Assembly (NCBI GenBank): GCA_023920165.1
Contig: CP089274.1
Location: 372,001 to 436,000 of the forward strand
Reading direction: 5' to 3'
Length of the DNA: 64,000 nt
From: Curvularia clavata
Taxonomy: Eukaryota
Position numbers and translations under genes: made by a program. Under the pieces are notes generated by a model that was not told the DNA's origin, ran no database searches, and was given only the letters and a program-made list of their open reading frames with translations. Shown here one piece after another: positions 1 through 64,000 of the stretch. How positions within the stretch are numbered: the first letter of the stretch is position 1; each line of letters opens with the position of its first letter.

Positions 1-231
1 GCCAAGGAGGAGAGAATTGAGGGCGATGCCTTTGGCACAAAATACGCCTCCAACAAGGGTAAGAAGAAGACCGGAGTGCGGAGAGCGGCTGGCACTCTGT
101 CAGAACTATCTGGTGGCCAGACGATGGCGTACATGGAGGTGAACAAGAGCAGGAACAAAGAGTTGAAGGGAACAAAGGGCGTCCAAAATGCATTTATGAG
201 GAAGCTTGCCCGATCTGGAGCTAAGAAGTGA
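1..231 (+). CDS. SSL2: 3' end of TFIIH helicase subunit XPB/Ssl2 (partial)
   Basis: Frame 1 is open to TGA at 229-231: ...RRAAGTLSELSGGQTMAYMEVNKSRNKELKG...NAFMRKL. This resembles the Ssl2/XPB C-terminal tail (GGxxMAYME...NKELK) as I recall it. Confidence 0.75.
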   Translation, partial: AKEERIEGDAFGTKYASNKGKKKTGVRRAAGTLSELSGGQTMAYMEVNKSRNKELKGTKGVQNAFMRKLARSGAKK

Positions 232-1478
232 GATTGAATATTTCTGGCTTATTGCTCATCGAGTTTGGTCGTCGCATAGTCTATTCTAGAAGAAAATAAT
301 AGAAAAACAGAACCTGATGTATTTCAGGGTATATATCTAGTGGTTCAGTGCTCTTCAAGTTGTCTTGGATTGTGACCTAGTATCCTTTTGCGAATATGAC
401 TGTTTGAGCAGTGTGAAATCTTTGTGCACATGACTTGAGACTCCATCCATACAGGATTAGTCCTCGCCGTCTAGACACCATTCCACACAACCGTCCATCA
501 AGCTACCTCCGCCTTCCGCCAAGCCGGTCCTACTTCTTTATCCGAACTACCGTATCACGCTCGGGTAAGGTGCATTACCTGCGTGAACGTCAACCAGAAT
601 CACACGAACCTGCAATAACAGTATCTCAAAAACCCAACACGTGCTTGCTCGGCCAAGCCATCGGCAGTTCTCAAGCGGCTCTCTATTCGCCCGGAGCTCG
701 CAACATGTCTCTCCCGAGCTGCGTTTGGGACAAGAACTTGCCAAGAACCCCCTCCCACGTCACATCCCCGCCTTACCTTAGGCTTGGCTCTCCATATTGT
801 CTGGGGGTGTTGTGTGTTTTAGAGAAAATGTGGGATTTAGCGTGACTGTATGGGGAAGGTGAGTGGCGTCGGGTACTGTTACCCCAGGTGTTTGGTGCGT
901 GTGGCTAACGGGTGCTGAGTATGGGCAGGGCTAAGGCGTAGTAGTGTGGTGGGAGGTTGGTGAAGGCGTTCTGGGCCTTGTTTTGCGGGAGGTCTGCTGT
1001 GGTTGTTGAGCGTGTTTACTTGAAATAATTTGAAAATGGCTATTGGCATTCTCAAGATATTCATTAGAGTAGTTATTTTTCTTCTAAATTTGGAGAGAGA
1101 AGCTATGCTAATGGTATTAAAAGGAATGTCCAGCGGGCATAGTACTCGTTGACTCGATTTCGCCGTGGTCTTCATGTCAGGCTGTAGGACGCGTTTAAAC
1201 GCTTCAACATGAGTAAATAGCTGCCAGCTTTATTCAAGCCTCTTGAGTCTTGTTTTGGATCAACTCTTGGCCGTCAGCACCGAGTTACACACAGCAAGTT
1301 CATTACGAACATGCGGGAGGGGTTGGCAGTGGGGACATACCAAGAGTCTCCACTGGCCTGTGGCACAACTACGGATAAGGATTCGCGGTCATGTATAAGG
1401 CTCTGATCACCTATAATGGACATCTCTTGGTGAACCCATCAATCCCCACCAGCATACCTTTCGCAAACAGACACCAAG

Positions 1479-3728
1479 ATGGCGCGTGATGTTGCGGTTG
1501 ACTCTACGGAGAAAGACCACACCTACGCCATGGAAGAAATTCCCATGGAAAAGACATCATTGGCCAACTCACCAGAGCATCTCCACGAGGCCATGAAAGC
1601 TGGTCTCAGTCGCGAAGATGCCGAGTTCCTCCATAGCATCGACAAAGCCACGCAAAAGAAGATCTTCCACAAAGTCGACTGGCGCTTGTGTCCTATGCTC
1701 GCCGTCTTATACCTCATCTCTCATCTCGACAGAGCAAACATCGGGTAGGCAGTCTCACATTTGTACCCAAGAAACGTACAAACATCCGCTAACTCACCCC
1801 TTCAAGCAACGCGAAGATCGAAGGGCTCGAAAAGACCCTCGGTATGAAAGGCACAGATTACAATGTCGCCCTCATGGTTTTCTTCGTGCCCTACGTCCTC
1901 TTTGAAATCCCATCCAACATGCTTCTTGCAAAGTTCAAGCGTCCGTCGTATTACATGGGCACACTGACCTTGTGCTGGGGCACCGTCATGACTGTCATGG
2001 GCCTGGTGCAGAATCTCGCTGGGCTATGTGCTACAAGGTTCTTTCTGGGCTTGTTCGAGGCGGGATTCTTCCCAGGGGCTATTTATCTGGTCGGCCAGTG
2101 GTATCCGCCAGACCGCACGCAGTTCCGCATGGCGCTGTTTTACTGCGCGTCGGCTACGAGTGGGGCGTTCTCGGGGCTGCTGGCTGCGGCGATTGCGAAG
2201 ATGAATGGTGTGTGGGTCTCCTGGCTGATTGTGAGAGTATGACTGACTGTTTGACATAGGGATTGCTGGACTTGAAGGGTGAGTGTCGTCACAACTTCCT
2301 GGCGAAATTCTGGAAAAAGACTAACTCGTAAGAAAGCTGGCGATGGATCTTCATCCTCGAGGGAATCGTTACTGTTGTCCTGGGCATATCTGTCTTCTTC
2401 CTGCTTCCAGACTCGCCAGATCACGCAGCCGGACGATGGCTCACACACGACGAAGCGCGCTTCCTTCGCCTCACACACATAGTTACTCGCGGCCTAAAGC
2501 GTGAGCGCCGCGTCAATCCCGATGGCAAAAAGGAACGTGTGAAATGGGGTGTCATCGGCCAAGTTGTAAAAGACTGGCAGATATACCTCCAAGCCCTCGT
2601 TTTCGCCAGCAACGCCGTACCAAACTACGGTCTGAAATTCACCATGCCACAGATTCTCAAGAACAGTAAGCCATCAAGTCAGTCCAAATGGTTGTCAAAC
2701 ACTCACAACAGAACAGTGGGCTTCACCAGCACTACCGCACAACTCATGACCGCGCCGCCCTATGCCTGTGGCGCCATCTCCGCATTAATATCTTCTCTCC
2801 TCGCAGATAGATACACCTGGCGCATGCCTTTTATCGCAAGCGCCCAAGCCCTACTCATCATCGCCTACGCCATCCTCTTCGCAAAGGCAGAAGCCATAAA
2901 AGACAACGTAGCAGTATGCTACTTTGCCGTGCACGTTGCTTGCATAGGCCTGTATCCCATTCTGCCTGGCTGCAACGCCTGGACTATAAATAATCTCGCT
3001 GGTCCCGAAAAGCGAGCTGTTGGGTACGTCTGTCTTCGCAGTCACTACGTTTGTTTGTCTGTTTGTTTGCTACCCACACGTGACGCCCACACTCACTTCT
3101 ATATCACCTTTCACTGCTATATCACTTCAAGTACGCGTATATATATCGCAAAATTAGGTATCTTTCCATCAAGTCAATCAACTCGACTTAGCCTCATCGG
3201 GTGGGCCTTCTAGCACAAATAACTAACTAGGTATTTGGGCTGTGAGCTAGGAGGGGCGCCTGTCTGCCGTAGAACACTCAAAGAGTTCGAATCCCAAGTA
3301 GAACCATTTACATGAAAGTTCGATCCGGAAGGCAGGCGTCGGGCAGCAGGGGCACGTGGGAGTTTGATTGATTTGATTTTTGCTGCTTTTTTTTTACTCG
3401 CCCTCACATACATATCACCAAATAAACGGAATGGATATGCTGACTTAATCACAGTATCGCTACTATGATCTGCATAGGCAACCTCGGGGGTATAGTTGGC
3501 AGCTTCATCTTTCAAGAAAAGGAATCACCGCGATACGAAACTGGGTTCGGCTCTTCACTGTCCTTTGCAGCGGCGGGCCTGGTATCAGCATTTACGCTGG
3601 AGTTCCTATTCGCAAGGATAAATAGGCGGAATGCGAAGAAGACGGAGGAAGAGTGGCGCGCGATATATACTCAGGAGCAACTGGAGAAGATGGGGGATCG
3701 GAGTCCGTTGTTTAAGTATCACTTGTAG
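1479..3728 (+). CDS. MFS transporter, allantoate/nicotinate (ACS, Dal5/Tna1-like) family; 6 exons including a ~19-nt micro-exon
   Basis: Motifs KVDWRL, LDRANIGNAKIEG, FEIPSN, RFFLGLFEAGFFPG, GLEGWRWIF, NNLAGPEKRAVG|IATMICIGNLGG. GT-AG introns restore one frame. The last intron (3024-3454) is 431 nt; the others are ~50-60 nt. Confidence 0.93.
3168..3381 (+). ncRNA. Candidate Pol III-type structured ncRNA nested in the last MFS intron; identity unknown
   Basis: TATATATAT at 3138-3146. Terminal stem 3168-3184/3360-3377. A-box-like TAGCCTCATCGG at 3189-3200. B boxes GTTCGAATC (3285-3293) and GTTCGATCC (3318-3326). T5 at 3377-3381 and T9 at 3387-3395. Internal 15-bp helix 3255-3269/3326-3340. Confidence 0.6.
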
Positions 3729-3879
3729 GACCAAGGAAATGGAAAGCGCAGACAGAGGGAGTGGTTAGCTATGGTTTGGAGTATGCTGGCTAGCTTTACC
3801 TGTTCATCATCTGTATCCCCCGCCCTGGGCCACGGAAATCTCCACGTGCCGCAAAGAATCTGCGATTTTGGTATATTGG

Positions 3880-4190
3880 AGATCACGCTAGCTACCGCTA
3901 GTATTATACTATAATAACAAAACACTTATACTTAAAGCTATACTCTACAAACTTAGAAAGGCAGTTGAAACATCGTAGTATACTTGCTCCTATTGTCAAT
4001 TATTCCATATCAGCTAGTCTAGGGGTAATTTACTTTATACCCCTATATACTGTAGGTTAATATATAATTAACTACAGGAATTTCTATATATCAGAGGGAT
4101 GAAACAATATGACTGTTGCAGAAGAAGATATTTCTACATTTGTTTAACATCTTGTCTTTAAATACAAGCTGATCTATTTTCTTTCACAGG
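3880..4190. repeat. AT/TpA-rich patch, probable RIP-degraded relic
   Basis: Abrupt drop in GC and abundant TA dinucleotides (gtattatactataata, ttaatatataatta); no ORF. Confidence 0.4.
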
Positions 4191-4328
4191 CAACAGCGTG
4201 CAGACGTGGAAGGTGATGATTGGCTAATCATCAGTACCCCGCTCGCGCCTTGGTAGGATCTCACTAACAAACAACGATTAACGTATAGTTATTGAAGGTT
4301 CCCCCATATACCCCATGAGGTTTTGATA

Positions 4329-7300
4329 ATGGGTTTGTTCAAAAAGTTCTTATCATCGAAAGGGAAGGTGGGACGTGTCTCAAGCCAAGAGCCTGGAGGC
4401 AGCTCGGAGGCTGAGGTTGAGCGGTTCGGCCTCTTCTTGCTCAAAAACGAAACAGTGGCCCCGCATGATTTGGAGTGAGTCTTCATTCATTGATACATGC
4501 TGATACAATATGCCTCCAGTAGAATTCAAACTGGTGATTGCATGTCTGACTAGACAGCAGTATCATAGCGGTTCATGGCTTAGGAGGTCACTACCGTGAG
4601 ACTTGGTCCGAATCTAATGGTAAATTTTGGATTTATGATTTTGTGCCTCCAAAACTCCGAGATTCTGGGGTGAATAGTCGGGTATTTTCCTATGGCTATA
4701 ACTCAAGCACTGCGTTTAGCAAGGCCGTCACAGACATCACTGATGAGGCAGCAATGCTACTTGAACGAATCAGAGGAGAGCGTAAATCGCAATCAGACCT
4801 TCATAAGCCGATTATCTTCATCGCACACAGCCTTGGCGGTATCCTGGTCAAGAAGGTGTGTGTCCAATCCGTCAGCCTCGACTACATATACTCTGTCCCG
4901 CGGGTTCTACACCCTCGCAGACCTCCCAAATTTTAACTAGAATATTAGGCCATGGTTATTGCACATGAACGTTCCCGCGAATATGGAGACTTGCTTCACA
5001 GTATCAAGGGTGCAATGTTCTTTGGAACCCCGCACCGTGGATCTGATGCTGCGTATTGGGCTGCTTATGCGGCCAGAGTCCTAAAAGTAATTCAGCTTGG
5101 CCGTGGTACAAACGTCGCGTTCGTCTCTGCATTACAGAAAAATTCGGAAGTGTTTGCGAACATATCAGAGCAATGGGTGGAGCGTACAGCTCCACTTAGA
5201 ATCAGGACCTTTTATGAAACCGAGCGATTGCATGGTGAGCTTGTAAGTCTTAATATTCCTCTTCCTGAGATCACGTAATGGCGAAGTAGCCTGTTCTACA
5301 AAATGACTGGACAGATGTAAATGTTGACCCCATTAGGTTGTGGATAAAGACTCCGCGAAGCTCGGAATAGTGAACGAGGTAGCCATCGGTATCGCTGGCT
5401 CAGACCATAGAAGCATGTGCAAATTTGGGGATTCTAATAGCCAGAAGTACAGACCAGTCCGGGATGCCATCGAAGAACTTGCAGAGCATGCACTTGGAAG
5501 GCAGATCGCTTGTGAGTAGTTCTAATTTGTTGGCACAGATGGGTTCAGCGATTCTTTATATGTCCATGATACGCCACTTCTCACTTTGAAACTATCTATA
5601 TCTTATGGCAGAATCCTGGAAGCGACAGAGTCACCTTGTATAGTTTCCTTCATAAGACTTCATGGCAGGTACAGTAGCTGACGTGTGAAGCCACTGCCAG
5701 CCATTTGAATGGAGACGATTATGCCAAGCAAATACTTCTATTCTCCGGCGTAAAAGTAGCAAAATCAAACCCTCCAGCTTCTTTCAATCCCTCGTGGGAT
5801 GATCATGCTACCGAGGAATCTCTCGAGTGGCTCACCAAGAGCGCTGAGTACAAAACGTGGGAAAACAATGAAGATAGTGCATCACTTTGGCTTCATGGCC
5901 AGCCTGGCGACGGTAAGACGTTTGCTATGGCATACGTTCTCAAGAGCTTTAGCAGGCAACCCATCTATACACAGAAACGGCTCGTGGCCTCTGTCTTCTG
6001 CTCACGTACTGATTCTGATATCGGGCTGGTCACTGCACTCGCTCTACAGTTCATCCGGAAGGACGAATATCGAGTCCATGTTGCCCAGGAAAAGATGGAT
6101 ATCACCAATTTCTATAAGAAAAAGCACAGCGACAGTGAAATAGGAAGGAACTTGTGGAAACTGCTCGAAATTTTGATTGTTACAGAGCCAGACTACGAAG
6201 CGGTCATCCTTATTGACGGAATTGATGAGCTTAGTATCCGTATGAGAAGGTCGTTCTTCGAGAGCTTCTTTGCACTTCAGACAAAGATTCAGCAAACCAT
6301 GGTAGTCCGAGTGCTCATATCATCAAGACAATATGCAGATATCAGAGAGGCTCTTGGCCATTATCCTAGCATAGAAAAGGATAAAGAAAGGAAGGGTAAA
6401 TAATTCTGCTTTGGAAAAGGACAAATAGCTAACAACACAAAAAGAGTGTCTCGCTACCCTCTTCTTCCAGGAGTGGAATTCACGAGAAACTCGTGTAGAA
6501 AAATTCGCAATCGGGGGAGGCTGGCTTTCTTCCAATGACGCGTACCAAAGATGGATATCGGACCCTACTCACAATCTGCTTTGGATAGAAGGGAAGCCTG
6601 GTAGTGGAAAATCAACCCTAGCGAAGCATATTGTGCGCAAGATTCGAGACGAGCGAACAGCTTCCCAAGCTACCAGTAGCAATCCATCCGACAGTCATGA
6701 TGACCGTAATATTCCATCAATTGAAAACGAGGCCGTTATCATCGCAGAGTTTTACTACAGCTTCCGTGGGGGCTGCAAGGAGACCAGCCACGAACTCATG
6801 CTTCGTTCAATTGTCTATCAGATCTGGAAACAAAACTATAGGCTTTTCCCCCTCATTCAAGATCAATATCGAGAATTGAAGCAGAAGGGACCGGTTCTCT
6901 GGACTTACGATGATCTGAAGTCCGCCTTGGATTCCCTTCATTTAATTGATTTCGACCTTAGAGTTTTTATCGTTGTGGATGCAATGGACGAATCCGAGAG
7001 TTACAACCGTACTGACATTCTTCAGTTTCTACACCTCCTATCGAGTCATGAAAACAATTGCAGCAGCCGTTGTAGCATCAGGTTGCTGGTTGCTAGTCGG
7101 CCTGAGATCAAGCCCGATCCGCATATTGGTCAATACGCTCACATCATCCTCCAGAAAGAGAATGACGCCGACATACGAGTCGTTGTAAGAAATTGGATTG
7201 AGACTACCGGAATGGATGATCATGACCTGTTGTCAGAAATTCAAGATTACATTGTGGCACATTCCGATGGTGTGTTTCTCTGGGTATCTCTTGTTCTCAG

Positions 7301-8660
7301 AGACCTCAAAATGTACATCGAGTCAGGGGGCTATAGACCGTCCCATCTACGAGCTTACCTACGTGGTCTTCCTAAAGAACTCGGAGGACGAGATGGATAT
7401 TATCGAGCCATGATCGATCGTTTGGTCGTTACATCTGATCAACGAACTGATCAAAGGGAGAGAATGGAGGACGGCCAGAGAATTCTAGCGTGGACAACTT
7501 TCTCAAAACGACCTTTGCTTCTCTCTGAATTGACAGATGTACTCGCTGCTCCTGCGCAGTCCAAAAGAATGGACCTATCAGACGAGAACTTGGCAGATCA
7601 CAGGCCACGTGATCTGAATCGAGGTATATTATCATTTTGTGGGGGACTAGTTGAGGTGAGGTTCGCCTCTCATCATTCTGGACTACACTAAAACATTCTC
7701 ACGCAGTTGCAGGAGGCGGAATCTGGCCAGATCGTACAACTTATCCATCTGACTGTCAGAGAGTTCCTTCTTGATCGAAGACCTCCGCCACCCGCTGAAC
7801 CATACGATCTCGATGAGACCCAGGGAGATATTGAGATCGCAAGTACGTGCTCTCGTTACCTACGTATCGTTTTCGCCTCGAAAACCCTTCCAGAGATTGA
7901 TTCGGAGTTTTCCCATGCGGAGGAATTAATAGTGCACCTTTCGAATTATCCATTGCTCACTTACGCCATCAATCATTTCGAAGACCACCTACATAATTCA
8001 GGGTCTGGCATTGAATCTACTCGAATAAGGGAGGAATTCAAGGTTTTTGTCAGGGGCCTTGGGGAAAAGGAGTCATACCCTTCCCTTCTACTTTTACGAT
8101 GGATACGAAGTCTAAATTGGACGACACTAGATTTGGACATCGACGAAGCTTCTGCAATGAATTGTCTGAACATTTTGTTGAATTGGGCCGCTAAGGCCGG
8201 TAAAGATGAAGCTTCGAACGCCCTGCTTGCGCTTGGAGCCGAGATCAATACCCGATACACTCAACAACCTACTCCCCTGACGAACGCTGCTCGATACAAC
8301 CATTTGTCTACTGTCAAACTATTGATCGAAAATCGTGCCAATGTCGACATGCAGAGTGGATACTACGGTGACGCTCTACAGGCGGCTTCATCCAAAGGCC
8401 ACGAGCAAATCGTAAAGCTGCTGCTAGAAGGAGGCGCTAATGTTAACGCGCAGTGTGGACACTATGGTAACGCTCTCCAGGCGGCTTCATCTAACGGTCA
8501 CAAGCAAGTTATAATACTGCTGCTAGAAAGAGGCGCTGATATCAACGCGCGAGGTGGACCCTACAGTACCGCTCTCCAGGCAGCGTCATCCGAAGGCCAC
8601 GAGCAAATCGTAAAGCTACTGCTAGAAGGAGGCACTGATGTTAACGCGCAGGATAGATGA
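4329..8660 (+). CDS. Fungal NLR/STAND protein: SesB-like alpha/beta hydrolase + two NACHT-type NTPase domains + ankyrin repeats (~1259 aa, 7 exons)
   Basis: Exons 4329-4474, 4561-4855, 4949-5242, 5337-5511, 5691-6395, 6445-7655 and 7707-8660 join in frame. Hydrolase motifs DIIAVHGLGG, AHSLGG, FFGTPHRGS, DHRSMCKF. P-loops LWLHGQPGDGKT and LWIEGKPGSGKST; Walker B LIDGIDE and VVDAMDE; SDGVFLWV. Ankyrin repeats of type ALQAASxxGHxQIVKLLLExGA. Confidence 0.9.
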
Positions 8661-8740
8661 TAGTATGGTACGCACGCTCTCTAGGCGGCTTCATCTAAAG
8701 GCCACTAGCTGGTAGTGAGTTTGCTTAAGTTAGCGGCACT
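8340..8740 (+). repeat. ~99-bp high-identity ankyrin tandem repeats; the last copy is degenerate
   Basis: The unit gctct(a/c)caggc(g/a)gc(t/g)tcatc...ggccacgagcaaatcgtaaagct recurs at ~8373, ~8472 and ~8571. A fourth copy at ~8676 lies past the stop and contains TAG codons. Confidence 0.85.
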
Positions 8741-9559
8741 GTCACATGAGCAAAGGTCGCAGAAATTTCTCAAATAATGAAAGAATTGCACTTCTCTAGA
8801 TTGCCTTGCAACACTGTTCATTGTTCCAATGAAGCGGCTTACTTAGATGTGCTCAATATCTTCTGGTGCTGGCCCGGTCAAGCGTGTAAAATGTCAACAT
8901 GCTTACAACCGATAGAACAATTTGGAAGCAGTATCACACTGAGTTCTACAACTACGAAAAGAGGCGGCAGTCAACCTGCACCAGCCACAGGCCTACCAAA
9001 TTGAACCGAAAAAGAATACTTTATTCCTGTATTTGAAAATCATATGTTGTGGAAAGTGGCGCTAAGTCGATGTATCTGATAAGCTTCCAAGACTTTCGTT
9101 CATGAGTGGAGCACAATTTGGTTGCTATGTGTAGGGTAAAAGCCATATTCGCTAGCAACTATATTGATGCATTGATACGGAAGTTGGGTCTATGCTATTA
9201 GGTTAACAAGACGTTATTATAATATGGGAGAGACATTTATTAATTATAAAGCCAAAGCTGACTACCAGGTCATCTTCGACTTGCCGATAGAGTTGCTATA
9301 AGCTTAGCCTAGAGAAAACTATACTCTAGGCAGTTCCATACTAGCTATATGTTGTGGCACGATAGAAGATTGAGCGCAAGAAGATCAAGGGACAATCCGC
9401 AATCAGGTAGTCTAATAGCACTCGCCATTAGTAGATTGCGTGAAAAAGGTATCTATCTACGCTGAAAGTAAATCCTGATATATCCCAGTAGTCTAGTCAT
9501 GTGCTACTATACCACGATAAAGAAGCTAATCGTTAGAAATATAGCAATAGATATAGGAA

Positions 9560-10030
9560 TTATATACACATATAGTGTGAGGGTGTGGTGCCGCGACAGC
9601 GCCGCAATGACATCCACCCAGTGGCTCGACAGCGACTCGCTGGCGAGTCGTTGGCACAGATGGTAAAGAGTACCAGAGAACATATCTCCCATTATTACAA
9701 CAAGAACTATTCGTTACCACAACCCTACGACACCGTTGAGAAAGCGATTCCATAGAACAACTTTACTTACTCGCGTAAAGAAAGCTAAGAATTAGACATA
9801 GAAAAGCGTAAATCAATCTCATACCTTTTCATCATTTGGTCGCTACTACAGTTCTTCTTACTTATCAGCACTATACTGTACTAAGAACCAAAAACAGCTT
9901 CTTAGTATAGATAAACATGTTCTTAGTACTACTATAGATGGCCTCTTTGAAGTTCTGATATATCTTCTATATTAGCGCATAAAGTTAGATATACTATCAT
10001 TCGTCTGTTTACAAAGAAGCATCTACATTT
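9560..10030 (-). pseudogene. Probable RIP-inactivated gene remnant of unknown family
   Basis: Minus strand has a 40-nt GTATGA...CTAAT...TAG intron (9785-9824). It joins a frame reading ..DK*EEL**RPNDEK|LSLRE*VKLFYGIAFSTVS*GCGNE*FLL**WEICSLVLFTICAND, where all stops are TAA/TAG. Context is TpA-rich. Confidence 0.45.
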
Positions 10031-10453
10031 ACAGAAAAAGATAGAAAGAAAATCCAACTACAGATATAGTGTGAATATAACGCGTAGATAAAAGTTTTGT
10101 TTTCTAAGGATGAACCATCGATCTTTTCTTGTGGCCGAGGGGATTTGCGTGGCCCAGGGAGTGACAATAGCTAGTATCGTAAAGACGATCCGGTATTCGT
10201 GCACGATGAGATGGACCAGGAAAACGCTTCCTAGTATGTATGATGGAAGCCTGTGGATTTTGTCACTGTATATGTACTACGTTTAATTTTATACATGCAT
10301 ACGGGTGATGAAAAGAGACACAGTCTGCTGCTATACTTATGAAGTGAGGAAGCGTCAGTGCCATGCAAGACCTTGATAGTTGGACACGAGCTCAACAACA
10401 GTAGCACGAGAAAGCAGCGGGAGCCACATCAAATTCCCTATATTACAATCCTA

Positions 10454-12467
10454 TCATACACCCTTTCCATCTCCACCCACACGCTCCAGCGCCTCCCTCA
10501 CTCTTAACACGGCTTCCCTTGCTGCCCTTCTCTCGGCCACATCCTCTGGTTCCGCAACTTCCTTCTTCTCTGTATTCTCAATGATAAATCTCACACTCTC
10601 CTCTGTGCTCTTCAGCGTACGTCTACCCTCTTCTTTCACAGTAACTTGCCATGACTCACGGGCTCCCTCCCATATCTTCTGCATGCGACGAAGGGAGAAA
10701 GTGAGGCCGAGGGCTGCGACAGCCGAGGCCTCGAAGACAGAGAAAGAAGACATGGATACATAAAGCAAGGCTGAGGCCGCGGAGGAAATGGATGTTGTGC
10801 TGAAGGTTTGAAGGAGGAGGCGTTGGGCGAGGGCTTGGAGAGGAGGCACGGTGTCGTTGATGAGTTCGGTACGGGCGTTGGAGATTTGTTGGTGCCAAGG
10901 TATGGGTTTACGGACGTCGGTGGAAAGATCCATCCGCGGGTTTTCTGCTGTCGGCGCTGTGTCTTCTGTAGTAGCCTCGGGTATGCTGGAAACAATGGGC
11001 CGTTGGATCTCGTCTGGGTAGCCGGCTTGATTCATGCGCCCGGCCAGGTAGACACTGTTTTTCTCAGCAGAGACGAGCCACCGTCGTTCCAATATCTCGG
11101 AGCTGATCATTGTGATGTCGTCAACACGCCACAGAAGTTTCCACCAGGCCAGCTTGTGCCAGTTCTTGGCCGCAAACGCTTCGTCGAGTTGGTCGCGGAG
11201 CTCTGTATGAGAGTTCTCAGCCCATGTCTCGAGATGGCCTACAATGGAGGCCGCGACCTCTGCATCGGTTTGAACAGATGCAAGTTTCTGGAGCCGGGCA
11301 GAATCTTCCTTCAGAACATTGGCTTCTACATCGTCTGTAACAGAAGATATAAGAGTCCTCAGCGGAGGCTTGATGCCTTCTGAAGTTTGGAGATCTTGAA
11401 CCAACCATTGAGACAGAGCTGGCAGACCACTTTGGAACCACAATCGCTCGTATATGGTTGCGTTTTTAATGGATTCACGGAAGCTGTCCAGCGCTTTGGC
11501 ACCAACCGCGACATTTACAGGAGCACTCTCAGTACTGGCATCTGGGGTTGACTCTGTCGATGGCACCGGCAGGTCAATAGCCACTTTGACCATGCCTTGC
11601 ATCTCATCGAGACCGTCTGCCGAAAATCTCCCAAAAGATATCGCACTGTCGAGTCCCTCTCCCAATATCAATGTCTTGTGCACTGGGTACGGGACTGGCA
11701 GTCCCCTGGCAGAAGTAGCCTGGAGTTTGGGAACCAATAGCGACTCGGTGGGGCTCTCTGTTGACACATGAGGGGCGGTTCTGGCGGTGTTGACGTTTAC
11801 CGTGGAGACAAGGACCTCGAGATTGTGCGAGTGGAGAGTACGGGAAGGAACAGCGAGGACTCTGTAAAGCGGTGTTGGCGGGTAGGCATCGGGGTCAGTG
11901 CCATACCTGTGCAGACGTGTCAGCTATTGCGCACTCTCCTCACAGCGTTCTAAGTGCACCCACTTGAGCAGCACGGCATTCTCATTGCCGTCAGCAGCCT
12001 TGATCAGGTCCCTCTCCCATTGCTCCTCGGCGGCCAAAGGGTCCGCGACCAGTAGACGTGCCAATTGCTGCGCGCTTAATTGACTGTTCAGACCGAGGAC
12101 TGTGGCATTGTCAGCGCTCATGCCACTAGCCATGCATTTGCGGGTGCACTGTACCAGCAACTCTTGTCACGGCGTCTTGTGCAGCCAGGCCCCGCAATGC
12201 CAGCTGTAATCTACTGATATTGACATATGTTTCTGCCGCTCCACTGAGGGCCGATAAGGCATCGTATAGTTCTTTGTTGCGTGGCGGGACGTTGGGGCGC
12301 AGATTTATCGCAGTCGGCGAGACATGCGTCGATGCGGAGCGGGCGCGGAGACCGGTACATGTCGAATTTGGGACATTGCGACAGCGAAGCGCAAGCGGAA
12401 TCCGATCAATTGACCCTGTCTTGCGAAAGAGGGTCAGTCGCGGCACGGAAGCCACCCATGGAGGCAT
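10454..12467 (-). CDS. MMC1: Mmc1-like mitochondrial protein
   Basis: Arg-rich presequence-like N-terminus and two introns. C-terminal WAENSHTELRDQLD...WHKLAWWKLLWRVDD and LRRMQKIWE motifs are typical of Mmc1. Confidence 0.75.
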
Positions 12468-12866
12468 CGGGCTTGAAGATGAGCATTGCTACCATCGTCT
12501 GAAATGTTGCACTTGACGTAGGTCGGCAAAGCTAGCTTCGGCTCGCGCACGTGCGCTGCTCCATCATCATATCAGCACTCATCTGCCATGCACATTCACA
12601 CCAACGAATTCAGTCAAGCCTCAGGCACAGGAATTGTTTCCATTCGATCAAAAGCCGGCTCATTCATGTCTGAGCAGTCGGCTAGCAATTATTACCGTCC
12701 ACTAGGTAATACCTTATGGGCTACGCTTGTGTGGTCCAGATATGCCTGCGTGGTATACTCATGATATTTGATCGCCCCCAGTATAGAAATCAACAACTTA
12801 AACAACCCTTCATGTCATGGCTCGTCTGTCGGCCTCACTTTCCGATCGTGAACGCGTGAATCGCGC

Positions 12867-14895
12867 CTAGCTCTTCCGGTTACGACTAGATCCAGATGAC
12901 CTGCACATATTAGTTATTGCACGACAACGCAACCTCCAGCACCACTTACATGCTAATGCGCCTTGCGACAGTGGCAAGGCCCTGGTCGTTCTCGGCCTCC
13001 TTGGTCGCCTTCTCGAGAGCCTGCTCTCGGCTCACCTCCTGGGATTTTCGTACTTCCTCGTGGCTTGGCGGCAGCCTCTCGTTCTGCAAATCAACCTTAC
13101 GTGCATCCTCGAAACTGTGAATGGCCTGCTTGATTCCTTCGGCGCCGAGCATCAGCGTGCCTGCAGGGAGTCGACCACCCGATGCCGTCTTCAACTCCGT
13201 AACCCGCTCAGACTCTTCGCGAAGCACCTGGAATACACGAGAGAGACGTCCAATGGCCAGAATCTTGTTCTTGATAGCGCGACGCTTGAACTCGGTCGAT
13301 TCTGGGTCCAAACTGGACAGCGGGGGTGAGGAGGGACCGGATGCCAGAGAGCTGGGAGTTTCCTCTTCCAGTTCTTCCTTGGAACAAGTGTTCAAGATAG
13401 CAATGAGCATGTCAGTGACTGGATAGGGTTAGTATATACAACTCAAAAGTCAATGGGCTTGGCATACTCTTCTCTCCAACGAATGGCAGCGACCATGTGA
13501 AGACATCCATGAAGTTGGGCAACCAGTATGGGTGCGGTGTGCAGTCTGAATATGTTAGCCTCCTGACACATGACCGAGTGAAACAAGCTTACTGAATTGG
13601 CGAATGTTCATAACATTGTTCTCGTACTTGAGCACAGCAGCCTTGTTATTATACACATCCAGATAGTTGGGCGCACTGAAAATTGTCATGACACTGGGGA
13701 AGCCAGTTGTCCGCGTCTTCCTGTACATTCGGTAGCCAGCATCCTGGGCCTCGTGTGCACGGATAATAGACAAAAGGTTATTCTTTTCGAGGAAAGCGCA
13801 GGCGGCTGGGTATGAAAAGAAGTATGAACATCCGCGAACGTGGTTGTGGACGAAGAAGTCGTTGGTCTTCTCCTGACCAAATTCCTCGAGCGGATCAGCC
13901 CAGAGGATGTCGCACATGAGGCCGTGGGTTGGGGGTTCCCGGAAACGGTCAATCTACAAGGTCAGCTGCGGTACCAGAGACTTGAGAAGTGCTACATACG
14001 CTCTTCAGATCATCCAGCGTGTGGAGCTCGGGGCTCAATCCACCGTGTATACACAGGAATTGCTTGTTCATAACTGCAGCCAGAGGCAGTGCGCAGAAAG
14101 AGTCCATGCATGCCTCGTATACGGCCTCGGAGTACTTGTGCTTGCATTCAAGTTTGAAGGTGAAGTAATCGGTCAAATGGCGGCACTCGTGGTTACCTCG
14201 GAGCAGCCAGAGGGTATTGGGGTACCAGATCTTGAGGGACCAGAGGTACAGAACACACTGCAACTGTCAGCGAACTGCACGTGGCCAACTCGCCCGGCTA
14301 CCTTACCTCTATACTGAAATAGCCACGGTCGACATAGTCACCGAGAAATAGGTAGCGCGTCTCAGCCGGGTCGCCACCGACTTCAAAAAGTTTCATGAGG
14401 TCGTAGTACTGGCCGTGGACATCGCCACAAACAGTGATGGGTGCGTCCATTTCCAGCATGTTTGGCTCCGACTTTAGGATTTCCGTGCCCTTCTTGAGGA
14501 TCCATAGCGCCTGCTGTTCGGTCAAGCGACCTTCACGGTAGAAGTGTTGCTTCAAAAACTGGATGTTGGGCTTGGTGCGATCTTGCGGTGAGAAGAATTG
14601 CTCGTCGCTGGGCGGGTGGAAGGCGGGTGCTTGAACGTCTGCGAGGCACGGAAGCATTAGCTGACTCTCCCGACTGGTGATTGTTGCGGAATGGCTTTTA
14701 ATAGCAAGGCAAGCTAGGCAAAAGTCGTGAAACAGGCATACCTTTGCAGACACGTTCCTGGGTGCTCACTTGGGTGCCATCTTCCATGGTATGGAGAGTG
14801 AAGTCGATCTCGGGGAGGGGCTTCTTCTCCCGCACGGCGCGGATTGCATTGTCGATGTATTTGCTCTGGTCGACATCTTGCTGGTTGTTGTCCAT
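12867..14895 (-). CDS. CNA1: Calcineurin catalytic subunit A (PP2B)
   Basis: [40 protein letters not shown]; CaM-binding [15 protein letters not shown]; autoinhibitory [17 protein letters not shown]; multiple GT-AG introns. Confidence 0.98.
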
Positions 14896-15923
14896 GGTGG
14901 GCGGTCTGTGCTGTTCGCCTTGAAGGGTGAGCGCCAGGAGACGGTGGAGGTGAGGGCAACGAGGTAGTGGGGCGAGCGCAATGACCTCCCAAGCTCGAAT
15001 GGCGGCAACGCGCGAAACCAGGGCCGAGACTCGCTCCTGATTGTGAAGGCCGACACCACGAGATTATCAAACCGCCGTGTCCGTACAGAGTGTCGCAGTC
15101 TGCCTGGTCGCGTGCTTGGGCGTGCGCTGTCGAGAGGAGCCTGGAGCTGAGATTTTGGTTGCAGAGGGGAAGCCCGCTTGTGCTGTCTGTTCCCTGGGCA
15201 GCTGGCCAATCAGCGGCCGAGTAACGTCATAACCGGTGAATAGTCAGTATGTTCTGCGAGTAACAGCAGGAGTGTAGGGCCAATGAATAGGAGATGCAGC
15301 GATGCATGCCTTGCAGACGAGGCGACATGGCAGAGCGCGACGGCCTGCGTTGGTCAGGCATATCTGTCTCATCTAGAAGTCACAATGCAGCGTGCAGGCA
15401 CCCCCTCCCCGGCCTGAATTTGGACTTCTGCCCGCTGGACCCTTGTCTATTGCCAGCCGTTGTTAAGGTTGGCACGAAACGCCAACGAAACAGGCACCAC
15501 GGATTCGACACCACAGAGATTAGGGGACATGTGCAGTAGTTTGCAGATAGAAATGAGCGTTGTCATTGGTTTTTGCACACTCGCGGTGCTATGTATGCTG
15601 CGCTCGTAGGCACGAGACTGACCACAGGACTTCTCTTAATCCTCTAGAAACAAGGCATGCCAGCTGAGCTGAGCATGAACGAAAGAAAGAATACAACAAA
15701 AGTAGAACACAAGAAGAAGAAGAAAAATAAGTCGCAAGCCAGACCCAGGTGGTATCTACCTTGTGTGACCCAATGTGAACACCAAAACCCAAAACCCATC
15801 CTCCCAATCCGTGTATATCATTGTCCGTATCCCCAACTCCAAACGATGCGTTTTCGTACCCGGTGGCTCAATCGGGTAGGCGAGAGCGTCCTAAACACCC
15901 AATAGCTATGCAGCGTATCGCAC

Positions 15924-17141
15924 TTAGATCAAGTGAGAAGCAGAGTGGCGGCGGTGGAGGTGAGCGCGAGGGAAGTGGAGAGATCGCTTCTTGGCCGAGG
16001 CGACAATAGCACCAGAAGAGCAAGACATGCCGGTTGCGAGAGCCTGGGCAACGGCACATCCGTGGTTGCAGAGACCAAACTGGTTGCTGCCAATGCAGAC
16101 AACAGCGCCCTCGTTGGTGCATGGGGTGCAATCGGCGCTGCCAGAAGAGCCAGAGCTGCCAGAGCCAGCAGAAGGCGCCTGGGTGCCGTTGTCAGGCTTG
16201 GTGGAGCCATTGCTAGGGGTCTCTGGGGCAGCAGGCTGAGGGCTGGTAACGGGCTTGGAGGTGATGGGGCTAGGAGTGGGTGTGGCAACTGGGGCAGAGG
16301 AGGCACCAGGGGCGAAGACACCTCCACCGTTGGCGGGGAGAGAGGCATTGCCAGAGCTCTGAGCAGGAGCTTGGCTGGCTGCAGGCGAACCCGACTCACC
16401 CTGAGTGGGGGTTCCAATTTCGCCGTTACCAGCGCCCATCTTGGTAATCTTGTTGCATCCAGAACCAGTCAAGGTGTCGCCGAGCGAGGCACCATTACCC
16501 TCGACAAGGTTCTTGCCAGGGTTGGGATAGTTGAAGTCCTCATTCTCCTTGGTGGAGCACTCAGTAGCGGGCAGGTTGGCAACGAACATGTCTGGTAGGG
16601 ATGAGAGGGCCTGGGAAGCGCTCTTAGTCGAAGCCTTGCCAGTACCACTTCCGACCTGAATTGGTGCGCAGTTCATGTAGAACTCGCGGTTGCCAACCTT
16701 GTTGAGCCATGTCCAAGCGAAGGTGTATTGGCCATCAGGGATGTCTTCTGGCATCTTGACTGGAAATTTTGCAGCACCAGTACCGTCTGGGTTTCCAGGC
16801 AGGTTACCGGAGACATTCGAGGGACATCCTCCAACAACGCTCTCGATGACTTTCCATTGTGAGTTGATGGATGGTTGTTGGTCGGTAGTGATAGAGAACT
16901 GGCATGAACCACCGCCGTGAACTGCAGAGCCTAGGAAAGAGACCTCCTGAGTCTCACCAGCGTTCCATTGGTTCATCTGGGTGATGTCGTACACTCCAGG
17001 GCGTTGTTTGCAAGGGAAATCGGCAGGCTCCAAGGGAGAGCTGTTAAGGGTGTCGAAGCCAAAAGGCTTTGGGTGGGCCATCCTCATGTGGGCGGAGGCA
17101 CTGGCGGCAAGCGCCATGAGCATAGTAGCTTGGGAGAACAT
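15924..17141 (-). CDS. AA11 lytic polysaccharide monooxygenase with low-complexity linker and C-terminal Cys-rich module
   Basis: Signal peptide followed by N-terminal His (HMRM); SAVHGGGSCQ, GGCP, WTWLNKVGNREFYMNCA. P/S/G-rich linker, then CTPC...C...C..GC...C. Confidence 0.92.
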   Translation of the reverse strand: MFSQATMLMALAASASAHMRMAHPKPFGFDTLNSSPLEPADFPCKQRPGVYDITQMNQWNAGETQEVSFLGSAVHGGGSCQFSITTDQQPSINSQWKVIESVVGGCPSNVSGNLPGNPDGTGAAKFPVKMPEDIPDGQYTFAWTWLNKVGNREFYMNCAPIQVGSGTGKASTKSASQALSSLPDMFVANLPATECSTKENEDFNYPNPGKNLVEGNGASLGDTLTGSGCNKITKMGAGNGEIGTPTQGESGSPAASQAPAQSSGNASLPANGGGVFAPGASSAPVATPTPSPITSKPVTSPQPAAPETPSNGSTKPDNGTQAPSAGSGSSGSSGSADCTPCTNEGAVVCIGSNQFGLCNHGCAVAQALATGMSCSSGAIVASAKKRSLHFPRAHLHRRHSASHLI

Positions 17142-18020
17142 TTTGATTTCTGAGAGAATGATGGCGATAAAAGTCTGTTTTCTGTTGGAAATCGCTAGAC
17201 CGGCTGAGCGAAGTAAAGAATGTGGTGACTGTTGTCTGGAATTTGCTGGGTTGATGTGGGGATGAGTGGTAGATGGTTGAGTCTAGCTCTTCAGCAGCGC
17301 GCAGCAATTGTAAAGAATGTGATCTGCCACAGGCAGTATTGCAATGAAGAAGGAAAGGAAGGAAGAGAAGTCTGGTGTTGCTGTGGTAGCTGGTTGTGGA
17401 TGGGGACTTGAGACGAAACGACTGCTGGGTTATATAAGTATACAGACGCCTGGCCACCTGTCTAGGCTCGGGCGGTGGCGGTCGAGGAGAAGAGCGACGA
17501 GTACGGCAGCACTAGCAGCCAGGAGCCACTGGGCCGGCGGATCATCGTCAAAAAGCATAGGCTATTCGATGGAGCAAGGTCTCTGTTGCAACGATGGGCA
17601 TACTTGTTCGGCTAGTTTGCCCCTCGGGGTTTAGCGGCAGGGGTGCGACAGTCGGATAAGTGGTGTAGCCAGCAGCTTCGGGAGCGAGCGACAGGCACGA
17701 AATGGATACCATTGGCCATGGTGTTATGACAAGGCCTTTGTCCATGAAACAAAAAGAGCGGAGAAGGGCTCGGATGGGCAGGTCTTGGTGCACGGCTACG
17801 TCCAGGGGTGCACCATCAGGTTTGAGGTTTGTGCCTGCAGTTTGCCAGATATGCAGGGGCTGGTCGTATCCGTGGCCTATCGATAACGCCAACGCTAGCG
17901 ATAGCGTGGCGTGGCGATCGCTAGCCAAAGCTGAAACGATCCACCACCTCTGCCATGGGCCCTCTCCGCCTCTCCATTGGCCGTTACCCTCACCTCCACG
18001 CACGCAGCACTCACACCCTT

Positions 18021-19708
18021 TTGCTTATCCAGCAGCAAACCACGTAGCACCGCGGCGGCTCTTGGTCGCTAGACACCCTCTACTAACCGCCCTACCTGTG
18101 TAGGCGTACCACAGATTCAACCCCCAACTACTGCCAGTCGGCCGAGTCGCGCGCCATGGCACAGCGACGACGACGCTTCTTTGATTGCAGGCTCGCCCGC
18201 CAGCCGGACCCATCTATGACATACACCCCTCATGCATAGTATCCCTGGTATACGTCTTCATGCGCAGGGTCTTTTTTTGGCTTGCCATAGTGCTCAGCCG
18301 CCTATGCCGTGACGGTCGGCAACGGCAGAGGTCCCTGCCCATGGGCAGTGCGGAGATCTGTGCAAGGTACGCTGCTTTGAATGCTGCTAAACTGGTCCAT
18401 CGGCGAAATGCGAGTACCCATCAGCTTGCTGTTAACACGACTGCGCCACACGGCCGCAGCTTTTGACGTCGGCAAAGGCGAAGCGAAAGGATTCCGATCT
18501 GGCTACCGGCTGTGTGGCTGTAGCTGTGGCCTCGTGGAAACCTGGGTCAGGTGGCCCGCCGGTTGCGACCAGCTGGTCTCGCTACCCGCCGCTCGTCATC
18601 TGCTGGCTGTGGAACGGCGCCGCCGTCTTTTACTCGTCAACAATCGCCGCCCATGATTGGACCTCCATCAACTACACCTTGTTTCACCAAAACGCTCATG
18701 CCCAAGGAACCCACTGGTAAATGACTAGCAAAGAATGACACCTTGCCCGGGCTCTCCTTTCTCCCAAGTTGATCAGTGGAGCCTGGAGAAGGCTCGTAAA
18801 GCTTGGTTTCGGACGCTCCACGAATAACATCCGCTGGCCAATCGACTCTTGGCCGATTTCCCAGGCAGTGACGACGACGGCAATACCTAGAGCGTGAACC
18901 AAAAGCACGGCTGTCACACTGCCTATGAAGACTTTTACGCGCTATCAGTCGCGCCCCTAATCCCTTAGCAGATATGCTTAACAGACAAGCATTGGGTCAT
19001 GACAGCCGAAGGGCAAGCAGCTGCCTTAGTTTTGAGTCACAGTAAACACCAGTGGACCAACACACTCGAGCACAACCACTAGGAACCCTACCGTACCCTC
19101 TACCAGTCCGGTTGAACTCCGGAATCCCTTCGGATCCAGTTCGCGCATACAACCCAAATTATACAAAGGGCCTCCAATAGGCCAACTACGGCAAACGGCA
19201 GATACCTTCGCCATCATGAGAACAGTTCAAGTTCATTTTTTATTCAGATTTTTCAAAGCGCCGTCCTGCTTTTCTTTCGACGCTCGATAACTTTCCACTG
19301 CTTTACTCACGCTTACAAACGACTGCGTTGAGTTTCCCATTGCAGATTTTGTTCTGGGGCTTTTGGGATCTTCGCTTTTTGCCTTGATAGGTGCAAATCT
19401 CCGTATGAGTTTGGTCCGCCAGCAAATAGCATTATGAGCTACACCTCCCTAGTAAAATTAGCATACCATCTGTTTCATACCAATTTATGGGCCTGAGCAA
19501 GTTCTCGCTCGGCCCATCAGTCAATGACAGTGAGTAACTACTGACACGGTTCTCACAATAGCCCCGGACGGCACCCTTTCACACGGTGGGAGAGTTCCCG
19601 GTTCCGTTCCATAGTTCTTTGGGTGTTCTGGATTTCGACAGAAACGCCACACCCCTGCGATGGGCAACCGCTACGTATGTGCTCGAGACTTCAAAACGGA
19701 ATAAGCAA
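18021..19708 (+). ncRNA. Candidate ~1.7-kb multi-domain structured ncRNA; telomerase RNA is one unproven hypothesis
   Basis: No credible CDS. End-to-end helix 18021-18030/19698-19708 encloses several nested helices whose G-U pairs favour the + strand (see findings). Confidence 0.45.
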
Positions 19709-19757
19709 TTTGAATTCTAGATCATCTGGCTGATCGTTCGGCTTCCTAAACAGAGTA

Positions 19758-22700
19758 TCAAACATTCGATCTCCAACGCCAAGAAACAACCTTCTTGTCG
19801 AACCAAGTGGCTTTCGACCTGACTCTCACAAAAGGCGTCTTCTCAATCCCGATATGAACTCTCCCGTCACCACCGCCAATGAAACTTCCATATCCATACC
19901 GTGCGTCCACCTCCTCAAGATGCCGAGCACGACCCCTTTTGTCCAAGTATGATGTCCCTCGCATATCCAGGACTGCTGCACTAGCCGCGAACAGGGCAAT
20001 CAAAGAAGCGATTGATGTGGGCATCCGTGCAAGATATCGGCCTGGTCGACGCATATACACCATGATTGCCACGACGACATAGGTGCATAGAATTGCCTCG
20101 GAGATGATGAACATTGGCGTCGACACAAAGAGACGTGTCTCCGGTTCTATGCGCCAGCCTTCTGATGCCGCTGCGTTCCCGGCCTGGTTTGGCAATAACA
20201 GTTTGTCCTTATTGGTTCCCATCCAAATTGCAAATAGAAGCGAGTAGACCCTACTCAATGGATCTTCTATTTCGCTAAAGCTGGGAACGTCTTGTTTGGG
20301 ATCGATCAAGCGCCTACCATTCGCTGTATGACTGATGAAGTAATTGATGAAGCCGTCGGCGAAAGTGTCGTTGTGCCATGCCTCACTACCAGTCATGAAT
20401 AGGTACCTGTTGGATTGTCCAATGAGATTAATCGGATCGTTGCTGAAAATTCCAGTCGGCATATGGTCATCCAGCGTCATGTTCTCTGCTTTTTTTCGCA
20501 AACGACCACTGGAGTCGACACTGACAGTTGCGAAGCCAGTCGTCAACCTTGGCCGGCAATGAACAAAAACCGCATTTTGCTTGTTCAGTGCCCTCGGTTT
20601 GATCTCGCCGCAGGAGCCATTACGGTCTCGAAGCCATCCCATGACAACTGACCCCATGCATGCTTCCGCGTCGGCCTGGGACGCGTTTGCGGTTGGCCCC
20701 AGAATGAACACAAGCTCCGCGGCACTAGGTCCAGTAACGCAATTACCTTCCTCGGTTGATATTGGTCCTTGCCGCATATATGTTGAGGTTTTAGTACATT
20801 GGACAGATTTTCCAGCGTCAGAGGTGATTGTGATGTTGACTGAAGGTGCAACAGCCTCGACTGTCGGCACCACAGTTATCAGGCCGGCTTGGAATTTCTC
20901 ATCAAATTCGAGGCTGTTACACTCAAGCTTGGCGCCAAAACTCCTTGTCCGACCTTCTACTTCCCGTATGGCTGATGTGGCGTTGGATCCCTCTGCGAAT
21001 AGCGGCAGGTAGAACATCGTCTCGTCGGTCCATGCAGGCAATGGTGTACCCTGTCTGATGTATGAGTCCGCGACCAAGAACTGGTCTTCCCCGTTGCCTC
21101 CCTGGTAAGCACCGGATGCTTGTAGAGAGCCGAAGGATTGATCGCCTAAAGGACCTATAGTGCCGTTGATTGGGACAAATTTGAGATCGTATGGTGGACT
21201 CATGGTTGTTTCTTTTCGCATGTCGATTGTGGTCTGGTTCAAGAGTCCTGCCAGACTTACCGCGAGCAGATTCGCGAGCAAAGCCATTGAGCAAACCGCA
21301 GCAAGAACAAAATGTTTTGCTTTCAAAGCTTTACCGAAGACAAGCTGTGGCGGAAGAGAGCTGTAATCGAGATCGATTGACTTTTTGGCACGTGCGTTAC
21401 ACCCTTGGAGCTCCTCGATTGGTTGCAGCATGCACAGCAACCGATTGAAAAGAACCCATGCTGGTTCGATGAGCGTGGCTATCGCGGTAGGAATATAGTT
21501 CTCAAGAATATTCTGCACGATGGTATTGGATGAAGGGAGAGGGAGACCTGCTTCTGTCAGTACTATGGAGTGCGGAGTCAGACAGTCATGTTTACCTTGT
21601 AATCGAGCCTTGACGAATATCACAGTCAGAACGACTACAAGTCCGACGAAACAACCAACAAGTGGACCTGTCACCCACAAACTAAATTCCTTGGGTCTGA
21701 CAGGCTTCGCGATGTCGGATACTGTGTTGTGGCGCTGTGTTGGAGATGGTGAGTGACTGTCATCGCCGATGACTGCAGGTGAATGAGGCAGCTCAACGAT
21801 ACTGTCTATTGCATCAGCAAAACTTCCAACCTGGCTAATATTGCACGACACCTACCCAATTGAGAACCCATCATCAAGCAGCTTGTATCTTTTTTGAGCA
21901 AGGTGCTTCTCGATATCCTCCACCTTGCAGCAGTCCAATCCTTCTACGTCTGCCAACAAGGGCTCGTTATCAGCGACCATGGACATTATGGCGGCGATTG
22001 TACTTGGATTGGAGCGGAGGTTTTTAGTGCGAGTGACCGAGAGGTATAGGAGCGCAATGGTTGCTACAGATATAACACCAAGAAAGCCCTCAACAATATA
22101 AACGAAGACGGGCTCGACCAAGACAGCTTCTGTTGTGTCTAGTCTGTGTCCCACAACTTTCTCGACAGTGCGAAAATCCTGGTCCAACACATCTCGCATC
22201 GCCCGCGCAAACATCAGTCTGTAACCATCTGCGTACGATTTGCTCAGTACCTTCCAGTCCAGATATTCTTCCAAAGGATGATTGCTGACACTCAAGGCTA
22301 GACCAACCATTGGTTGGACTACTGCAGCACCCTTGGGGCCGCTGCTCAGACTTAAGTTTGTACGTGCAATAGGATCGAAATATTGAGGCGTGGATTTAGA
22401 TGGGAGTAAATCACCCCTCACTTCGTTACCAACCGAAGTGCTGCTCATGAGCTGCTCCAAAAGAGTGGTGTTGAACATGCCATCTTGGAGAGGCTTTTTC
22501 TCGCCGACACGATCAACTTTTATAGGCTGTAGCGTGACTGCATCCACAGTGGCAGTCACATCTTGTTGGTAGTAAGTCGGCCAACAGTAGATTGCCGTAA
22601 CATCCTGAGGGGGGTCTGTATCCTTGGCCTTATTGCGCTGTATCGCGGCATAAAACGTCGAATTACTGGTCTCAGGGCAGGATTGATCCAAAGAGTAATC

Positions 22701-23776
22701 TGCAAAGCCAAATGGGTTCCAATAACCCACGTACATGGCAGTGAATTCCTTGATTCTTAAGACGGCACTATCCCCGTGGGCCTTGTTCAAGCCCATCGTA
22801 AGGTTTCCGTCTAACCCCATTTTGAACGTACATCCATTCGAACTGTTAGCAATAGCCCCAGTGAGAATAGGATTTGGCCCCATGACAGCGGGTTCGCAGT
22901 ACAGATCCACACTGTACATTGTTGTTGGTGCTGTCCAGTTACCATACGGTTTAGAGCTATTGTCAGATTTAGCATCAGGGGTCGGTCGGAAAGGAGCAAG
23001 CGTATAGTTTCGTCCCATATACTGCGTGAGAGTCTCGTTCAGGACCGCAATTCCGTATGTCGACTGAGCAAAGCGCAGAGTGAGCGTCGACGCCTGTTCA
23101 CTAGCAGGCACGAAAGCCGTTGAGCGGTCGAACGGCAGGGTGACATTCCGAGTAATGGATCGTGTAGAGAAGATACCAGCTTGGGTAGGCACCAATCCCC
23201 AGGTAACCAGGACGACTGCAAATGATCCCCAGAAGACAGGCCAGTGTTTATCTCGAGCGGCTTTGATCGGAACCAATGGGAGGAAGTCGAATGGGTATTG
23301 CAGGAGTATCGAATCCTTGCCTAGCGCACCGTTCTCTTTGCTGAGCTGATAGTAGGGCTCCATACGTTTGGTCTCCAGATCTATCCATGCCCAGTACATG
23401 CTGAAGATTACAGCGACGATCGTTGGGAAGTATAAGTAAAGGAATGTTCGACTCAGGGGGAGATCGCTGATTCGTGGGGCGAAGATGATGCCTTGATTCT
23501 GTTGACTCTTGGTAAGTAGAAACTGGACAACGGCGATCAGAGACCAGCAGATCAAGATGGTCAAGATTAGGACCGGTGCGCGTAATGCAGTCGGTTTCCA
23601 TCTTTTGGGAGCTATACATTCATCAGTACCAGCTCTTACTTGGCATGCATAGGATGAGACGTACCTGGATCTTCTGCGCTACCACGTGAGAATATTGACA
23701 CCAAAGCACCCGATTTCTTCGGCCGGGTTGTGTCATTGACACTTGAGTTAGATGCAGGTACAGTATTAGCATCCAT
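19758..23776 (-). CDS. DUF3433-like multi-pass membrane protein with duplicated domain
   Basis: ATG at 23776, intron, then RWKPTALRAPVL. Motifs YLYFPTIVAV, KRMEPYYQLS and a second copy NYIPTAIAT...LQPIEELQ. Introns at ~21805-21856 and ~21548-21596 join the two long ORFs. Confidence 0.85.
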
Positions 23777-24286
23777 GATCAAGATGAAAAGGAAAAGAAA
23801 AGCAATAACCAATCAAACAAAACAACACAATAACAGGAAAATCGCACAGCAAAAATGACGAGAATGAATTCAGGCGTTCTACACGTCGACACAGTAGGTA
23901 CTTAACACCACCTCTGCAGAGCATAAGCGCCCCCAAACCTCGAAGCGCCTGCTGCGGCGCGGTAGTGGATATCATCCAATCATTTAGCGACAACGTTCCC
24001 GATGGGGCCTAGAGCCACATTCTCGGGACGCAACGATTAACGTTATCTGCCCGACATCCAATACGAAGCAGCGACGCTGCGGCAAGTGGGCAGGATGCGG
24101 GTGCGGGTGGCTTTACTTGCGACGGGTACGATGATCCTACCTTGTCTGTAGTCTTGGCTTTACAACTCACAGCCTCGCGATGTCCAAAAATAATGTACAC
24201 AGAATGAAAAGATGTATTTCGCGTGAACGTAATTGAAGAATTAATACACATCCTCATGTTCACCAAATGGTATGAAATCTGATATT

Positions 24287-25507
24287 TTAGCGGAAGGCCC
24301 CGACTTCGCGTCTCCTGTAATATTGTTAGCTATTTTGACGACAAGCGTCCTAAGCGTCCTTACCACCACGTCTTGAAGTCCACCGTCGATACATCAATGC
24401 CCAGGTCCCGCAGTGCGCTGGTATCTAGATGACAGTCGTAAGGCCGGACGGTACCGTCCTTTGGCTCCTCTTCAGGCTTGAAAGGCACCATGTTGTCGAG
24501 TGGCAATCCCATGATGTCTGCAAACATCTGGCAGATCTGCCATTTCGTCATACAGTCTTCTGAGCTGAATTGGAGGACACTAGGGAGTTCACGATCCCTA
24601 AGAAGACATTTAGCAATAGTTCCGTGATCTTCGCGAATGCAAGCTCTTACGCGTTGGCTGGATCCAGATAGAGTTTCGCTATGTCGCGACATACTCTGCC
24701 AACATCTTTGGTGTTTGTGGGATATCGGAGTGCATAATCGTCGACCTGGATTTTAGCTTCGCCTTCGCCAATCTGTTGAGCATTCCATAACTGCGACATG
24801 AGTACGTTGACTGCGCTCTCCTTTGGTTCATCACAAGTTCCATAGAGAACAGGGACTCGAAGAACGACGATCTTGTTCTTTACGTTCGCTTTTTTGGCAA
24901 CGTCGAGAACAGCGAGTTCGCCTTCTAGTTTGGTTTGACCGTAACTAAGGCCGGCCGTCAGTCTCATCTTGAGAGAACCATTGGCAAAGCCTCTCGTGGA
25001 GCAAGCTTGCAAGGTGGGTCGCTTCTAAGAGCTACAACATAAACCGACTTACACATTCGGTGGACTTGGGGCTGCGTCTGCCTTGTAAGGAGCCTCGCCT
25101 GGGCGACCCGAAAAGACATAGTCCGTCGATATGTAAATGAGGAAGATGCCTCGAGCTAAGGTCGCTTCGGCCAATGCCCTACTTGACTCAACATTAAGTT
25201 CTCTTGCCGCTTCTGGATTTTCCGTGCATGAGTCTGGAAAGCGATTTGCAGCACAGTGAACTACGACGCTGGGTTTGATGTCATCGAGCGCTTTTTCAAT
25301 TTCTCCGCGGTCTCGAATGTCGAGTTTGATGATATCGGGCGCAGTCACACGATTCAGACCGGTGCCGACAGATTTCCAGCCATCCAAGAGGAATTCTCGC
25401 TGCACTTGACGTCCAAGCAGACCGCTGGCTTTATAGCAGGGTCAGCCAGCCGTATGGGGCGCGTCAAGGTTGGCTTTACCTCCGGTGATCAATGCTGATT
25501 GTGACAT
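24287..25507 (-). CDS. RmlD-like / methionine adenosyltransferase II beta-like NAD(P)-dependent epimerase-reductase
   Basis: MSQSALITG|ASGLLGRQV Rossmann motif, VVHCAA, YISTDYVF, YGQTKLEGE (YxxxK), LRVPVLYG, RPYDCHLD. Confidence 0.88.
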
Positions 25508-25739
25508 GACTGAAACACTCTAGCAAATTGCTGTCTCTGAGTCAGGTAAATATCGTTTCTAGTGAAAGAGGTGCGCAAATCGGTGCTGATGGTGTGCAGT
25601 GGAAGCAGCCTTACGAGGACAGGATGGGGCGTAATCACGTGTTAGCGAGACGTCAGAACCCCTGCAAGCTCACCGCGATGGCTCGATTGTCGCGAAGCAG
25701 CTGCGACACGCAACATTCGCAACGACAGCCACAGCCACA

Positions 25740-26728
<989 letters not shown>

Positions 26729-27446
26729 ATTTCACGCTTTTTCCCTCAAATTTTCCCTTTACGTCATGTTCATCCATATCTGGTGTTGGGCGTTATGAAA
26801 GCGTGCATGGCGATTTACCGAAGCTTCTACCACAGCCAGACTTTGGCGGATGGGTCTTGCAGGCGGGCACTTTACTTCCCAAAATCATGCAGGAGCATGT
26901 CCCACTTTGGATCGAGCTGCATGACTAATGCAGACTTAGCTGAACGAGAAATATGAATGATAATTACAATTGATCTTGGAAATCACAAGTGACGCGCTGT
27001 TACAATGGTCTGGGTTTCTAGGGCCGTTTATTTTCCACGGAACTGGGAAGACCCTCTATGCCATATGGATCCCGACCTATCTCGTCTCTTCTCAACCTCA
27101 TCCTGTAAAGAATTTCTTGGTTGTACCACGTTCTTCTCTCATGCCAGCGAATAACATCCAACGTGCTTAGTTACCATGCATATTGGGGTTGATAGTTAGA
27201 AACAGCAGGGCACAGGTAGGTGCAGCAACGCAGGAAGAAAATCGTAAGGTAAGACGAGCTCTTTCTCAACCATGCGACTCCTCAAGCATATTTAAGGCTG
27301 CTACTCTCCTTCTCTTCTTCCTCATCGACTCATCTCCCAAAGCCTACGGCCACGAAGACAGTTCGATCATCTGTATGATACCCCTTCTCCATCCCTTGTT
27401 CCCTTACTAATTCATTCCATACCTCAAACCTCGCACCACCACCAAG

Positions 27447-27737
27447 ATGCGTCTCCTCAACATCATCCTCGCTTCCTCCATCTTCTTCACCACCGCCCTC
27501 TGCACGGACAAGAAGCTTTTGCTCAAGAAGGCTCTGAAGCGCTGTCTCGAGGACTGCACTACAGCCTCCAAGACCCTCGACCTTGAGCGAGCCGATGTCC
27601 AATGCACACAGTGCATCTACAGGCTGAGGAACCATCCATGCCATCCCTGTGCCGTGGCGAGGATGGCCGGTGTGTCTGTCGACGAGGAGCGCGCTGTCTG
27701 CCAAAAGTGCTACGATTATTCTGGGATTTTCGAGTGA
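27447..27737 (+). CDS. Small secreted cysteine-rich protein (effector-like, 96 aa)
   Basis: Hydrophobic signal peptide, basic pro-region ending in KR, then CxxxC and three CxxC. Good start context (accaagATG) and an upstream TATTTAA near 27289. Confidence 0.75.
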   Translation: MRLLNIILASSIFFTTALCTDKKLLLKKALKRCLEDCTTASKTLDLERADVQCTQCIYRLRNHPCHPCAVARMAGVSVDEERAVCQKCYDYSGIFE

Positions 27738-28697
27738 GTAATGTGAGGGTCAAGCGCGCTAGGGGCCGGATTGCTAAGGTCATTACTAGGGAAAACTTGG
27801 GGTAAGTGGCACAAGCGTGAAGTGGAGAGCGTGCCATTGCTAAGATAATGATTAGAGAAATTATCTATCTTTACCAGCACCAGTACCGGCATGGTAACTA
27901 GCGCGGTGGATGTTGTTGTCTTCGGAACGGCGCGTTGTACTTAGGAAAGTACTACTTAATAGTTTTGGTGCGAGAGCTCTACTATCTATAATAATGGGTC
28001 GCTGCTGTTGTGGTAATTATAAAAGTCCTGCTGTGAAAAGAAGATTACGTGAGAATGAAGTGACTTTAGGATTGAATCATTTAGTGACCTTATTGAAACC
28101 CTGTTCGTCGCATGCTCAACCCCTTCTTGATATCAGAGACTGACACAACATATAGAAAGAAAAGAAAAGAAACATCACCGGTATATCATGACTTCACTGT
28201 GTGATCTTAGAGATTGATTTAGCATACTCACATATCTCCAAACTTCGTAACTTTACAATGACAAACTGCTTGGAACAACTACGCAGTGCCACGGTAACTA
28301 CTGTGCTACTTCGTGGTGCATCTCTAGCTTTGAGCTAAACAGAGCTGACATAGATCAAACCAATCATCTGCTCTATCCCTACGAGCTTCGCGAATGTTTG
28401 TGCACGTGAGAATGAGGGGTACTGCATAGCTGCATAGCTCATCAACATGAATACGACTCTGTATTTGTCACAGTGACTTATTCTCGCTACACGGTCTGGA
28501 GACCTGGAAAAGACGTTGAATTTGTCTCCGTAGCCTACTTTCGCTACATCCAGCAAGATGTTCCAGTCATAAAGTGAACAATGGAGAATGTGATTTCATT
28601 TTCATTACTGTATATAAACCGCTAAAATGATATGATTAAGAGTAGTGGCCGAGGGAAGTCCCCAGCTGAACGGCCCAGGTGCAGAAGCAGCATGTGC

Positions 28698-29417
28698 TCA
28701 GCTGCAGTACTGAGAGCCCATTTCTTCACCAAGCCTGACATTGTCGCCATCCACAATGATCTTCTTGACCACAACACCGACAACATCCCACTTGCTGTTG
28801 GTCTCGATAGGCAGACCCGAGTCTCTCCGCTTGCCCGACGCGTCCTCGCCGCCTACCTCACGCACAACCTCCCAGTTGTTGTTGCCGACATCGACGAGCC
28901 TGGCACGCCTGTAGCTCGCATTGGCGACCTGACGATGGGCGACTACGAAGCCGGCCTCGTCTTGCTCCTTGATCCATTTCCTAGTTTCTTCGTCCTGCCA
29001 GATCTTCTTCAGAGCTGCCTCGGCGTCTTTGAGCATCCTCACGCTTTGTTCTTCTGCCTCGATGGTACCAGCCTCAGTACCCTTGTCAAGCGGCTTCTGG
29101 ACAAGGTGGGTGCCGCCGAAGCTTTCGACAAAGTGGCCGTTCTCAGCATTGAAGAAGATCACGTCTTTGTACCTGGAGGGGTCAGTATGCTTAGAGTGAG
29201 GAAGCTATGCGAATAACGCATACCATCGTGTGCCAACATCATCATAGTCGCGGTCTTCAAGTGCTTTGGGAGTGTGCTTTGATTTCTTAGAGACGAGCTG
29301 ACCACATGAAACCGTGTTGGCAGGGAGGGGCTGGGGCAGAATAGCTAGATCGGGGATTATTGAGGGAGACAAAGGGCCCTCGAGGTAGCTGGGACGGCGA
29401 GAGTACTTTGCTGCCAT
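28698..29417 (-). CDS. Hypothetical 222-aa protein with a gasdermin-like motif pattern
   Basis: Two exons (29417-29224, 29172-28698) joined by a GTATGC...CTGAC...CAG intron. Motif order: P.NTVSCGQLV / SVRMLKDAEAALKKI...TRKWI / GFVVAHRQVANA / DVVGVVVKKI. Confidence 0.7.
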
Positions 29418-30034
29418 GATGAGGAGCTGTAGGGAGCTGTAGGTGAAGCTGCAGAAGTGATTGGAGAGTGTTTTGAGTGTGAATTGAGTGGTTGGAAAGG
29501 AATTTAGAGGTTCAGAGCAGTAAACACAGGTAGATATACCAGGATGCGGAGGTGCTCTCGTGAGGGGTCAGCAAGCTTTATGTGATCTCATAGTACCACT
29601 ACCCGTTTGGTAGGAACCCCGCTCGCCATGGCGTGTCCGATCGTCTCAGGTCACGCTCATTCTGCAATGCCTAACTTTGGCAACAATGAGACCATCGCGG
29701 CCGTGATGCGACGCGTACCTGCGTCCGGACAAGTGGTGTGACTGATCAGGTGGTTGTGATGAGGTTGAGATATGGCGTGTTGTTGTACCTGGACGCTCGC
29801 TTCGAAGTGGACCCGGAAGGATGCTCCCGGTATCATCCGATCTACCCGCTACCTGTCTGATGTCACCTTTGAGCTCACGTGCAACATCAATATAACGGTC
29901 GCTATGCTGAAATAAAGCGCTCATATGCTTCATTTACTTGACGCACAAATACTTGTATTTTACAATCGCTATTTAAAGCTTCTGCTGTCCCCTAAAGTCA
30001 TCAGCCCACGTCTTGGGAGCTGCGCACCACAGAC

Positions 30035-30754
30035 TTACGGCTTCATCGCCATAGCCTTGACGAATAACTCCATTACCGGCGGTCCCTGGGCACTTAGACC
30101 CTTCTCAATATCCAGGTCCGGATCGGCCTTGGCCATGGCGCGCCTGTATGCCTCACGCTCGCCAATTCGCTTCAACCATGCCAGGATGCCTGAATAGTCG
30201 CTGAGATCGATCGGTTCAAACGTCCGCATCGTCGTAAAGCACCATGCTGTCATGGTGTCTGCAGCAGTAAACTCGTCGCCAGCAAGCCAGGTGTTGTTCA
30301 GCAGACGGTTGTTGATGTGTTGAAGTGCAGTGGCCACTCGCGCATCGTTTCCTTTGTACCTGAGATCCTCCTCACCAACCATTCCCCGAACTATAGCTCT
30401 CCTGAACAACGTAGGCTGCAACGTGCCATTCGCGAAATGGAACCAGTACAAGTAGTCCGCAAAGTTCTTGTGTTGCGGTCCAAGAGCTAGCCGTCCATTA
30501 CCGTACTTCTGGATAATGTAATCGGCAATGGCACCAGACTCGGCAATCTTGATGGGGTTGGAAGGGTCTGTGAGATCTTCAAGGACTGGAGAAGCACCGA
30601 GAGGGTACACAGCTTGGAGCTCAGGTGGTGAAAGTAGGGGTGAGCGCTTGTAGAGCTTCAACTCATAAGGAATCTCCAACTCTTCGAGAAGCCATGGAAT
30701 GCGCTCGCCTTGGCCGATCTGAAGGTGGTGGACGATGAGTTTTGGGGAGGACAT
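30035..30754 (-). CDS. Glutathione S-transferase (Gtt1-like)
   Basis: VHHLQIGQGERIPWLLEEL, PLGASPV, IAESGAIADY, WLAGDEFTAAD. Confidence 0.93.
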   Translation of the reverse strand: MSSPKLIVHHLQIGQGERIPWLLEELEIPYELKLYKRSPLLSPPELQAVYPLGASPVLEDLTDPSNPIKIAESGAIADYIIQKYGNGRLALGPQHKNFADYLYWFHFANGTLQPTLFRRAIVRGMVGEEDLRYKGNDARVATALQHINNRLLNNTWLAGDEFTAADTMTAWCFTTMRTFEPIDLSDYSGILAWLKRIGEREAYRRAMAKADPDLDIEKGLSAQGPPVMELFVKAMAMKP

Positions 30755-31519
30755 CTTGAGATTTGGTTTCGAGAAGAGATTTTGCGTTGCAGAGAGGGGC
30801 ACAAGCGTCCGAAGATTCAAGTCTTCATATATCCTCGGGTCTCGGTGATCGACGTAGCCGGTGGGTAGTCTCTAATGTGGGCTCCGCTGGCTTTGATTCG
30901 GCGAATTGGCGCTCAAGAGCGATGAGTTGGATGACTCTCTGTGACTCTCATCTCGAGCTGCCTGGTAGTTTTCGTCCCTTATATCTTGGTGTTTTAGGCA
31001 GCCAAATTCTATGTCGTCAGGGCTGGCTCTCTATCTGACAAGTAGGGTTGCTGCTGACAAGTACAATGCCGCGGGGCTCGGCCGAACGACAGTATCGTGA
31101 ATGCTGATTGGCTAGATTAAATCCCATGTAAGCTGCGACTTTGTCGAAATGCGTTTTGCGGAGATATCGGTTGCGTACAGCTCATACCGGAATGATGACG
31201 ATCGCCATTATCTCTGCTTCTTTACTTATTACGTGGGTTCAGCGTGAGGTAATAACTTATTGCATTTCCATCTTGACAACCACAAATCAGTATGCGGGTC
31301 AGAAGATGAAAAACGAGAGTGACTCAAGGATACTCGAACACGTCTTGTTTATCTATAGTTTTGCCTCAGTCATCGAGGGTAGATTTTGATATGCTGGAGA
31401 GTGCTAAGTGTGCTAGTGCCATCATCCTAACATCTCAAACCGAGGTACAACCATGATGACCGAATGAATGTTCGAAAAGGATAGAACCCCCACCTATCTG
31501 GAACTGTTGCTTCCCTAAA

Positions 31520-32716
31520 CTATCGTACTAAGTATTCAGAGCTAGGCTTTGTCCTTTGACCAACCTGAAGACTTGTTGGGCCACTATATCGTCGTCGATT
31601 GACAGGATTAAACCACCATCCATATTCCCCCACTACCTTCTGAATCTTGTCGATAAATTTCTGACACTCTTCGCAGATTTCTTGGCTGACATAGATGGTT
31701 ACCAGAAAAGGGCATTTAGAGTTAGCTTCGTACACCTTCGGGTTTTTGAGATCAGCTGTGCCGAACCCCCGGTCCTGTAGGAATCGTGTAATACAGAAAG
31801 CTATCAGTTGCAGCTCTGCGTGCTGTGCCCACCCCCACTTTAGCTCCAATCCCACCAGTCTAAAGAGTGATATGACTTCCTTCGTCCAATACTCTTTATC
31901 AATAAAGCTATCAAGGTTTTCCTGCTTCTTTCCGCATTTGGCTGCGTAGAACTGTCCAGACATCTCCACGACGGCAATAGCGCCATCATCATGGCCGCGA
32001 CATAATCTCCCAGTCGTCTTCTCTTCCCATCTTTTATAGGAGAACTTGGGATTCTTCGAGGAGATAATTCGGAACTCGGCTTCTACGGTGAGTTCAGTCG
32101 AGTAATCGTCATTGTATACCTTTTCGAAGCGAATGTCGTCGAAACCAATGTTTTCAGTACCGATAAGAAATTCCAGCTTCTGTTTCCATTGTTTTTCAAC
32201 ATCTTCTAGTTCTTGCCGGCAAGCCGCCAGTTCAGCATCTTTATCCTCCAACTTTCCTAATATAAGGCGGTTCTCTGAAAGCGCCTTTTCCAATTTAACT
32301 TTGTAGCCTTTGGCTTCTTTTTCCAGCCCCTCGTTTCGCTGCTCAAGCCTCACTAGTTCGGACTTTAACGTGTCGATTTCTGATGGTTTGTTCCCCGAAT
32401 TTTCGATGTCGTTTCCCGAATGCGAATCTTTACGCGCACGTATAGAATTGTTGATAGCCGTGTCTTCATTGGTCGCATTTGAAGATTGGGTTCGTTTTAC
32501 TACACTGTTGATCAGCTGGTGTACTAAGCTACGGATCAATTGCTCCGTACTGATATGTGGGACACGTCGTGTGACTATTCTTGTCGGTGACCCCGTGGGA
32601 TTGCTACTCGGTGGCTTATTGGTACTTTTGTCTTCAGAGCGCGTCTCTTTGGTGGCTTGCGCCAAATTCAGCCTAGCAAAGGCAGCACTTAGAGCTTCAT
32701 CGTTTTCCCCTGCCAT
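31520..32716 (-). CDS. Coiled-coil protein with C-terminal zinc-dependent deaminase-like domain
   Basis: Intronless ORF from MAGEND; heptad-rich middle (LKSELVRLEQRNEGLEKE...); AQHAELQLIAF...IYVSQEICEECQKFI gives HAE + CxxC. Confidence 0.75.
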   Translation of the reverse strand: MAGENDEALSAAFARLNLAQATKETRSEDKSTNKPPSSNPTGSPTRIVTRRVPHISTEQLIRSLVHQLINSVVKRTQSSNATNEDTAINNSIRARKDSHSGNDIENSGNKPSEIDTLKSELVRLEQRNEGLEKEAKGYKVKLEKALSENRLILGKLEDKDAELAACRQELEDVEKQWKQKLEFLIGTENIGFDDIRFEKVYNDDYSTELTVEAEFRIISSKNPKFSYKRWEEKTTGRLCRGHDDGAIAVVEMSGQFYAAKCGKKQENLDSFIDKEYWTKEVISLFRLVGLELKWGWAQHAELQLIAFCITRFLQDRGFGTADLKNPKVYEANSKCPFLVTIYVSQEICEECQKFIDKIQKVVGEYGWWFNPVNRRRYSGPTSLQVGQRTKPSSEYLVR

Positions 32717-33287
32717 TTTGATGTGCTTTACAGAAGGACGCCTAGAAAGTGGGTGGCTATGGTATTTGAGTCTTCGAAGGGGAAGAAAGCCAAGGTATTG
32801 CAAAGCGGCGTGGACAGTTTTGCCTCAGCCTTGCGTCCTTCCCTCGCCAAGATGCATGCCTCCCATCCAATCACTTTTCTTACACACCCACCAAGTCGTT
32901 CATGCCACTGAAACCGTGCCTTGAATTGCTAAGCTGACCTTGTACAGCATGCCCTCCGGTGAGATACGTGTCACTGCATCACTGATCCATGCATGTAAGA
33001 CTAGCTAGAGGCCATGCACACCGAGATGTAGGAATTTGACATGCCAGCGTATCGCGTAAGCTTCTCTAAGGCTGCCGCCGGAATAGGGACCCAAGGCTGA
33101 AATTGATGCCTCTTGGTATATATGGGGGGCGGTCATCGAAGTGTCGCGACGCCATATTTATCTATGACTGTCTAGTTCCATTCCTTGTTCCGAGAAAGAC
33201 GATGGCATCCTAGGTTGCTAACAGCATCTCCACAGACTCTCTCCTTATGTAGAAAGATATAGGACTTTTAGCCTTCTTCTCGCCATT

Positions 33288-36200
33288 CTACGTCTCATCC
33301 GTCTCCTCGTCGGGTGTGTACCATCCTTCGCTATCAGCATCTTCGCTCTCATCTGGCCAACTTCCCCAACTTTCAGCATCTGAATCATTTTCCTGATCTT
33401 GCTCTTCCAAATTCATACCCATACTAACCAATCGAGCTTGGTAACTAGCCCTATCGACCTGTCGGTCCTCGTGCATCTTCCGCATTCGAGGTCTCCACAC
33501 CTTGTTCATGAAAGTGAGGAAAGACTTGCCGTATCGGACCCATTCTTCTTCCAGTTCTGCGACAACGCATTCGAGCAGATCAATGTCATCGCGCTCGAGA
33601 ATATGTATCTCTTCTGCCTCTTCAGGTGAAGGCCGTATGGATTCTTTCGAAGAACGATGGTGAAGTGGATAACAACAAGTATGTGTGAGCGACAACTCTT
33701 CGAATGTCATGACACGAAGTATATCTGCGGCCATCCAGTTGGTGCTGCTGTCATTCTCAACAAGCATAAATACGTATCCGAACGCCTTTTTCAAGATTTG
33801 TTTGAAGGTCTTTCGATGTTCGTCAACTTTCGGAAACCACGCATACGGTTTTGCAACCGCACACCCAACTACGCTACAACCAGATTGTGAGCAGTGACAG
33901 TAACAGCTATCCCTCACACTTGATGATAAAAGCACCCGGGTATCCTTCCACCATTGATCATTCGAAAGTGTGAGCGCGAATGAACTTCGAGCAAGCACGT
34001 GAGCCGGTGTCGTGAATTGAGTTGGATGCATCCAGAAAGGGTCAGCGCCATGCCTCAAGAGCCAAATGAGTAAGTTGAAATGGGTGTCGAAGTAGGAATC
34101 CAACCATGTGAGTCTGCTCGCATGGGTCCAAAGAGGCGTACCATACGTGTACCACGGACGTCGTTCACTTGCGATAACAGGGTTGATGAGATTCAGTTCA
34201 CGGTGGCCTGCCCGCCAAGCACTCTCAGCCGATATGCACGTCAAGGGCCCAGCATGATAGAGAGACAAGGCCGTTGGAACGATGTCGTGGTGTCCCGAGC
34301 CCGAAGGAATGGTTTCGTGAGATCGATCAATACGGCTCGCGATGATTTCGCAGATCTGAAGCCACAGCGAGGTCCTTTTTTCATCGAGATCTTCTTCTCG
34401 CACATCATGCAAACGATCTGTCACAGTCATCCACGTTGCCCACGTTGCAGGGACACCCCGTGACAACAAAATCGCAATGGACGCTGGACTCGAAAAGCCA
34501 ACAGCATAATCCAGCGCAATTTCCAAAATCTCCAGGGACACATAATCGCTCAGGTGATCAAACAGGATGCTTAAGCTTTCAGGCCATGACAACAGCAAGA
34601 CAATGGTTTCAATGTCGTGGAAAGCTACCCAAGTATCGTGACTGTGTGATTTCATAAGTGCAACAAAATCGAGTTCTGACCTTCGCAATATGGCTTCGCG
34701 TAGGGGACAATCCTCGTACAAGCCTAAGGAAATGGTGAGATGTGATGTTACGATAGGCTTGAATGGCGAATACTATCAACTTACCCTCAGAACATGATTC
34801 TAGTCTTAGCAGATCTGAAATACGACGAAAAAACACATGCTCTATTCTGCCTAGGGCTATATCCGTTTTGCTACTGCCTTCGAACATTTTAGCTTGAACG
34901 ACTGACCAGCTTTTCACCTTCTGTGTAAGATGGAATAGGGTTTGAATGTGGCCCTCTCTAGACTCCTCATCGAAGAAAGTGATGGATTCCGCTCGCAATT
35001 GCCAATGGACCACAGGATAACTACGCTAGTCAGCCATGTTGACTGAAATAGATCGAGGTACTTACTGTCCATCGGCATCTGGCTCATCAAAAGGTACACC
35101 TTCATGAAAACACGTGTCAAGTAATTCAGAAGTAGCACTCTTAACAGCATCTGTATAGGGCAAATTCTGAATGAGGCATAAAACAGCCTAGAATACTGTC
35201 AGTCTGCGTAAACGGGAACATGAAAAACATACGTATAGAATCCCGTTTCCATCTTCGTCAAGGTCCGTAGGAGAAGCAGTCTTGCCAAATAGTTGTCGAA
35301 GTTGGAATCCTGTACTTGAGAGTATAGCTGAGACCTTTTCGGAATTAAATTTGTCATCCCAAATCTCCAGACGTTTACGATCGAGAAAAGCAAAAACGGG
35401 CGAATTGCTTGCAACAACAGCGCGATATCTCATCACTGGCGCTGGTGAGTTCCAGCCACCTCTTCTGGATTGCTGCCAGCCGATCTGCACACAGAATCTC
35501 AGCAGACTGTTGTACATGGAAAATTGAATAGCAACAGATCTTGTGTAGTCACCATGTGTAGACCGAGGGCAATCTTTGCTGTGATCATATGCTTCATCTG
35601 TTACGATCCCGTACCATCCTCTGGAATCTAATTCGTGTTTTCTTCTCCGGCGACAACGGCACGGATAAGATTGTCGGGCTCTAATGCTGCGCTGCCGAGG
35701 TGCTGATTGATTTGCAAGTTCCAGGTCTTCTCTATGTGTGGAAGCAATGTTCATTCCGGATGGTGCATGAATCAATTCACAAGACGATGAGTTGCTGTCG
35801 CTCTATTCCAGTATTAGTACTTGCTTTAAAGATCAAGTATCAACCCTACCAATGAATATGAATCGTTCCTAGACGCACTACCCTCTGAGAGCTGCGCACG
35901 TAGGCTTATTATCTCATTGTATATTGTCGAAAGGGTGGGGTTTTGTGAAGCAACATCTCGTCGAATCATCTCCAGCACCTCTGTACCTTGGTTTAGAGTC
36001 TGCTCTATTTTGTCCACTTGTTGCTGTTGCATTCCAAGCTCCGAACGCAGATCTTCCAGCCTGTGGAGTGCGCCGTCAATACCGGCGCACTGTAGAGCCA
36101 GAGATAGATTACTTTGAAACCTCGCAAGCGATGACTGCACTTCTTTGAGGTCTTCTTTCTTGTACGACCATAGTGCCCTTTCCTTTATAACACGAGCTTT

Positions 36201-36518
36201 AGCCTGGATACCCTCTGATGGTGAGGTGGGGATTCGCTTCTCTGCCATCTTCTGGAGTTCGTGCAGTGTTTCTTCGCATTCTTTCAGCGCCATGTTCAAT
36301 TGTGAAGACGGCACATGGTTATCGATTTCCAATCGCTCTTTGACCTCGTACAAGCCTTCGAGGATACCTTGCAGACCTTTGATCTGCCTTTGGACGAGCT
36401 CAACATCGCGAGGGAAGCTCTTGAAGTCTGAACAGTATTTGTAAAGAATCTGGCAAGTCTGTATTCCAAGTGAGATGATGCCGACTGCTGTGCCAGCGAC
36501 TGAGAACGGGTCTCCCAT
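33288..36518 (-). CDS. Multi-exon protein with HeLo-like/fungal STAND-type N-terminal helical domain and Cys-rich C-terminal region
   Basis: N-terminus MGDPFSVAGTAVGIISLGIQ...ALW. C-terminal exon has LLRHGAD, DSCYCHCSQSGCS, LRVMTFEELSLTHTCC and an acidic tail. Internal exon boundaries at ~34.7-35.2 kb are uncertain. Confidence 0.72.
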
Positions 36519-37257
36519 GTTGACGACGTTTTCGATGCTCAACGCACGAGTAAGCCAGGATGATGGCTATTTAAGCTACACACGCAGAGCTGACACAGCT
36601 GGAGAGGCGCGGCGGGCAGTGTGGCTATGTTGGACAGCCTTGTACTGATATCTTCGTCGCAAAAGCGTCCTCAGAGCATGCTTGACGATGAGATAAAGTG
36701 ATGGGATGCACGGTGCAGTGGCCGGTATCCAGAGGTACAACCCGTTTGAGGATTGAGCTTCTTTTCGGGTGTTGCTGCCTTCTTGACCAAGCCCAGCTGT
36801 AGACTTCCCGCTTCAGCCTCGCTTGTTGCCTCACGGTAACCGCTGACATGCATATTACAACCGGCTGTCCAATGAAAGGCATGAGTGCACTTACGTGTCA
36901 TGGATATAAGCGGGGCCTATGGATTTTCCTCATTCGTCTATATCCATATCGGCAGACGCCAATCTGCTGCTGTGTTACCGCTATGGACATAACTCTCAAG
37001 TTGTTCCATCATAGTAGTGGGCTTTCGTGGTAGACTGGGGCGACATCGCAACAAGAAAACAGAATGGCATTTCATGACATGACACATGAGACGATAAAAG
37101 AAAAAGTCTGTTGTCAGTGGTTGGTGTTTCCACAGCAAGACGAAAAGCACTCCTTGGCGCCTTCGCGACACGATCCATCAATCCGCCCCACCAACACATC
37201 GCTTCGACCTCAACCTATCAACCCCTCCACCACAGCAAACCGTCAACCCACTCAGCT

Positions 37258-38077
37258 ATGGCGCGAGGCAAACTGATAGTTTTCGAGGGTCTGGATCGCG
37301 CAGGCAAATCAACACAATGCGAGAAACTCGTTGCAGATTTGCAAAATGACGGCATCAAGGTGCGCCACATGCGGTTTCCTGGTATGTAAACACCTCTCAT
37401 GGGGGACTATGAAGGCGTGTGACCTGCCAAAAAAACGGTTCAACAAAACTTGAATCAAAGAGTTATCAGAGAACTATGATACTGATAATCTGATCAGATA
37501 GGACGACACCAATCGGGCAAATGATCAATAGTTATTTAAGTGGACAGAGCGACCAGGAAGATCACGTGATTCATCTCTTGTTCTCTGCGAACCGATGGGA
37601 AGCAGCGTGCGTCATCGGCATGTATGAAAGCTCGATTGAGCCACTAATTTCCATTTTAGTCCATCCATCCGAGCAGACCTTGATGCTGGCATCACAGTCA
37701 TTATTGATCGCTATTACTACAGCGGCTGTGTTTACTCGGCCGCCAAACAGAACCCTAGCATGAGCCTCGAATGGTGCCGGAAACCTGACGTAGGATTGCC
37801 ACGACCAGATTTGTGTCTCTTTCTCGATATATCTGCAGAAGATGCAGCGAAGCGAGGCGGCTTCGGCACCGAGAAGTACGAGAAGAAGGATATGCAAGAC
37901 CGCGTACGAGAACTGTTTGAGACACTAATGCAGAAAAAGGAGGGCGAGGACTTTGTGAGAATCGACGCGGGTGCTAGTCTGGAAGAGGTGGCAGGAAAGG
38001 TTCGAGAGCAGGCCGATCGGTGCATTGAGCGAGTTGCAAAAGGTCGGTTGCCATTGCGAATCGTCGAAGACTGGTAG
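37258..38077 (+). CDS. CDC8: Thymidylate kinase
   Basis: [43 protein letters not shown]; two introns. Confidence 0.96.
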
Positions 38078-38083
38078 ACGCAT

Positions 38084-39190
38084 TCATCCATTGTTTGACG
38101 CCGGTATCTTATCATCATCCTCGTTCACGTTGTCAACCCATGTTTCATCAAGGTCGTCATCCAACTCAGCATCGAGCTCGTCAATGTCGGGGAACTCTTC
38201 AACCTCTTGTGTGGCGTTACCCTCTGCCTTTTTCGTCCGCTTTGTCTTAAACATGGCTTTGATCTCATCCTGGCCATACACCCTTAGGCTGAGTTCTTTC
38301 ATCATGTCAGCCCATCTGAGGAGGCTGTGACAGCTTGGGCATGACCCTTGAATTGGAATGAAAGCGTCTTTGTTGCCCTCTTCAGCAAGGAACTTCTGCG
38401 ATAGACAGGTCACATGCGACACGGAACGACAGGCTTCCATGGGGCAGATAAGCACCAGTGATTCTTCTGGACTCGCCCTTTTCTTACAGACAGCACAGAC
38501 TCTTGCTTGACCATCTGACCATACGCTTCTCGACTTTTCGACATACGACTTACAGTCTTCGTAGGCAACTGGAATTGCTCGTATGACGTCCGGTATGAAG
38601 TGTGTGCGCATCTCGTTTTGTACGTCTGGTGCGAGTCTTGGCAGCTCAGCTGGTGTCACCCGAACCGTGATGCTACTCGGCAGTCTTGTCTTCATCTTGG
38701 AAATGTGTCTTTCCCACTGCGTGAAGACGTCGGAGGCAAAGAATTGAATATGCAGGGGCCATCTACTGAAGCTCCCAACCCCGAGTAGGTGATGCAGGTT
38801 CTTCAATCGTGCTTCCAGCGACATTGGTGGCCGTGATCTCTTCGCAGGCGATGCCTTCTTTTTACCCCTGGACAGTTCCTCTCGCCTTGCATCGCGGACA
38901 TCTCGCTCTATGTGGCGAGTAGCGTGAGTATTCTGCCATGCCCACTCAAACTGCAGAGCGGCTGACTTTGAGGGAAATCCCGTGACGATGCATGTCATTT
39001 CCCATGGCCGCTTGCCTTGCATCGACGTCCGCTTTGCGCCGCCCTTTGTGGATCCATTGTGTTGGCCGAGGCGACGGGCCGGGTTGGGAGTGCTTCCAAT
39101 GTAGAAGGCCTTGCGGTTTTTGGAGCGGAGCAGATAGCAGCAGTAGAAAGCCGGGATGGGCCGGCTCTCTATCTTGATGCTGTTGGTCAT
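38084..39190 (-). CDS. SLX1: Structure-specific endonuclease Slx1 (GIY-YIG + PHD-like)
   Basis: FYCCYLLRS, YIGSTPNPARRLGQHNG, RPWEM, ALQFEWAWQ, and a C-terminal C/H zinc cluster. Confidence 0.96.
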   Translation of the reverse strand: MTNSIKIESRPIPAFYCCYLLRSKNRKAFYIGSTPNPARRLGQHNGSTKGGAKRTSMQGKRPWEMTCIVTGFPSKSAALQFEWAWQNTHATRHIERDVRDARREELSRGKKKASPAKRSRPPMSLEARLKNLHHLLGVGSFSRWPLHIQFFASDVFTQWERHISKMKTRLPSSITVRVTPAELPRLAPDVQNEMRTHFIPDVIRAIPVAYEDCKSYVEKSRSVWSDGQARVCAVCKKRASPEESLVLICPMEACRSVSHVTCLSQKFLAEEGNKDAFIPIQGSCPSCHSLLRWADMMKELSLRVYGQDEIKAMFKTKRTKKAEGNATQEVEEFPDIDELDAELDDDLDETWVDNVNEDDDKIPASNNG

Positions 39191-40199
39191 TATGATATAC
39201 GAGACCAGGGCAGCGCGTTGTTGTTACTGATGGCGTCTAGAAGCACGTAACGGCCAGTTAGGGCTGACGGGACGATGCAGATGCGATGTGTCGTGATTGG
39301 CGGGTTCCCGACGCAACAACCTGGCGCTCGGCCTGCTTTCCTGCAGTTCCCTGGATCCCACGTCTGTCGGCAGCGGAGACGCGATATTGATGACAGCCCG
39401 TCTTGTACCCGGCACAGCTAACGCATCCTACGAAATAATAGACTTCAAACGAGCAGCATGAATTAGCGATGGTCATGATGTGATGTCTGTAGTCTCGTCG
39501 CCCGCTGTCGTGTTGCCATCACCCACGAAGCCCCGGCTTGAAGCCGAAGCACACAATCGCCCAGCGATTTAAACAAGCCTCTGGGCAGGGGCGTGTGCGC
39601 GAGCACAGTTGTCAGGGCCGCCATGCAGTCGCCTGATCGGCGTGGTGTAGAGGTTTCATGCCGCTCACCATGACTACAGTCGACCAAGGTATTTTGATAG
39701 TGCTCGCATGCACCTCAGCTCCATGGTCGAACCAGGGCCAACACCACGGAGCTAAACGATGCAGGCGCCATAGGATGCTTGCACATGTGACTGATAATTG
39801 TGCACCGCCGGAATAAGCGTGGATGCGTTTGAGTTCGGTACCTTGGGTGTGATGGTGCATCCGCCGCTAGCGAGGCATAGTAGGGAACCTCTCGCACCTT
39901 TCAGCGGCCCCATCCATTCTCATACCTCGCCGCTCCCCCCCAAAGACCACGCCACACATAGCCCTTCACCACAACGCCAGTCGCCGACAGCCAGGCGTCC
40001 ACCCTCCCTGGCAACCTGTCCTGTTACATCTGAGAATTACACGGCCCGACTGGGGTCTCAAGCGGTCGTCTGCCGCTCCAGAGCCTCCATGACTACAGAC
40101 ATATCGCTTCGATAGCGCCCACTACCGACCGACTCACGCCCGATTGTCATCGCCTTCACTTCCCACCCGCCTTATTTACCGTCGCAAGGCCGCACATAG

Positions 40200-45437
<5,238 letters not shown>

Positions 45438-45997
45438 TACTCCGCCAACAACAAGGATCCTTTGTCTGGTGCAACACATGGTTTCTTTCAAGCATAATAC
45501 GGCGGCGTTACGGCATTTCCGTCACAGCCGCCGTTGTACACTACAGTTTTGTTACCCTGTTTTCCCATGCTTTCTTATGATGGCTTTCTCTGCATCAGCG
45601 AGCTTTTCTTATTTTGGTTTCATCTTTTCACGGATATCTATGGGACATTCTATCTGCTTTTGCAGACTGCAGTCTATGCTAGTTCGGTGCTGCTTATTGC
45701 ATTCAGACGAGGTGTTGAGGGGTCAGGAGAGGGCCATGCGACCAACATACCCATAAAAGGCGTGCAGTAGACTTAACATTGCTGTTCTCTTTTCCTCTTC
45801 ACTGATAACGAAGAATGGATAATTTATCATCGTAATTTTGAGTGCATATGCCATGCAGTGATGGTCGGCCACCAGTGGAGTGACGATGCGGGGATCACGG
45901 AGGTTTGCATGGTAGCGTTCGACGGCCCGTGCGCGACATTTCTGATGGCGATTCTGGTGCGATGAGTATCATTCTTGACCTCGGACGACACATCGCA

Positions 45998-47927
45998 ATG
46001 CTGCCAAGTAGAGGGCTGCGGCCTGCCCAAATCACGCCCTTGGCCTCGAGACAATCAACAATACTCCGATCAACAGCTGCAAGGAAGGTGCGCACTCCCA
46101 ATTGTCAATTGCCCACCACATGCCATCTGCCTGTTCGCGTCCCGCATGGCAGAGGCACACGACTTCACAAGCCTCTTCTCCCTGAGATACTAACTGTAGC
46201 AGTTCTCGTCGCTCCCCCGTACAGCTGGTCTTGGTACACCGATATCCCGAACAAGCCCGCTTCAGTCTGCACAGTGGAGGAAGGGCGCAGTTGGAACTCA
46301 TAATGTCGTGCTGAATGCTTCGTCTGCCCGGTATGCATCATGGTATGCGCCTTGGAGCTGGGGCAACTCCACAAAGTCCGCCGACCCCAGTTCCGTTCTG
46401 CCCTCGAACCAGGTCCCAATTGCCGAGTTCTCCCACCGTCCGGCGTCCGAGTTCGCACAGCACGCACAACACGCACAATCTACCGTTACCACAGCCACAC
46501 CTGAGCTCGCGCCTGCAACGATTGAAGAGCCTGCTGTCGTAGATGGAGCATCCAGCCAGGTCAATGCCGTTGCGGAGAACGCCTCTGCCATTGGTGAATC
46601 CAAGACACTTGACGGCCTGCTTGAGAGCGATCCAGTCAAGGATACTCTCCCCACTGCCGAATTCGATCCCACTCGCCTCATTGATCATGCTGGACAATTG
46701 AAGGAACTAGGCCTGGACTATGGCTGGGGCATGACTACGCTCTTTGAAAAGTGCATTGAGACGATTTATCTACAGTCAGGCTTAGGCTGGGCGGGATCCA
46801 TTATGCTCGCTGGTGTGGTCGTGCGTTGTTCGACGTTCTTCTTCCAAGCTCTCAGCTCAGACAAGATGGCAGCCATGGCCTCCCTTGCGCCTGTGACCAA
46901 GCCTCTGCAGGACAAGATGGAAGCTGCGATTGCACGTGGTGACAAGCAGCAGGCGGATCTCTACCGGATGCAACAGGCCGAAATCATGAGGCCGTACGTT
47001 GGAGGTATGGCCTCGATGGGTGGTTTCATGTTCATGCAAGCCTGGATTGGTTTCTCGGCTTTCAGATTTCTGAGAGCTATGGGTGAGCTGCCTGTGCCTG
47101 GCATGGATCATGACGGTTTCTTGTGGTTCACCGACTTGACTTCTCGCGATCCATACTTTATCCTGCCGGCTGCAACATCCGCTATCATGTGGACTGTCTT
47201 CAAGGTACGTCTGTTTCCCTGGTGATGACGGATAGTGAGCTGACTTTCTCAGACTGGAGGTGAAACCGGTGTCCAAAACGATGTCGGCCAAGCTGCTCAA
47301 CGTCAGAAGCTTTTTGGTGGTCTCGCCATTTTCCTTGGTCTAGTGACTGCTTTCCAAGCCTCAGCGCTGCAGCTCTACTTCCTTGTGAGTGGTGTTATGG
47401 GTGGTATCACTGGCTGGATGTTGCGCCAAAACGGCTTCCGCCGCATGATTGGTATTCGCATACTCCCTAGCAAAAAGAGCAACGAGCTCTACACCAAGGT
47501 CGCACAGGGTGAACTGAAGTTGAACGACATCAAGGGACCTGACGGCAGGATCCGCTACCAGCCCCCAACGCCTATTCGCAAAGCCCCCACCAACCGCCGC
47601 CAAATCTCTGGCATCAACGTCAAGCCGGGTGTTGCTATTCCTGCCCATCTCCAGGCCGAGGCACCCAAGATTGACCGCAACCGCCCTGACCGTGATGTTG
47701 ACTTCGAGGAGGGCGCAGCAGGCAAGCCGCTGGCGGAGAAGCTGGACTACTACAGGAGGAACTACCGCCTCAGCTACATGTGGCGCCGATTCAGCGACAG
47801 CACCGAGGAATGGACCAGGAAGATGGGCTACGGCGGCAAGAAGATGACTGCCGAGGAAGCGAAGAGGAAGAGGAAGGCGGAGGAGTACGAGATTGAGCGC
47901 CGACGAAGATTTGAGAACAGGTCGTAA
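45998..47927 (+). CDS. OXA1: Mitochondrial inner-membrane insertase Oxa1
   Basis: Presequence MLPSRGL; LKELGLDYGWG; GLGWAGSI; GFLWFTDLTSRDPYFILP; basic C-terminal tail; two introns. Confidence 0.9.
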
Positions 47928-48242
47928 GTGTGAGGGGTTAGGGGCAAAGTGTATGTGTATGATACGACTGGAAGAGTTCCAAGCTGTTAGCAACGCAGCT
48001 AGGAAAAAAAACTCATGGGTCCGGTAAAAACGCCATATTCTAGTATATCGTGGTGTGTGTGTGTCTTTTTTTTGTATAGATATTTCAAATGCATATGCTC
48101 CTGAATGAAAACTTGACGACGCTCGCATCGCTTCTCAACTTGGGGGATATGTCATATTTTGTGTAGTTATATACATTTATTTTCCAAAACTATCTTTTCC
48201 TACTCCACCTCCGCGCAATTGGCCTTTTCTCTTTTTAATCTT

Positions 48243-48763
48243 CTACTCCAAGGACGTGTACATGTCGAGCTCCTGGCCATTTCGCCGCCTCCGCTCCACG
48301 GGATCCGCGCGCATCTCGACACCGGGGCCTACGCGTCGGGCGCCGGAGGTAGCGCGGTGACTGGGGAATATCTATACGAGTAAAAAAAGTCAGTTTACTT
48401 TCCTCTCTTTTCTTTCTAAAAACAGTACAGCCAGCAATGATCGCAGCGATCGCAAATCATGTCTTAAAAGTCTCGATAACGTACCTTGGTACCCGACCAA
48501 CCCAACCTATACGCCGCCTCGTTTGCAACCAGCTCGCCGAATCCCAGCATCAGGCCGTTGACAAAGGGGAGCAATAGGTTGATTGCAGCGCCGCGGAGTA
48601 GGCCCCAGAGCGTAGGTGGCTTGTAGAGGATTAGAGGGGAGGAGGAGGAGCTGGAGGCGGGCGAGGGCGACATGTCGTTGTTGGCGTCGTAGTTTTCGCT
48701 GTCCGAGGGGATAGTCAGACCGGACTCGGCCAGGTTGGTTGGGACGGGGGTGTCAGAGGCCAT
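48243..48763 (-). CDS. MIM1: Mitochondrial outer-membrane import protein Mim1/Tom13
   Basis: AAINLLLPFVNGLMLGFGEL signature; second exon IFPSHR...YTSLE*. Confidence 0.93.
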
Positions 48764-49393
48764 GGTGAGGGGAGTGGTTGGGGGACGTCGAGGTGGGTGT
48801 GTTGGGGGAGGGTAGATGTGCTGGATAGATGGATGCTGTGCTGTGCTGTGAGCCCCACGCGGAGGTGATGCGGAGGTCGAGTATGCAGCGGTGCAGCAGG
48901 GTCAATGGCACGAGTCTGCGTCGAGAGAGTAGAGCGATGGTCTTCGCTCGTGGTATGGAATTGTTGGATGCAGTTCACGGCTGCATGCAGGAACGGAGTG
49001 GCGGCTGCGCGGCCGAAAGTGCAGTATGCGGTCGGCGTTGGTGTTGGTGAGGCTCAAACCAGGGCCACTCTTGGCATCAGGGCGGAACGCGGGTGCGTGT
49101 TTGGAGGCAGCTGATTTACTTTGAAAAGTGTACACCAGTTCAGTTAACACAGTGCATTGTCTTGCCCTCAGCTGGTTAGTTCATCTGTAAGTCTGATTCT
49201 GCAGCTCTGCTCGGACGAATCCACCTCCTACAGCCTCGAGCAAAAGTAAAAGTGCAGGCGACGTCACCAATCGCCGCCTGAGAACGGCGTGGGATACCTA
49301 GACCCCACCCAACCGCTACCAGTAAACCGACAACACGCTTGAACGCCATCACCAACACGGCGCTTCTTCACCTGCAGCACTCATCAAGCTGTA

Positions 49394-50800
49394 ATGTCTG
49401 AAGCTGCTCCCGACCGAGACGCCCAGATCGCGCAGCTCGCTAGCTTGACCGGCCTTGACGCTGCAACGGTATGTGGAAGCTCATCGAAGCTATTGGACCT
49501 GCTCACCAACACGCACAACAGGCAGAACGCTATCTCAACGCCGCCAACGGAGACCTCACTCTCGCAGCCTCCCTCTTCTTTGACCAGACCGCCGAACAAC
49601 AAGAAGCCGATTCCGAACCAGACGACGATATGGCCGACGACGATTCCACCAACCCCAGCCAGAACCCCCCTCCACCCTCCGGCGGCGGACGCACGCTTGG
49701 AGGTGCACATGTACCCTCGCCTGCACCTGCCGCAGCTTCTTCTTCGTCATCACAGCGACCCGCTGGCCGTGGACAGCCCACGCAGCGGGGTGTGGCTGGC
49801 GCCAGGACGCTAAGAGACTTGCAGTCATCTGGAGGTGGCCATGGACACGCTCACGATGATGATGATGATGACGACCATAGTCCCGAGGATGACAACCAAG
49901 ACTTCTTTGCCGGTGGTGAGAAGTCTGGCCTTGCAGTACAGAACCCTAACCAGTCGAATCCACGCGACCAGATCAACAACATCCTAAAGCGGGCGCGGCA
50001 GTAAGTTGGCTTCCAGTTTGGTCGCCTGTGACACCACAGCTGACAGATGCAGGAACGCTCCCCGGCCAGGCGGCGATGACGAGCAGCCAGCCACCTCGCA
50101 CTTCCGTGGTACAGGCACAACGCTTGGGGGCGACGACGCTCCATCTCGTATCATCCCCGACCCCAACGCGAACATGCCCGCACCTCCCCCGCGTGCCCAC
50201 CGCGAACTCCACCTCTGGCGTGACGGCTTCTCGGTCGACGACGGCGACCTGTACCGCTACGACGACCCTGCCAACGCACGCACGCTGGAAATGATCAACA
50301 CGGGCCATGCCCCGCTGCACATCCTCAATGTCGAGCACGGCCAGGAGGTAGATGTCGAGGTACACGCGCACAAGGACGAGGACTACAAGAAGCCAAAGAA
50401 GAAGTACGTTCCCTTCTCGGGTACGGGAAACCGTTTGGGTAGCCCCACGCCCGGCTCGAGTTCAGCGGCTGCTGCCATGCCGGCTGCAAGCTCGAGTAGC
50501 ACAGGGGCCTCGACCTCAGCGGCTTCTGGGCAGCCGACGGTCGAGGTGGATGCATCGCAGCCTACACTGACGCTACAGGTTCGGCTTGGTGATGGGACAC
50601 GGTTGACGTCGCGGTTCAACACTACACACACTATTGGCGACGTCTACGACTTTGTGGGTCGAGCTAGCACGGCGAGCCAGGGTCGCGAATGGGCGCTCAT
50701 GACGACATTCCCCAGCAAAGAACTAACAGACAAGGCTCAGGCGCTGGGTGACATTGCAGAGTTCAAGCGGGGAGGGGTGGTGGTGCAGAAGTGGAAGTGA
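49394..50800 (+). CDS. SHP1: Cdc48/p97 adaptor Shp1/p47 (UBA-like, SEP, UBX)
   Basis: FFAGGEKSGLAVQNP, LHLWRDGFSVDDG (SEP), FSGTGNRLG (SHP box), QVRLGDGTRL..RFN...TTFPSKEL (UBX). Confidence 0.95.
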
Positions 50801-52316
50801 GTGGTGCATTGTGCTCGTACATCGGTGTCGCATTGAGACTCGATATTGCAATACGACCGGCTATGGGGGAGTGAGTGTGGAGGCATGATGGGAAGTTGAT
50901 TATTCCGAGGCGCATGATTCGGAAAGGCGTCGTGGCTATATGCTGGACGCTGCTAGGAGCAGAGTCGGAGCGAAGTAGTCGGAGCGATTGCGCCATTAGG
51001 TGAGCCGGCGAGGTAGAAAATGATAGACATGACATGACGTACATGGGATACAAACATGGGAATTGTGTGGAATATCAGCTGAGACTGGCACGCTTAGGGT
51101 CTAGTGCGCTGTGTACCTGCTTAGTGGACGGTCGAGTAGTTGGCGGACGGTTGTAGTCTTGTGTTGCGCCACTCTAGTGCTGCCCCTCGGCGGTTCCTTG
51201 CAGGCGTCGTCTTGTCATGCGAACTCTGTGGATTCTGGGGGTGAAGTCTGTGGATGTGCTTTTTGTGGTGGTGGGGGCGAGGGCGTGCATATCCCTCAGT
51301 CGATGCCATGCATGCATACCACGACGACAGCAAACCGTGTGGGGACTTTCTTTGCCTCTTATCTTAAATTATGCCGCCCAACCAAGACGCCAGCGCCGGG
51401 ATGGGCAATTTGCGTGCATTTCCCTCGCCGCGAGCAGCAGCTGTGATTTGAGCAGCCAAGGCCAGGCCTTCTCTGGGTAGATGAGTTGCGGCAGATGGTG
51501 CGACGGCTCATCCGTTCGGAGGGTTTTGCGAAACACGCAAGCTCCCCCGGCCTCGCACTCTGCAACCACTAGAAGGCGGCAAACGAAGGCCAAAAACCAC
51601 ACACTTGGCGATCGCCATTTGCGTAACGCGTCAGCAGTCGTCTCCAGTACCCTGCCGCACGGAGCGGGCGGCGGTGCCACTCATGGGGGATTCAGTGTCA
51701 AAACCCATGGACATGCCTCGATCGACGTTCCTGATGGCCGCGTACTGCCCGTTTGAGCCTCAACCATCTCACCACGCCAATCTCATACCCTGTCCGCTTG
51801 CGCCCCCGACCCATGTTCCGCCCGTTTCTCCAACCCTCGTCTCGCCTCGTCTCGTCTTGCCGGCCATTTCGTGCTTCTATTTTTCTCTTTGCTTCTCTTT
51901 CTCCCCATCTCTTTTGCTCTCTCTAGTCGCTCCTTGTCTCTGCTCTGCTCTGCTCTACTGCCTTTATTCGCGGATCCACGTACGGCAGGAACGACGTCGA
52001 TGAGCGCTGGTTGACTAGTATAGCTCCGGCCTTCTTGCTCCCAAGTCGCCACCGCCTACGCTTTCCTTGTATATACCCAGGCGACCAGCCCCGGAACCTC
52101 TGACACAAAGAGTGCCCGCCGCGCCGCAGTTGCAAACTGCCACAGTCTCTACCCTTCTACTCCTTCTGTGTCCTTCGTCGACCACTGCCTTCAAGCGATG
52201 CTGCGGATTCACTATCGGTAAAGCCTACGACCGACTGTACTCCAGCTACGACCATCCATCGCAGTGCGCTAGCGCTGAGCACTAACACGACACGACTACG
52301 ACCAAACACCGCCATC

Positions 52317-54834
52317 ATGTTTTTCCGATCTCCTCGCAGATTTGCTATATTTTGCTTTGTAACCCTGCTTTTCATATGCGTCGTCCTGCGGCAGAGCCCA
52401 TGGGCGCAGGAAAAGGTCTATGAAAGAATACCCATGTACAACTTGGGCAGACACCCAGCAGAACAAGAATTACTCCACGAATCCAAAGAGCCTCAGACCA
52501 ATTCTGAAGATGCATGGCAACACGCCCTCCCTAAGCCTGCTGCAAGCCCGAGCCCTGCGCAATCGCAGCAGGCAACGAGCGCAGCAAAGGTCATTCCTCC
52601 TCCTATGCAGGCTTCACATACACCCGCACCCGAGTCCAAGCCTACAAAGGCTCTCCCGCCGTGGGTGACTGCGCCTTCGAGAACTGGTTCCTTCATCCCG
52701 CCCACCCCACAGCCAACGAACATGAAGGAGTACCTCAAGAAAATGCTGAAATGGCCGCGACCAAGCTGGGACGGACATTGGCCACCGTTCCAGGACTATG
52801 TCGACAAGGCGTACGATCCCAACCGCTGGGAGCAGTTTGACATGTAAGTGGAAGAAGTCACAAAATATATTGTCAATCAGCTATTCCTAACATTTTTCCA
52901 GGGACGACCGCATCTATCAGGCTGGACATGACAAGCTCAATGAAACAAACGCAGCTGACCCAATAGCCTACAAGCCATTCCCCAAGTACAACACACCCGA
53001 GTGGAAGAAGAAGTGGCACGGCGAGCACGTGGCTTGTCTGGGTCCTCGAGGTATCCCGCTGAACATCAGCACCGATGACGAGGTTCAAGTGTATCGCGGA
53101 CTCCCAGAAGGATTTCCTCCTGTATATGCGGGCGGCTACGATGTTATTGGTCTGGACGAGGACGTTTGCTTCGATCGCTACTCTCGGTACGGCCCTTATG
53201 GATACGGCGACGACGAATTCCCAGAGGTGGTCAAGGACTGGAAAGCACCCCAGCTGGTGCCTGAATGGTCCGAGGTCAACTGGGGTGAGCTGCAGGCAGA
53301 CTGTCTTGAACGCAACAAGGAGCGATACAGGCCCGAGGCAAGATCCAAATTCGTTAAGATACCCAGCACCGTGTTGCCTGAGCCCGCTGCCGCTTCTTCG
53401 GCGTTTGCCATCCCAACAGACACCAGCAGGAGCAATCTTGAGGTTAGAGAAGAGCCGGAGAAGAAGTACCACCACCGCACTGCAGTGCTTATCCGTGCCT
53501 GGACCGGTTACAAGTACGAGGAGAACGATATTACTGCCATCCGCGCAATGGTGTCCGAGCTGTCACTTCAGTCTGGTGGAGAGTACCAGGTCTACCTCTA
53601 CGTCCACGTCAAGGACCGAAGCCTCGCCATCTTCGATGATCAGGAACTATACGACCGGGTTCTTCGAGAGAACGTGCCTGAGGAACTCCAGGACATTGCC
53701 GTGCTATGGTCGGAGTCTATCTTCCCACAATGGTATCCAAAGGTCATGGATTGGCAGGTTTACTGGCAACAATTTATGTGTCTACAGTGGTTCAGTCTCA
53801 CCCATCCTGAATTCGACTACATCTGGAACTGGGAGACGGATGCGAGATACACAGGACACCACTATCACTTTTTTGAGAAGATTAGCGAGTTCGCCGACAA
53901 GCAGCCCAGGAAGCTTCTCTGGGAGCGCAACAAGCGATACTACCTCCCCAGCATCCACGGAGACTACCAGTCATTTGTGGAGAACACACACAAGGATGTT
54001 CTGAATGCCTCTGCAAACTCGCTCATCCCACCTCCAGTCTGGGGACCTCGACCCTGGGCACGCGCCGATCCTCCGCAAAAACCACTTGGGCCCACACCAC
54101 CCACAACAATGGAAGAAGACAACTTCGAATGGGGTGTTGCCGAGCCCGCCGATTTCATCACTCTGCTCCCCATGTGGGATCCACGCAACACCACCTGGTC
54201 CTACAAGGACAAGATCTGGAACTACCTGCCCAACATCCGACCTATCTTCACCCCCGAGGACGGCCAAGCCGATTGGTTCACACACCCAGATTTCGAACAG
54301 ATCGACCGCCGCACTTTCATCAACACGGTCGTGCGCTTCAGCAAGAAAATGCTCCAAGCCATGCACGAAGAGAACCTCGTCGGCCGCAGCATGCAAGCCG
54401 AAATGTGGCCTTCGACCGTCGCCCTACAACACGGCCTCAAAGCCGTCTACGCTCCGCACCCCATCTTCACCGACCGCCACTGGCCCACTGGCTACACATC
54501 CGCCATCTTCGACACCGCCTCCTCGGTCGACCCAGACACAGGCGAGGCCCTCGAATCGCGCCAGGGCGCGTGGACAGAAGAAGCAGATTCTCCTTACAAC
54601 CACGACCGCGAATTCAATTTCTCGGGCTGGAGCTGGTACTATGCCAGTCGTTTCCCAAGAAATCTCTACAGGAGGTGGTTGAACTGGCCCATTGTCAAGC
54701 AGAATTGGGGCGAGGAGGAGGAGATCGATGGCGGTCCGGGGTGGGATGGTGCACTCGAGCAGAAGAGAATGTGTATGCCGGGGATACTGTTGCATCCGGT
54801 TAAGAGGATGGCCAAACATGAGCCTAAGCCTTGA
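52317..54834 (+). CDS. DUF3405-like type II membrane protein
   Basis: N-terminal TM anchor and P-rich stem. Motifs CFDRYSRYGPYGY, RTAVLIRAW, ELSLQSGGEY, HPEFDYIWNWETDARYTG, LLHPVK; one intron. Confidence 0.85.
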
Positions 54835-55919
54835 GAGATGTGTTGTTTTTTTATAAGCGATTGGTGGAATATACTCAGCATTTTTCTTCTTCTTCTTTTC
54901 TTCCACCGATCTGTGTTGTTGTTGCTGTCTGTGTAAAGTGTTTGGAACACGGCAGGAAAAAAAAAGTAACAGCGGACTTTGTTCTGTTCTCGCTGGTTTT
55001 TACTTATCAGCGTTACACTCTGGTCAGTTATCCAGAGAATCTTTTTTCTTTTTCTTCGACTGTCGATATATCCTGTCTTTTCTCTCTCTCTCTATCCGCT
55101 TCGTTTCGCGCTCAGCGAACTTTCCTTACTTTCTCTGGGCCCAGATAGGGCTATACCTAGGCGTTTGAGGATTTCCATCTGTTGAAAAATATCACATGAT
55201 TTATTCACTATATATTCCTGTCATGTGCTGTTGTTCCTATCCAGGCTTTTTCTTCTCCTCGACAAGTCTAAACAGGTATGTTGTAAGAATGTCGCACAAC
55301 GCTACTTCGTCCTACGTCCTAGTCTTCAATCTGTCCTATTCTTCGTACTACACAGGGTTCAAACAAGCATCACGCCAAACCTCCCATCCCCGCTCCCTCG
55401 TACAAGAATGGCAAAGGCAGTCCCGCTCTTTGCTCAACAACGGCAAAGCAAGTGTTCCACGACATACATCTCACCTTCCCATCTGTCACTAATACTCGAA
55501 AAAGCAACAGTCTCGTAGTTCAAAGTATTGATAGATTTTTTAAATATTTTTTACAATTAACATTATATACTACGTAACTCGAACCAAACCAATTCTGCCA
55601 TACTAAAGAGCGGGGGGAGAAATGAGAGACTTGCAGGTAAGATAGGCTGAGTAAGAGGGCATTGGAATGGCGAGTTTTGTGTTTCCTTTGACTAAGTTTA
55701 AAAAAGGTGTGTGTGTGTGATTGTTCAGGCGGCACAAAAAAAAAGAGAGCATAACGAGCGTTTTTGTGGTTTGACATCCAGGGTGTTGTTGTGTTGTGCG
55801 TGCGGCGGCGGGACAGAGTTTCTTTCATCCGTTTCTTTCGGGGATTTTCCCGATACTTGTGGCATGAGCGAGCGTACAAAAGACGTTTTACAATTATGGT
55901 TCCGAGACGAGGGAGACGT

Positions 55920-58183
55920 TTATGGCAGGACGATCTGCACGGTTTGAGCGATGCTAGGGACGCCCTGCTCTGAGAGAACAAAGAGGTAGTAAGCACCAGG
56001 GATCAGGATACCGCTGTCATTGGGGAGGGTAGCGGTGAGGCTGTTTCCGTTGGTCTTGACGTTGGTCAGGGGCACGCGGCGCTGGTCGGTGTTGACCGAG
56101 TGAGTGACGCTGCCGATACGGACGAGGGCGAGGCTAGATTTCGCGGCGCCGGAGCCCACGGTTACGGTGAGTGTACCACCGACCTTGACGCGCTGGGAGC
56201 TGATAAACGAGATGGTGGGTCGGGTAGCCGGGGTGCCGTCCTGGTTGAAGAGGTACGGAGGAGAGAAGATTTGGCCGTCGGCGTGGTCGACGAGCTTGTT
56301 ACAGTTGGCGGAGCTGCGGCCAACGCCCTGGGCGACGTAGCAGAGACCGCCGCCGCCACTGAAGACGCGGCCGTCGGCAAGAAGGATGCTGACGGAGTGG
56401 TAGTTGCGGGGGACGGCCTGAGGTGCCATTACTCGCCAGGTCTTGGTGAAGGGATTGAAGATCTCAGGGTACAGGGCGCCGTCGTCGTCAGTGAAGACCT
56501 TGGAGCGACGTTGGCCACCGCTGACGACAATGCAACCGTCAGGAAGGACAACGGCGTTGGCGAAACCACGGGGGTAGGTCATGTCAGCGACACGCTCAAC
56601 CTTTGCGGGAGTGTTGGGCTCATTGATAGTCGTGATGTGAGCGCGGGCGTTGGCATCAGAGTCAGTGTAGTCGGAAGAACCGCCAGCGCTAAAGATCTTT
56701 CCAGCAGTCGCATCGTACATGACAAAGATACCGCACATGGCATCGTCAATGGGGTCTCGAATACCAGCAGCCACTTGAGAACCTGTGCCAGTCGTTCCGT
56801 ACCAGTTCATGGCCTTGCTAGGTCCAGCTTGAAATACGGACTTGTTCTTCCAGCCAAAGAGCCATGCGTGGTTATCCTCACGCCAGATGCCCTCGTGGTC
56901 CTTGGTAAGCATTGGGCCGATCTTCGACTTTGGTAGAGCGGTCCAGGTGTTGGTGGCCGGGTCGTACACCTCACCATCCTTGCCAGTGCGGGGACCAGAG
57001 TATGCGCCACCAATGGTGAAGACGCGATTGTCGGACGTAGTGCAGGAAGATTGGTATCCACGGGCCATTTTCCTATGCAAGTCAGTACAAGTTTCCAACT
57101 GTTTCCCTTAGTCACATACATGTCGGGTGCACGGGTGAAAGTGTTCGAGGCCGGGTTGTAAGCACTGACGGCGTTTGCGTCAGAGCCTCCCTGGATCAGA
57201 AGGCGTCCATCCTGAAGACTGCTCATCGCGGGACAGAACATGTCATGCTGAGTGTTGCTCACAGTACGAGCTGAAACAGCACCACTACTCAGAACGTTAG
57301 CATACCTGGTTGTCTCGTCTACGAGCAAAACTTACGTCTGGAAGTTGTAGTCGGCAAACTGTGTGCGTCCACCAGGACCACCAAAGGCATCGGTGCCCCA
57401 ACTGGAGAAAAAAAGCAGCCGTTGCGAGACTGGGTACTCGGGGACAACGTATGCAGCGACAGGAATGACTGGGAAGCGGATAAGGTCCGACCACTCGCCG
57501 TTCTGAGCAGGAACAGCTGGTTCAATGAGGCGCATAACATCATAGCGCTTGTCAGTGGACCAGATCAACGTGTTGGAGCGCGCATCAGCCTTGATGTGGC
57601 AAGCGTTTGCTGCTGAATCAAAGACTGCTGCTTTGCACGTCGCCCAGTTCGCGCACAGGTAAGCACATCGGTCAAAGTCTGGAACGCCTTGGAATATCTT
57701 TTCACTCGGCCCGCGGATGTCGGTACCTGGGCAGACGCTGTATCGTTTCTGAAAGTCATGTTGGCATGTGATATCTTGTCAAAATGTTACACCTCAACTT
57801 ACCTTGTTCCTGCCATAGGTCCATTCATTAGCAGGGCAACGAGCAATGTTGATCTGCTCGGCCTGAATTACTTGGAAGCGATCATTGGCAACCCATTTTA
57901 AGCCTGCGATTTCCTTGAAGTGACAGTCCTTTGTTCGGGTATCGTAAACGGCTTTGAAGCAGCTCATGGCCTTGTCACAGAGCTTTGCACATTCTGTAGC
58001 AGAGGCGACTCTGGGTGTCAACGACGCTGTAGGTCCGGTAAGGTCGGTTCCTGGGCATACTCGATACCGAATGCCCTGAGTACCGGTAAAGACTGTGTCG
58101 GCGCCGGGGCAAGCATTAAGGGCTGTAGTAGATTGGAAAAGAACGGCTGCAGAAAGCACTGCGAGAAGAGTTTGGCCCTGCAT
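55920..58183 (-). CDS. AA5_2 copper radical oxidase (galactose-oxidase family) with N-terminal PAN/apple-like modules
   Basis: Signal peptide; Cys-rich ECAKLC...C module; catalytic motifs HDMFCP, RGYQSS, PRNYHS, VTHSVNTDQR; several introns. Confidence 0.92.
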
Positions 58184-59522
58184 CCTGGATGTCAATACAA
58201 AGTGCAGCGCCTAGAGAGTTCGCAGGGACCGTCGACATGATATATAGTTGCGCCGATTTTTCAACTACCGATTCAATACTTGGACGCTGCCGCGCACGCG
58301 GGATCACAAAAGTGGGTAGTGGTGAGATACGGAGCGAAAGGGTTGCTGCCCTAGAATTCAAACGGGAAAGGCAGACGCCGAGTAGGGCATTGTGCCTGAG
58401 TAGAGTCCCTGCAGACGATCACACCCATACCATTATTTTGCTGTCTTCGATAGCGCTAAGAGACTTTGGAGGAAGCTATCAGGGGTTTGCTGTAGACGGT
58501 AGCGGGCCGAAAATCCTAAGCAGGCTAGCGGCGATACTATTGTCGGTAACGTCGACCTCCCTAGAGTCATGCCGGGTGCTGCGCCTCAAGAATCTTAACG
58601 GTCATATCTGACATGTAGGCGAGGGATAGCTGACACACCGGAACAATGCCGAAAGCCGTTTCTGGTTGGGTGTCACCGGCGATACAAAATCTGGGGAAGT
58701 ACACCATGTAGAATGGTACTGGTATAATACTGCTGTGATTGTAGCCAATGTAGAATGTTTAAATTCTCACCTCATCGTCACGATGCTGCTAGGCGCCCGC
58801 AAACTCTTTGATTCGGTTCCCTGCCGAGTTGCTTGAAACGCCAAGACGTCCTTTTGACTTGATCCCTGCGTCTATCAGGGAGACAATACCTCCAAACAGA
58901 TCCTTCAGCCAAATACCCACCAGTGGAATATTGCCCCTGTTCCATGCCGCGGGGAGAATATTCGGACAGAACGTCATGGAGTATAGCCGATAGCTGGACC
59001 TATATTTCGTCATGCAAGACCCGAGTCTGTTGTGAGTGACGCGGTTCGTACCACCAAAGTTTACCGTAACCAAACAATGGCAGAGGAACAAATAAGAGGC
59101 CCGACTCTTGCTTCTGAGGTCGGTTTCAATGTACGACCAGCCGACTTGGCCTTGTCTAGCTTCTTGGAAATACAATTCGAATACGGCTATTCAGATCAAC
59201 GTACGTTGCTCAGCTGATTGATAGCGCGAATTGATCGACCTGGCGGCTGGAAAACTGTGTCTCTACAGTACACACTCACGGGGAGAGATGGAACGCAAAG
59301 CTACCATGGTACTGGTACACCACCCCCAGCACTAATAAGCATCGCTCAAAGCCAAGAAATCTGGAAGTAGTGACATCTCTAACTCGCCGCAGTCTGGCCG
59401 ATTTCTGTTATCCGCAGCAAGCCGCTTGGCAAGTCTCAATAGTGTACATAGATAGTACAAGTAGAGTTTGATGGTAAACATAGTTTTCTTCCAACAGAAT
59501 TGGTTTTTTGAGCTGGACACTC

Positions 59523-61887
59523 TTACCAACTTTGGTCAGGCATCGAATTCCAGCTCGGTGCTAACCAAGGCCACTGCATACCAATGAAATTTGCGGGAGC
59601 TTGCGCAGGTCCCATGGGAAATGTTTCCGGTAAACTGTAGAGGGAATTGATGTTATCCGGTTGTGTAGCTCCAGATGCTAGTGGCATACCGCCGTAAGAT
59701 TCCATAGCCTCACCAGATACTTCAGTTTCTTTTTCACCCATGCGCGCCAGTCTTTCCGTGACATACGTAACAAGTAATGGCGGTTCGGGATCAACATCAG
59801 ACACTGCTTTGCGCGCGTCCCACGCTTGAAGCATGAGTCCAGAGAAAAGTACGAAGAAAGGATTCCTAGCGTTTGCTTCGACAGGATTGCCCTTTCCAGG
59901 TGAGCCGTGAAAGCGAGCAGCACAGTTGTCGCCCATTACTTTCCAGAACGTGTCTGCGTGGTCCGATAATGGCCGTCGTTTCAAATCGTGGACTAAGTGG
60001 ATATAGGCGGGGAAAGGGAAGTGAAGGTAGAGCATCCACCGGAAAGCTTTGATCAAAGGTGAGCTCATCAACATCGTATCGCACTCCAGCATGACACGAG
60101 CCTGTGTAAGACTAGCGTCACGCTGCTCCTCGGTCTCGTTTTCGAGGTTTGGGGACGCCTTTGCCAAGTAGTGCACAAACCGTGTTTTTGCAAAGAAGAC
60201 ACGCGTCCACCAGAATGTCATGTAGTGCAGCGGATTTTGGAGATCACATTGTGAGAGATACTTGCTCTCCAAGAAGGACTCGAAGGCTGTGATCTGATCC
60301 AATTCTGACAAAGAACCAGAGGGAGGATTCTCTACAATTTTGTTCATGACAGGGCTGATGAACTCCAAATGAGAGGGATTTCGCCGGATGAAGTCGCCAA
60401 GCTTGCTGCGCACCACAGCGAACAATGCTTCAGATATATTGCCAGACTCAACGGGTGCAGTTTTCATTTCGTTGCGGAAGCTGAAGTCGTTTACGTTATG
60501 GGGAGGGTGGCAGTCCCATGTGGGTATCAACGTCGCCGTTCTCAAGTCCGTCATTTCGGCAATGCGACTATCGAAGAGAACAAGTGACCACCACAGCCGA
60601 CGCCGCTACAAGAGGTCAGCAAGGATAGATAGGAACACAGTTTTACATACCAATTCGGCCTCAAGAACAGAGTAGCCAGCATTAATGGCTTCGACATCGA
60701 TGCCCATGCGCTGAGCAACACGAATCGCGATACCTAGCATAGACGATAGGGAACGTGGGTCCACCTCAGGCTTGAGCGTGAACTAGACTGGTCAGACGGT
60801 CAAAGGGACTTTTGCTTGTGTCTTGACTTACCAAGTAGAGGTGTAGAGCAGTCAAGCACTCACGGTTGCTGGACCTCACAAATGAACAATTTAGCAGTGC
60901 TTCCCGAGCACCCAGCTGATAGCCCCTGAGGATGTCACCTCGAGGTGTACCAAACATAGCCTGACATTGCTCTTCGTCAAGGCTGGCAACAGCCATACAG
61001 TATATTGAGAACATAAGAGCTTCCAGGTTGGGTTCAATCTTAGTCACATCGCTGGCTGCATCAATGATTCGCGGCTGTAGAGTAGGTGTGTGTGTAAGCT
61101 TCAAGAGAGGATCTATGTTTTCCAGGTAGAGCTGCCAGAGCTTGAAGATTTGGGCCTGAGGCGGATGGAGAGCTGACAACTCGACCCCAGAGGTGCGCGA
61201 GCAGAATAATAGGTGGTCGTTACGGAACCGTCCATTAAAGGACTGGTCCCATGCTCTGACAATATGTCGTAACTCCAAGGTGTGGTCTGGGAATTCCGCT
61301 TCATCAGAGTCGTCATCATCTAGCGGGCTATCGCCTTCGTATCTAAACTGCAGCTTTGCACGCATCAGCAACATGACGGCACACAGAGACTTGCATGCTC
61401 ACCTTGCGCATCATAGCATTCCAGAAGCTCCTGCAAGGGTCAGCACTATCCTCCTTAGCACCTGGGCAAAAGCTGCATACTTGGCTTGAGTGGACTCAGT
61501 ACTCGTCAGAGCAGCATTCTGAGTAGTCTCTTTATCTTGATCAAGTTCTGCATGCTCATCGCCCTTGGCATCTGTCTTCATATACCGACTCGATGGAGAG
61601 GCATGCAGAGGTTCAAATGGAATATTGTTCTCCCTCAAGAGATGCTCGTAATGGCGAAGACGCTCCAGCAACTCTCGCTCTGGAAACCTACGGCGCCTCT
61701 GACGAGGAACTGCTGCAGCAGATATGCATTGCGCGCCAACTTTTGTGCAGTTGGAGCATGGCGACTTGCGATCACACTTGACTTTTCTCTGTGCACACAA
61801 GATGCATGAAAGGACTCGCTGTGGCTTGCTTGCGGCGGCTGCGGCTGGTGGAAGTGGAGTACCAGAACTAGACTCAGGTGAGAGCAT
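59523..61887 (-). CDS. Zn(II)2Cys6 transcription factor with fungal TF middle-homology domain
   Basis: CILCAQRKVKCDRKSPCSNCTKVGAQC; YLENIDPLLKLTHTPTLQ; AIRVAQRMGI; RRRLWW; several introns. Confidence 0.92.
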
Positions 61888-62569
61888 GGCTCGTGACGGG
61901 ATGGAGGAAGCAAGCTTCCTGCCAAGACGGAGGTGGAGATGGATGGTTCATCGAAAGCTGAGCAGGGGAACGGTGGTGTTGAGCATTAGGCAACCACTCC
62001 GCCCTGCTAGGCCCAATCTGCTTATCTCCGGCACGGGTATCTCCACGCAGACAACGGCCATGAATCGAAGCGAACGCATGGGCACTGGGTGCGATTCGCG
62101 AGCATGCGAACAGGACGCGCCGTGGTGGTGTCGGGGACGTGTTTTGGAGCAAAGTCCGGTGGCGCGTTATTGGGCAGTACTAACTATCGATTGACCATGG
62201 ATGAAACGCGCATGGGTCGTCGCCACCACTGTCAAGACGAGAACAGGATGACCTTTCTCTGCTCTCAAAGTCGTTACAATGTCCATGTACTGGTACGTTG
62301 GCTGTGATAACGGCGGGGTATGGGGCAAATGTATTTCCCAACCGATGATACCCGTCACAACATGCATTTGCCTTGTCCCCGCCATCCTACCTCCACCAAC
62401 ATCAGACAACAGGACCAGCCAGCACCGACATCCGGCGGAGACCGGATAAACACAATTGAATCCTGCTCACCGAAAGAGAAGGTTGACAAGGCTCCGTGTC
62501 ACGTACATATACATGAACTTGACCATACTACGACGAGGCTAAAATAGGGACCCTTACCTATAGCATACC

Positions 62570-63649
62570 ATGACATTTACCGTCCTTTCCGACGCGGACA
62601 TCAAGTCTCTTCTGTCCAACCTGAGCTCGGCCGACGTGGAAAAGCTCACTTCAAGTCTTAACCAGGCGCTCATCCAATACTCATGTAACAATGAATCTCC
62701 TTATCAGCCACACCGGGCTAATGTCACTCGTTCGGATGGCCAGGTCAGCCTATTCATGCCTGCTACAACACCCTCTTCGATCGGAGTCAAGATTGTCGGC
62801 GTCGCGCCATCGCAAACTCCGCCTCCTGGTCAGGTGCTCCAGCCTGCGTTAAAGAGTGTCCTCACAATTTGTGATGAATTAGGGCAAGCTGTCGGTGTCT
62901 TGAATGCAGCCGAGCTGACAGCTTTCCGGACAGCATTGGGAAGCATGCTGTTGTATCGGTACAGAAATTCGACTGAAAACATAATCGTATTTGGGGCAGG
63001 CAAGCAGGCCGAGTGGCATATTCGGCTTGCTGTTCTGCTCAAGGCCAACGACATCAGGACCATTACCATTGTGAACCGGTCACAGGCGAGAGCGAAACAG
63101 TTGGCCGATTCACTCATCAAATCGGGGATCAGCTCCCAAATCCAACTTAAAGTGTTTGACAACAAGGAGAATGCGCTTGAGGGATTGGTTAAGGAGGCGG
63201 ATGTCATGTTTTGTACAACCCCGAGTACTGAGCCTCTATTTCCTGCTTCGTATCTCGCCTCAGAAGCAGGCAAACCCCGCTTCATCTCTGCCATTGGCTC
63301 CTATCGCCTCGACATGCAGGAAATTGATCCTGTCCTCCTCAGTCAAATCACTGACCCTTCGGGGCCATTTGCGTCTCAAGTCCACAATGGTTGCATTGCT
63401 GTTGATAGCATCAAAGGCTGCATGGATGAGGCTGGAGAGTTAGTCAAAGCGGGAATTGCCACAGAGAAGATGCTGGAGGTAGGAAAGATGGATGATCTAC
63501 GGAAATCTGATGACGTGAAAAAGTGGCTGGAAGAGGGCTTGGTGGTTTACAAGAGTGTGGGTGTAGGAATTATGGATATCGCAATTGGAAAGGCTTTGCT
63601 AGATTTATCGGCGGAGAAAGGGGTAGGAGTGCATTTGGATAGTTTTTGA
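62570..63649 (+). CDS. Ornithine cyclodeaminase / mu-crystallin family protein (PrnX-like)
   Basis: LFMPA, GVKIV, LTAFRTAL, VFGAGKQAEWH, CTTPS, AIGSY, YKSVGVGIMD. Confidence 0.9.
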   Translation: MTFTVLSDADIKSLLSNLSSADVEKLTSSLNQALIQYSCNNESPYQPHRANVTRSDGQVSLFMPATTPSSIGVKIVGVAPSQTPPPGQVLQPALKSVLTICDELGQAVGVLNAAELTAFRTALGSMLLYRYRNSTENIIVFGAGKQAEWHIRLAVLLKANDIRTITIVNRSQARAKQLADSLIKSGISSQIQLKVFDNKENALEGLVKEADVMFCTTPSTEPLFPASYLASEAGKPRFISAIGSYRLDMQEIDPVLLSQITDPSGPFASQVHNGCIAVDSIKGCMDEAGELVKAGIATEKMLEVGKMDDLRKSDDVKKWLEEGLVVYKSVGVGIMDIAIGKALLDLSAEKGVGVHLDSF

Positions 63650-63887
63650 GATGCAAATCTCCAAGAGAATCAAAAGATGGAGAAAAAAATGGGGTGAGAA
63701 TCCATGGTAGTGTCGGTTTAATGCGGCTACAGGCACACGAGCCAGCCCAATCGCGACCCCTCAATTTTGCCCCGCCGAAATTTTTGGAAGTCTTTCACCC
63801 CGCCATGTGACGACGCGCCCGCAATCGCTCTTGTCTTCGGACACCCCGCGAAATCGTTTCTACACTTTCAATCAGGCGTCACACACC

Positions 63888-64000
63888 ATGGCGTCCACCG
63901 AGGATCCCTACCTCATCCTTCCGGGCTCGGTTGCCCATTCTGACTTTCGCCTCCAGCGCCTGGCGCAAGAAATCGGCGCGAAGGAAGTCCGCTCGCTGTG
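63888..64000 (+). CDS. ADE6: 5' start of phosphoribosylformylglycinamidine synthase (partial)
   Basis: MASTEDPYLILPGSVAHSDFRLQRLAQEI resembles the Ade6/PurL N-terminus (ILPG..A.S.FR); good start context (cacaccATGG). Confidence 0.7.
   Translation, partial: MASTEDPYLILPGSVAHSDFRLQRLAQEIGAKEVRSL

Follow-up and report, generated by a model that had tools for sequence, protein, structure and literature searches.

The fifth intron of a gene for a transporter of the MFS is 7–8 times longer than the four other introns of the gene, which are 51–62 nt, and it raises the question of whether the additional sequence has a function and, if so, whether it acts as RNA or DNA and within the transporter transcript or apart from it. 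The locus lies in a 64-kb window (the whole stretch of DNA analysed), to which all coordinates refer, and an initial annotation had placed a structured RNA gene of the RNA polymerase III (Pol III) type inside the intron. The transporter exons have MFS_1 domain matches. RNA contigs from a run with the same sequence as the window (X18) and from a run of a related fungus (X16) contain an exact 431-nt skip from 3024 to 3454, and the protein junction at this position (AVG/IATM) agrees with the orthologues, bearing out the intron as first proposed. The motif CTGAC near its 3′ end is a likely branch point, judged by its letters. Features are listed in Table 1.

Table 1. Coordinates of the host intron, the folded unit and associated sequence features.
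Feature	Position	Strand	Description
Intron 5 of MFS (allantoate/nicotinate-permease-like) transporter gene	3024–3454	+	431 nt, GT..AG, phase 2
TATATATAT	3138–3146	+	30 nt upstream of closing stem; candidate TATA provided that the unit is a gene in its own right
Core unit	3168–3381	+	214 nt; closing stem, weak 5′ region, H1, H2, 3′ linker, T5
Closing stem, 5′ arm ATCAAGTCAATCAACTC	3168–3184	+	Pairs with 3360–3377
Hairpin H1	3206–3254	+	9-bp stem, 31-nt loop; pair probability 0.95
Hairpin H2	3255–3340	+	Basal stem 11+3 bp, branched top; pair probability 0.97–0.98
Internal tandem duplication	3269–3297 and 3298–3330	+	Each begins GTAGAAC and contains a TTCGA core
Closing stem, 3′ arm GAGTTTGATTGATTTGAT	3360–3377	+	T3363 bulged; T3372 in G-U pair
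T5 (3377–3381) and T9 (3387–3395)	3377–3395	+	Sole runs of T≥4 in 3000–3500
Likely branch point CTGAC and 3′ splice site CACAG of host intron	3440–3454	+	Splice joint from contigs

The four RNA runs compared consist of contigs, which show presence and neither transcript ends nor levels. Those of X18 carry the spliced mRNA and, as presence-only data, give no cover of the unit. The sole RNA observed over it is an X16 contig that holds the intron, spans 3049–3483 and continues into exon 6, with a depth of 4.45 vs. 35 for the spliced form; since this RNA reaches exon 6, it is unspliced and does not represent a trimmed product. The open reading frame that is followed when the intron is retained (2332–3213) stops at a TAG (3211–3213) within the 5′ arm of H1, such that retention would yield a transporter lacking its last 91 residues.

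The unit is strongly folded. Its minimum free energy (MFE) is -75.9 kcal/mol (z -3.67 against shuffles of itself, with 0 of 200 equal), and after correction for GC content its fold energy lies at -2.31 sd, which would rank about sixth among the 3190 folds scanned in the window. The opposite strand folds with -56.2 kcal/mol, and a strand gap of at least this size (19.7 kcal/mol) occurs in 89 of 597 windows, so that the asymmetry of the unit as a whole is ordinary. TATATATAT, both arms of the closing stem and the T5 and T9 runs are all present where the initial annotation had read them. It had described a 17-bp pairing of the arms with one G-U and one bulge, and folding reproduces this as 14+3 bp with the G-U at 3173/3372 and a bulged T at 3363; its inner hairpin (3207–3253) is recovered as H1, larger by one nucleotide at each end. 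The closing stem has a mean pair probability of 0.90–0.94 when the unit is folded alone and is missing from the MFE structure of the whole intron. Its 5′ arm has no second match to its own sequence in the 64-kb window, and the inverted repeat that it forms with the 3′ arm ranks 19th of 40 such pairs there, indicating that inverted repeats of this quality arise by chance in the window.

The two hairpins are still present when the whole intron is folded, and both score better on the sense strand (H1, z -2.16 vs. -1.32; H2, z -4.38 with 0 of 200 shuffles equal vs. -1.70). The loop of H1 holds AACTAAC-TAG-GTATTT (3221–3236), which resembles successive branch-point, 3′ splice-site and weak 5′ splice-site signals. 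A splice joint at 3230/3231 (ACTAAC-TAG/GTATTT) was not seen in the presence-only contigs of the four runs, nor was any other alternative joint within the intron; recursive or nested splicing at this motif thus has no supporting joint in contig runs of a kind in which its absence is not demonstrable. Two CACGTG palindromes are present in the intron, one within the core (3353–3358) and one upstream (3077–3082).

Comparison with the orthologous intron of X16 reveals 3 listed changes in the 214-nt core, as opposed to 12 differences in 117 nt of flanking intron (plus five insertion events) and 14 differences at 102 third codon positions of exon 5. By the differences listed for this one orthologue, the core is 7–10 times more conserved than its surroundings (Fisher p = 4e-4 against the flank and 1.8e-5 against third codon positions). 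The completeness of the core differences is deduced from counts; were all three unlisted X16 differences to fall in the core, the values would be 0.009 and 7e-4. The nearest listed differences outside the core are at 3163 and behind 3395, where X16 has an inserted G, placing the edges of the conserved block within 5 and 14 nt of the closing stem on the differences listed. The block may extend over 3140–3394 (4 listed differences in 255 nt) and so take in the putative TATA motif and the T runs; at 3139 the relative has A>C, which leaves TATATAT. All three listed core changes are in predicted pairs: in two cases one partner alone has changed and + strand pairing is preserved (3372 T>C, G-U to G-C; 3296 A>G, A-U to G-U), in the third the pair is broken, and there are no double changes. 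Conservation is near-uniform over loops and stems. The core appears to be under purifying selection, as measured against one orthologue and with its differences taken as complete, and the 214-nt stretch probably has a function because it has changed far less than the DNA around it. The part of the original proposal that held a structured RNA to be present is thus supported by conservation and by the sense-strand fold; its promoter boxes are at chance.

A diverged second copy is present in X16. A 3303-nt contig (record 5; depth 443) holds a copy of 3228–3273 that is 87% alike, and from its loose ends the likeness runs on as far as ACTAAC in one direction and the 3′ arm of H2 in the other, spanning only ~3221–3341 and including neither the terminal repeats nor the splice sites of the intron. 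The base and 3′ arm of H2 recur in it, about 38 nt are missing from the region of the tandem duplication, and the top of H2 is much shorter. Such a copy, with the base of the stem kept and its tip varying, lies within another long transcript, which is abundant; it and the low divergence of the core are the two results above chance.

No Rfam family and no tRNA matches the unit, which the initial annotation had likewise been unable to match to tRNA, U6, SRP, RNase P/MRP or a TPP riboswitch. Rfam searches returned no matches at gathering score in the whole window and none at E≤10 in 3130–3400, and a single chance miRNA match (E 3.5) in 2950–3520; models for U6, SRP, RNase P/MRP, Y and vault RNAs, TPP and other riboswitches do not match the unit. 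ARAGORN calls no tRNA with default settings. With an 80% threshold and introns allowed it makes one poor call (3182–3305), and such relaxed calls number 116 in the window vs. 121–132 in shuffles; a tRNA or the tRNA-derived head of a SINE is rejected on these counts. A 57-residue minus-strand frame through the core is likewise rejected as a protein, with no relatives at E≤10 among 40 candidates, and X16 has scattered 1–2-nt insertions in the continuation of the same frame. Among term matches in the text of two fungal structured-RNA screens (PMC8216456, PMC5640933), transporter, MFS and permease are not mentioned.

The explanation that we favor, tentatively, treats the 214-nt unit as a module of sense-strand RNA that is under constraint, is made within the host pre-mRNA and acts on removal of the intron. 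RNA polymerase II would produce the module along with the rest of the transporter pre-mRNA, and excision of the intron would carry it away. H1 and H2 are predicted to be stable, and the 17-bp stem could close both. The likeliest role would be in cis, with folding compacting the 431-nt intron and bringing the 5′ splice site and branch point to ~200 nt apart rather than ~415; H1 may display or hide decoy branch-point and splice-site signals, and compaction and decoy together would set the efficiency with which the oversized intron is removed. The splicing, the intron-holding RNA, the stability of the fold, the conservation and the diverged second copy are observed; an effect of the structure on splicing, and any switching of it by a protein or small molecule, are inferred.

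Several observations argue for such a cis-acting module. It is situated in a real sense-strand intron, far longer than its four neighbors, of which both spliced and intron-holding RNA are seen; its core is constrained relative to flank and synonymous sites (one orthologue, differences listed), and two of the three listed changes preserve pairing on the + strand. H1 and H2 are the most secure parts of the fold (pair probabilities 0.95–0.98, persisting in the whole-intron fold, with H2 better on the sense strand), and a diverged copy is found in another long X16 transcript. Against it, the closing stem is lost from the whole-intron MFE and is of a kind that arises by chance, the GC-corrected energy is not unique and the strand gap is reached elsewhere in the window, no alternative splice joint is seen among the contigs, no cis-element family in Rfam matches, and conservation that is uniform over loop and stem suits a trans-acting RNA gene at least equally well.

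To our knowledge, structured RNAs have seldom been described from fungal introns, the exceptions being snoRNAs, the TPP riboswitch and certain autoregulatory elements for ribosomal proteins. The favored module resembles the TPP riboswitch introns of fungi (NMT1, THI4 and NCU01977-type transporters) in being a sense-strand structured RNA in a long intron with splice-like signals nearby, and, as the available text of PMC5882874 has it, the hosts of TPP introns are metabolite-transporter or biosynthesis genes whose product is truncated by retention or mis-splicing. It differs from them in that neither TPP nor another Rfam riboswitch matches it at E≤10 and no alternative joint is seen; the TPP-regulated transporters in that text are of the nucleoside, urea and amino-acid families, none of which is the MFS family of the host here. 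Regulation by TPP itself is rejected, there being no covariance-model match and NCU01977 being described there as a member of the urea-transporter family (PMC5882874). Matching none of these RNAs, lying in an oversized nutrient-transporter intron and apparently more conserved than synonymous sites, the unit is a concrete candidate for a new class, which might regulate splicing or be a small RNA hosted by the intron; if its conservation fails in more species, it would be an ordinary intron insertion.

A hosted small RNA would take the form of an excised intron that releases a stable ~210-nt trans-acting RNA, in the manner of intronic snoRNAs. Splicing and debranching would be followed by exonuclease trimming to the 17-bp closing stem, with the product acting elsewhere. 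A hosted RNA in fungi is usually signaled by a single oversized intron among short ones, and the unit shares with intron-hosted fungal snoRNAs the long intron, a folded and conserved block of ~200 nt, a terminal stem and conservation that ends with the unit, here within 5 and 14 nt of it. Loops conserved like stems, and a second copy inside another long transcript, are also consistent with release. Box C/D snoRNAs have the motifs RUGAUGA (C) and CUGA (D) at a terminal stem, and H/ACA snoRNAs an H box and an ACA 3 nt from the end. The unit differs in having neither layout and no Rfam snoRNA match: a box C/D RNA is rejected, with no TGATGA and the sole CTGA (3440) at the likely branch point, and so is an H/ACA RNA, with no ACA in 3330–3400 and with H1 and H2 abutting without a hinge. 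The intron RNA observed is, moreover, the unspliced form that extends into exon 6. A released RNA is unlikely.

A functionless, decaying element that entered or created the intron (a MITE whose terminal inverted repeats span 17 bp, a SINE derived from a tRNA or a portion of an introner-like element) would explain the inverted-repeat ends, the tandem duplication, the oversized intron and the presence in the relative of one or more diverged partial copies, and long introns, stable folds and inverted-repeat ends are shared with introner-like elements and MITEs. The MITE had been named in the initial annotation as an alternative and is disfavored, with no target-site duplication beside the inverted repeat by eye (the flanks read CTTTCC and TTTTGC) and no neutral decay of the sequence. 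A relic at one orthologous site would be expected to diverge as fast as the sequence around it, and the core is 7–10 times more conserved than that. No further copies of the unit were found in the 64-kb window, and a scan of metagenomes with a degenerate 22-mer based on the 3′ arm of H2 gave four loci, all attributable to chance (GC-rich, bacterial-looking DNA, with flanks showing no likeness). The second copy in X16 shares an internal part and neither the terminal repeats nor the splice sites. Introner-like elements are long, are known in Dothideomycetes and degenerate fast, according to the available text of PMC4457414; the core is not decayed and the likeness does not cover the whole intron, on which grounds this class is rejected. 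A search of the literature on SINEs and MITEs in Pleosporales found nothing specific. A decaying mobile or repeated element is as unlikely as a released RNA.

Under the original proposal, Pol III would transcribe the unit independently of its host gene, with a TATA box at -30, a start near 3168, internal A and B boxes, a T5 stop with T9 as back-up, and a closed-stem RNA with an oligo-U tail as its product. The geometry is coherent: TATATATAT at -30, the A-box-like TAGCCTCATCGG (3189–3200) beginning at +22, a B box, AGTTCGAATCC (3284–3294), at +117, and T runs directly 3′ of the stem, with no T4 inside the unit, as an oligo-T terminator requires. In its TATA position, box-like words and length of ~210 nt the unit resembles genes with TATA and A/B boxes (U6, SRP RNA, RNase P RNA, S. 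pombe tRNA), and in the T-run stop after its terminal stem it resembles the closed-stem, oligo-U Y and vault RNAs. Strong uniform conservation suits an RNA gene, and the conserved block may include the TATA motif and the T runs.

The promoter elements are less convincing. Two consensus B boxes had been claimed, of which the first is near the consensus (GGTTCGANTCC), with one mismatch, and the second (~3318–3328) is not, with three; B boxes with at most one mismatch number 2 in the window vs. 3.47 expected by chance, and relaxed tRNA calls are as frequent in shuffles. Both boxes derive from the tandem duplication (3269–3330) and pair with each other (3287–3292 with 3318–3323), and in the second copy the first is absent and the second altered. 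The A-box-like word lacks the invariant A14, and the D-arm-like hairpin (GCCT/GGGC) read there by the initial annotation is weaker than described, with a pair probability of just 0.17–0.18. Longer distances between A and B boxes are tolerated in yeast; in budding yeast a T5 run terminates only weakly, and Pol III genes seldom lie nested, in the sense orientation, in a fungal intron. The distance here, ~95 nt from start to start, falls outside the expected ~30–60 nt and compares with 30–40 bp in type 2 promoters (available text of PMC7279448). Nothing specific was found in the literature on Pol III promoters in Pezizomycotina. Individually, the features of a Pol III gene do not exceed chance on the scale of the window, and the unit differs from Pol III genes in this, in its box spacing, in its sense-intron location and in having no Rfam match; an independent Pol III gene is distinctly unlikely.

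Two more far-reaching interpretations, equal in standing and both rather improbable, are an undescribed Pleosporales small-RNA family (~210 nt, closed stem, TATA-assisted Pol III transcription, with a member or retro-copy in the 3.3-kb transcript) and a ligand- or protein-sensing splicing switch. The latter, if true, would have no precedent beyond the TPP class among the transporter genes of eukaryotes.

It is highly improbable that the unit works as DNA, for instance as an enhancer within the intron or a binding platform (e.g. at the CACGTG sites): the core is conserved regardless of pairing state and includes one of the two palindromes, but a 17-bp inverted repeat bounds the conserved block, an unbroken footprint of 214 nt is long for a platform, H2 folds better on the sense strand, and the change 3296 A>G would be neutral only as + strand RNA.

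The gene holding the unit encodes an MFS transporter of the allantoate/nicotinate-permease kind; its best protein relatives are from Pleosporales, with Bipolaris oryzae and B. maydis showing 95–96% identity over exon 5. The gene model, rebuilt from the window sequence and orthologue alignment, has introns of 62, 52, 58, 51 and 431 nt. The alignment also places a micro-exon encoding IAGLEG between two short introns, and several orthologue database models are 485–486 aa rather than 531 aa, without 46 of the exon 2 residues, apparently because they were annotated differently. The 431-nt intron is real: a contig identical to the window in the X18 metatranscriptome splices exon 5 to exon 6 over it, and a contig with ~95% exon identity in X16 (an RNA contig set containing a related fungus) has the matching joint at GT..AG. 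The fourth intron is likewise removed in contigs of X16 and of a further RNA set, X15.

An intron-holding X16 contig (depth 4.45, about one-eighth of the spliced form at 35) spans 3049–3483 and extends 30 nt into exon 6; the 214-nt unit (3168–3381) is thus transcribed within the pre-mRNA, in the sense direction. These RNA comparisons use assembled contigs, which cannot show discrete small RNAs or their ends. If the intron is kept, the reading frame stops at 3211–3213. A fourth RNA set, X20, has a 99%-alike contig (2979–3214) unspliced at the exon 5/intron border, together with contigs ~88% like transporter exons (2812–2958 and 3615–3721), and thus seems to hold more than one related fungus or paralogue.

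All sequence features listed by the initial annotation were recovered at their positions (see table), and the inverted-repeat arms do pair, over 14+3 bp that include a G-U pair, with a single T bulged out. Folded alone, the unit reaches −75.9 kcal/mol (z −3.67; 0 of 200 shuffles equally good), and its GC-corrected fold lies at −2.31 sd among 3190 window folds of 214 nt, where it would place about sixth. Two inner hairpins are predicted, H1 (9 bp, P 0.95) and H2 (11+3 bp, P 0.97–0.98); both are kept in the whole-intron fold, in which the closing stem gives way to other pairings. Sense-strand folding is the stronger for H2 (z −4.38 vs −1.70 antisense) and for H1 (−2.16 vs −1.32).

Positions of features in and around the transporter intron
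Feature	Position	Remarks
Short intron	2208–2259	5′ of micro-exon
Micro-exon	2260–2278	19 nt
Short intron	2279–2336	3′ of micro-exon
Oversized intron	3024–3454	431 nt
CACGTG palindrome	3077–3082	outside conserved core
TCACTKCTATATCAC, two tandem copies	3093–3125	15-nt word, 5′ of core
TATA run TATATATAT	3138–3146	
Inverted-repeat arms	3168–3184 and 3360–3377	closing stem
A-box-like word	3189–3200	
H1	3206–3254	
H2	3255–3340	
Internal tandem duplication	3269–3297 and 3298–3330	
TTCGA-containing words ('B boxes')	3284–3294 and around 3318–3328	
CACGTG palindrome	3353–3358	inside conserved core
T5	3377–3381	
T9	3387–3395	
TCACTKCTATATCAC, single copy	3404–3418	80% likeness
Downstream gene	4553–8657	+ strand

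The core diverges less than its surroundings in the one orthologue that provides the conservation evidence. Among the differences listed between X16 and the window, exon 5 has 14, all at third codon positions (14/102), and the intron has 7 substitutions in 3101–3167, 3 in the 214-nt core (3265, 3296 and 3372), and 5 substitutions with 5 insertion events in 3395–3428. On these listed differences the core (3/214) departs from the flanks (12/117; Fisher p 4e-4) and from exon-5 third positions (p 1.8e-5). Since 40 of the 43 substitution places are listed and those of the low-depth contig all keep at least 53 nt clear of either end of its alignment, we tentatively infer at most three further places, near those ends; with all three in the core the values would be 0.009 and 7e-4, respectively. 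Each of the three core changes affects a predicted pair: G-U becomes G-C at 3372, A-U becomes G-U at 3296, and U-A becomes G·A at 3265, beside a pre-existing G/A mismatch. Beyond the core, the first listed differences on either side fall at 3163 and behind 3395, which puts the limits of the conserved block near the closing stem; judged on few events, it may occupy 3140–3394, taking in the TATA and T runs. The flanks bearing TCACTKCTATATCAC are where the relative diverges most from the window.

Part of the unit recurs in a 3303-nt X16 contig (depth 443), which matches 3228–3273 with 6 differences; by our own rough estimate, a 40/46 match far exceeds what chance would give in ~26 Mb of contigs. 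At one loose end the ACTAAC word lies three bases farther from TAG, and at the other the 3′ arm of H2 is closely matched after ~38 fewer bases, so that the 3′ half of the H1 loop, the H1 3′ arm and the H2 base recur in an abundant long transcript. In this copy the top of H2 is much shorter, the first B box is missing and the second is altered. The 64-kb window contains no further copies, and a metagenome scan returned four matches only, all chance.

On the evidence of a single orthologue and a partial second copy, the unit appears to be under selection as a structured RNA of the sense strand that belongs to no known family. We tentatively favor a cis element that influences how the oversized intron is removed, which fits the presence of the unit in pre-mRNA, the intron-holding form at about one-eighth of spliced depth, and the copy in another long transcript. 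Beyond splicing, folding and conservation, we infer that H1, H2 and the closing stem would compact the intron and would show or hide decoy ACTAAC-TAG-GTATTT signals in the H1 loop, together setting the amount of intron retention; a retained intron would then end the frame within H1. A separate RNA freed from the intron after its excision would fit the uniform conservation better than such a cis element does, and is in our judgment unlikely.

The initial annotation had proposed a nested Pol III gene, which would also fit uniform conservation better than the cis element; its letters and geometry are as described, each line of support for it, viewed alone, stands at chance level, and we consider it less probable again. 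The TTCGA words are present, within the two halves of the tandem duplication, and B-box-like sites with at most one mismatch number 2 in the window vs 3.47 expected; because TTCGAA is palindromic, the two pair together inside H2 in the predicted fold (3287–3292/3318–3323). The A-to-B box distance is ~95 nt, the D-arm-like hairpin has a predicted pair probability of 0.17–0.18, and the inverted repeat comes 19th among 40 comparable pairs in the window. ARAGORN found no tRNA; with introns permitted and a threshold of 80% it called a poor 'tRNA-Gly' at 3182–3305, and relaxed calls number 116 in the window vs 121–132 in three shuffles. What remains is geometry: the TATA run begins exactly 30 nt upstream of the stem, and T5 and T9, directly after it, are the sole runs of at least four T in 500 nt. 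Of the hallmarks of a Pol III gene the oligo-T terminator is the only one that the unit clearly shows, and the label is unproven. A mobile-element relic is judged unlikely: at an orthologous site it should match flank divergence, which the core does not; no target-site duplication is visible; and what the second copy has in common with the unit is its interior and not its ends. The unit is accordingly taken as a functional sense-strand RNA.

Known RNA families offer no match: Rfam gave none at gathering score across the whole window and none at E≤10 in 3130–3400, and a single miRNA match on 2950–3520 (E 3.5) was judged chance. Tests of membership place the unit outside TPP, snoRNA, tRNA/SINE, MITE and introner-like elements. 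It resembles a hosted snoRNA in outline, and riboswitch-bearing or protein-binding introns of fungi are closest in working to its proposed action. Term searches of two published fungal structured-RNA screens found no mention of transporter, MFS or permease, and a TPP survey places its regulated transporters in families other than this one (PMC5882874).

Downstream of the transporter, the neighboring gene opens with a DUF676/alpha-beta-hydrolase part at its N-terminus, followed by two consecutive reading frames each matching NPHP3_N/NACHT and by ankyrin repeats after these. It looks like a fungal NLR, and the stops between its frames indicate that it has introns or is broken.

Follow-up and report, generated by a model that had tools for sequence, protein, structure and literature searches.

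What occupies the ~1.7 kb between an AA11 lytic polysaccharide monooxygenase gene and a DUF3433 gene in the fungus Curvularia clavata? The window analyzed here is a 64,000-nt stretch of contig CP089274.1, and a first-pass annotation made from its sequence had read positions 18021-19708 as a closed multi-domain RNA that could be a telomerase RNA of atypical form or else a large ncRNA not described before. The two flanking genes are as follows:

15927..17144, minus strand: AA11 lytic polysaccharide monooxygenase gene, left neighbor (PDB 4mah_A, E = 4.8e-65)
19758..21851, minus strand: 3′ ORF of the DUF3433 gene, right neighbor, with its stop codon at 19758-19760 (Pfam PF11915, E = 6.7e-20)

The AA11 protein possesses a signal peptide followed by HMRM, and its residue 19 aligns with residue 1 of the 4mah_A chain ("AA11 Lytic Polysaccharide Monooxygenase"). 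A metagenome search with this protein gave 80 loci; the same search with the DUF3433 protein found no relatives.

We conclude that the interval is an ordinary intergenic lncRNA and not a structured RNA. With a probability of roughly 0.6, it is the body of a ~1.65-kb, once-spliced noncoding RNA polymerase II transcript, most likely on the plus strand and without conserved structure, whose 5′ part lies over probable regulatory DNA of the AA11 gene. The suggestion of an undescribed large ncRNA is therefore right in that an ORF-poor transcript of ~1.65 kb spans almost exactly this interval, and wrong in its reason, the closed fold.

Assembled contigs, transcript ends, and strand

Nine sequencing runs (X4-X12) were guessed to be RNA; no run is recorded as RNA, and the contigs are strandless. 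In three of the four runs that were assembled, from two studies and presumed to be RNA, contigs extend over ~17977-19711 with a single 85-nt joint. Run X12 gave one contig, 17986-19686, X8 gave 18145-19711 and 17977-18125, and X9 gave 18310-19700 and 17985-18230. The joint, 18366 to 18452, is present in one contig of each of these runs and skips 18367-18451. The joint-bearing contigs measure 1617, 1483, and 1306 nt, well above the 200 nt used to define a lncRNA. Contig starts agree within 10 nt and ends within 25 nt, with no loose ends at the 3′ side, which is a weak hint that they mark real transcript ends. Every sampled word of 17300-19760 is contained in the DNA runs X1 and X2. In run X4, a fraction of 0.50 of the sampled words was present, yet no contig covered 17840-19843, which we treat as a gap and not as absence. 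Likewise, the lack of contigs in the four runs over 15530-17976, which holds AA11 and the proximal part of the conserved block, and over 19712-22926 (most of DUF3433) is not evidence of silence. The assemblies behave as RNA because they skip the CT..AC introns of minus-strand neighbors, at 14638/14742 and 23611/23665. The transcript features are:

17977..18366, probably plus strand: exon 1, with an approximate 5′ end (contig starts at 17977 in X8, 17985 in X9, and 17986 in X12)
18367..18451, probably plus strand: skipped 85 nt, taken as an intron (joint in three of four runs, two studies; ends GT..AC in the window's strain)
18452..19711, probably plus strand: exon 2, with an approximate 3′ end (contig ends at 19686 in X12, 19700 in X9, and 19711 in X8)
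19700..19705, plus strand: AATAAG, a possible poly(A) signal at the contig ends, overlapping the ATAAGC pointed out in the first-pass annotation

RNA in this interval could also come from the DUF3433 mRNA, as a long minus-strand 3′ UTR or read-through tail. The contigs stop just 47-72 nt from the DUF3433 stop codon, and the 5′ part of the DUF3433 gene (22927-23845) is covered by the same runs. However, each of the three long contigs aligns from end to end and terminates at 19686-19711, with none entering the coding sequence and no loose end, and an intron-bearing 3′ UTR of 1.7 kb would be unusual for fungal genes. We consider this explanation highly improbable.

The transcript is probably oriented on the plus strand, because the skipped segment has an AAG/GTACGC donor and a branch-like TTAAC 15-16 nt before its end, both fitting a plus-strand intron, and because the sole plus-strand copy of AATAA[AG] in 17145-19757 is the one at 19700. 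The candidate hallmarks of an RNA polymerase II transcript are one intron-sized joint with a GT donor, but with an AC end in this strain, and AATAAG at the 3′ end. Positions 18450-51 read AC, not AG, and the next AG is at 18458-59. GT..AC ends are noncanonical and identical on both strands, and the GT donor is not kept in relatives (GGTTCAT in clade A, GAACGG in L016). The joint may instead reflect an 85-bp deletion in the other strain, that of the presumed RNA runs. A CCAAT box at 17976-17980 overlies the proposed start, an odd position for a start site. A snoRNA within the skipped 85 nt was also considered and rejected, with no C or D box seen by eye and no Rfam match.

The same noncoding transcript could instead run on the minus strand, from ~19711 to ~17977, as an upstream sense RNA directed towards AA11. 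It would start just past the DUF3433 stop, end ~540 nt before the AA11 TATA box, and act on the AA11 promoter by interference or chromatin opening. The strand symmetry of GT..AC and the strandless contigs allow this orientation, the conserved CCAAT boxes are all in the orientation of AA11, and upstream sense lncRNAs adjoin regulated fungal genes in the cases described for carP (PMC6971296) and lncRsp1 (PMC8743023). The minus strand also folds to a lower energy (below). On the other hand, the donor would be GTGTGG, and there is no CTAAC-like branch site near the 3′ end of the intron. The sole minus-strand AATAA[AG], at 19244, is far from any minus-strand 3′ end near 17977, and the start would fall 47 nt behind the stop of another gene, in unconserved DNA with no visible promoter. 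We regard the minus-strand orientation as rather unlikely.

Reading frames, RNA folding, and telomerase RNA

The first-pass annotation had seen no credible ORF in the interval, and we agree: the longest ORF with an ATG start is 91 aa in the unspliced and 103 aa in the spliced sequence. The 103-aa ORF starts at the fourth ATG of the RNA, at 18260, the first ATG (18156) opening an ORF of 27 aa, and it shrinks to 37 aa with the next AG as acceptor. None of the five ORFs within the interval that were searched matched Pfam, and no protein homologs were found for candidates of 50-160 aa. We aligned the window with eight distinct syntenic relatives (nine sequences in all), which are alignable only over 17145-18826. 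The alignments lack codon periodicity, and their indels are mostly of 1 nt; against relative L009, only six of the 25 indels in 17951-18830 are multiples of 3. Judged by its sequence, the RNA appears to possess no conserved or functional reading frame, and for that reason we class it as an intergenic lncRNA.

An mRNA for a small protein or micropeptide would be encoded either by the 103-aa frame from the ATG at 18260 or by a short conserved peptide with MR[KRN]VF as its first residues. The ATG is kept in seven of the nine sequences, the first five to seven residues are alike (MRRVFFW, MRKVFFW), and the 103-aa frame begins hydrophobic. Against this, the frame from the aligned ATG ends after 11 aa in three relatives and after 19 aa in one, the start codon is missing in two of the eight relatives, and L011 and L013 are frameshifted inside a T-run. 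Together with the position of the ATG as fourth in the RNA and the lack of homologs, Pfam matches, and codon periodicity, this makes a coding function improbable.

The closed multi-domain fold had been built on eight pairs of complementary arms. All eight are present in the sequence (six exact, two with one G-U, the closing pair with a one-base bulge), and a check from their coordinates confirmed that they nest consistently. We compared the number of exact inverted k-mers in 18021-19708 with that in 300 dinucleotide shuffles. At k = 7, there are 89 inverted repeats against 87.1 ± 12.4 in the shuffles (130 of 300 shuffles with at least as many), at k = 8, 15 against 21.8 ± 6.4 (261 of 300), at k = 9, three against 5.6 (249 of 300), and at k = 10, one against 1.45 (202 of 300). 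The longest exact inverted repeat is 10 bp, a length matched in 202 of 300 shuffles. The eight inverted repeats are at chance level, and the case serves as a caution that nested inverted repeats picked by hand from 1.7 kb of GC-rich DNA reflect a chance supply and not an RNA fold.

The minimum free energy (MFE) of the plus strand is -539.9, against -530.5 ± 8.0 for 45 shuffles (z = -1.18, five of 45 as low). That of the minus strand is -629.5 (z = -1.71, one of 44 shuffles as low), which is not fully null and counts in favor of the minus-strand orientation discussed above. The remark that G-U pairs favor the plus strand is wrong overall, since the plus strand has 506 C against 396 G and the minus strand folds lower. 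In 21 sliding 150-nt windows within the transcript, the mean z is +0.22 on the plus strand and -0.12 on the minus strand. The plus-strand MFE structure contains two of the eight helices, the closing helix (9 of 10 pairs) and the hairpin 19487/19511 (7 of 7 pairs); the other six contribute no pairs. The arm 18382-88 and seven of the 12 nt of the arm 18445-56 fall inside the skipped segment, so two of the helices are impossible in the spliced RNA.

Comparison with the relatives gave no indication of a conserved structure. RNAalifold with the nine sequences (977 columns) found no consensus structure in 17977-18830, the total energy being -31.5 kcal/mol with a covariation term of -1.24. In sliding RNAalifold, the consensus was 0 to -12.5 kcal/mol per 160 columns; these are absolute energies only, z being unusable because many column shuffles fold to ~0 with near-zero spread. 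For the two helices that lie in alignable sequence, 57% of cells pair, against 55.1% in shuffles, and their covariation score was reached by 411 of 500 shuffles. Five of the eight helices are in the 3′ half, which is unalignable even within one genus-level clade. Among the strain differences listed, 20 are in the transcript and none in helix arms (~1.6 expected), an uninformative count, and 38 further differences exist.

A large ncRNA structured as a closed multi-domain fold would be consistent with the closing helix and the 19487/19511 hairpin of the MFE structure, and with a short GCCACA/TGTGGC pairing in five of the nine sequences, its 3′ arm realigned by eye. That pairing never covaries, however, and its 3′ arm is deleted in four of the nine. 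An energy no lower than that of shuffles and the absence of any conserved or covarying helix in the nine aligned sequences are two of the findings by which such an RNA failed on three criteria set beforehand in the first-pass annotation. With repeats at chance level, six helices outside the MFE structure, and two disrupted by the skipped segment, a structured ncRNA is very improbable.

Pezizomycotina telomerase RNAs carry a template that pairs with more than a single telomere repeat (9 nt in Neurospora crassa), and their template-pseudoknot and three-way-junction (P6/P6.1) domains are described as conserved across the subphylum (PMC3592445). In the Aspergillus telomerase RNAs described in PMC4299874, the 3′ end is made at a 5′ splice site, AUA(A/C)GU, which lies behind a pyrimidine-rich Sm-like site and is itself followed by branch and 3′ splice sites. 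The transcript resembles such RNAs as a long RNA polymerase II product of ~1.65 kb that has no ORF and carries, at 19701, ATAAGC, one base off AUA(A/C)GU; one contig ends at 19700. No exact 8-mer of (CCCTAA)n was found on either strand of 17950-19760, in a test that assumes TTAGGG telomeres, and the nearest template matches are 9-mers with one mismatch at 17986, 18955, and 19084. Ten syntenic intervals were likewise free of TTAGGG-type templates of at least 8 nt on the strand of the transcript; their only 8-mer, in L009, is on the opposite strand. Rfam gave no matches at the gathering threshold in the whole window, and nothing telomerase-like turned up at E ≤ 10 when 15000-23000 was compared with Rfam 15, in a search that was run without a positive control and with the presence of fungal telomerase models in Rfam unchecked. 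The ATAAGC at 19701-06 has a C in place of the final U, the preceding 20 nt (GAGACTTCAAAACGGA) are not rich in pyrimidines and offer no Sm-like site of that kind, and the 3′ half in which it lies is unalignable even between close relatives. With neither a TTAGGG-type template nor an AUA(A/C)GU 3′ end, and with no core domains among the Rfam results, the transcript is not a telomerase RNA, and the atypical form proposed earlier can hardly be credited.

The conserved block upstream of AA11

The 5′ part of the transcript lies within a conserved noncoding block that extends upstream from the AA11 ATG. Exon 1, the intron, and the first part of exon 2 fall in the distal ~850 nt of this block. The block and the sites within it are:

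17145..18826, no strand: conserved noncoding block, colinear in blastn at 64-66% identity with relatives L009, L007, L012, and L011, the matches ending at 18811-18826
17431..17437, minus strand: TATA box (TATATAA on both strands), ~290 nt upstream of the AA11 ATG; TATATA invariant in all nine sequences
17711..17715, minus strand: CCAAT box 1, in AA11 orientation; ATTGGC invariant in all nine
17745..17750, plus strand: TGAAAC motif, here TGAAACA, a Ste12-type element; invariant in all nine
17932..17937, plus strand: TGAAAC motif within CTGAAACG, which is invariant in all nine
17976..17980, minus strand: CCAAT box 2, at the 5′ edge of the transcript; ATTGG in six of nine, ATTCG in three clade B sequences
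18656..18660, minus strand: CCAAT box 3, inside exon 2; ATTGG identical in all nine
18681..18686, minus strand: inverted TGAAAC motif within exon 2; GTTTCA invariant in all nine

Conservation is unbroken from the AA11 ATG to 18826 and then stops sharply, in both deep and shallow comparisons. Within clade A, identity is 0.89 in the first 150 nt of the interval, 0.92-0.96 over interval positions 150-899, and 0.3-0.58 beyond the block. The noncoding block is more conserved than the AA11 coding sequence, whose third codon positions show an identity within one clade of 0.52 against the 0.92-0.96 of block positions 150-899. It has no 3-base periodicity and contains many 1-nt indels. A repeat or transposon was also considered and rejected, blastn of 17283-19757 against the window giving the self match and three chance matches of 15-18 nt.

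Fourteen blocks of at least 6 nt are invariant in all nine sequences, including TATATA, ATTGGC, and TGAAAC/GTTTCA. All three TGAAAC and all three CCAAT sites in 17145-18830 sit at conserved positions, with one TGAAAC inverted. TGAAACA is described as a Ste12-type element in PMC10789715. With its invariant short motifs separated by spacers of variable length, its sites in both orientations, and its known site types, the block has the appearance of cis-regulatory DNA. The TATA box, the CCAAT boxes, and the TGAAAC motifs, found in either orientation, give it the look of a promoter and enhancer for AA11, and its conservation is best explained at the DNA level. The distal 850 nt could instead be conserved for the sake of the RNA, since a conserved sequence does not by itself tell whether RNA or DNA is the form in use.

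Possible relation of the RNA to AA11 and comparison with known systems

We propose that transcription begins near 17977, where the strongly conserved AA11 upstream region has its distal edge, and would then proceed on the plus strand, away from AA11, to a putative poly(A) site just past the AATAAG at 19700, so that the RNA and the DUF3433 gene converge at their 3′ ends. The first ~850 nt of the RNA would thereby overlie the distal part of the 1.7-kb conserved block. The RNA may be a by-product of the AA11 regulatory region, or else a cis-acting transcript, in which case transcription through the distal AA11 elements would itself modulate their use.

Upstream RNAs of this kind are familiar from yeasts, as in SRG1-SER3 and the fbp1 upstream RNAs, and bidirectional promoters give rise to divergent or promoter-upstream transcripts, which are unstable or low-level noncoding RNAs. 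Such RNAs start in or run through the regulatory region of a neighbor, and what counts may be less their sequence than the fact of being transcribed, which the unconserved 3′ half of the transcript described here would fit. In contrast to the yeast transcripts, which are mostly short and unspliced, the RNA here is spliced and ~1.65 kb long, and its ends were reproduced between two studies.

A more ambitious reading is that the block and the RNA form one conserved functional unit. The conserved 5′ half would then work as RNA; it might, for instance, tether or titrate factors of the Ste12 or CCAAT-complex type, or guide chromatin state, and so turn a chitin-active LPMO on and off in development or on contact with a host. 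We find this doubtful. If true, it would represent a deeply conserved regulatory lncRNA in filamentous fungi, of which, to our knowledge, very few are known.

The nearest counterparts are two lncRNAs of Fusarium. The account of carP describes a poorly transcribed lncRNA of ~1 kb upstream of carS and on the same strand as its target, which is 75-80% alignable between species, with short indels and no shared ORF, and whose action was shown by deletion (PMC6971296). The region 17977-18826 is similarly alignable between species, with indels and no shared ORF, and adjoins a gene. Unlike carP, the RNA here is probably directed away from AA11, and its conservation is limited to the 5′ half, which carries orientation-independent DNA motifs. 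In Fusarium graminearum, lncRsp1 lies 99 bp upstream of Fgsp1, in the same direction, and is reported on genetic evidence to alter the expression of its neighbor (PMC8743023). The present RNA also adjoins a gene, and the effect on a neighbor that is described for lncRsp1 is here only proposed; it lies ~830 nt from the AA11 ATG and is probably divergent.

The yield of the locus is therefore modest, a reproducible spliced lncRNA between the AA11 LPMO and DUF3433 genes, together with an unusually conserved 1.7-kb noncoding block that bears candidate Ste12-type and CCAAT sites. If the RNA acts on AA11, it would be a conserved addition to the short list of functional fungal lncRNAs and would provide a handle on the regulation of chitin-active LPMOs.

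A probably spliced transcript upstream of AA11

The interval 18021-19708 is flanked on both sides by minus-strand genes:

15927-17144, minus strand: coding sequence of an AA11 lytic polysaccharide monooxygenase (LPMO), the left neighbour (PDB 4mah_A, E = 4.8e-65; with an N-terminal His after the signal peptide)
19758, minus strand: stop of the last ORF of a DUF3433 protein, the right neighbour (ORF and Pfam)

Of the words sampled from 17300-19760, a fraction of 0.47-0.50 occurs in nine sequencing runs that are labelled as this organism and presumed to be RNA; contigs were examined from four of them, from two studies. CT..AC segments of the minus-strand neighbours, at 14638/14742 and 23611/23665, are missing from the contigs, which therefore behave as cDNA assemblies. 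In three of the four runs, long contigs cover 17986-19686 (1617 nt), 18145-19711 (1483 nt), and 18310-19700 (1306 nt), and every one skips 18367-18451 (85 nt). Small extra pieces begin at 17977 (run X8) and 17985 (run X9). The long contigs all align in their entirety, neither boundary shows a loose end, and DNA runs contain the whole stretch, a weak hint that the RNA truly ends at ~17977 and ~19711.

In the window, the skipped segment has GT..AC at its ends, a pattern that is identical on the two strands. We infer that the transcript lies on the plus strand, with a probability of about 70%, because in that reading the segment has the donor AAG|GTACGC and a TTAAC 15-16 nt before its end, and the single plus-strand AATAA[AG] of 17145-19757, at 19700, falls where the contigs end. 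The chief alternative puts this RNA on the minus strand, as an upstream sense transcript heading towards AA11; the GT..AC boundaries would be shared, the donor would read GTGTGG, no branch-like site stands near the segment end, and the only AATAA[AG], at 19244, is distant from the contig ends. On the preferred plus-strand reading, the AC at the segment end in the window strain would move the splice to the AG that follows, at 18458-59. Between the RNA strain and the window, 33/1235 and 9/381 positions differ, and the 85-nt skip, found in all three long contigs, may be a strain deletion rather than an intron.

Conservation of the interval among relatives

Scanning metagenomes with the AA11 protein yielded 80 loci (L numbers); the DUF3433 protein yielded no relatives. 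L006/L007, L009/L010, L011, L013, L016, and L021 keep the order DUF3433, a 2.5-3.55 kb interval, and AA11, with both genes on one strand. Once duplicates were removed there were eight distinct relatives: clade A (L009, L007, L012, and L011, 84-88% alike in the interval), clade B (L013, L021, and L023), and L016 alone. Window and clade A align colinearly from 17151 to 18811-18826 with 64-66% identity, and not beyond. In 50-nt bins, identity to the window is mostly 0.7-0.84 across 17195-17944, and it is 0.35-0.73 in 17977-18830. Among the clade A sequences themselves, identity is 0.89 in the first 150 nt, 0.92-0.96 over interval positions 150-899, 0.72-0.97 to ~1650 nt, bar one 0.58 bin (an L011 deletion), and 0.3-0.58 beyond. 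Because the block identity exceeds that of the first 230 AA11 codons in the same species pairs (0.86-0.88 at codon positions 1 and 2, 0.52-0.54 at position 3), the conserved block 17145-18826 is under stronger constraint than the AA11 gene downstream. The 3' half of the RNA (18827-19711) is under no constraint at all. The 800 nt next to the AA11 ATG (17145-17950) are better conserved than the AA11 coding sequence in clade A.

Indels in the conserved block are mostly of 1-2 nt; relative to L009, 17145-17950 has 17, of which four are multiples of three, and 17951-18830 has 25, of which six are. Variable sites of the block show no 3-base periodicity, and by these tests 17145-17950 is noncoding. 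Fourteen blocks of at least 6 nt are invariant in 9/9 sequences, 12 of them within 17145-17950. Conserved elements include:

17431, minus strand: TATATA, ~290 nt before the AA11 ATG, invariant in 9/9
17559: AGGCTATTCGA, invariant block
17711, minus strand: ATTGGC (CCAAT), invariant in 9/9
17745 and 17932, plus strand: TGAAAC, invariant in 9/9
17876: CCTATCGATA, invariant block
18681, minus strand: GTTTCA, reverse complement of TGAAAC, invariant in 9/9

All three TGAAAC sites and all three CCAAT sites of 17145-18830 are in conserved positions. TGAAAC is conserved in either orientation, and the spacers vary, which speaks for DNA-level sites rather than RNA sequence. TGAAACA is described as the Ste12 element, through which CcSte12 of Cytospora chrysosperma binds an LPMO (GH61) promoter (PMC10789715).

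Two metagenome contigs, L001:1-253 and L005:1-243, have their first base ~240-250 nt ahead of the AA11 ATG, in sequence homologous to window 17383-17385; the conserved TATA box is 46-55 nt away. Both may be assembled transcripts that mark the AA11 mRNA start. Just upstream of the transcript start, 17894-17925 holds the inverted repeat GCTAGCGAT / ATCGCTAGC, its 9-bp arms 14 nt apart; in the relatives, the arms do not form a palindrome. ATTGCAGG at 18184-18191 is invariant in 9/9 and has the plus-strand form of a 3' splice acceptor, yet RNA contigs read straight through it; it may be a factor site.

The transcript is noncoding, in agreement with the first-pass annotation, which saw no credible ORF. 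The longest ATG frame of the spliced form, 103 aa, Arg/Leu/Ala-rich, and starting at the fourth ATG, becomes 37 aa with a 93-nt splice. From the aligned ATG the frame runs for 11 aa in L009, L007, and L012, 19 in L011, 54 in L013, and 31 in L023, and the start is absent in L016 and L021. A 91-aa unspliced frame had no match among the 50-160 aa proteins of 5.8 billion protein clusters, and 0/5 ORFs of the interval matched Pfam.

Folding and the telomerase RNA question

The first-pass annotation had read 18021-19708 as a closed multi-domain RNA with eight nested helices. All eight arm pairs are present where it placed them, but inverted repeats here are not above chance level. Exact inverted 7-, 8-, 9-, and 10-mers number 89, 15, 3, and 1, compared with means of 87.1, 21.8, 5.6, and 1.45 in 300 dinucleotide shuffles of 18021-19708, and an exact repeat of at least 10 bp occurs in 202/300 shuffles. 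The plus-strand MFE is -539.9 kcal/mol versus -530.5 +/- 8.0 for 45 shuffles (z = -1.18; 5/45 as low) and contains only two of the eight helices, so the closed fold is not borne out. The skipped segment removes an arm from two helices (18382-88, and 7/12 nt of 18445-56). In 150-nt sliding windows inside the transcript (n = 21), mean z is +0.22 on the plus strand and -0.12 on the minus strand. G-U pairs had been thought to favour the plus strand; the opposite is seen, as that strand has more C (506) than G (396) and G-U pairing therefore aids the minus strand, whose MFE is -629.5 (z = -1.71, 1/44 shuffles as low).

There is no conserved structure in 17977-18830. RNAalifold of the nine sequences over this region (977 columns) gave -31.5 kcal/mol in total, with a covariation term of -1.24, and sliding consensus folds of the whole block reached at most -12.5 kcal/mol per 160 columns. 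For the two proposed helices in alignable sequence, paired cells amounted to 57.0% versus 55.1% in shuffles (33/500 as high), and the covariation score was 0.053 versus 0.055 (411/500 as high). The GCCACA/TGTGGC pairing is recoverable by eye in 5/9 sequences if the 3' arm is shifted, and never covaries; in the other 4/9 the 3' arm is deleted. Of the proposal of an undescribed large ncRNA, the noncoding transcript covering the interval stands and the structure does not.

An atypical telomerase RNA had also been suggested. Telomerase RNA of N. crassa is described as 2049 nt with a 9-nt template, and the P6/P6.1 junction as conserved across Pezizomycotina (PMC3592445); the AUA(A/C)GU site is reported to follow a pyrimidine-rich Sm-like motif (PMC4299874). 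With CCCTAA assumed as the species' repeat unit, neither strand of 17950-19760 holds an exact 8-mer of the repeat. The same strand of the syntenic intervals holds none in 10/10; the sole one among the ten is on the opposite strand of L009. The proposed ATAAGC ends in C, follows a purine-rich stretch, lies in unalignable sequence, and overlaps AATAAG, which at 19700 is likely the poly(A) signal. Rfam at gathering score gave zero matches in the whole window and, at E <= 10 in 15000-23000, only two chance-level matches, both on the minus strand. On the template and the ATAAGC site, the telomerase reading is not supported.

A proposed upstream lncRNA and neighbouring genes

We propose that a low-level Pol II transcript would start at the edge of the AA11 regulatory region that lies farthest from the gene, head away from AA11, be spliced once, and end before the DUF3433 stop codon. 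It may be a by-product of this regulatory region or a cis-acting transcript, in which case passage over the distal AA11 elements (17977-18826) could affect their use. Yeast divergent promoter transcripts and interfering upstream RNAs are comparable cases. In literature covering fungal lncRNAs near cellulase-type genes, telomerase RNA, and the Ste12 motif, the nearest described cases are carP and lncRsp1. As described, carP lies upstream of carS in Fusarium, is ~1 kb, poorly transcribed, and 75-80% identical between species, with indels that leave no shared ORF; lncRsp1 is located upstream of Fgsp1. Both are reported on the target's own strand and with genetic proof; the AA11-upstream transcript probably lies on the strand opposite to AA11.

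The minus-strand gene at 14500-15530 has a 103-nt intron, 14639-14741 (CT..AC), and is in contigs of all four runs examined, with word depth far above that of the lncRNA contigs. The DUF3433 ORFs 21852-23678 and 19758-21851 (minus strand) adjoin in a single frame, separated by a stop codon (21852-21854), and relatives encode both halves colinearly; the stop may be intronic, or the window strain may carry a broken gene. At 24265-24363, contigs of runs X4 and X9 carry 47 other letters in place of 97 window nt; with ends AA..TA, this is a difference between strains and not an intron.
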